From: a virus
Taxonomy: Duplodnaviria > Caudoviricetes
Length of the DNA: 34,952 nt
Reading direction: 5' to 3' (one strand)
IMG/VR virus record: IMGVR_UViG_3300031519_000098
Span: 1-34,952 of that record
Under the pieces are notes generated by a model that did no database searches, was not told where the DNA came from, and was given only the letters and a program-made list of their open reading frames with translations. The position numbers and the translations under genes are program-made. Positions 1 through 34,952 of the stretch are shown one piece after another. Position 1 is the stretch's first letter; each line of letters begins with the position of its first letter.

Positions 1-1
1 T

Positions 2-1495
2 TGCCTTAAGGGTGTGGTGAGCGAGGCGAAGTCAAAGGACGGAGCCAACACGATCCTGCAGAAGCAATTCCCTGGCGGGAGCCTGAGCCTGGTAGGTGCC
101 AACAGTCCGCGTGGCTTTAGGCGTGTGAGTAGGCGAGTGGTGCTATTTGATGAGGTTGACGGCTACCCACCCTCGGCTGGCACTGAAGGCGACCAGATCA
201 AGCTTGGCATTAGGCGCACTGAGTATTACTGGAACAGAAAGATCGTTGCTGGTTCAACGCCAACGGTTAAAGATTTCAGCCGTGTAGAGCGAATGTTTCT
301 GCAGGGTGATCAGAGGCGCTATTTCTTGCCATGCCCTGACTGCGGTCACATGCAGTATTTGAAATGGGCGAATATGAAGTGGCACGACAACGACCCCGAC
401 ACTGCTAGTTACTGCTGTGAGGGCTGTGGAGTATGGATCCCAGCCGCAAAGAAACGTTGGATGGTTGAACGCGGCGAGTGGCGGCCCACCGCGCCTGGTA
501 ATGGTAAGCATGTTTCGTTTCATATTTGGGCGGCGTATAGCTATAGCCCTAATGCGAGCTGGTCAACGCTGGTTGAAGAGTTCCTTGATGCGAAAAACGA
601 CGCAGAGCAGCTAAAGACATTCGTGAACACTGTTCTGGGCGAGACGTGGGAAGACGAATATGCGTCGAAGGTGGGTGCAGATGCTCTCAGCGAACGCTCA
701 GCTGAGGAGAAGTACAAGCAGGGTGTAGTGCCCACGGAGACTTTGCTGTTGACTGTCGGCTGTGATACGCAGGATGATCGATTGTCGCTCAGTGTTTGGG
801 GATGGGGTCGTGAAGAGCAGGGTTGGCTGATCGACAGAGTGAAAATTTACGGTGACCCGTCAAGGAAAGAGGTTTGGAAGCAGTTAGATGAGATCGTGCA
901 GACCCCTTACAGGTCGGAAGACGGTCGCGAGTTGAAGCCAATGATTGTGGCAATTGACTCTGGCGGTCACCACACCAGCGAGGTGTATCAATACGCCAGG
1001 GAACGACAGAGCCTAGGAGTTGTTGCAATCAAGGGTATGTCAACTAAAAACAAGCCGCCAATTGGCAAGGCAAGCAAGGTTGACCTGAATGCCAGTGGTA
1101 AGACCCTTAAGAAAGGTGCGCAGGTGTTCCCGGTGGGATCGGACACGATTAAGTCATTATTGTTCGGAAGGCTGAAGCACAACGATGTGGGCGCAGGGTA
1201 TTTGCATTTTTATCCAACAGTCGATAAAGATTATTTCGAGGAGCTGACTGCAGAAAAGCAGGTGCTCAGGTTCAGGAATGGTTTCCCTGAAAGGATTTGG
1301 GTCAAGAAGAGTAGCGCAAGGAATGAAGCATTGGACGAACTTGTTTACGCATACGCAGCATTGAATCGGGTGTATCAAATTAAAGACCGCCGAACGCTAT
1401 GGGATCAGTTGGAGCGTTTACCTGAAGAGCGCAAGGATTCCAAGCCGTCCAGTTCCTCCAAAAGAACAAGAAAGAGTTTCATTAATCAGTGGTAA
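2..1495 (+). CDS. terL: Terminase large subunit, lambda GpA family (5'-truncated)
   Basis: Walker B-like VVLFDEVD, GSTPT motif, CPDC/CEGC Zn motif, nuclease motifs GCDTQ, AIDSGG, RNEALD; frame is open from base 2, so the real start lies upstream. Confidence 0.95.
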   Translation, partial: CLKGVVSEAKSKDGANTILQKQFPGGSLSLVGANSPRGFRRVSRRVVLFDEVDGYPPSAGTEGDQIKLGIRRTEYYWNRKIVAGSTPTVKDFSRVERMFLQGDQRRYFLPCPDCGHMQYLKWANMKWHDNDPDTASYCCEGCGVWIPAAKKRWMVERGEWRPTAPGNGKHVSFHIWAAYSYSPNASWSTLVEEFLDAKNDAEQLKTFVNTVLGETWEDEYASKVGADALSERSAEEKYKQGVVPTETLLLTVGCDTQDDRLSLSVWGWGREEQGWLIDRVKIYGDPSRKEVWKQLDEIVQTPYRSEDGRELKPMIVAIDSGGHHTSEVYQYARERQSLGVVAIKGMSTKNKPPIGKASKVDLNASGKTLKKGAQVFPVGSDTIKSLLFGRLKHNDVGAGYLHFYPTVDKDYFEELTAEKQVLRFRNGFPERIWVKKSSARNEALDELVYAYAALNRVYQIKDRRTLWDQLERLPEERKDSKPSSSSKRTRKSFINQW

Positions 1496-1499
1496 GAGT

Positions 1500-1505
1500 T
1501 AGACT
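1500..1505 (+). promoter_or_regulatory. Putative -10 element (TAGACT)
   Basis: TAnnnT hexamer in the intergenic gap, 25 nt before ATG 1531; same placement recurs before other gene blocks. Confidence 0.4.
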
Positions 1506-1530
1506 GCTGAATATCAAGTGCTCTTTTTAG

Positions 1531-2118
1531 ATGGGAATCCCTCCATCCATAACTAGCGGCGTGGATGCGGTGTGGACTGATTCCGAGACCGTTGACGTTT
1601 TCGGAGATGCTGTAACCAGCTCAACCCATAGTCTTGTTTATTATTTTCGACTGAATACAAACGCGCAAGGCTTAACAGCAGCATCAGTCCCTTACAACAG
1701 CGGCTGGAAAACAACCTTAAGTGCGTCTGATACTGCATCAGTCAACGCAAGCCCTGATTGGTTTTTTCAGGCTGTATTAACTAAAATCAGCGACAGCACG
1801 ACTCAGGAATACAGTCGAGGCCAGGTTGAGCTTCAGCCTTCTTTGTCCTACACAGGCTCACCCGGAGCATTTGACGGCAGGAGTCAAGCGCAAAAAGATC
1901 TTGATGCCGTAAAGGCAGCGATTCGAGCTTTGCTTGGTGGGGGTGCAGTTCAAGAGTACAGAATCGGGACGCGCAACTTAAAGCGGTACGATATTTCAGA
2001 GCTTTTAGTATTGGAGACTAGGCTGAAATCAATAGTTGCAAAAGAAAACAAGGCTAAGATGATCGCTTCAGGATTAGGCGATCCTAAAAATCTGTATGTT
2101 CGCTTTGGTCAAGCCTGA
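1531..2118 (+). CDS. Head-tail adaptor, gpW-like C-terminus with extra N-terminal beta-rich domain
   Basis: Between terminase and portal as lambda W; C-terminal VQEYRIGTRNLKRYDISELLVLETRLK resembles gpW. Confidence 0.65.
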   Translation: MGIPPSITSGVDAVWTDSETVDVFGDAVTSSTHSLVYYFRLNTNAQGLTAASVPYNSGWKTTLSASDTASVNASPDWFFQAVLTKISDSTTQEYSRGQVELQPSLSYTGSPGAFDGRSQAQKDLDAVKAAIRALLGGGAVQEYRIGTRNLKRYDISELLVLETRLKSIVAKENKAKMIASGLGDPKNLYVRFGQA

Positions 2119-3599
2119 TGGGATTAAGAACAAACTTACTTAGAAGATTCGGCCTTCAGCCTATCCCTAAAGACCTGCGCAGACGTAGGCGTAATTATGC
2201 AGGCGCTGTTGTTTCTCGTTTAACTAGCGATTGGATGAGCACTCAGGCGAGTGCTGACGCTGAAATCCGTACAAGCATAAGAAAGCTCCGAGACAGATCT
2301 CGGGAGATGGTGCGGAACAATCCGTATGCCAAGCAAGCAAAGAGGACCACGCAAGTCAATGTTATTGGCAGTGGCATCAAGCTTCAATCTCAAGTTCAGC
2401 AACTAAGGGGGAGAAAGCTAAACGATTCGGCTAATCGCTTAATTGAAGAAAAATGGCGCTTCTGGACTCGCGGCGAGAACTGCGATGTTGCTGGAAAGCA
2501 CAGTTTTCACATGATGGAATGGCTTGCTACTGGTGCATTGCCTGAGTCAGGTGAGGCTTTGTTCAGAATCATTAGGCGTCCGTTCGGCAGCAGCAAGGTG
2601 CCATTGGCGCTTGAAATGCTTGAGTCTGACGTATTAGATGAGGAATACCAAGGGCCGACCCTCGCTAGGCGCAATGAGTGGAGGATGGGAGTTGAAATCA
2701 ATGAATGGGGACGCCCAGTACGTTATGCGTTTTTAACTCGACACCCTGGTGATTATTGGTTCCAAAATGTTTCCGAAAAAGAGGGGAAGCATGTATTCCT
2801 TCCAGCATCAGATGTAATCCATTTGTTTTTGCCAGAAAGGCCGCAGCAGAATCGCGGAGTGCCTTGGTTCCATTCCGTGATGGCTGACGCGCATCAGCTG
2901 CAAGGATACGAAGAAGCCGCTGTAATTCGTGCTCGCGCTGGCGCAAGTGTTATGGGCTTTGTCACTAGCCCAGAAGGCGAGCTTGACGGCGATGATGTTG
3001 AAGACAGCCGCAGAATTAGCGAGTTTGAGCCTGGCATGTGGAAGTATTTAGAGCCTGGCCAGAATGTTGAGGTTCCAAATATCAGTTCACCGGACCAGCA
3101 GTTTGAGATGTTTGTCAAAAACAAGGTTCGCCGTTTTGCTTCAGGCTTTGGCTGCAGCTATGAAACTTTGTCGCGTGATTTCTCAGACACTAACTACAGC
3201 AGTAGTCGTTTGAGTCTGCTCGAAGATAGAGAGCATTGGAAGGTAGTGCAGAGCTATTTAATTGAAAACTTTCACATGAGGGTATTCCGTGAGTGGCTTG
3301 GCTTGGCTGTGCTTGCTGGAGAGCTACCGTTTTCCGATTACGAGGAAAGGCCAGAGCGATACGACACGCCTAGATGGATGGCTCGCGGATGGGATTGGGT
3401 CGATCCTCTTAAAGAGGCTAAGGCTTACCGTGAGATGGAAAATGCGGGGTACTATACGAAAGCTCAAATTGTCTCAAGACTCGGCGGAGACTTCTTCGAC
3501 AACTTGAGTGAGATTGCAATGGAACAGCAAGCAGCCCGTGATCTTAACGTTGAGCTTGATCGTGACATTATTGAGCAGCCCCCGGAGGTAATTGATTAA
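2118..3599 (+). CDS. Portal protein, lambda family
   Basis: LRDRSREMVRNNPYA, GVEINEWGRPVRY, QNRGVPW, NYSSSR, WVDPLKE motifs; 493 aa; position. Confidence 0.95.
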   Translation: MGLRTNLLRRFGLQPIPKDLRRRRRNYAGAVVSRLTSDWMSTQASADAEIRTSIRKLRDRSREMVRNNPYAKQAKRTTQVNVIGSGIKLQSQVQQLRGRKLNDSANRLIEEKWRFWTRGENCDVAGKHSFHMMEWLATGALPESGEALFRIIRRPFGSSKVPLALEMLESDVLDEEYQGPTLARRNEWRMGVEINEWGRPVRYAFLTRHPGDYWFQNVSEKEGKHVFLPASDVIHLFLPERPQQNRGVPWFHSVMADAHQLQGYEEAAVIRARAGASVMGFVTSPEGELDGDDVEDSRRISEFEPGMWKYLEPGQNVEVPNISSPDQQFEMFVKNKVRRFASGFGCSYETLSRDFSDTNYSSSRLSLLEDREHWKVVQSYLIENFHMRVFREWLGLAVLAGELPFSDYEERPERYDTPRWMARGWDWVDPLKEAKAYREMENAGYYTKAQIVSRLGGDFFDNLSEIAMEQQAARDLNVELDRDIIEQPPEVID

Positions 3600-6061
3600 T
3601 GCCATTTATGCCAAACGATGGGATGCGTGAAGAAGCGCAGCGTTATAAAAAGTGGAAAGAGGGTGGAATGAAGGGAGGCACTGAAGTTGCTTCTCGTCGT
3701 GCGACTCAAATTTTGAGCGGTAATGAGTTGAGCGATGAGACAGTAATCACGATGAGCGCATGGTTTGCGCGTCACGAAGTAGACAAGAAAGCTGAAGGCT
3801 TTAGTCCAGGCGAAGAGGGTTATCCTTCTCCTGGCAGAGTTGCTTGGGCCGCTTGGGGTGGCGACTCTGGTAAAACATGGTCAGACCGTATTGTTGAATC
3901 TATGGATCGTGCAATGAATCAAGAAGAAGTTCGCGCCGAACCTGACGCTTTAGATGTTGGAGATTTTGTGCGGTGGAGTTCCTCAGGGGGCAACGCTCAG
4001 GGTCGCATAACAAGGATCGTCCGTGATGGCCAGCTAGAGGTTCCTGACGCAGATGTGACTATTAATGGAGAGGAAGACGATCCTGCTGCATTAATCAGAA
4101 TTTATCGCGAAGGCGATGAAGGCTGGGAAGAGACTGATGTTTATGCAGGACACAAATTTAGTACACTGAGAAAGATCGAAGCATTACGCGAAATGGAGGT
4201 ACAAGAAGAGGTGCATTATGCCGCTTTTGACAAAGAAGAGGGGAACGTTTCACGCGACCTTGAGGGCAAAACCTTTCAACGATCTGAAGCCACAAGTTTC
4301 AGAATGCTTGATGAAAGGAGCATGGAGTTTCCATTCAGCTCTGAATATCCCGTGGCTCGTTACTTTGGAAACGAAGTCCTGAGCCATGAAATGACAGCCG
4401 CAAATCTTGAGCGGCTTAATGATGGCGCACCGCTTCTTTATAACCATGATCCAGATCGCATGATCGGCGTTGTCGAGCGTGCATGGATTGATGGCGAGAA
4501 AAAGCGTGGTTATGCCAAAGTGCGTTTTTCGCGCAATAAACTTGCGCAAGAAATGCTCGACGACGTTCGCGATGGAATAATTCGCGGCGTTTCTTTCGGT
4601 TATTCCATTGATAAAATGGAGGAGCGCGAAAGTGAGTTCGTAGCCACGAATTGGCGAGGCTACGAAATTAGTTTGGTCAGTTTACCCGCTGATCCAACTG
4701 TCGGGATTGGGCGCTCTTTAGTAGAACCCAATACCGAAATCAAACTCGAAGTTGATCGTTCTTTAGAGGACGTTGACTCCGATACCAAAACTGCGGCTTC
4801 GACCGCATCTCCCGTAAACACAGTGACTGAAGTCATGGAAAGCACCACAACTGATGTGGAGGTGATCCGGTCCGAGGCCGTAGAGGCCGAACGTAACCGG
4901 ATTGCATCCATCAACAAACTCGGTGAGCGTCACAACCTCTCCGATCTCGCACGCGAACTAATTTCTGGCGGCAAATCCGTCGATGAGGCTCGCGCTGCTG
5001 TCCTAGAAAAAATCGGAACTCAACCCGTGGAACACAGCATCACCGCCAACGACATCGGCCTCTCCGATAAGGAGACCCGGAGCTTCAGCTTCGTCAAAGC
5101 TCTGAACTATCTCTCTAACCAGGGTGATGCTAAGGCTCGTCGCGATGCAGCATTTGAAATTGAAGTTGGCGAGGCTGCTGCTAAGCAGTACGAGCGTTCT
5201 TCAAACGGCATCGTCATTCCCAACGAGGTTCTACGTCGCGATTTGGTTGTAGGCACACCTACAGCTGGTGGTGATTTGGTTGACGATGTGCTTCTGGCTG
5301 GATCCTTCATCGATCTGCTTCGTAACCGTCTGTCAATTTCACAGGCTGGCGCAACGATGCTGACGGGCCTCCAAGGCAATGTATCAATTCCTCGCCAGAC
5401 AAGTGCGAGCACTGCTTACTGGGTTGGCGAAAACGCTTCTCCTACCGAATCTCAGCAGGCCATTGATCAGGTGAATATGACACCCAAAACCGTGGGTGCA
5501 TTTGTTGACTATTCAAGGCGTCTTCTGCTTCAAAGCAGCATTGACGTTGAAGGCATGATCCGCAATGATCTTGCTCGCGTGATTGCGCTTGAAATTGACC
5601 GCGCTGCTGTTTACGGCACCGGCTCTTCTAACCAGCCTCAGGGCCTGACCAACGTCAGTGGTATTGGATCTGAGACCCTTACAGGTTTCGGGACTTTTGA
5701 AGAGATGATTGCTATGGAGACTGACGTTGCAGCCGCTAACGGTGATATTGGCGCAATGCGTTACATCATCAATGCTTCTGCTCGCGGTGCTCTTAAGTCA
5801 ACCAAGAAAGATGCTGGCAGCGGTGATTTCGTTTACGAAAACGATGAAATCAACGGTTACCCCGTAATTGTTTCCAATCAGTTGCTCAACAACGATGCAC
5901 TGTTTGGTGATTTCTCACAGTTCGTGATGGGCATGTGGTCAGGCTTGGATCTGACTGTTGATCCTTATGCTGGCGCAACTGCTGGCACCGTTCGCGTTAT
6001 TGCCTTGCAAGACATTGACTTCGGTGTTAAACAGCCTGCATGTTTCTGCTTCGCTAGCTGA
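3599..6061 (+). CDS. Prohead protease (HK97 type) - major capsid protein fusion with two additional N-terminal domains
   Basis: Protease motifs PLLYNHD, GVSFGY, EISLVSLPADPTVG (aa ~238-372); HK97-fold capsid motifs (AYWVGE, GTGSSNQPQG, LFGDFS) in the C-terminal half. Confidence 0.92.
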   Translation: MPFMPNDGMREEAQRYKKWKEGGMKGGTEVASRRATQILSGNELSDETVITMSAWFARHEVDKKAEGFSPGEEGYPSPGRVAWAAWGGDSGKTWSDRIVESMDRAMNQEEVRAEPDALDVGDFVRWSSSGGNAQGRITRIVRDGQLEVPDADVTINGEEDDPAALIRIYREGDEGWEETDVYAGHKFSTLRKIEALREMEVQEEVHYAAFDKEEGNVSRDLEGKTFQRSEATSFRMLDERSMEFPFSSEYPVARYFGNEVLSHEMTAANLERLNDGAPLLYNHDPDRMIGVVERAWIDGEKKRGYAKVRFSRNKLAQEMLDDVRDGIIRGVSFGYSIDKMEERESEFVATNWRGYEISLVSLPADPTVGIGRSLVEPNTEIKLEVDRSLEDVDSDTKTAASTASPVNTVTEVMESTTTDVEVIRSEAVEAERNRIASINKLGERHNLSDLARELISGGKSVDEARAAVLEKIGTQPVEHSITANDIGLSDKETRSFSFVKALNYLSNQGDAKARRDAAFEIEVGEAAAKQYERSSNGIVIPNEVLRRDLVVGTPTAGGDLVDDVLLAGSFIDLLRNRLSISQAGATMLTGLQGNVSIPRQTSASTAYWVGENASPTESQQAIDQVNMTPKTVGAFVDYSRRLLLQSSIDVEGMIRNDLARVIALEIDRAAVYGTGSSNQPQGLTNVSGIGSETLTGFGTFEEMIAMETDVAAANGDIGAMRYIINASARGALKSTKKDAGSGDFVYENDEINGYPVIVSNQLLNNDALFGDFSQFVMGMWSGLDLTVDPYAGATAGTVRVIALQDIDFGVKQPACFCFAS

Positions 6062-6066
6062 AAAAC

Positions 6067-6294
6067 ATGAAGGTTGAGATCACACGGGGAGTGATGATCA
6101 ACGGGGAGTCTGTGAAAGCAGGCTCCTTTATTGAAGTTGATCAGCAGACAGCAAATATTCTTCTTAATAGCGACAAGGCAAAAGTCGCTGTTGAGAAGCC
6201 AGCACCTGCTGTTAGTAAAGAGGCTCCTTCTTGCCCACCTAAGCCTCCTTCAAAACGAGGACGTTCAAAAAATTCTCTTGGAGAGGAACAATGA
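6067..6294 (+). CDS. Small head-associated protein with Lys/Pro-rich tail
   Basis: Directly after the capsid gene; short beta-rich N-terminus, basic low-complexity C-terminus; ATGA overlap with next gene. Confidence 0.6.
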   Translation: MKVEITRGVMINGESVKAGSFIEVDQQTANILLNSDKAKVAVEKPAPAVSKEAPSCPPKPPSKRGRSKNSLGEEQ

Positions 6295-6662
6295 CAATTC
6301 TTTCTGTTGGCCTAGAAAAGCTTTCGCATTTTGCGTTAGCACCAACAGCTTCGCGCACATCGGCTCTTAACGGAACCGCTGTTGACCTGAATGATTACGA
6401 AGGCGACATTTGCGTCATCCTCGATGTTGAGAATGGCGGAACATCGACCTTGGATGTCAAGATCCAATCAGCGGACACGTCTGGTGGCACTTATTCTGAT
6501 GTTACTGACGCTGCGTTTACTCAAGTAAGCACAAGCGCAAGTAAGCAGACTTTAGTGTTTGCGAAAGGTAGCGCCAAGCGTTACATCAAGGCTGTTTCGA
6601 CAGTATCAACTTCAACTCATACCTATAGCGTCAATGCTTTTGGTGCTTTGAAGTACGCCTGA
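6291..6662 (+). CDS. Putative capsid cement/decoration protein (jelly-roll, Bbp16-like)
   Basis: LDVKIQSADTSGGTYSDV...KRYIKAV pattern; lies upstream of the head-module terminator. Confidence 0.55.
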   Translation: MTILSVGLEKLSHFALAPTASRTSALNGTAVDLNDYEGDICVILDVENGGTSTLDVKIQSADTSGGTYSDVTDAAFTQVSTSASKQTLVFAKGSAKRYIKAVSTVSTSTHTYSVNAFGALKYA

Positions 6663-6673
6663 TAGTCTTACGT

Positions 6674-6696
6674 GCCCGGTTCGTCCGGGCCTTTCT
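6674..6696 (+). terminator. Intrinsic terminator-like hairpin after head genes
   Basis: GCCCGG-ttcgt-CCGGGC followed by ctttct (weak U tract). Confidence 0.6.
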
Positions 6697-6697
6697 C

Positions 6698-6982
6698 ATG
6701 GCATTTGTTGAAGATTTAAGCGTTTTCCTGGACATCGACGAGTTTGCGGTTCCTGTCGTCGCGGGATCTGTTTCTGGCGTAGGCATATTGGACATGCCAA
6801 GTGAGATTATTGCTGACGGAGTGGTTCTGACGACTGACTACAAGCTGACTTGTGAATCGTCAAAGTTTGGGAGTTTGTTGCACAGCGATGCGGTATCAGT
6901 CGATGGTGTCAATTACACTGTTAGAAGCACGAACTTTCTTGATGACGGAAAGTTCGTTGAGATTATGCTGATGAAGAGCTAA
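6698..6982 (+). CDS. Head-tail joining protein (gpFII-like)
   Basis: 94 aa, beta-rich, VSVDGVNYTVR...DDG pattern; position. Confidence 0.65.
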   Translation: MAFVEDLSVFLDIDEFAVPVVAGSVSGVGILDMPSEIIADGVVLTTDYKLTCESSKFGSLLHSDAVSVDGVNYTVRSTNFLDDGKFVEIMLMKS

Positions 6983-7305
6983 TGACTATTGAACTCGGTT
7001 ACTTTTCTGAGAACGCCAAGAACATTCACTTTTGGGAACCTCTTACTGCTGATGGATCGACTCCTGCCGTAAAACTTGCCGGAACCAGTTACACCTTTGT
7101 TGACAAAATTATTGGTTCCAATATTACAACTGTTCACGAAGGATCTCTAAACGGAACGGACTGGTTTGAGCTTGAGACTCATTCTCATAGTGGAAGCGGT
7201 ATTGATCATCATACTTATGCGAATAAACCTGTGCTTTATGTAAGGTCGACTGCTTCTTCTATTGGTGCGGGTCAGTCTTACGAAGGTTCTGTGATGTGTG
7301 ACTGA
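6982..7305 (+). CDS. Hypothetical virion protein (beta-sandwich)
   Basis: TAATG/TGATG-coupled on both sides; HEGSLNGTDWFEL...VLYVR pattern. Confidence 0.55.
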   Translation: MTIELGYFSENAKNIHFWEPLTADGSTPAVKLAGTSYTFVDKIIGSNITTVHEGSLNGTDWFELETHSHSGSGIDHHTYANKPVLYVRSTASSIGAGQSYEGSVMCD

Positions 7306-7733
7306 TGACTACTAGACGCGAGCAAATTTTGTCCCATATCGCCACGACACTGGCAAGCACTGCTGGCGTTAGCGGGAGAGTATACAGATCCAGGGTTACC
7401 GCGTTCGCTAGAGCTGAATCTCCTGCGATCATCGTGGAACCAACTGTTGACACCTGTCAGCAGAACACAAGCCTGCCCAAGCTTGACTGGACTCTAAGGG
7501 TCAGAGTTATCGTTACAATTCGATCACCCAATGCTTACACGGACGCTGATCCCGTAATTGAATCACTGCACTCATTGTTAATGGCAGACCTGACCCTTGG
7601 TGGGTTGGCTATTGATGTTCAGCCTGTAATCACTAATTTTGATTTCTTTGATGCTGATCAGCCTGCAGGTGTTTTCTCTTGCGATTACGAAGTGCTTTAT
7701 AGAACGCAAGTAGGAGACCTTACTCTTTACTAA
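7305..7733 (+). CDS. Tail terminator / tail completion protein (gpU-like)
   Basis: MTTRREQIL...RVYRSR...ESPAIIVEP...YEVLYRT pattern, 142 aa, just before tube. Confidence 0.7.
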   Translation: MTTRREQILSHIATTLASTAGVSGRVYRSRVTAFARAESPAIIVEPTVDTCQQNTSLPKLDWTLRVRVIVTIRSPNAYTDADPVIESLHSLLMADLTLGGLAIDVQPVITNFDFFDADQPAGVFSCDYEVLYRTQVGDLTLY

Positions 7734-7736
7734 GGT
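7731..7736 (+). promoter_or_regulatory. Putative -10 element (TAAGGT)
   Basis: TAnnnT, 22 nt before ATG 7759. Confidence 0.3.
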
Positions 7737-7758
7737 TTAAGCAGTTGCAAGGATTACG

Positions 7759-7995
7759 ATGAAAGACGAGTACAGCGGTCAAGGTGGGTCGTATTTTCTC
7801 GATCCAGAAACCGGAAAACGCACTCTGATCAAGCGAACACTTCCCGCCGACCCCCCACAAGAAAATGGCACCACTTCTTCTACGCAAACGACTGATTCTG
7901 GTAGAGACAGAATCTCTCTACGGAGTCGATCCGACTCCAACCGGAACCGACGCGGTTTTGGTGAGGGATCTGAACATCACCCCGCAGCAAAGTGA
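7759..7995 (+). CDS. Small hypothetical protein overlapping the tail tube gene
   Basis: First 35 codons fill the gap before the tube gene and look protein-like (GQGGSYFLDPETGKRTLIKRT); remaining 131 nt overlap the tube ORF in another frame. Confidence 0.55.
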   Translation: MKDEYSGQGGSYFLDPETGKRTLIKRTLPADPPQENGTTSSTQTTDSGRDRISLRSRSDSNRNRRGFGEGSEHHPAAK

Positions 7996-8803
7996 AGTTG
8001 TTGGACGTGATTTAATCCGTCCTTACTTAGGCGCTTCTGAACAGTTGCTGGCTAACACTCGCGTTGAATGTACTTTCAGCGTTGAGTTAGCGGGGTCTGG
8101 CACTGCTGGCACCGCGCCTCAGTACGGCAAGGCTCTTCAGGCATGTGGCTTTAGCGAGACCGTTGCTGCTGGCGTCAGTGTTACTTACGCGCCAGTTAGC
8201 TCATCATTCAGCTCAGTCACTATCCACTACAACATCGATGGTGTCCGCCACAAAGTGACTGGCGCTAGAGGAACCTTTACTTTGAACGGAAGCGTAGGTG
8301 AAATTCCCACGATTGATTTTACGTTTACTGGGATCTATAACGCTCCTGACGATTCAGCACTGCCTAGCGTCACCTACGCAAACCAAGCAACACCGCTGAT
8401 CTTCAAGAACGGCAACACAGACACCTTCTCCTTGCTTTCTTACTCTGGCTGTCTGCAGTCAATTAGTTTAGACATTGGTAACTCTGTCGTTTACCGCGAG
8501 TTGATTGGATGCAACAAGGAGGTGATCATTACTGATCGCCAAGCCAGCGGAACCGTGAGTATGGAGATGATCTCTATCGCCACGAAGGATTATTTCACTG
8601 CTGCACTGACTGACAATGCGCTGGGCAACCTCACGTTCCAGCACGGCACAACCGCAGGAAACATTGTTGACTTTGCTAGCACCAGGATCGACATCGGGGA
8701 CGTGAGCTATGCCGACCAAGACGGCATTGCGATGCTCAACATCCCGTACACTGCGATTCCCTCTACTGCTGGGAATGATGAGCTGAGTTTAGTGTACACT
8801 TGA
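7865..8803 (+). CDS. Major tail tube protein
   Basis: 312 aa, Thr/Ser/Gly beta-rich, between terminator protein and chaperone; followed by a terminator. Confidence 0.85.
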   Translation: MAPLLLRKRLILVETESLYGVDPTPTGTDAVLVRDLNITPQQSEVVGRDLIRPYLGASEQLLANTRVECTFSVELAGSGTAGTAPQYGKALQACGFSETVAAGVSVTYAPVSSSFSSVTIHYNIDGVRHKVTGARGTFTLNGSVGEIPTIDFTFTGIYNAPDDSALPSVTYANQATPLIFKNGNTDTFSLLSYSGCLQSISLDIGNSVVYRELIGCNKEVIITDRQASGTVSMEMISIATKDYFTAALTDNALGNLTFQHGTTAGNIVDFASTRIDIGDVSYADQDGIAMLNIPYTAIPSTAGNDELSLVYT

Positions 8804-8835
8804 TCCGAGGGAGCCAAGGCCCTTAGTGGAACCAT

Positions 8836-8862
8836 GGCCGTGTTGGAGAGCACGGCCTTTTT
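8836..8862 (+). terminator. Rho-independent terminator after tail tube
   Basis: GGCCGTGT-tggaga-GCACGGCC then TTTTT. Confidence 0.8.
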
Positions 8863-8869
8863 ATTGCTG

Positions 8870-8875
8870 TAAGCT
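8870..8875 (+). promoter_or_regulatory. Putative -10 element (TAAGCT)
   Basis: TAnnnT just after the terminator, 21 nt before ATG 8897. Confidence 0.4.
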
Positions 8876-8896
8876 AATTGCAGTTAAATATGCTCA

Positions 8897-9223
8897 ATGG
8901 CTTTCGTTCGTAAAAAGGTCAAGACTTTCAAATGGCCCGTGAAAGTTGAGGAGCCTGCCGATGGTGGAGTTTTTGAGACTTCAACTTTTGATGCAGTTTT
9001 TAAGCGTGTTCCAAGGTCTGAGTTTCAGAAGCTCGCCGATAAAGGCGATTTCGATCTACTTAAGTCCGTATTGATCGGATGGGACGGTATCGAGGACGAA
9101 GAAGGCAAGCCTGTACCGTTTGCTCAGGCAACTATGAAAGAATTTGCTGATGATGCTTATTGGATTCGCGGTGTGCTGCAGGCTTACACCGAGACGTTTG
9201 AGGGGGCCAAGCTGGGAAACTAA
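8897..9223 (+). CDS. Tail assembly chaperone (gpG analogue)
   Basis: VLIGWDGIEDEEGKPVPF motif; ends ...LGN-stop on a slippery heptamer; between tube and tape measure. Confidence 0.88.
   Translation: MAFVRKKVKTFKWPVKVEEPADGGVFETSTFDAVFKRVPRSEFQKLADKGDFDLLKSVLIGWDGIEDEEGKPVPFAQATMKEFADDAYWIRGVLQAYTETFEGAKLGN
9214..9220 (+). other. -1 programmed ribosomal frameshift site G GGA AAC
   Basis: X XXY YYZ heptamer in correct phase immediately before TAA; -1 frame open to 9564. Confidence 0.88.
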
Positions 9224-9564
9224 AAGGTGCCGTTGAGTATTGGGCGAAAGGCGGCAAGAGGGTAGAAGATAAAAGTGGTGATGATGCAGCGGCATTTGGA
9301 TTGAAGCCGCAGCATCAGGCCGCACCTGAAGAAGAGCATTTTGAAGTGTGGGAAGAGAATTGGGAAGCGTTATTGATGTTTTTGCGAATGCAGACGCAGT
9401 GGACTGTCACGATGGGAGGTTACGTTGGCTTGAAGTATGAGGTTTTGCTTGGTGCGTCAGGACTGATGTCCCTTTATGATGTAGAGAATCCCCGTGAGAT
9501 GCTGGAGGAACTTCAGGTGATGGAAGCCGCAGCCCTCTCAGAATTAAACAAGTCTGATAAGTAA
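9214..9564 (+). CDS. gpT-like frameshift extension (gpGT fusion ~222 aa, DUF1799-like)
   Basis: -1 frame reads LKGAVEYWAKGG...FEVWEENW...MQTQW...GLKYE...LQVMEAAAL and includes track ORF 9301..9564. Confidence 0.85.
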   Translation, partial: GKLKGAVEYWAKGGKRVEDKSGDDAAAFGLKPQHQAAPEEEHFEVWEENWEALLMFLRMQTQWTVTMGGYVGLKYEVLLGASGLMSLYDVENPREMLEELQVMEAAALSELNKSDK

Positions 9565-12500
9565 TGGCAAATAACGAGACCGTTCTAAAGATTAAGGCTC
9601 AGATTGATGGCCTTCAGGGACTTGAGAAGCTCAAGTCTTCGATGAAGAGGATTTCGGCTGAGGTAGACGGCGCTGAGAACAATTTTTCAGAATTACTCCA
9701 AAAGTTAAAACAGCTTCAATCATCATCTGTCAAATCAATTAATAACTTAAACGCCCAAAGAGATGCGTTTGAAGCTCTTAGGCGTTCTGTTGACTTGAAC
9801 AGTAAGGAGTTCAAAGAAGCTAGGGGTGAGATTGAAAAGATAGATAGAGCCTTGAAAGAGGCTAGCGGCACTGTCGTTAAATATTCCAAGAACTCAATTA
9901 AGGCTCTTCGTGCGCAAAAAAATGAGCTGTTGGCTGTAAGGGACTCTGCAGACCTTATGAGCAAAGAGTTCAAGGAGGCGGGGGTTGAGCTTGCCAAATT
10001 GGACAAGAAGCTTGCCAAGGCTGAACGAAGGGGTAGTGGTGGTGGAAGATTTAGGGGTGCTGCTCAAGTTGCAGGCACGGTTGCAGGTGCCGGGGTATTT
10101 GGTGGGCCTGAGGGTGCGATCGGCGCTTTAGCGGGTGGAGTTGTTGGTGGAGTTCCTGGCGCTATCGTAGGCGCAACAATTGGAGCACAGCTGGGACAGT
10201 TAAGAAAAGCTGCCGGTGCCGTTGCGGAATATAACGCTAAATTAAATCTCGCCAAAGCGACCCTTGGTGGGGTTTCTACAGATATTGTTGATTACAATAA
10301 AAACTTAAAATTTGCGAGAAGAATTAGCAACGACTATGCAGTTTCTCTTTTAGACGTAATTAAGGGTTATACGGGAGTCGCAGCAGCAGGTAGGGCTAAC
10401 AACTTAACTGTTAAACAGACTCAAGGGATATACGAAGGAATTACTGCTTCTGGCGTTGCGTTTGGCAAATCGCAAGAAGATTTGCAGGCTTTATTCCTTG
10501 CGACAACTCAGGTTCTGAGCAAAGGTAAGGCGACCGCTGAGGAGATTTCTGGGCAAATCGGCGAGCGCATCCCAGGAGCCGTGGCAAAGTTTGCAGAAGC
10601 AACTAATAGAACACTCCCTCAGCTTGCAAAAGATTTCCAGCTTGGAAAAGTAACAATTGCTGACTTTGTCCTTTTTGCCGAGAAGCAAGGCGAGGATTAT
10701 GCAGAGTTTGCAAAATCGCTAGCCAGTGGGCCTGAAAAGGCAGGCTTGAGATTGGACATCGCTCTAAAAAGAGCTATGGAAATCTATGGTTCCTTTTTTG
10801 GTTCAGTTGGCGCAGGATTCCAAGGCTTACTGAAAGAAATAGTTGATTTTGTTATTGACAATGAAAAACAGATAAAAATGATAATTGGCGCTGTAATTGT
10901 AGCGTATGAGGACATATCTTCTTTACTCCAAGACCTGGCTGACGGTATAGCTAAGACTTTCGGTCCAGTTTTTACATTTTTAACAAACGGCATTAACGCT
11001 GTTGTGGGTAAAGCTGTTGGAGCTATTAACACTTTGCTAAAACTTCAGCAAATTGATCAAAAAACTGTTGAGGGGATAAAAACTAAAGCTAGAAAACAGG
11101 TAGAAGAAGAGTTTGGCGGCCCTCTGGGGGCAGCCCTTAGGGCCAATGAATCAGGGCCAAGGTATCAAGAAGTTTTCAATAAGCTTATGCAGGCAAAGCT
11201 GGATGAAGTTGCCTTAGCTCCAAGCTTTATTGAGAGGGCAGGCAAAAAAGGTGATTCTTTATTCCCTGAATATAAGCCTTCCAAGCTTGCCGGACCTAAC
11301 AAAATCACTCCCCCTTCCGCCGACCTAGATGGCGATGGCGACGGTAACGGTCCAGGCAAGACCAAAAGGCCAGCGCGAGCCGATTTCAGCATATTAGAGG
11401 GGGCTTTTGCTCGCGATGCAGCTTTAAGAGTACTGAAGGAGAATAAAGCGATTGAAATTGAAATATTAAAAGCAGAGTTTGAAGGGAATAAAGCGCAGGT
11501 TTTTGCCTTAAAGCAGAAGCAGGAAAGGTTAAAAGTAAATCAGATTATCGTAAGCCTTGAAGAACTTACAAGACAAAGGGCGATACAGATAGTGAATGCT
11601 CAATCAAAAGGGTTGGATGTTGCAAGGGTTCAAAGCAAGCAACTAGACGATCAAAACAATCTCCAGCTTGCAAGGATTGAGAAAGAGGCGCTTTTAACAG
11701 AGCAAGAAGTAGAGCGCCTGAAATTTAATAAAGAAATAACAGCCGAGCTAGACAAGCAAAGAAAGTCTTTTGAGGAGCAGTTCACTGACAGACAAAAAGA
11801 ATTAGGCTTGATTTCGTCTAGTGATTACAATAAAATTTTGCTTGCCAGGAAGAAAGAAGAGCTTGCAGATCCAAAGCTTGGCCTAAGCTCTGATCAGCAA
11901 GCCAGAGGTCTTGACCAGTTCCGCCAAACCATAGACCCAACAGTTGCCGAGGGATTAACACAAAACATTCGCAGTTTGAAAACAGAGCTAGAAGATCTAG
12001 TAAATCCAATCAACCAAATCACTGGCGCAGCAAACGCTATTGGCAGTGCATTCTCTCAGTCGTTCACAAATGCAATCACTGGTGCCACAAGTGCGAAGCA
12101 GGCATTGTCTGACTTTTTCAAAAGTGTTGCCAGTTATTTCTTGGATATGGCGGGGCAGATTATTGCGAAAATGGTGACGATAGCGATTTTAAATACTGTT
12201 GTTAAGTTGCTGCCTGGTGGCGGAGGATTCAATCTTGGGAGCACATCGCTAGGAGCAGGTGGTGGTGAAGTTGGCGGGATCGGAACTCTCGGCCCAAACT
12301 TCGGCATCGCTCAACGCGCCGCAGGCGGCCCAGTCAGTGCAAACACGCCTTACATCGTTGGCGAGCGTGGGCCTGAGCTTATGGTTCCTTCAGGCAACGG
12401 AACCATTATTCCAAACGATGTCTTTTCGGCAAGTCGTGCTGCTATCTCTGGCGGTGGTCCGCTAGGTGCCGCTGGAAACTCTGGTGATCTCGGTAAAGAT

Positions 12501-12818
12501 GGAATGGCCGAGAGCCGCAATTACATCAGCAATAACTACTCAACTCAACAAGCCATTGCTCAAAGTCAAGCAGCTGTATCGTCAAGTTCAATGTCAATGG
12601 AGCGTGTGATTGAGCGCAAAGCCGCAGAACGTCAAGCAACTGAAATGTCAGAACCGATCAGAGTTAAGCTGGACACTACCGTAATCAACAATGTGGAATA
12701 TCTCACCGTTGAGCAAGGTCTTGCGCTTTCTGAGTCCGCTTCTCGCAAGGCTCGTAGCCAAGTCTTTTCTGACCTAAGGCAGCGACCTGCGTCAAGGTCA
12801 AAAGTGGGGCTTGGTTGA
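9564..12818 (+). CDS. Tape measure protein
   Basis: 1084 aa, helical Ala/Lys/Glu-rich; QVLSKGKATAEEISGQIGERIPGA tape-measure motif; C-terminal RAAGGPV...YIVGERGPELMVP. Confidence 0.93.
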   Translation: MANNETVLKIKAQIDGLQGLEKLKSSMKRISAEVDGAENNFSELLQKLKQLQSSSVKSINNLNAQRDAFEALRRSVDLNSKEFKEARGEIEKIDRALKEASGTVVKYSKNSIKALRAQKNELLAVRDSADLMSKEFKEAGVELAKLDKKLAKAERRGSGGGRFRGAAQVAGTVAGAGVFGGPEGAIGALAGGVVGGVPGAIVGATIGAQLGQLRKAAGAVAEYNAKLNLAKATLGGVSTDIVDYNKNLKFARRISNDYAVSLLDVIKGYTGVAAAGRANNLTVKQTQGIYEGITASGVAFGKSQEDLQALFLATTQVLSKGKATAEEISGQIGERIPGAVAKFAEATNRTLPQLAKDFQLGKVTIADFVLFAEKQGEDYAEFAKSLASGPEKAGLRLDIALKRAMEIYGSFFGSVGAGFQGLLKEIVDFVIDNEKQIKMIIGAVIVAYEDISSLLQDLADGIAKTFGPVFTFLTNGINAVVGKAVGAINTLLKLQQIDQKTVEGIKTKARKQVEEEFGGPLGAALRANESGPRYQEVFNKLMQAKLDEVALAPSFIERAGKKGDSLFPEYKPSKLAGPNKITPPSADLDGDGDGNGPGKTKRPARADFSILEGAFARDAALRVLKENKAIEIEILKAEFEGNKAQVFALKQKQERLKVNQIIVSLEELTRQRAIQIVNAQSKGLDVARVQSKQLDDQNNLQLARIEKEALLTEQEVERLKFNKEITAELDKQRKSFEEQFTDRQKELGLISSSDYNKILLARKKEELADPKLGLSSDQQARGLDQFRQTIDPTVAEGLTQNIRSLKTELEDLVNPINQITGAANAIGSAFSQSFTNAITGATSAKQALSDFFKSVASYFLDMAGQIIAKMVTIAILNTVVKLLPGGGGFNLGSTSLGAGGGEVGGIGTLGPNFGIAQRAAGGPVSANTPYIVGERGPELMVPSGNGTIIPNDVFSASRAAISGGGPLGAAGNSGDLGKDGMAESRNYISNNYSTQQAIAQSQAAVSSSSMSMERVIERKAAERQATEMSEPIRVKLDTTVINNVEYLTVEQGLALSESASRKARSQVFSDLRQRPASRSKVGLG

Positions 12819-13285
12819 TGCTTGCGATTGGCACTTACCTAAAACTGCTTAACTTTGAAGGTTCAAGCACTGGCTACGCCTTCCAAAACTTTTTCCAAGG
12901 CGAGTCGCGCACGTATTTAGGCACAAGCTATGTGTTTGCCGGGTTCGGCTTTAGTGGTGGGACGCTTGACATACAGGCTGCCAATATTTCAGCGGCAGTT
13001 GTTTTTGCTGTAAATCAACTGGATTTAAGTATTTTTCAAACAGCATCAGATCAACGTTGGCTTGCGGAGATACGCACGGTATGGCTTGACCCAGATACGT
13101 TGGTTGAGACAAACCGTTACAGCGAAGAGCTGTACGCAGTGCTTGGATTTGAGCATGATACGAGTAGGCTACAGGTAAGACTGGGTAACCCTTTGGACGC
13201 AATTGAAGCAAACATCCCAAGGCGTGTCCTTACCCAGGTCAGCGTCGGGGAGCTTCCTTCTACCGGAAACATTTCATTGAGATAA
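12818..13285 (+). CDS. Minor tail protein (gpL-like N-terminal hub domain, tentative)
   Basis: TGATG-coupled to tape measure; YVFAGFGFSG...IPRRVLT pattern. Confidence 0.55.
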   Translation: MLAIGTYLKLLNFEGSSTGYAFQNFFQGESRTYLGTSYVFAGFGFSGGTLDIQAANISAAVVFAVNQLDLSIFQTASDQRWLAEIRTVWLDPDTLVETNRYSEELYAVLGFEHDTSRLQVRLGNPLDAIEANIPRRVLTQVSVGELPSTGNISLR

Positions 13286-16200
13286 TGCTAAGTCCCAACA
13301 AAAATCGAATCATGCTTCTCCCGCAGGATCGGGAGATTATTGACATCACTGGGATGTCTGAAGAGCAGTATGTCTTTTTCTGCCGACAGGCGATTTTACA
13401 CAGCAAGCTAAGACCTGGAGAGCCTGTTGCTTTAGAACCATTCACCATTATTCTGATCAACCTGGCGATTGGTCTTATTCTTTCTGCTGCGTCGGCATTA
13501 CTAGCACCCAAGCCCCAAGTAAGAAAAGCTCCTGATGTAAGAACAAGAAACGTAGACGGGCAGACTATTGTTAGAGGAGATCAATTTACGGCTAAAAGCG
13601 GTTTTGATACTGTCCAAAACGTTGTTGAAATTGGAAGTACCATTCCTATTATTTACGCCAATCGACAGCTAATTGACGGTAAATATTACGGTGGAATTAG
13701 AACAAATACAAATTTACTTTGGAGCCAGATTTACAGCATTGGAGGTGGACAGCTTTTAAGGGCTATTTTCCTGGTCGGAGAGTCGAGCGATACTGGGGAT
13801 AGGTTTGAAGGAATGATTGTTGACCCAGGGCAGTTTGCCATTGGCAACAACCTTCTTAATGGATACGACTTAGGTCTTTCTACTACAGGAAGAATATCTG
13901 TTTATTACAACAACACTGGCGGAAGGATTACTTCAGGAGATTATATTTCTGGTGTAACGCCTTTCAATGACGAAGCCAACTCAGAAAACGACGGGGCAGA
14001 TGACGTTTTTCAGGTAAAAAATGCAAACGGCGGTTACCAACCTGCCTTTTGTTTCACTTCAAAGCCTTCTACACAAACTTCAATAGGGGTATATGGATTC
14101 ATTGGCAACAACCTAGGTTACAGGGTTAATCCTACATTTAGGCCAGGTAGGCAGTTTACTGTAAGAACTGATAATGAAGTAAATTGCAAGTCAGACTGGC
14201 AAGAGCTGGCAAATCGTGACAAACAAAACACAATTTTTCCTGGCAAATCGTGTTTGTACGCAAAGAATGGCGTAGCAACATCCGGCAACAGCGTTTCTGT
14301 AATTGAAGGCGATGAACTTAGCTATAGGCTTCTAAGCTCATGTGCTCTGGATGATTACCCAAATGGTTTTACTCGCGGAGGCGGCTTAGGAGAAGCGACT
14401 GTAGGAGATGTTGCCGGTGCTGTGGCGGGGCGTCAAAAGCAGTACGACGAATTAATAAACATTGGTCAGCTTTATAAAATTGGCAGCGCATTGGCAATTT
14501 GTTCTGACCGTAGCTTGCAACCATTCGTCTCCGATGCTGACCAGACTCCCACGGGTGGAGGCAGAGACATGACAGCTACATTTATAGTCGTGCGCTCTGG
14601 AGCAGTTGATTTTGTCTCTATAAATGACGCTGATACTAGTTCTGCCCGAATAGCAAGTAGCACTGCTCATATTATGCGTTGCGCTATAGCCAATATCGTG
14701 ACTGAGCGCGGCTCTAGGATGATAGAAATAGGTCTTAGAAGTCGCTTGCAGTTAAGCATTTCAGGTATTTGTAATTTCAGAGATACTAAAACTTACTCTG
14801 AGATAGACAACGAGGCATGTGATAATTTCGACGGTGATGACGCTGATGGTGCTACGCCTGTAAATTTTGCCAGCGGAACTTACACCGGCCCAGAGCTTAG
14901 GTATAGCTTTTTTCGCATCTCTTATCGAGTCGCATCGAGTAACTCATCTTTTACAGAAATAAGCACTATTTTTGGAGCAAGAAGTGCTACTGGCGTTGAT
15001 GTTTACAACTATATCAAGCTAGATTTTACTTTTGAGAATCGCTACGAGATACGGATCGAGCCTTTATCGTCTTGGGAAATACGCACAGGTGCAGCTGCTG
15101 GTCAGCTGGCTGTTTTGGACTACTCGGTGCAAAGCATCCAAACAATTAACGAAGGCGGAGTGGTACTGCAATTCTCAGGCGAAATTATTACTAGGAGTGT
15201 CGATAGTTTTGGAGTATCAGTTTTCTACCCCAAAGGAGGTCTTGAACTAGCCGGGAATAGAGAAGACAGCCCGTACTATGTAGACTCTTATGCAAAGATA
15301 GCTGAGGCTTTTATTTACAATGAAGTCACAAGCAGCGCCTCTCAGCCTGAGCACGAGATTGTTTATGTAAACAATGTTTCAAGCAGCGCTATAGTCCCAC
15401 AATATTTCGCGTCAGCGATCGTGGGGTTGAATATTAAAAGCAGTGAAGAGGTAAAAAATCTTCAACAGTTTAGCGTTTATGTGGATAAAGGCGTGGGGTC
15501 CACCAGCAGATTCCCTGACGTTCTATATGATCTTTTCACGAACGATAGATACGGCGTTGGCTCAATAATGAGCCCTCAACAAATTGACAAGGAAGGCTTT
15601 GATTCTGCTGCTGCCTGGAACTATTCAAGAAAATATTTCTTTGACGGTGCTATTACTGAAAAGCAAAATCTTAGAACATGGGGAGCCCAAAGGGCCGCTG
15701 ACTTTCTCCTGGATCTTGTCATAAGGAATGGTAAGTTTGCATTACAGCCTGTAGCAAATTTTGAAGGTCCAGAGCAAATAACCCAACTTTTCACGTCAGG
15801 TAATATAATCGATGGCTCTTTTGAATTAAACTATTTTGACGCGGCGGATCGCATACCGCCAAGAATTTCCGTAAAGTGGCGAGAAGAAAGAACCGAGATT
15901 GGAGATTTTTCCAAGGGTTTATTTCCTGTTGTCAGAGAAATTATAGTTCGAGAGGCTGGGGTTGAAAACTTGGCTCCTATAGAGTCGATTGATATTAGCG
16001 ATTTCGCGACAAGCGAAAGACATGCAATAGACAGAGGTAAATGGGAATGCAGATTCCGCAGGCTTGTAACTCATTCGATTAAATTCAAGACTACCCCTAG
16101 CGAGGCCAATCTTGATATTGGCGGCGTATTCAAGCTAGGGCTTGAAACCACAACGTTCAATCAACCGCAAAACGGTGCCATTGCTGCTGACGGAACAATC

Positions 16201-16506
16201 ACTTCTTGGCCGCCACTTGCTGACGGCAATTATTCTGTTCTGCTTTGGGACGGGGCTTCAACAACAATCACTGAGACAACAATGCTTGTGCAAAACGGCT
16301 CAACAAGTTTCTCTAATTCAGTGTTCTGCATAAACAGTGGAAGCACTAACGTCCAAACATACAAGACTCAATCTCTTTCGTTTGACGAAGACGGTAACAT
16401 TGAGGTTGAGGCTATTCACTTTCCAACCAATAGCAATGATGAGAGCCTGATCGTCGATGGTTTTGACAATGACAGCAACTGGCTTTTGGAGGGTTTGATC
16501 GGCTAA
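13285..16506 (+). CDS. Tail tip / central fibre-hub protein (gpJ-like)
   Basis: 1073 aa; GSTIPIIY, VLYDLFTNDRYGVG, YFFDGAI motifs; hydrophobic N-terminal segment ending APKP. Confidence 0.75.
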   Translation: MLSPNKNRIMLLPQDREIIDITGMSEEQYVFFCRQAILHSKLRPGEPVALEPFTIILINLAIGLILSAASALLAPKPQVRKAPDVRTRNVDGQTIVRGDQFTAKSGFDTVQNVVEIGSTIPIIYANRQLIDGKYYGGIRTNTNLLWSQIYSIGGGQLLRAIFLVGESSDTGDRFEGMIVDPGQFAIGNNLLNGYDLGLSTTGRISVYYNNTGGRITSGDYISGVTPFNDEANSENDGADDVFQVKNANGGYQPAFCFTSKPSTQTSIGVYGFIGNNLGYRVNPTFRPGRQFTVRTDNEVNCKSDWQELANRDKQNTIFPGKSCLYAKNGVATSGNSVSVIEGDELSYRLLSSCALDDYPNGFTRGGGLGEATVGDVAGAVAGRQKQYDELINIGQLYKIGSALAICSDRSLQPFVSDADQTPTGGGRDMTATFIVVRSGAVDFVSINDADTSSARIASSTAHIMRCAIANIVTERGSRMIEIGLRSRLQLSISGICNFRDTKTYSEIDNEACDNFDGDDADGATPVNFASGTYTGPELRYSFFRISYRVASSNSSFTEISTIFGARSATGVDVYNYIKLDFTFENRYEIRIEPLSSWEIRTGAAAGQLAVLDYSVQSIQTINEGGVVLQFSGEIITRSVDSFGVSVFYPKGGLELAGNREDSPYYVDSYAKIAEAFIYNEVTSSASQPEHEIVYVNNVSSSAIVPQYFASAIVGLNIKSSEEVKNLQQFSVYVDKGVGSTSRFPDVLYDLFTNDRYGVGSIMSPQQIDKEGFDSAAAWNYSRKYFFDGAITEKQNLRTWGAQRAADFLLDLVIRNGKFALQPVANFEGPEQITQLFTSGNIIDGSFELNYFDAADRIPPRISVKWREERTEIGDFSKGLFPVVREIIVREAGVENLAPIESIDISDFATSERHAIDRGKWECRFRRLVTHSIKFKTTPSEANLDIGGVFKLGLETTTFNQPQNGAIAADGTITSWPPLADGNYSVLLWDGASTTITETTMLVQNGSTSFSNSVFCINSGSTNVQTYKTQSLSFDEDGNIEVEAIHFPTNSNDESLIVDGFDNDSNWLLEGLIG

Positions 16507-16886
16507 TGACAGTTTCTTTCCCATCGCTTACACCTACTCAGCGCACCTATACGGTTGGCGAATACCCCACTAAGCGTTTTAACAGCATCAGCGGCGCTGG
16601 TACGACAAGGCTCTACGGAAGCAAAGCATTCGACGCTGTTTTGGACTTAGAGTTTTCGGCTAACGATACAGAGCTAACAACGATTTTGGCTTGTTTTAAT
16701 TCTGCTTATGGTTCAGGCACTGCCTTGACCCTGCCATCGTCTATTTTCAATGGAATGAGTTCTGCCTTGCAAGCTCAAATCCCAAGCCATGTTACTTGGC
16801 GTTGGCAAGAGACTCCCCAGGTTCAATCAGTTTTCAATGATCGATCAAGAGTCACCGTGAAATTAATTGGAACATTAGATGGTTGA
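16506..16886 (+). CDS. Minor tail protein (distal tail/gpM-like, tentative)
   Basis: 126 aa, FPSLTPT...WRWQETPQV...VTVKL pattern; TAATG coupling. Confidence 0.5.
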   Translation: MTVSFPSLTPTQRTYTVGEYPTKRFNSISGAGTTRLYGSKAFDAVLDLEFSANDTELTTILACFNSAYGSGTALTLPSSIFNGMSSALQAQIPSHVTWRWQETPQVQSVFNDRSRVTVKLIGTLDG

Positions 16887-16896
16887 CTTTAGTGAG

Positions 16897-16902
16897 TAGA
16901 AT
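16897..16902 (+). promoter_or_regulatory. Putative -10 element (TAGAAT)
   Basis: Intergenic, 20 nt before ATG 16923. Confidence 0.5.
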
Positions 16903-16922
16903 GATTCAAAAGGCTTATAGGT

Positions 16923-17321
16923 ATGGCTGTTCGCACTGGCAGTAACGGACAACTCAGGTGGCGAGGAACGGTGGTTGCTCGCGTCCGCTCTTGGTCGCTA
17001 AACATTTCAAAAGACAGTTTGGAAACTACTGGAATTGGAGTCTTTGACCGTTCCTATGTTTCCGGGTTAAGAGGAGCAACGGGCACTGCTGACATCATGT
17101 ACGACCCAGCTGAGGCTAGCTCTGCCGCTCTTTTTAATGACGCACTTAACAACTCGTCTGAACCGTTGAGCAGTATTGAGCTTGTTTTGGATTCTGCAAG
17201 TGGGAGCCAGCTAAGCGGATCTGCTGTTTTGACCAGTGTTTCTGCAAGCGTGTCCGTTGGTGCAGTCACTTCCTGCAGCGTCGGCTTCCAGATTTCTGGG
17301 CCGTTGACTGGAGGATTCTAA
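16923..17321 (+). CDS. Tail-tube-fold minor tail protein
   Basis: VRSWSLNISKDSLETT...SYVSGLRGATGT...SGSAVLTSVS...SVGFQISG is a typical minimal siphovirus tube pattern. Confidence 0.65.
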   Translation: MAVRTGSNGQLRWRGTVVARVRSWSLNISKDSLETTGIGVFDRSYVSGLRGATGTADIMYDPAEASSAALFNDALNNSSEPLSSIELVLDSASGSQLSGSAVLTSVSASVSVGAVTSCSVGFQISGPLTGGF

Positions 17322-17325
17322 TGTT

Positions 17326-18408
17326 ATGGCCGTACTCGGAATTGACGGAATTGTTCGATTAAGAAGAGAAGCCCCTCTTCCTATTGTCGTAAACTCTTCT
17401 GTACTAAGAGCGGATATTGACGCTTTTATTTTAAACAACCAAGATTTTTGGTCGGGAGACGAGGTTTATCTTTTCTCTCAAGAAGGTTTACCCTTGTCAG
17501 GGCAGTGCTCAGATGGCTCTGCAATGTATGCAGGTGGATTTCTTGAAACTGGCCCAAATCGTTCCCATGTATCAAGCAATGATGATTTTTTCTACAAAAG
17601 GGGAGTAGGCGAAGACTCAGATAATTTTTACTGTGGAGTAGGAACCAGAAGTGCTGAATATTTTATTTATCGAGACTCTCTGAACAGACTCAGCCTCTAT
17701 ACCGATTACTGTTCGGCGGTCAACGGTGGCACTGCTAATAAAGTGGATTTAGCACAGTACGAATTTGGCATGTTACTAATTGCTGCTGCTGGCACGGAAG
17801 AATACAACAATGCTTTAACCGAATGCGTTTCAGGTGTTGGCGACTATAGATTTAGCGATGTTCGCGACGAAGTTAGTCTAGAAAGCATTTGTGACTTCCC
17901 CCCTGCTTACTTAAGTCCCGTTGCAGGTACTGCTGAATACGACGACGCAGATCTTACTCCTAGGAGTAACGTCAACGGCTTCCCTTGGGTTCTTCAGTGC
18001 GAGCTTGCTGAATGGTCTTTGGAGCTAGACGGTGCTGCTGTTGATACAACCCAGGTGGGGGAGAAGTTTGGCGAAAACGTAAAAAGCATTATCACGGGTG
18101 GAGGGAAGTTCGATTTTCAGATCGGAGAGGTTAATCATTCAGCTGCGAACGGTGATAGAGCTGTTGACCCAAGCTATTTGCTTCAACTTCTGCAGGTCAC
18201 AGAACGCGGCGCAAAAGCTGAAGCCGAGTTTTGGTTGATGCAGCGCAAGGTCAGTAACGCCTGTAGCGTTTTAGGTAGAGGGGGCTTGTACTACGCCACC
18301 AATATTTTGATAACGAATATCGCTGTCAATGTCAGGGCCACTGACGTTATCGTTGGATCTGCTTCTTTTGCGACATCTGGCGAGATCTCATTAAAAGTAG
18401 GAGTATAA
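17326..18408 (+). CDS. Structural protein: tube-like fold with large insertion
   Basis: C-terminal AEWSLELDGAAVDTT...ILITNIAVNV...ASFATSGEI parallels ORF 16923. Confidence 0.55.
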   Translation: MAVLGIDGIVRLRREAPLPIVVNSSVLRADIDAFILNNQDFWSGDEVYLFSQEGLPLSGQCSDGSAMYAGGFLETGPNRSHVSSNDDFFYKRGVGEDSDNFYCGVGTRSAEYFIYRDSLNRLSLYTDYCSAVNGGTANKVDLAQYEFGMLLIAAAGTEEYNNALTECVSGVGDYRFSDVRDEVSLESICDFPPAYLSPVAGTAEYDDADLTPRSNVNGFPWVLQCELAEWSLELDGAAVDTTQVGEKFGENVKSIITGGGKFDFQIGEVNHSAANGDRAVDPSYLLQLLQVTERGAKAEAEFWLMQRKVSNACSVLGRGGLYYATNILITNIAVNVRATDVIVGSASFATSGEISLKVGV

Positions 18409-18409
18409 T
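18404..18409 (+). promoter_or_regulatory. Putative -10 element (TATAAT)
   Basis: Consensus hexamer overlapping the stop codon, 31 nt before ATG 18441. Confidence 0.45.
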
Positions 18410-18440
18410 GACTAAAGTAGGCCAAAGAGCATTCGGTTAA

Positions 18441-21400
18441 ATGGCAATCGTTACACCGGGCCAGCCTGGGGCTATTGACAATATTGACATCAGTCAAAAT
18501 ACTTTTCGCACTCAAGCGGGGGAAGTCACTAGCGCGGTGTTGCGTCTTGCCGGAGGGGAGGTTGATTCGTCTTCTACGACCACCCTTTATGTAAACCAAG
18601 AGATTGGCTCTGACAAATTTGTTGCTGGTGTAGCAGATAACACGGTAACGCCTCCTCTCACCAACCAGCAGCTTACCTCTGGCTATTCTGAATCTGCCCC
18701 ATTCAAGACGCTTAACAGGGCGCTAATCGAGGCAGCAAGACTGTCTGTTCAAGTCGGTACTGCAAATGATTTGTACGACCGTGTTGTAATCAGGGTTGCT
18801 GCTAGTGAATATGTAATCGATAATGCTCCTGGTACAGGTCTAGCTGTAAGCCAGTGGCCAAACAGTTACGAGCCAACAGATGAAGACCTTAGGGCTTTTA
18901 ACTCTGACGATATGGGAGTTATTCTCCCTAGGGGTGTTTCGATTATTGGCGCAGATCTGCGTAAAAGCGTAATACGCCCTGCATCTGTTCCAAGCGCAGG
19001 AGGCAACCCCTTAACCGGTAGAGGAAGCATATTTAAGACTACTGGAGGCTCGTTCTTCTTTAATTTTACTTTTAAAGATTCTCCTACCTATCAGTCTTCT
19101 CATCACCTGCTTCAAGCATTTTCTTTTTGTTCTCAGTCTGATTTAACCGCTTATTATCAAAAAATCGCAACCGTTTTTAATCTTTCAGCTTCTGACGTTG
19201 AAGTTATAAACCCAGGCGAAACACAGATTACCACTGAATACCCTGACAATCAAGTTACAGCGGCCACGGATTCTGTAAAGGGCAGCTCTGGTTATGTATT
19301 TAACTGCAGCTTGCGTTCTGATTACGGAATGTGTGGAATGTTCTTGGATGGAAACGACGGGGTTACGGGTCTCCGTTCAATGGTAGTTGCTCAGTTTACG
19401 ATTGTAAATTTGCAGCGAGATATGAACGCTTGGCAGATTTATACCGGAGGGGACTGGCAGACTTGCAGCGGATATACTGAGTACATAAATGCAGATAGCA
19501 ATAACGTAAGATCACGAATCTCAGGTGAATTTTCCGCTTCTACTGGGTGTTACGAAACCGACTACAGAAGTTTTGGCTTTAAGGTAATTAATAATGCGCT
19601 GACCCAAGAAGTTAGCTGTTTTGTTATTGGCGCAAGCGTCCACCACTGGACGGCTTCAGGTGGCGAATGCACTATTACCAATAGCAATTCTAATTTTGGA
19701 AATACAGCTTTACTTAGTAGTGGCTTCAGAGGCATTGGCACTACAGGAGGAGCGTTCCTTCAGGATCAAGGATTTGATGCAAAGCGTGTTCGCCGTCCTC
19801 TAAAAGTAAAGACGGATGGGAGCAATATACGAAGAATTGGTATTGGTAACGTCTCTTCTGCTGGTTACGATAGCGTCACAGGGACGATCAATTTAGATGT
19901 AGCGTTCGATCCTGAAGTTACTTTTGCAAATAACGGATATAGCTTGAAAGAGGGTGATTATATTTGGATCGAAAACAGCAGTCGTACTGAGGGGCCAGGA
20001 GCGGGAACGGATCAAGCTATTGACGTTCGAGCAAAGCTAGCAACTGTTCCATTCGACGCAAGCACAAGCACTACGCAAATCAAGGTCGTTGCATCAAGCG
20101 ATCAAGCAATAAACAATATATCGACTATCACTAATAGCACGCTTGAAGGCAATCGTGTCTACATTCGCAGGCTTACTGATACAAGGAAGCCTGAAGAGCG
20201 CGAATACTCTTTGATAGTCGGAGGTAGCTCCACCACTCGCAGGCCAGTAGGCAACTACATTTTACGCTTAGGTAATCGCAGTTCAGTCAATGAACAGCTG
20301 GATCCATCAAACGGCACAGATGAACTTTTTATCGTCTCGGAATCAAAAGATGCCGACAATCAGTTTGGCAGCGATGTATACAACTTAGTAATAAGACCCG
20401 GTGACGGCGCTTCTTTATTCAATGCTTCTGAGTATTACAGGGTGGGAACTCCCATCATGGAATCCAACAGAGTGTACCGGAGCAAAAGGAATGATAAGTT
20501 TGCTTCTTTCTCTGCAGACAAGTTTGAAGCTAGCTTGCCTATGCTCCCAGACGCCAGGGGGGTAGAGCTTTTGCGTGCTTCTTCTGGTTCTGTTTTGGTC
20601 TTGGATAACGACTTATCTAACAGCCCAGACAGCACAGATTTAGGAGTCAATCAATCAACAAATTCCTTGATTCTTGATCAAGTAAGAAGCACAACTGATT
20701 TCAAGGGGATCAGCTCTCTATTAAGGGCTATTGGCTACAGCAATCAAAACATTGGCATTCACGATAATGGTACATTGTCTGGCACGATTCTTGAACCTCA
20801 AAACACAGACGCTTTAAGGAACTGGAATCCAGCAGATGGATCTAGTCCAGTACCATCTGGGAAGCTAAATTCAAGAACTAACTGGCCTTTAGAATTTAAC
20901 CGCCCCAGCTTGATCAGAGCTTTTGCACATGCTTACGAATTTGTAGGCTATGGAAATTACACGAAAGCTTTACCCAAGTACCAATCAACGCCTCTTACTC
21001 AGCAGAATAAGATTGATTATTTTGCTGTAAATCTTCTTGGGGGTCGCTGTTACAACACAGGCTTCAACGAAGACGGCCTTTTAGTTCAAGGCAACGTAAT
21101 TACTGATCTTGGTACAAATCAAACCGTAAACAGCGAGATTGCAGGTTTAGGCGCTCTAGCTGGAGACCCTGACTTCCCTGCGACACCTACAGATTTTGAA
21201 ACTTTAAATGTTACAGAACTTTTCCAGTCTTCTCAGCGGACTGAGCTGACTAACGAAGTTTTGATCAATGGAACAATTGAAGGCTCTGTCACCTTTGCTG
21301 ATGGGGTACTGCCTGAGGCTAGCGAAACACAAAAAGGTATTGTTCAGTTAGCAACTGATGCAGATGTTGCAGGGATTAGCAGCCCATCAAACGCAAACGA

Positions 21401-22073
21401 TAGTAACGCGGTAACAGCAAAAGGAATCGGGTCTGTCCGTGGTGTTGCGAACGGGTTGTGTGATCTTGACGCAACAGTCAAGGTTCCAATCGCCCGCATT
21501 CCAGATCTAAACGATGCCGGGTTGATTCAAGATGCAAGCACTACAGCCAAGGGAATTGTTGAGCTTGCCACTGGTGCGGAAACGCTTGCGCTGACTGATG
21601 CGGTTAAATCCGTAACGCCATCTGGTCTAAGCAGCACAAGAGGCGTCGCAAATGGTTTTGCAAGCCTGGATGCAACAGGTCTCGTACCAACGGCGCAAAT
21701 CCCACCAGTAAATCCAGAGGACGTAATTAAGCTAACGCCTGCAGTTTGGGTAAGCGGTCAAGACAACTTTGCAAATTCAACAAACTTTACTTTTGAGCAA
21801 ACTGCAAACACGGATGCGATTGATTTGGGAACACCGCTAAATCCTGTACCTGGGACTTCTGGGTTTATTTTGGTTACTAGAGGGCCTTCAGCGGTTACGC
21901 CGTTTAAGTCAATCAATGGACAAGATTGGTCTAAAGTATCCGAAACTTTTGTAAGCCCGATAACTAAATCGAAAGGACTGACCGGCAACGTTTTAATTGG
22001 CTACTACGTTGCGACTGCCACTCCTGCCGATCCCGAAACTAAAATTGTTTTCACCGCCTCTATGGTTGCTTAA
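18441..22073 (+). CDS. Large tail spike/fibre protein (beta-helix-like N-terminal region, fibre repeats near C-terminus)
   Basis: LYVNQEIGSD...SAPFKTLNRAL and GVSIIGADLRKSVIRP beta-helix entry motifs; two ASxTxKGIVxLAT / GVANGxxxLDAT repeats. Confidence 0.7.
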   Translation: MAIVTPGQPGAIDNIDISQNTFRTQAGEVTSAVLRLAGGEVDSSSTTTLYVNQEIGSDKFVAGVADNTVTPPLTNQQLTSGYSESAPFKTLNRALIEAARLSVQVGTANDLYDRVVIRVAASEYVIDNAPGTGLAVSQWPNSYEPTDEDLRAFNSDDMGVILPRGVSIIGADLRKSVIRPASVPSAGGNPLTGRGSIFKTTGGSFFFNFTFKDSPTYQSSHHLLQAFSFCSQSDLTAYYQKIATVFNLSASDVEVINPGETQITTEYPDNQVTAATDSVKGSSGYVFNCSLRSDYGMCGMFLDGNDGVTGLRSMVVAQFTIVNLQRDMNAWQIYTGGDWQTCSGYTEYINADSNNVRSRISGEFSASTGCYETDYRSFGFKVINNALTQEVSCFVIGASVHHWTASGGECTITNSNSNFGNTALLSSGFRGIGTTGGAFLQDQGFDAKRVRRPLKVKTDGSNIRRIGIGNVSSAGYDSVTGTINLDVAFDPEVTFANNGYSLKEGDYIWIENSSRTEGPGAGTDQAIDVRAKLATVPFDASTSTTQIKVVASSDQAINNISTITNSTLEGNRVYIRRLTDTRKPEEREYSLIVGGSSTTRRPVGNYILRLGNRSSVNEQLDPSNGTDELFIVSESKDADNQFGSDVYNLVIRPGDGASLFNASEYYRVGTPIMESNRVYRSKRNDKFASFSADKFEASLPMLPDARGVELLRASSGSVLVLDNDLSNSPDSTDLGVNQSTNSLILDQVRSTTDFKGISSLLRAIGYSNQNIGIHDNGTLSGTILEPQNTDALRNWNPADGSSPVPSGKLNSRTNWPLEFNRPSLIRAFAHAYEFVGYGNYTKALPKYQSTPLTQQNKIDYFAVNLLGGRCYNTGFNEDGLLVQGNVITDLGTNQTVNSEIAGLGALAGDPDFPATPTDFETLNVTELFQSSQRTELTNEVLINGTIEGSVTFADGVLPEASETQKGIVQLATDADVAGISSPSNANDSNAVTAKGIGSVRGVANGLCDLDATVKVPIARIPDLNDAGLIQDASTTAKGIVELATGAETLALTDAVKSVTPSGLSSTRGVANGFASLDATGLVPTAQIPPVNPEDVIKLTPAVWVSGQDNFANSTNFTFEQTANTDAIDLGTPLNPVPGTSGFILVTRGPSAVTPFKSINGQDWSKVSETFVSPITKSKGLTGNVLIGYYVATATPADPETKIVFTASMVA

Positions 22074-22075
22074 TC

Positions 22076-23053
22076 ATGGTCACTGCAGTACCCGCTTTTT
22101 TTGGCAGCAAGGCTAGCACTCGCAAGCCTGTTGCTGTAGATGTCACTATCCTTTTTGACACATCTATCTCTAACGACAACTTTGCCGCTGCGTTCAAAGA
22201 TAAAACGAACATCTCATCAATCGAAAGTGCTTTAGCGGCGCAAAGCGTAGGCACTGGAACATTTTTGAATAGATATAGTATTGGGGGTTTCGACGATGCT
22301 TTGTTTGCGGACCTCAACCCAGACAAAGTTTTTATTGATAGTAGTGAGATCTCAACCGCAAGTTGGCCAACAGGTGCGCTGCCTCCTGGAGTTAATGATG
22401 CTGGCTATAACCTAGGTGCAAATGAAGAAGACGAAACAGGCGCTATTTACGCCATTGCAAGACCAAACGGCCCACGAGGGTCTTTAGGTGCTTTTAGAAG
22501 TAAGGATGACAATATTGCCCGCATTGTAATTTCAGAGTCGACAGAAGAAGCAAGAGGAAGTTTAAGAAATGGTCAACTATTGGATGCTTTGATGAGAGGT
22601 GAAGAATCTCAGATATTGGTTTTTATTGATGGCCCTGACACGCAATTTGGAGCAACCTCAGACACAGAGCCAACCATTAGCCCTTTAGAGCTTTCAAATC
22701 TAATACAAGCTGGTACTGTTCCTAGTGGCTCTCGGGTTTACGGTTTTGTTTTCACAGGCCAAACTGAAGCTACAGTCATCTTTTCTCCTAATACTGTCAC
22801 TTCCGGTACACAGTTAAGTGATCTTACAATTGTAAAAAATATTTCTAAAACATTTCTTAGTTGCCAAGGATACAATGCAGGGCAAACCTCAGGCGCAAAC
22901 AACGATGGGGACAGCTCAACAAATGCCGGACATTACGCGGAACTTACAGGGGGTGCAGTGCTTGCCTTGACGGCTTGTACTCCAAATTTTCCACTGACAT
23001 TTGAGGTGCTCGGCAAAATCTTAGGGGAGCTGTTGTTTGATGCTTCCTTGTAG
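22076..23053 (+). CDS. vWA-like domain protein (putative adhesin)
   Basis: VDVTILFDTSIS gives a hydrophobic strand plus DxSxS MIDAS motif; later EEDETGAI and AELTGGAV motifs. Confidence 0.55.
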   Translation: MVTAVPAFFGSKASTRKPVAVDVTILFDTSISNDNFAAAFKDKTNISSIESALAAQSVGTGTFLNRYSIGGFDDALFADLNPDKVFIDSSEISTASWPTGALPPGVNDAGYNLGANEEDETGAIYAIARPNGPRGSLGAFRSKDDNIARIVISESTEEARGSLRNGQLLDALMRGEESQILVFIDGPDTQFGATSDTEPTISPLELSNLIQAGTVPSGSRVYGFVFTGQTEATVIFSPNTVTSGTQLSDLTIVKNISKTFLSCQGYNAGQTSGANNDGDSSTNAGHYAELTGGAVLALTACTPNFPLTFEVLGKILGELLFDASL

Positions 23054-23057
23054 CAGC

Positions 23058-23063
23058 TAGAAT
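23058..23063 (+). promoter_or_regulatory. Putative -10 element (TAGAAT)
   Basis: Intergenic, 40 nt before ATG 23104; followed by GACCA-C-TGGTC inverted repeat. Confidence 0.45.
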
Positions 23064-23103
23064 CAGACCACTGGTCAATACCAGAATCCTCGCTCGATAG
23101 CAA

Positions 23104-24834
23104 ATGGCACTTGATATTGTCCATAAGAAAAGCTCCGTATCTCAACGGTTGCCGGTCGCCTCTGATCTAGGGCTTGGTGAAATTGCAGTAAATTACAATG
23201 CAGACGGCCCATTTCTTACCTGCAAGGACACCGCAGGAAACGTAAGAAAGATCAACAACTTTTGGGTTAGCGCCACTGCGCCTACTGGCGCAAGCCCTGG
23301 GGATCCTTGGCTCGATACAAGTGTGAATCCGGCAAGGCTTTACATCTACAAAGACGCATCTTCTCAATTCGTTCCTGTAGTAAACGTCAACGCAGCGACT
23401 ACTAGCTCGACAGGAACGGTAATTCTTGCTAGCTCTAGTGACATTACAAACGGCACATCTGGTCGGGTTGTTGATGCGGCTCAGCTTCAATCAGAAATTA
23501 GTAGTTTTTTAATTGGCGTTACATCTGTCGCCCCTCTAGCCGTTGGCGGCGCAGCAACTCAGCCCAGTGTCTCAATCACCCCTGGAGCGGCAAATCAAGT
23601 CCTTCAAACTAACTCGTCAGGGAATGCAGTTGAGTTTACAAGCAATATTAATCTCCCTGGCACGCTAGGCGTTACCGGAGCAACTACACTTTCATCGACG
23701 TTAGGCGTTACTGGCGCGGCTACGCTTTCATCTACGCTTGGCGTTACTGGCGCGGCTACGCTTTCATCTACGCTTGGCGTTACCGGGACAACATCTTTAG
23801 CTGATTTGAATGTAAGTTCAAACGCTGTAATTACTGGCGATTTGACTGTTAATGGGACGACAACAACATTAAATACCCAAACCCTTGCCGTAGAAGATCA
23901 CAACATTGAGCTTGGGGTAGTCTCTAGCCCAACAAACACAACCGCAAATCTTGGAGGTATAACACTTAAAGGGACAACGGACAAAACGTTTAGGTGGTTC
24001 AGTAGCGGAGAAGCTTGGACATCATCCGAACATTTAAACCTTGTAAGTCCTAAGGAGTATCGGATCGCCGGGACAAAGGTTCTTGACTCAACGAGCTTGG
24101 GTGCAAACGTTGTTTCATCGAGCTTGACAAGCGTCGGCACGATTGCGACTGGTGTTTGGGAAGGCACTGCGGTCGGCACCGCATACGGCGGCACGTCGCA
24201 AACAACTTATGCAAGTGGCGAGCTTTTGATAGGGAATAGTAGCGGATCTCTATCGAAAGCTACTATTACCGGCGGAACAGGTCTCACAACAACAAATGGA
24301 AGCGGGTCTATCACCCTTGATTTAGACGACACCGCAGTAACGCCGGGAAGCTATACATACTCATCGATCACAGTTGACCAGCAAGGGAGGATTACTGCTG
24401 CTAGTAGTGGGAGCACAGGTTCATTCTTAGAGACATCTGACATTGGCGTTTCAGTTGAGGCTTTTGATTCTGCAACAGTTAAAGACGACGAAAATCAAAC
24501 ATTTTCCAAAGCGCAACGCGGAAGTATCACTGCATTAACCGATGCAGCTAATATCTCAATTGACCTAAATGAAAATAACTTTTATAGCGTGACACTCGAC
24601 GGAAACAGAACACTTGACAACCCTACCAATGTGACACCGGGACAATCTGGCTGCATTTTTATCACACAGGATGCAACAACAGGCGGCAGAACTTTAGCGT
24701 TTGGCAGTAATTATGATTTTGCGGGTGGGGTAGCGCCAACCCTTTCGACCGGAACTGGAGCGGTGGATGTCTTGAGTTACGTTGTCCGATCAAGCACGTC
24801 AATTATTTGCACACTTGCAACTAATTTCTCCTGA
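23104..24834 (+). CDS. Tail fibre protein
   Basis: N-terminal LPVASDLGLGEIAVN anchor, Thr/Gly/Ser repeats, VTPGSYT..ITVDQQGRITAAS motif. Confidence 0.8.
   Translation: MALDIVHKKSSVSQRLPVASDLGLGEIAVNYNADGPFLTCKDTAGNVRKINNFWVSATAPTGASPGDPWLDTSVNPARLYIYKDASSQFVPVVNVNAATTSSTGTVILASSSDITNGTSGRVVDAAQLQSEISSFLIGVTSVAPLAVGGAATQPSVSITPGAANQVLQTNSSGNAVEFTSNINLPGTLGVTGATTLSSTLGVTGAATLSSTLGVTGAATLSSTLGVTGTTSLADLNVSSNAVITGDLTVNGTTTTLNTQTLAVEDHNIELGVVSSPTNTTANLGGITLKGTTDKTFRWFSSGEAWTSSEHLNLVSPKEYRIAGTKVLDSTSLGANVVSSSLTSVGTIATGVWEGTAVGTAYGGTSQTTYASGELLIGNSSGSLSKATITGGTGLTTTNGSGSITLDLDDTAVTPGSYTYSSITVDQQGRITAASSGSTGSFLETSDIGVSVEAFDSATVKDDENQTFSKAQRGSITALTDAANISIDLNENNFYSVTLDGNRTLDNPTNVTPGQSGCIFITQDATTGGRTLAFGSNYDFAGGVAPTLSTGTGAVDVLSYVVRSSTSIICTLATNFS
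23662..23787 (+). repeat. 3.5 x 36-bp in-frame tandem repeat (TLGVTGAxTLSS)
   Basis: Units at 23662, 23698, 23734 and partial 23770; units 2 and 3 differ at only 2 nt. Confidence 0.95.
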
Positions 24835-24843
24835 GGCAGAACA

Positions 24844-25608
24844 ATGATTCCTGGAAGCATTATCAGTGTATTTGGGCCTACAAGTGCAGTTGCCCAACAA
24901 GGGTTAATCCTAAACATAGATGCAGGAAATCCCGATTCTTACCCAGGTACTGGAACGACTTGGTTTGACCTATCCAGCAGCGGTTTAAACGGATTGCTTA
25001 CTAATGGCGCATCTTATGACTCAGCAGATGGAGGGTCGATAGAGTTTGACGGTAATAACGATAGAGTGATTTTTGGCTCCGCTGGAGGAACTTTAATCAA
25101 TGGGTTGAGCCAATTAACAATCGAAATTTGGTTTAATTCAGACGTAATTAACAATAACCGTGGTTTAATAAGATGCGACTCAAATCATAACTCGGACACT
25201 GGCTTTTCTTTGAGATATGACAGTTCTGGCTCAGGTGGAGGTGGAGCTAGTGTAATTAAGACTGCTTTTGGCACAGAAGGTGACAACAACAATAGTACAG
25301 TATTAGAAAGCTCTTCTTTTATTCAAACTTCTAATACCTGGACTTGCATTGCAGTAACTTGCGACGTTGGCACAAGCATCGCACTGTATAAAAACGGAGC
25401 ATTAGATACTCCAACCAATGTAAATTTAGGGGGAAGCGTAGTGAGTGGGTGCAACGCTTTAGACATAGGCAGGGGACCAACAATACCGTTTAGTAGTGAC
25501 AATAACTGGGATGGGAATATTTCCATATTTAGAATTTATAATCGATTGCTGACAACAGGGGAGATCTCAGGAAACTACAACACAGTTAAGCAACGGTATG
25601 GACTATAA
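24844..25608 (+). CDS. LamG/concanavalin A-like domain protein
   Basis: GLILNIDAGNPDSYPGTGTTWFDLS, FDGNND, TIEIWF, RIYNRLLT motifs. Confidence 0.8.
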   Translation: MIPGSIISVFGPTSAVAQQGLILNIDAGNPDSYPGTGTTWFDLSSSGLNGLLTNGASYDSADGGSIEFDGNNDRVIFGSAGGTLINGLSQLTIEIWFNSDVINNNRGLIRCDSNHNSDTGFSLRYDSSGSGGGGASVIKTAFGTEGDNNNSTVLESSSFIQTSNTWTCIAVTCDVGTSIALYKNGALDTPTNVNLGGSVVSGCNALDIGRGPTIPFSSDNNWDGNISIFRIYNRLLTTGEISGNYNTVKQRYGL

Positions 25609-25612
25609 AAGC

Positions 25613-25741
25613 ATGGATCGTCACACGCTAGAGAACTGGGAGAAAGTTAAGGTTGCCTTAGAAAAGGCAGGCAAGACTGACTGCATGTTCTACCGTCGCG
25701 CAGTTTTGATCCTTTCGGGTAAGCCCGATCCATTAAAATAA
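25613..25741 (+). CDS. 42-aa hypothetical protein (not in ORF track)
   Basis: MDRHTLENWEKVKVALEKAGKTDCMFYRRAVLILSGKPDPLK; fills the gap exactly; resembles small cyanophage proteins as I recall them. Confidence 0.7.
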   Translation: MDRHTLENWEKVKVALEKAGKTDCMFYRRAVLILSGKPDPLK

Positions 25742-25748
25742 ACTGAGC

Positions 25749-25754
25749 TAGTAT
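25749..25754 (+). promoter_or_regulatory. Putative -10 element (TAGTAT)
   Basis: Intergenic, 21 nt before ATG 25776. Confidence 0.4.
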
Positions 25755-25775
25755 TGAGTTGATGGCGAAAGTCTG

Positions 25776-26114
25776 ATGTCTGTTTCCCCCGGCAAATACA
25801 ATTTCACTATCCAGCGCAGGGCCGACTATTCGCTTGATCTGCAATTCAAAGACAGCACGGATTCGGCAGTTGACCTCACAGGCTCGACTGCTGCTGCGCA
25901 GGCTTGGGACAAAGAACGAGTTCGGAAATATGCAGATTTTGCTATTGAATACACTAGTAGGTCCGAAGGTAAAATAAAAATATCATTGACTGACGCTCAA
26001 ACAGCAACTTTCCCCGAAACCCTTTACTACGATGTTTTGATTACAAACACTATGGGTGTTAAGGACTATTACCTAGAGGGAGTCATTACGGTATCTCAGG
26101 GGTATACAGAATGA
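25776..26114 (+). CDS. Ig-like fibre adaptor (BppU N-terminal-like)
   Basis: VDLTGSTAAAQ...GKIKISLTDAQT...YYDVLIT...YYLEGVITV pattern. Confidence 0.65.
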   Translation: MSVSPGKYNFTIQRRADYSLDLQFKDSTDSAVDLTGSTAAAQAWDKERVRKYADFAIEYTSRSEGKIKISLTDAQTATFPETLYYDVLITNTMGVKDYYLEGVITVSQGYTE

Positions 26115-26371
26115 CTACAGTCAACGTAACAAACGAAACAACTTCAGTAACGGTCACCGATTCTTCTGGATCGACTGTATTAAAAACCCCCCAAACATCT
26201 GTAGTAACAGCTTCTACAGCTGGTCCTATGGGACCACCTGGCGTTGGCTTTGATGTGGACACAACTGCTAAAGTGGATAAAAGTATTGTCTATTACTCGG
26301 CATCATCCAACAAGTTCATAGCGGATGATGTGTGGACTATTCAAACTCTGGTCATTGGAGGCAATTTTTGA
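26111..26371 (+). CDS. Short fibre-associated protein
   Basis: Thr/Val-rich, short collagen-like GPMGPPG, ends GGNF. Confidence 0.6.
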   Translation: MTTVNVTNETTSVTVTDSSGSTVLKTPQTSVVTASTAGPMGPPGVGFDVDTTAKVDKSIVYYSASSNKFIADDVWTIQTLVIGGNF

Positions 26372-26374
26372 GCC

Positions 26375-27442
26375 ATGGCGAACACAATCCGCATCAAAAA
26401 AAGAGCTGCAGGAGGAGCGTCTGGCCTGCCTTCAGTTCTTGCCCCCTCTGAGTTAGCGTTCTCAGAGGTAGATAGCGTCCTGGCATACGGCTTTGGTGAC
26501 GCAGGAAACGGGGAAAGCAGCTCCGTCATCGCCATTGCAGGCCCTGGAGCTTTTGTAAATCTGACCGGAAATCAGACCATTTCTGGGACTAAAACCATCA
26601 CAGGGACACTTAACCTTGGTGGCGCAACATTAAGCGGAAATACAACATTTTCAAACAACTTAACCGTTTCAGGAGATTTAACTGTAAATGGAACGACGAC
26701 CACAATTAACACTGAAACTGTTGACGTAAAAGATAAAAACATCACGCTTGGTGATGTCACGACTCCCTCAGACGCGACAGCAGATGGAGGCGGAATTTCA
26801 CTATTAGGGGCAACAAATAAAACAATTAATTGGATCAATAGCACTGGCTGCTGGACAAGCAGCGAAGACTTTGATCTTGTATCCGGCAAAGACTATAAAA
26901 TCAATGACACAACAGTTTTAAGCAGCACAACGCTAGGGTCTGGTGTCACAGGTTCATCTCTAACGTCGGTCGGCACGATCACCTCGGGAGTTTGGAACGG
27001 AACCGCTCTGGGCGTTGCTTACGGCGGAACGGCTCTGACCGCAACTCCTGCCAACGGTCAGCTTGCAATTGGCAATGGATCCGGCTATTCGCTAGCAACA
27101 CTGACAGCTGGATCAAACGTAACGATCACTGAAGGCAGCGGCTCAATCACAATTGCGTCAACTGCCGCACCGCCAACAGCAGGAGACGGAATTGACGTTG
27201 TAGGCAGCACAATCAGTGCTGACCTAAAAGCAAACGGCGGCCTTGTAATTGAATCCAGCGAAATAGCCGTTGATCTTGGTGCATCTAGCATCACTGGAAC
27301 ACTAGCTGTTGCAGATGGCGGAACGGGAGCTACTACGATAACAGGAGTTATTAAGGGCAACGGGACCGGAGCTTTTACAGCTGCTACAGAAGGCACAGAC
27401 TACCTATCAAGCACATCCACAGTTGATGGAGGCACGTTCTGA
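26375..27442 (+). CDS. Tail fibre protein, partial paralogue of 23104..24834
   Basis: Shared GDLTVNGTTTT...WTSSE...SSLTSVGTI...GVW...AYGGT block; ends DGGTF. Confidence 0.8.
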   Translation: MANTIRIKKRAAGGASGLPSVLAPSELAFSEVDSVLAYGFGDAGNGESSSVIAIAGPGAFVNLTGNQTISGTKTITGTLNLGGATLSGNTTFSNNLTVSGDLTVNGTTTTINTETVDVKDKNITLGDVTTPSDATADGGGISLLGATNKTINWINSTGCWTSSEDFDLVSGKDYKINDTTVLSSTTLGSGVTGSSLTSVGTITSGVWNGTALGVAYGGTALTATPANGQLAIGNGSGYSLATLTAGSNVTITEGSGSITIASTAAPPTAGDGIDVVGSTISADLKANGGLVIESSEIAVDLGASSITGTLAVADGGTGATTITGVIKGNGTGAFTAATEGTDYLSSTSTVDGGTF

Positions 27443-27445
27443 TTT

Positions 27446-27646
27446 ATGGCAAATCTGATCCGGCACAAACGAGGCACTAGCGACCCTGTTGCAGGTAATT
27501 TTTCGGCAACAGCGGAACTTTTAGTGAACACCAGTGACGGAGGTTTGTTTACCAAAACAGACGCTGGAGCTGTCGTTGAAATTGGCAGCGGCGGCGGTGG
27601 CGGCTCAGTCGGAGTCGATCCAGTAATTGCAGGGATGATTTTCTAA
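27446..27646 (+). CDS. Mini fibre-anchor protein
   Basis: IRHKRGTSDP...AELLVNTSDGGLF anchor, poly-Gly linker, hydrophobic C-terminus. Confidence 0.6.
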   Translation: MANLIRHKRGTSDPVAGNFSATAELLVNTSDGGLFTKTDAGAVVEIGSGGGGGSVGVDPVIAGMIF

Positions 27647-28005
27647 TGGCAGCTCCTAACCTCAAAAGCCCTACAACCATTACGGGCAAAACTGCACGTT
27701 ATGCAGTGACCACCACAATTGGGGCGGCACTATCTAACGCTGCTGCAAGCAACAAAGTTTTAAAGGTCAACAGTATTTTTTGTTCTAATGTTGACGGAGT
27801 AAACACAGCCGACATCAGCGTAAGCATCTATGACGGTAGCACTGATAGATACCTAGCCAAGACCATTACAGTACCAGCTGATGCAACCCAACTGATAAGC
27901 ACAAAAGACACTTATTTCTATCTAGAGGAAGGCGATAGTCTTAGAGCGTTAGCTAGTGCAGCAAGTGACTTGGAACTTGTTATCGGTTACGAGGATATTT
28001 CTTAA
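27646..28005 (+). CDS. Virion structural protein (beta-sandwich, fibre-tip module)
   Basis: TAATG-coupled both sides; VNSIFCSNVDG...YLEEGDSLRA pattern. Confidence 0.6.
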   Translation: MAAPNLKSPTTITGKTARYAVTTTIGAALSNAAASNKVLKVNSIFCSNVDGVNTADISVSIYDGSTDRYLAKTITVPADATQLISTKDTYFYLEEGDSLRALASAASDLELVIGYEDIS

Positions 28006-29516
28006 TGCTGGGCTTTAATGGTGGCAGGCTGGGGTCTAAGAATGTCATCGAGCAAAACGGAATAGTCAGTCCCAGTTCTGATCCTAATTACGACGACGTT
28101 GGCTTAATCTTAAACGGCGGCGATTTTATTGATGGTAGTAAATATGCCGCTACTGTGACTTCCACAGGAGTCGATCTTGACGCTTCTAACACAAACTTTG
28201 GTAATGCCTCTTATTCTGTCCTTGATGGTGACGTATTCAGCGTCCCTGATCAAGGACAATTTGACCTAAGCACCAACGATTTTACGATTGAAGGGTGGGT
28301 ATATCGATATAGCTCACAAAGCAATAGCTCATTTAGAACTATTTTTCAAAAAAGAAGAGGATCAGGAGGTGCTGTCAATTATATCTTTTTCGGCCTTTAT
28401 TTAAACAACAGATTCTATATCTACATAACCTCAAATGGATCGTCTTGGGACATAGCAAATGGCGTGAATACAGGCGTTGCGCTTGGGGCAGATACCTGGA
28501 CGCATTATGCAGTTTGCAGGCAAGGCTCTAGCATTAGAGTATTTATTGGAGGCACTTTAGCTACAACGATTACATCAAGTGCCGCAATAAGCAACGATAC
28601 TACAGCGCCTTTTCAAATTGGCACTGACGGCAGCACTAATGCTTTTGACGGGGGTCGGCTTGCAGGAATTAGAGCCACAAATGGCACCGCAAGATACACC
28701 GCTAACTTCACACCACCAACAACCATATTTGACACAGAAGTTCTTGGGTTCAGAGCCTCGGGAATGTGGACGATACCCGAGGTAAGCCGCCTAAGACGCC
28801 TTGAGGCGTGGCCTGGTAGTAGCCCTATAGTTACAAGCGGGTTAACTCTTAATGTAGACGCAGGTAATACTCTTTCTTATTCTGGTAGTGGATCAACTTG
28901 GACTGATTTAAGTGGCAGCGGAAATAACATAACATTAGTTAACGAACCTACCTTTTTTAGTAATAATGATGGGTATATCAATTTTGATGGAGTAAACGAT
29001 TATGGATACAGCCCTGCATACACGGCAGACAGTAGGTCATACACAGTTGAGGTGTGGTTTAGGTCTTCCGTAGCAAGTGGTAAATCTTTAATCGCTGCTA
29101 ACAATGTTGCAACAGGAGCCGTATCTAACTATGACAGAATGATATACATGGGTACTGATGGCAAATTACGTTTCGGTCATTACGACGGCAATGTAGAAGT
29201 CACAACTGATACGATCACAACTAATGACAACAACTGGCATCATGCTGTAGGAACTTGGGATGGCTCAAGTTTGAAACTGTACAGAGACAATAATCTGGTC
29301 AGTACAAACAGTGCAGCCAATGCATCTACTGATAATGGCACAAGGTATTGGATTGTTGCGGGTAGAAGAACTGTTAGTTGGCCGTCCGGCAGCTCATTGG
29401 CAGTACACTACACCCCTGCTGATATTCCCATCGTCAGGGTCTACTGGGGAACAGCATTAACAGCATCAGAAGTCCAACAAAACTACAATGCAGTAAAAGG
29501 GAGATACGGACTGTAA
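28005..29516 (+). CDS. Tandem LamG-like domain protein
   Basis: Domain 1 DFTIEGWVY...WTHYAVCRQG...ARYTANFTPP; domain 2 GLTLNVDAG...WHHAVGTWDG...RYGL. Confidence 0.8.
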   Translation: MLGFNGGRLGSKNVIEQNGIVSPSSDPNYDDVGLILNGGDFIDGSKYAATVTSTGVDLDASNTNFGNASYSVLDGDVFSVPDQGQFDLSTNDFTIEGWVYRYSSQSNSSFRTIFQKRRGSGGAVNYIFFGLYLNNRFYIYITSNGSSWDIANGVNTGVALGADTWTHYAVCRQGSSIRVFIGGTLATTITSSAAISNDTTAPFQIGTDGSTNAFDGGRLAGIRATNGTARYTANFTPPTTIFDTEVLGFRASGMWTIPEVSRLRRLEAWPGSSPIVTSGLTLNVDAGNTLSYSGSGSTWTDLSGSGNNITLVNEPTFFSNNDGYINFDGVNDYGYSPAYTADSRSYTVEVWFRSSVASGKSLIAANNVATGAVSNYDRMIYMGTDGKLRFGHYDGNVEVTTDTITTNDNNWHHAVGTWDGSSLKLYRDNNLVSTNSAANASTDNGTRYWIVAGRRTVSWPSGSSLAVHYTPADIPIVRVYWGTALTASEVQQNYNAVKGRYGL

Positions 29517-30253
29517 TGGCTAACTATAACGGCGGCACGATTGGCAGGGTTAACGAACCACTGGGCACCACCTCTGGTTCTTACACCCTGCGCGAGCAAT
29601 CTCTTTATAAGCGCACAGGATCCTGGGTGCGAAATCTCGTGACTTCTGGTTTGGTCCTTAATTTAGACGCAGGAGACACAACTTCTTACCCTGGCAGTGG
29701 AATAATTTGGACTGATTTAAGCGATAGCAGCAATAATGCGACTCTAAATAACGGGCCAACATTTGACAGTGCAAACGGCGGCTCTATTGTAACCGATGGA
29801 TCTAATGATTTTATACTAACATCATCAGATATATTTAACCCCAATTCAAACTTTAGTGTATCGTTTTTTGTTAAAAGGATCGGCAGCGGCGGAAGTCTTA
29901 TATCGAACACCGCCACTGGATCTTTTCAAATACAGCTTGGCACTGGATTAAATGTTGTAGATTCTTTTGTTCTGAATATGGGATCTTTTTCTAACGTCAC
30001 AGTAGTGAACACTTGGTATAACCTTTGCTTGGTGAGATCTGGAAACACTTACACTCTCTACAGGAACGGCTCTGTATTCGGTAGTTTTTCTTCTGCTAAC
30101 GCGTTTACCAGGGGGCCAAATGTTTTTGGCAAGAATGCAAACGTTGAGTTTTGGAACGGCCATTACGGAGTGATCCTTTGCTACGACAAAGCCCTAACAG
30201 CATCAGAAGTCACACAAAACTATAATGAGTATAAAGGGAGGTACGGATTATGA
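29516..30253 (+). CDS. LamG-like domain protein
   Basis: GLVLNLDAG...WTDLS...WYNLCLVR...YDKALT...RYGL. Confidence 0.8.
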   Translation: MANYNGGTIGRVNEPLGTTSGSYTLREQSLYKRTGSWVRNLVTSGLVLNLDAGDTTSYPGSGIIWTDLSDSSNNATLNNGPTFDSANGGSIVTDGSNDFILTSSDIFNPNSNFSVSFFVKRIGSGGSLISNTATGSFQIQLGTGLNVVDSFVLNMGSFSNVTVVNTWYNLCLVRSGNTYTLYRNGSVFGSFSSANAFTRGPNVFGKNANVEFWNGHYGVILCYDKALTASEVTQNYNEYKGRYGL

Positions 30254-30618
30254 TTCTTTACTCATTTAAAGGTCAAGAGCCCGAGCCTTTGCCTCATCGA
30301 ATTAATCTCCCTAACGGTTTCACTCGTACAGACTCCAGCACGTTTACGGATCTAGAAATCAGCGAGGCAGGTTTCTCTGGTCCGTATTCGCTGCCAGATT
30401 TTGATCCACAGACTCAGCAGGTGATCTGGGTTGACGGAGACTATGAGGTTATTGAAAGACCCCCTGAACCTGAACCAGAGCCCGAACCAGAGCCGTTAGA
30501 CCTAGATGTCGCAGCTCAGTTAATGATCGATGCAGCCGCTAGTAATGACAAGGAAACACTTTCACTAATTTTGCAGCAACTTCTTGAAGCAGCAAAACGG
30601 CCCAGTCAAGAACTTTAG
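30250..30618 (+). CDS. Putative fibre assembly/accessory protein with (PE)n linker
   Basis: Last gene of the fibre block; PEPEPEPEPEP at 30463-30495. Confidence 0.5.
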   Translation: MILYSFKGQEPEPLPHRINLPNGFTRTDSSTFTDLEISEAGFSGPYSLPDFDPQTQQVIWVDGDYEVIERPPEPEPEPEPEPLDLDVAAQLMIDAAASNDKETLSLILQQLLEAAKRPSQEL

Positions 30619-30619
30619 T

Positions 30620-30625
30620 TAAAAT
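30620..30625 (+). promoter_or_regulatory. Putative -10 element (TAAAAT)
   Basis: Intergenic, 28 nt before GTG 30654. Confidence 0.4.
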
Positions 30626-30653
30626 ACAGAGAGCAAAACGTGCTTAGCTAGCA

Positions 30654-30929
30654 GTGATCGAAATTTATGCCGCGATCCTGGGGGCGTCTATTGGTATTGC
30701 CGGAATGAGTATATCTGGTTTTAGCAGACGTACCTCCGAGTCCCGCGAAGCCGTTATACGTTTGTCGGCTGGGCTTGAATCGATTGCAACCAAGTTGGAA
30801 GATCTGCACCAAGACATGAAGGCGGAAAAAGTCCAAGCTAACATGGACCGAAAAGAAATTTACGAGCGTCTAAATCAGCACGGCAACCGAATAACTGTTT
30901 TGGAAAGCACTAAGGTTAGAATCGACTAG
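30654..30929 (+). CDS. Membrane-anchored coiled-coil protein of the lysis cassette
   Basis: N-terminal hydrophobic helix then heptad-like region ending RITVLE; upstream of endolysin. Confidence 0.6.
   Translation: MIEIYAAILGASIGIAGMSISGFSRRTSESREAVIRLSAGLESIATKLEDLHQDMKAEKVQANMDRKEIYERLNQHGNRITVLESTKVRID
30917..30922 (+). promoter_or_regulatory. Putative -10 element (TAGAAT)
   Basis: 24 nt before ATG 30947. Confidence 0.4.
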
Positions 30930-30946
30930 GAATAAAGGTATCTCCA

Positions 30947-31096
30947 ATGGGCATCGAAGAAATCTTGGCATCTCCAATCACATGGATCGTGATTGCAGCC
31001 GCTTCTGAGGTTATTGCGCTATCACCATTGCGCGATAACAGCTTGATACAGCTTATCTTTCATGCACTAAGGGCGCTGAAAGGAAAAAAGAGCTGA
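30947..31096 (+). CDS. 49-aa holin-like protein (not in ORF track)
   Basis: MGIEEILASPITWIVIAAASEVIALSPLRDNSLIQLIFHALRALKGKKS: hydrophobic helix, amphipathic helix, basic tail; upstream of endolysin. Confidence 0.7.
   Translation: MGIEEILASPITWIVIAAASEVIALSPLRDNSLIQLIFHALRALKGKKS
31084..31090 (+). other. Candidate -1 frameshift site A AAA AAG
   Basis: Canonical bacterial slippery heptamer in phase (GGA AAA AAG), one sense codon before the stop. Confidence 0.65.
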
Positions 31097-31314
31097 TCCC
31101 TGCTGATGGGAGGTGGCTTTTTAGATTTTCAACGCGATCTCCTCTTGAAGGATTGAAGCGCGAAATTCAACGTCGCAAATTCGAGGCAACTCTAAAGCCT
31201 CGAATCGACGCTGAGGTTGAACGCTGGCATAAGTCGCAACCGCCAGCAATGCCACCGCCTGAGCGGATAGGCGACCTACACATAAAATCACCGTGGAGCA
31301 ATGACGAACAGTAA
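31084..31314 (+). CDS. -1 frame extension of the holin-like gene (fusion ~122 aa)
   Basis: Frame open 31039-31314 with no ATG/GTG before 31249; fills the gap to the endolysin and overlaps its start. Confidence 0.6.
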   Translation, partial: KKELIPADGRWLFRFSTRSPLEGLKREIQRRKFEATLKPRIDAEVERWHKSQPPAMPPPERIGDLHIKSPWSNDEQ

Positions 31315-32374
31315 GTCAATCTCACTTGAACAGCTCTTTAGGTACTACAAAGGCTTGCCGCACCAAGCCGCAAGCATTTCGCTTCTAGAAGAAGATCTAG
31401 TAAGTAATGGTTATGACGCAGCGATGCGACGTGACCGTGAATGGTTTGCAACTTGGAGCCAATCCGGGAAGCAATCTGATCACAAGCAAGCATTAGACCT
31501 GATTAAAAAGTTTGAAGGATGGCACGCCGAGGCATATCTGTGCCCCGCAGGGTTCTGGACGATTGGATGGGGCAATCTGTCGCATCCAGATGGTCGCCCT
31601 GTAAAGGAAGGCGACTGGATCAGAAGGAAAGAAGGCGATTCTTTGCTGGAAGGCACCGTAGACAAAATTGACGAGAAGCTTTCTCAGACCATTCCTTACT
31701 GGTCAGAAATGGCGGAGCATCAGCAGGCCGCGCTGATCAGCTTTGCCTACAACCTCGGCGCTGGGTTCATGGGCGCAGAGGGATTTGAAACAATTAGCTC
31801 GAAGCTTCGTGCGAAAGACTGGGAATCTGTTCCTGACGCGATGCTGCTCTATCGAAACCCCGGTTCTCATTTTGAGCAAGGATTACGCCGTCGAAGGCAG
31901 GCCGAGGGTAACCTTTGGAAAGGTGGCGATCAGTCACCGCCTACTGAGACTGCCAAGCTACGGCCTGGGTCTCCATTCACCAGTCGGCTGACCCCACACA
32001 TCACTCTGGGTGAGTTTGCTCTAAATCAAGAAGAGCGCAGATTCAACGAGCAACACCAGCTAGACACCGCAGCCACTCTCGCGGCATTTTTAGAGCGTGT
32101 TCGTGGCAGGTTTGGTAGCAAGCCAGTCGTAATCACGTCTGGCTACAGACCACCAGCTATAAACAGATCGGTTGGCGGTGCTAGCGGGTCAGAGCACTTG
32201 TACCCGGCACCGGGGGTTGGTGCTGTGGATTTTTATGTGCAAGGCTCTGACATTTATGAGGTACAAGAATGGTGTGACCAAAACTGGCCGCATAGTTTAG
32301 GATATGGGGCCAATAAAGGATTCGTTCATCTCGGTATGCGAGAGGGCGGCCCAAGAATACGCTGGGACTACTAA
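31301..32374 (+). CDS. Endolysin: N-terminal domain + GH24 lysozyme + peptidase M15 domain
   Basis: IKKFEG-WHAEAYL-C-PAGFW-TIGWG (E-x8-C-x5-T), ALISFAYNLG, GLRRRRQAE; ITSGYR...SEH...AVDF...GFVH. Confidence 0.9.
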   Translation: MTNSKSISLEQLFRYYKGLPHQAASISLLEEDLVSNGYDAAMRRDREWFATWSQSGKQSDHKQALDLIKKFEGWHAEAYLCPAGFWTIGWGNLSHPDGRPVKEGDWIRRKEGDSLLEGTVDKIDEKLSQTIPYWSEMAEHQQAALISFAYNLGAGFMGAEGFETISSKLRAKDWESVPDAMLLYRNPGSHFEQGLRRRRQAEGNLWKGGDQSPPTETAKLRPGSPFTSRLTPHITLGEFALNQEERRFNEQHQLDTAATLAAFLERVRGRFGSKPVVITSGYRPPAINRSVGGASGSEHLYPAPGVGAVDFYVQGSDIYEVQEWCDQNWPHSLGYGANKGFVHLGMREGGPRIRWDY

Positions 32375-32376
32375 AA

Positions 32377-32895
32377 ATGACTGTGCTTTGCGACTGGGAA
32401 ATTAAATCGCTTTGCTATGGCGGAGCAATGGAAGACTGGTCAGAAGATCTAATCAACCCGGCCTCGCTTGACGTGAGGCTTGGCAGCGGGCTGATGATTG
32501 AAGTCGCTGGGCAAAAAGACCTGCTCCATGTTGACATCTCGAACAGAACTGAAAAGAACCCTTATCGATTGACGCCAGGTGAGTTTGTCTTGGCTGAGAC
32601 GCATGAAACGTTTAAAAAAATACCTGATCATGTTTGCGCTCAGTTTGCATTGAAGTCAAGCAGGGCTAGGGAGGGATATGAAAATTTGCTTGCCGGGTGG
32701 ATTGATCCAGGTTTCTGTAACAGTAAACTTACCCTAGAGTTGGTCAATGTAAGGCGTCATCGCGATCTTCCGCTATATCCTGGCCTGAAAATAGGGCAGA
32801 TAATCTTTATGAGGATGAGCGAAGTTCCTTTAAACAGTTACTCAAAGACGGGTCGCTATAACGGTGATGCAACGGTCCAGGGCAGCAAAGGTTAA
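32377..32895 (+). CDS. dcd: dCTP deaminase
   Basis: INPASLDVRLG, KSSRAREG, AGWIDPGF, LTLELVN, GLKIGQIIF, GRYNG. Confidence 0.9.
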   Translation: MTVLCDWEIKSLCYGGAMEDWSEDLINPASLDVRLGSGLMIEVAGQKDLLHVDISNRTEKNPYRLTPGEFVLAETHETFKKIPDHVCAQFALKSSRAREGYENLLAGWIDPGFCNSKLTLELVNVRRHRDLPLYPGLKIGQIIFMRMSEVPLNSYSKTGRYNGDATVQGSKG

Positions 32896-32910
32896 AGCAA
32901 GCCTATTGGC

Positions 32911-32916
32911 TAGCAT
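32911..32916 (+). promoter_or_regulatory. Putative -10 element (TAGCAT)
   Basis: Intergenic; predicted start ~32923 coincides with the first hairpin. Confidence 0.4.
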
Positions 32917-32922
32917 TAGTAA

Positions 32923-33002
32923 GCCTGATGACGGCAGTAGTGGCAGCTGAGTTCAGGCAATGCAGGAGGAGCAGTCTGTGCAGAGAGTATCTGACCACAG
33001 AC
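32923..33002 (+). promoter_or_regulatory. Structured 5' leader / candidate RNA upstream of HNH gene
   Basis: Stems GCCTGA/TCAGGC (32923-28/32953-58) and GTCTGTG/CACAGAC (32974-80/32996-33002) flanking AGGAGG. Confidence 0.45.
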
Positions 33003-33005
33003 CAA

Positions 33006-33572
33006 ATGACTCATGGCAAAAATGGGTGGGTCTGCGATCCGCAAAAATGCCCCAAGCGAGTACCAGAAAATAGCATTTCCTATCAAGTAGAAAAACGCTA
33101 TTTAACTACCGCAACAATTATGTTTTTGACTTCAGCCAAGGAAGACCAAAACCCTGAAGAGTTTAGTGAAATATTTGCTTCAAGGCTGGAAGAGTTAACA
33201 GAAGAGATAATTAGTTTTGAGATGGAAGTGCTGCCTCTAAACGGAGGCTTTATTGGACATGAAATAGTAGGCTCTGAGCTTGTACCCAAAAAGACCAGCA
33301 AGCACAGGTTCAGGCGTCAAATACTTGATGAATGGGACAATAGATGTGCTTACTGCGGCCAACCCGGAGACACCTTGGATCACATCCTTGCTAGATCAAA
33401 AGGTGGCAGTATGAGCGTTGTAAACAATCTTTTGTGTTGCTGCAAGTTTTGCAATGGATCAAAAAGCGACAAGCCTTGGAAGGAATGGTTTAGAAGCCAA
33501 TCATTCTGGAGCCAAAGGCGTGAAGATCTAATTGGTTACTGGATGGAGCACGGAACCCTAGACGAAACCTAA
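33006..33572 (+). CDS. HNH endonuclease with acidic N-terminal extension (start 33006 preferred; frame open from 32928)
   Basis: CAYCG...TLDHILARSKGG...NNLLCCCKFCNGSKSDK. Confidence 0.85.
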   Translation: MTHGKNGWVCDPQKCPKRVPENSISYQVEKRYLTTATIMFLTSAKEDQNPEEFSEIFASRLEELTEEIISFEMEVLPLNGGFIGHEIVGSELVPKKTSKHRFRRQILDEWDNRCAYCGQPGDTLDHILARSKGGSMSVVNNLLCCCKFCNGSKSDKPWKEWFRSQSFWSQRREDLIGYWMEHGTLDET

Positions 33573-33811
33573 GGATTCATCATGTGATACAAATAAGTCT
33601 TTGCACGCCAAAAATCATCTGAATACCTGCAAATAGCTCCCCCCGGACTGCAAGCCCTGTAAAAAACGCCTTGCCCGTCGTCATTCAATATCTCAATGTA
33701 AAAACCATTGCCAAAATCTATCGCCCAGCTAGGGACATCAGTCGTTGATCCAAAAGGCCGAGCATTGGCTGGCAAATCTTCCGCCACTTGATTTCCCCTC
33801 GGCAAAACCAA
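33569..33811 (-). CDS. Hypothetical protein (start uncertain)
   Basis: C-terminal ~55 aa protein-like (IDFGNGFYIE...YRAC...ICRYS); last gene of minus-strand block. Confidence 0.55.
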   Translation of the reverse strand: MVLPRGNQVAEDLPANARPFGSTTDVPSWAIDFGNGFYIEILNDDGQGVFYRACSPGGAICRYSDDFWRAKTYLYHMMNP

Positions 33812-34046
33812 GACTGCATTCTGATTGTACTAACTTCCAATGCAGGCACTGCCAACAATACGGCTTCGGATTAGCAACTGCACGCAAATCAGCATAAAGT
33901 TGCTCGCCCTGCAATATTGCACTTTCAAAATTAGTCGCATTTAAAGCTATCTCAAAGGTTTCGCAGTTAGTGGTAATGGTTGCAATCCATTCTCCGCTTT
34001 TGTCGGAAATATTTAATTTGCCGGAATGAGAGCGATGACTTGTCAT
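33738..34046 (-). CDS. Hypothetical protein with Cys cluster
   Basis: CWQCLHW...CSLGFAE...C; ATGA overlap with upstream gene. Confidence 0.7.
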   Translation of the reverse strand: MTSHRSHSGKLNISDKSGEWIATITTNCETFEIALNATNFESAILQGEQLYADLRAVANPKPYCWQCLHWKLVQSECSLGFAEGKSSGGRFASQCSAFWIND

Positions 34047-34216
34047 TTGATCCGATTAATCAGGAAAGCTTTTAGCTCTTGCGCTGACGCCCGTGCGCCC
34101 GACTCAGTCTGCTCTGGGTTGCCCCAATAGACAACTTTCCCATCAAAATACCAGGGCTTGAAGTATGATTCCACCCCGTGTGCAATTAGTTTTATGCCTG
34201 TTTCGTACTTGTTCAT
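34043..34216 (-). CDS. 57-aa hypothetical protein (not in ORF track)
   Basis: MNKYETGIKLIAHGVESYFKPWYFDGKVVYWGNPEQTESGARASAQELKAFLINRIK; stop overlaps next start (ATGA). Confidence 0.7.
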   Translation of the reverse strand: MNKYETGIKLIAHGVESYFKPWYFDGKVVYWGNPEQTESGARASAQELKAFLINRIK

Positions 34217-34222
34217 GGCTTG

Positions 34223-34231
34223 TGCTAGGTT
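34223..34231 (+). promoter_or_regulatory. Putative extended -10 (TGcTAGGTT) facing the structured RNA
   Basis: TGn-TAnnnT with no + strand gene downstream. Confidence 0.4.
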
Positions 34232-34250
34232 TTGTTTTCAACTCAACCGA

Positions 34251-34332
34251 TAGGAGACCTCTTGTCCTGAGGTGTATGGGGATCGCCTGAACCAAGCCAT
34301 GCAGGCGCGAGAGCCGGTGGCATCCCCTCCTA
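34251..34332 (+). ncRNA. Candidate structured non-coding RNA (strand tentative)
   Basis: Nested stems TAGGAG/CTCCTA, ACCTC/GAGGT, GGGAT/ATCCC, CGCCTG/CAGGCG or GC-GAGA-GC tetraloop. Confidence 0.55.
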
Positions 34333-34334
34333 AT

Positions 34335-34631
34335 TCAGTCGTGATTCAAAATCAGGTCTTCCTCCAAGGACTTAAGTTCCGTGGCAGCGCATACTCTCAT
34401 TTGGTCATGCTCGGATGATGAGTTGAAGCCATCCCAGCGCACAGCAAGATATTTACGCTGATGCCCGTCTTTTCTGGTCTTGGTCCTAAGCTCTGTTACC
34501 GTACCAATTCGCGATGAATAGCGGCGCTGATTCTCTGGATTAACAGCAATACCAAGGTGAATCCGAGGCTTTTCGGCAACTCTATCGCCAACGGCAAACT
34601 TGAATGGTGTGCGGCGTGATTCTTTTGTCAT
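34335..34631 (-). CDS. Hypothetical protein, SH3/Tudor-like pattern
   Basis: FAVGDRV...RIGTVTE...YLAVRWDG; ATGA overlap with thyX stop. Confidence 0.7.
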   Translation of the reverse strand: MTKESRRTPFKFAVGDRVAEKPRIHLGIAVNPENQRRYSSRIGTVTELRTKTRKDGHQRKYLAVRWDGFNSSSEHDQMRVCAATELKSLEEDLILNHD

Positions 34632-34951
34632 GGTGCTAAGCGGGCCTTGCCCCAGCGATTTTTTGTGTACCAGTTATGGACTGAGGGAATCCACTGCTCA
34701 AAGTGAGGCATCATCATCTGGCACATCTGATGAATTTCTATCTGTGCATCGGCCTTGCCCCGCAGGTCAAGGAAGTGCATGAGAGAGCGCAGATTGAACG
34801 TAACGACAAAATGCTGGCGGTAGTCAAACGGCAATACTCCCCTTGCGTGTTCTTCGGAGATGCCAGCATCAAGAGCCTCTTTATAACGCCGAGCCGAGTC
34901 TTCGCAATGCTGAAGATCCCTTGCCCTAAGGCGTTCGTCGTAGGTGTACTT
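34628..34951 (-). CDS. thyX: FAD-dependent thymidylate synthase, C-terminal part (5'-truncated)
   Basis: Frame open to window edge: ...GISEEHARGVLPFDYRQHFVVTFNLRSLMHFLDLRGKADAQIEI. Confidence 0.9.
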   Translation of the reverse strand, partial: KYTYDERLRARDLQHCEDSARRYKEALDAGISEEHARGVLPFDYRQHFVVTFNLRSLMHFLDLRGKADAQIEIHQMCQMMMPHFEQWIPSVHNWYTKNRWGKARLAP

Positions 34952-34952
34952 C

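What the first reader, a model, noticed from the sequence alone, without database searches (positions are those of the whole stretch)
30947..31314. Candidate programmed -1 frameshift in the lysis cassette: short and long forms of a holin-like protein
Seen: an untracked 49-aa membrane ORF (30947-31096) ends GGA AAA AAG AGC TGA, with A AAA AAG (31084-90) in phase. The -1 frame is open to 31314 and has no ATG/GTG until 31249 (TTG at 31153). It encodes 74 protein-like residues (ELIPADGRWLFRFSTRSPLEGLKREIQRRKFEATLKPRIDAEVERWHKSQPPAMPPP...) that fill the gap to the endolysin. An AAGGG sits 10 nt upstream (31069-73) and a small TCCC/GGGA hairpin starts 6 nt downstream. Established: A AAA AAG with upstream SD-like site and downstream hairpin is the E. 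coli dnaX/IS3-type signal; holin/antiholin pairs usually arise by dual start (lambda S105/S107). Inference: 49-aa and ~122-aa products made at a fixed ratio could be a frameshift-based holin/antiholin timing system, which I do not know as a described mechanism.
Basis: partly seen in the sequence, partly recalled or inferred. Interest (0 to 1): 0.82.

Follow-up and report, generated by a model that had tools for sequence, protein, structure and literature searches.

The report
Ribosome slip in cyanophage lysis gene
A tiny predicted membrane-protein gene just before the cell-wall-cutting enzyme of this cyanobacteria-type phage ends in a slippery sequence kept across many related phages, so ribosomes likely make a 49-residue form and a rarer 122-residue form, which would be a way of tuning host lysis that I did not find in the papers searched.

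Summary
Observation confirmed; a programmed -1 frameshift is very likely (about 0.9), the holin/antiholin role plausible but unproven. ORF A (30947-31096, 49 aa) ends GGA AAA AAG AGC TGA; the -1 frame B (31090-31314) is under purifying selection (pN/pS 0.12). [quoted passage not shown] The codon under the stop is never ATG and is not a usual start in 50 of 174. A matches no known holin family, but sits by unrelated endolysins and often occurs without B, so the short form is likely the core and the long form accessory. Distant phages (S-CBS2, S-CRES3) encode B-like proteins with their own starts. The tree gives too few independent pairs for significance. No paper found describes it. This scan reported the same feature on other genomes at least ten times.

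The parts
30654..30929 (+). Gene U, 91 aa: N-terminal hydrophobic helix plus predicted coiled coil; second membrane-protein candidate of the cassette (phrog_26178, unknown function)
   Evidence: max 19-residue hydropathy 1.7; homologue upstream of A in 150 of 251 loci
30947..31096 (+). ORF A, 49 aa: one predicted membrane helix, a conserved SE...NS turn, an amphipathic helix and a basic tail (phrog_22542, unknown function); short form
31084..31090 (+). Slippery heptamer A AAA AAG, in phase, one codon before the stop
31094..31096 (+). TGA stop of A; the heptamer lies 0-1 codon before the stop in 169 of 170 relatives with both B and a heptamer
31090..31314 (+). -1 frame extension B, 74 codons: Trp/Arg-rich start, long predicted helix, Pro-rich linker, terminal I-x-S/A-P-W motif; its end overlaps the endolysin start
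31069..31073 (+).
31097..31111 (+).
31301..32374 (+). Endolysin, 357 aa: phage lysozyme PF00959 plus peptidase M15 PF08291; no obvious hydrophobic N-terminus by eye

Best explanation
The 49-codon gene A ends in a conserved A AAA AAG site where a minority of ribosomes likely slip back one base and read 74 more codons, so the gene would make a short predicted membrane protein, likely the core holin-type lysis component, and a rarer 122-residue form whose soluble tail likely adjusts how or when it acts. Shown: the sequence, the conservation, the selection on B, the lysis-cassette context. Inferred: tandem slippage of two lysine tRNAs (most genomes of the presumed host family have only the UUU lysine tRNA); a low-to-moderate shift rate, since no conserved SD or hairpin was found and the adjacent stop may supply the pause; A spanning the inner membrane once with its C-terminus inside; the long form co-assembling with the short form and delaying or shaping the lesion at a ratio fixed by the slip. 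Odds by step: frameshift about 0.9; A a lysis membrane protein about 0.7; long form a regulator of the short form about 0.45.
For: 269 distinct junctions: B with heptamer 170, B without 4, heptamer without B 6, neither 89. Same-protein contrasts: Lys-Lys near the end of A reads A AAA AAG in 157 of 162 with B and 5 of 28 without; Phe-Pro-Lys uses CCA in 19 of 19 with B and 9 of 55 without. The codon before Lys-Lys ends in A across 11 different amino acids in 146 junctions. Alternates C CCA AAG (8) and G GGA AAG (2) are the two that PMC5009743 lists beside A AAA AAG as highly shift-prone in E. coli. B: pN/pS 0.124 in the -1 frame against 1.3 and 3.4 in the other two, no stops in 47 of 47. No conserved start: ATG/GTG in the first 15 codons in 9 of 174, upstream -1 start in 3 of 174; GenBank starts S-CBS1 gp23 and S-CBS3 gp22 at different places and leaves B uncalled in KBS-S-2A. 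Two of the four B-without-heptamer cases (L071, L072) have a broken B. Kept in siphoviruses, T7-like podoviruses and S-EIV1. Lysis context: homologue of the window endolysin just downstream in 190 of 238 loci; other endolysin types beside A-family genes in L438, L455, L334, S-SRP01, S-CBP1, P60. Host tRNA: UUU pattern in 60 of 61 family genomes, CUU in at most 5.
Against: No measurement of shifting or of either protein. No Pfam, NCBIfam, PHROGs or PDB match names A, B or U a holin. A has one predicted membrane helix and no large periplasmic domain, so it fits none of holin classes I-III as given in PMC9636201; U is an equally good holin candidate. The tree test is not significant: only 3 independent pairs on well-supported branches (mean 2.4 same way, 0.0 opposite; p 0.25-1). 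The sample favours near relatives (scans keep the best 80 loci) and two scans were seeded with B. CTG, TTG or GTG lies under the stop in 124 of 174, and S-CBS2, L492 and L334 have a GTG in this very register without a heptamer. 25 of 156 B-bearing loci with enough flank have no homologue of the window endolysin directly downstream. Six junctions keep a heptamer without B.
Confidence: 0.55

Rival explanations
1. The frameshift is real but A and the long form are not a holin and its regulator: U is the holin, or A acts otherwise (endolysin export helper, outer-membrane step, or single-gene-lysis-type inhibitor), and B is a separate accessory function that merely uses A as a membrane anchor.
For: No holin family match. 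Free-standing B-like proteins of 91-108 aa with their own starts exist, in L494, L495, L497 and L498 beside a U-like gene and a different small membrane protein, in L493 and L496 with no A-like neighbour found. An unannotated A-family ORF lies in a microvirus whose five annotated genes include no endolysin.
Against: A and U are the only membrane-protein candidates seen between the tail genes and the endolysin, A abuts several unrelated endolysins in either order, and in T7-like phages it lies between tail fibre and small terminase, the place of the T7 holin (recalled).
Confidence: 0.25
2. No frameshift: ribosomes ending at A's stop restart at the overlapping CUG/UUG/GUG and make B as a separate protein.
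For: CTG 114, TTG 7, GTG 3 of 174 under the stop; S-CBS2, L492 and L334 have a GTG overlapping A's stop and no heptamer; S-CRES3 has an ATG 30 nt downstream.
Against: 50 of 174 have GTA, CTA, ATA or TTA there and none has ATG; the last two letters of that codon are forced by the stop; restarting does not explain the heptamer in 170 of 174 or its switches between shifty classes.
Confidence: 0.07
3. The slip serves mainly to carry a fixed share of ribosomes to the endolysin start (translational coupling); the long protein is a by-product.
For: B's stop overlaps the endolysin start in 119 of 138 loci; in one locus (L319) the B frame runs on into the endolysin.
Against: B's amino acids are under purifying selection; B and the heptamer persist where small terminase, HNH or structural genes follow; B-like proteins exist as separate genes.
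Confidence: 0.1
4. RNA polymerase stutters in the A run and the extra base joins the frames (transcriptional slippage).
For: Runs of 6-9 A before the stop in 158 of 174; the review notes dnaX uses this route in Thermus.
Against: The run is only 6 in 142 of 174 and 3 or fewer in 11; the conserved unit is codon-phased; two RNA-library contigs of relatives cross the site without an indel, though contigs drop rare variants.
Confidence: 0.03

Closest known systems
E. coli dnaX (tau/gamma) and IS3-family -1 frameshift sites (passages of PMC5009743)
   Same: [quoted passage not shown]
   Different: No conserved SD or 3' structure found here; the shift lengthens a membrane protein in a phage lysis cassette.
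Tail assembly chaperone G/GT of lambda and other tailed phages (passages)
   Same: Phage late gene making a short and a C-terminally extended product by a -1 slip just before the stop; extension without its own start.
   Different: Other gene class and place; this phage has its own G/GT-type site elsewhere (G GGA AAC at 9214-9220).
Dual-start holin/antiholin genes lambda S105/S107 and phage 21 S68/S71 (passages of PMC9636201)
   Same: One lysis-cassette gene giving two nested membrane proteins at a set ratio.
   Different: There the forms differ by 2-3 N-terminal residues through start choice; here by a 74-residue C-terminal tail through recoding; holin activity of A is not shown and A has no sequence match to them.
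MS2 lysis gene L (titles in a reference list and a passage)
   Same: A frameshift was once proposed to control a phage lysis gene.
   Different: That shift was in the upstream coat gene and gave no lysis-protein fusion; a later title ascribes activation to termination at the coat gene.

Membership tests
Programmed -1 frameshift site, dnaX/IS3 type | In-phase X XXY YYZ heptamer, conserved beyond protein need | tested here: met
   170 of 174 with B against 6 of 95 without; synonymous contrasts
Programmed -1 frameshift site, dnaX/IS3 type | Open -1 frame under coding selection, without a conserved start | tested here: met
   pN/pS 0.124, 47 of 47 open; early ATG/GTG in 9 of 174; exceptions are lineages without the heptamer
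Programmed -1 frameshift site, dnaX/IS3 type | Upstream internal SD-like stimulator | tested here: not met
   4 of 170; pairing energy weaker than background
Programmed -1 frameshift site, dnaX/IS3 type | Downstream stem-loop or pseudoknot | tested here: not met
   z +0.43 in the window; mean z -0.23 in 50 relatives; no covariation for two registers; pseudoknots and long-range structures not tested
Programmed -1 frameshift site, dnaX/IS3 type | Host reads AAG with a single UUU lysine tRNA | tested here: inconclusive
   UUU pattern 60 of 61; CUU pattern 7 of 61, of 6 checked 4 were tRNAs; the actual host is only inferred from relatives
Programmed -1 frameshift site, dnaX/IS3 type | Measured shifting or fusion protein | not testable with these tools
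   needs reporter, ribosome profiling or proteomics
Holin | Small protein with at least one membrane helix | tested here: met
   19-residue hydropathy 1.86 from residue 6; helix 10-25 in a low-confidence model of a relative
Holin | Encoded beside an endolysin | tested here: met
   190 of 238 loci plus other endolysin types
Holin | Similarity to a described holin family | tested here: not met
   Pfam, NCBIfam, PHROGs (also 82 distant homologues), PDB, ESM Atlas gave unknown-function families or nothing
Holin | Class I, II or III topology | tested here: inconclusive
   one clear hydrophobic helix plus an amphipathic one; classes as in PMC9636201; no topology predictor available
Holin | Timed membrane permeabilisation releasing endolysin | not testable with these tools
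   bench test
Dual-start holin/antiholin | Two starts a few codons apart at the N-terminus | tested here: not met
   single ATG at 30947, one Met in the ORF
Tail assembly chaperone G/GT | Position just before the tape measure gene | tested here: not met
   that slot is filled by 8897-9564

The most novel reading that the evidence does not exclude
A lysis clock set by recoding: one gene yields a holin-type effector and, through a -1 slip, its own tail-bearing antiholin-type regulator, so lysis timing in many picocyanobacterial sipho- and podoviruses would depend on lysine-tRNA supply or modification; the tail is a mobile module that other cyanophages supply as a separate gene.
Probability: 0.3. 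Interest if true: 0.82.

Novelty: new variant of a known kind. Interest (0 to 1): 0.62.

Why it matters
Programmed -1 frameshifts in tailed phages are described mainly for tail chaperones and capsid proteins; in nine literature searches I found none described for a holin-position gene. If the lysis role holds, this is a route to an effector/regulator pair other than dual starts or separate genes, which answers a question posed in PMC9636201 (whether phages without dual starts have other antiholins). It also points to candidate membrane lysis genes (U and A) for picocyanobacterial phages, annotated only as hypothetical proteins in the records I opened, and corrects gene calls in cultured phages (S-CBS1, S-CBS3, KBS-S-2A, S-B28, S-EIV1) where it can be tested directly.

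Tried and rejected
In-frame A-B fusion proteins in the protein database (48 longer hits): several read exactly as the shifted product, but about as many run into a wrong frame, so they may be homopolymer assembly errors; not used as evidence. AlphaFold model from 9 of those fusions: mean pLDDT 59, pTM 0.25; Foldseek viral search 0 hits at E<=0.001. ESM Atlas: A only unnamed clusters; B top score 0.87 to YgjP-like, below the tool's threshold. Complex prediction of U(22-91) with B: no answer, score 0.00, no evidence either way. Hairpin in two registers: rejected. SD-like stimulator: rejected. Promoter/terminator scan 30400-31500: chance level. Loose tRNA pattern too noisy, replaced. RNA-library runs held only small shares and contigs of relatives, so expression is not shown. 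Profile comparisons of B with S-CBS2 gp48 and S-CRES3 gp115 were weak by hhalign (probability 70 and 6), stronger by my B profile (E 1.5e-9 and 7.9e-5 for Z=300). Rows dropped before the count of 269: L028 (one-base insertion inside A), L461 (false A call), L075 and L335 (no usable A), and exact duplicate junctions; 3 of 91 rows were left out of the tree (L068, L319, L334). Loci L485-L500 and L346 came later or apart and are not in the 269. An earlier count gave the Phe-Pro-Lys count as 9 of 49; the sum is 9 of 55.

Full report
Setting. The window is a whole virus record (34,952 bases, 91% complete) with terminase, portal, head, tail and tape measure genes followed by a lysis region. ORF A has its best cultured relatives in Synechococcus phages S-CBS1, S-CBS3 and KBS-S-2A, so a picocyanobacterial host is inferred. 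The order is U (30654-30929), A (30947-31096), the -1 frame B (31090-31314), endolysin (31301-32374; PF00959 plus PF08291), dCTP deaminase.

Observation. Contigs from two public DNA runs match the junction letter for letter and no laid contig has an indel in the A run, so it is not an assembly error; one of these runs may be the source sample.

B is a coding frame. In 47 close relatives the -1 frame has pN/pS 0.124 and no stops, while the other two frames give 1.3 and 3.4 with stops in 45 and 47 sequences. It stays recognisable down to about 30% identity, including T7-like podoviruses WH11-B, S-B28 and 7B11-B and S-EIV1.

The heptamer goes with B. I pooled loci from six viral scans, one genome scan and eight GenBank regions (four of the scans kept only their best 80 hits, and two were seeded with B) and, after removing duplicates and four unusable rows, had 269 distinct junctions: 170 with B and an in-phase heptamer, 4 with B only, 6 with heptamer only, 89 with neither. 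With B the heptamers are A AAA AAG 146, C CCA AAA 12, C CCA AAG 8, G GGA AAG 2, A AAA AAA 1, G GGA AAA 1. Protein need does not explain this: Lys-Lys reads A AAA AAG in 157 of 162 with B and 5 of 28 without, against 4 of 105 in neighbouring genes; Phe-Pro-Lys uses CCA in 19 of 19 with B and 9 of 55 without; the codon before Lys-Lys ends in A for 11 different amino acids. [quoted passage not shown] Against over-reading: these rows are related. On a tree of 88 A sequences B changes at least 10 times and the heptamer 11, but only 3 independent pairs rest on well-supported branches, and the sign test is not significant.

Own start? In the 174 B-bearing junctions the codon under the stop is CTG 114, GTA 21, CTA 20, TTG 7, ATA 5, TTA 4, GTG 3, never ATG; ATG/GTG occurs in the first 15 codons in 9 and an upstream -1 start in 3. 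GenBank starts B at codon 9 in S-CBS1, at codon 17 in S-CBS3 and omits it in KBS-S-2A. However, more distant phages do encode B-like proteins separately: S-CBS2 gp48 and L492 with a GTG overlapping A's stop, the Cyanobium prophage L334 likewise, S-CRES3 gp115 with an ATG, and six viral contigs with 102-108-aa versions; where an A gene precedes them, none has the heptamer. I read this as two solutions to the same need, fusion by slip or separate gene, but it keeps restarting alive as a minor rival.

Stimulators. The AAGGG is a feature of this genome only (4 of 170). The hairpin is no stronger than shuffles and shows no compensatory change in either register tried; the 30 bases after the site fold a little lower than elsewhere (mean -6.7 kcal/mol) but at z -0.23. 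What is conserved is a stop 0-1 codon after the heptamer (169 of 170); that such a stop can favour slipping is recalled, not from a call. I therefore expect the long form to be the minority product.

Function. A has one hydrophobic helix, an amphipathic helix and a basic tail; B has no membrane segment. No library names A, B or U. Context is the evidence for lysis: a homologue of the window endolysin follows in 190 of 238 loci with enough flank, A-family genes abut other endolysin types in either order, and in T7-like phages they lie between tail fibre and small terminase, which I recall as the T7 holin position. Many lineages have A running straight into the endolysin with no B (59 loci; e.g. 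L110, L205, L365), so the short form is likely sufficient for the core job and the tail an accessory. The simplest mechanism is that the long form, sharing the membrane part, mixes with the short form and delays or shapes the lesion at a ratio fixed by the slip. U could equally be the holin, and B might act on something else; that is the main rival. An unannotated A-family ORF in a microvirus with no annotated endolysin hints that A may be lytic by itself; it is a single record.

Literature. Nine searches, seen as listings with abstract starts, showed no report of a programmed frameshift in a holin gene or in these cyanophages. Passages read: PMC5009743 (first 300,000 of 449,034 characters held; 'holin' 0, 'cyanophage' 0), PMC10885494 ('holin' 0, but it lists lysins among genes known to contain a frameshift, a lead I did not follow), PMC9636201 ('frameshift' 0). 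No supplements were read, and frameshift prediction tables in supplements or subscription papers, including the original genome papers of these phages, could already list the site. Earlier notes of this scan describe the same feature on at least ten other records; they are not independent evidence and my counts do not rest on them.

Verdict. A real, widely conserved recoding site in an unannotated lysis-cassette gene: a new variant of a known kind. Frameshift about 0.9; lysis membrane role about 0.7; effector/regulator pair about 0.3-0.45. Interest 0.62.

Noticed in passing
window 8897-9564: Tail assembly chaperone pair before the tape measure gene: 108-aa ORF ending CTG GGA AAC TAA (G GGA AAC at 9214-9220) with the -1 frame open to 9564; the ordinary lambda G/GT-type shift in the same phage.
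   Followed up: partly
L346:2849-2989 (microvirus MH572431): Unannotated 46-aa A-family ORF with an AGGAGG upstream, in a 4.3-kb genome with no annotated endolysin; candidate single-gene lysis protein; no other microvirus hit.
   Followed up: partly
L485:1602-1913 (S-CBS2 gp48), L488:1654-1929 (S-CRES3 gp115), L492-L498: Free-standing B-like proteins (phrog_6464, phrog_22672) with their own starts; in L494, L495, L497, L498 they sit by a U-like gene and a different 58-66-aa membrane protein (phrog_9685).
   Followed up: partly
L319: The B frame runs on in frame into the endolysin (321 codons), which would give an A-B-endolysin fusion; single contig, may be an error.
   Followed up: no
L071, L072, L074, L076, L109, L111: Shortened or broken B: frameshifted with heptamer lost (L071, L072), in-frame internal deletion to 34 codons (L074, L076), 18-codon remnant with heptamer kept (L109, L111).
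   Followed up: partly
P0142, P0125, P0185, P0041, P0006: A-family segments fused to a lipoprotein-like signal, to a secreted-looking domain, or behind U-like coiled-coil proteins in database entries; context unknown.
   Followed up: no
window 31301-31480: About 60-residue N-terminal segment of the endolysin before the lysozyme domain, conserved across relatives with and without B, with no Pfam match.
   Followed up: no
L339, L341, L340, L343: A few Cyanobium-family genomes carry a tRNA-Lys(CUU), in two cases right beside the UUU gene; such hosts might shift less.
   Followed up: no
window 3599-6061: 820-aa head gene joining an unknown N-terminal part (phrog_2859), a maturation protease and the major head protein.
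   Followed up: no
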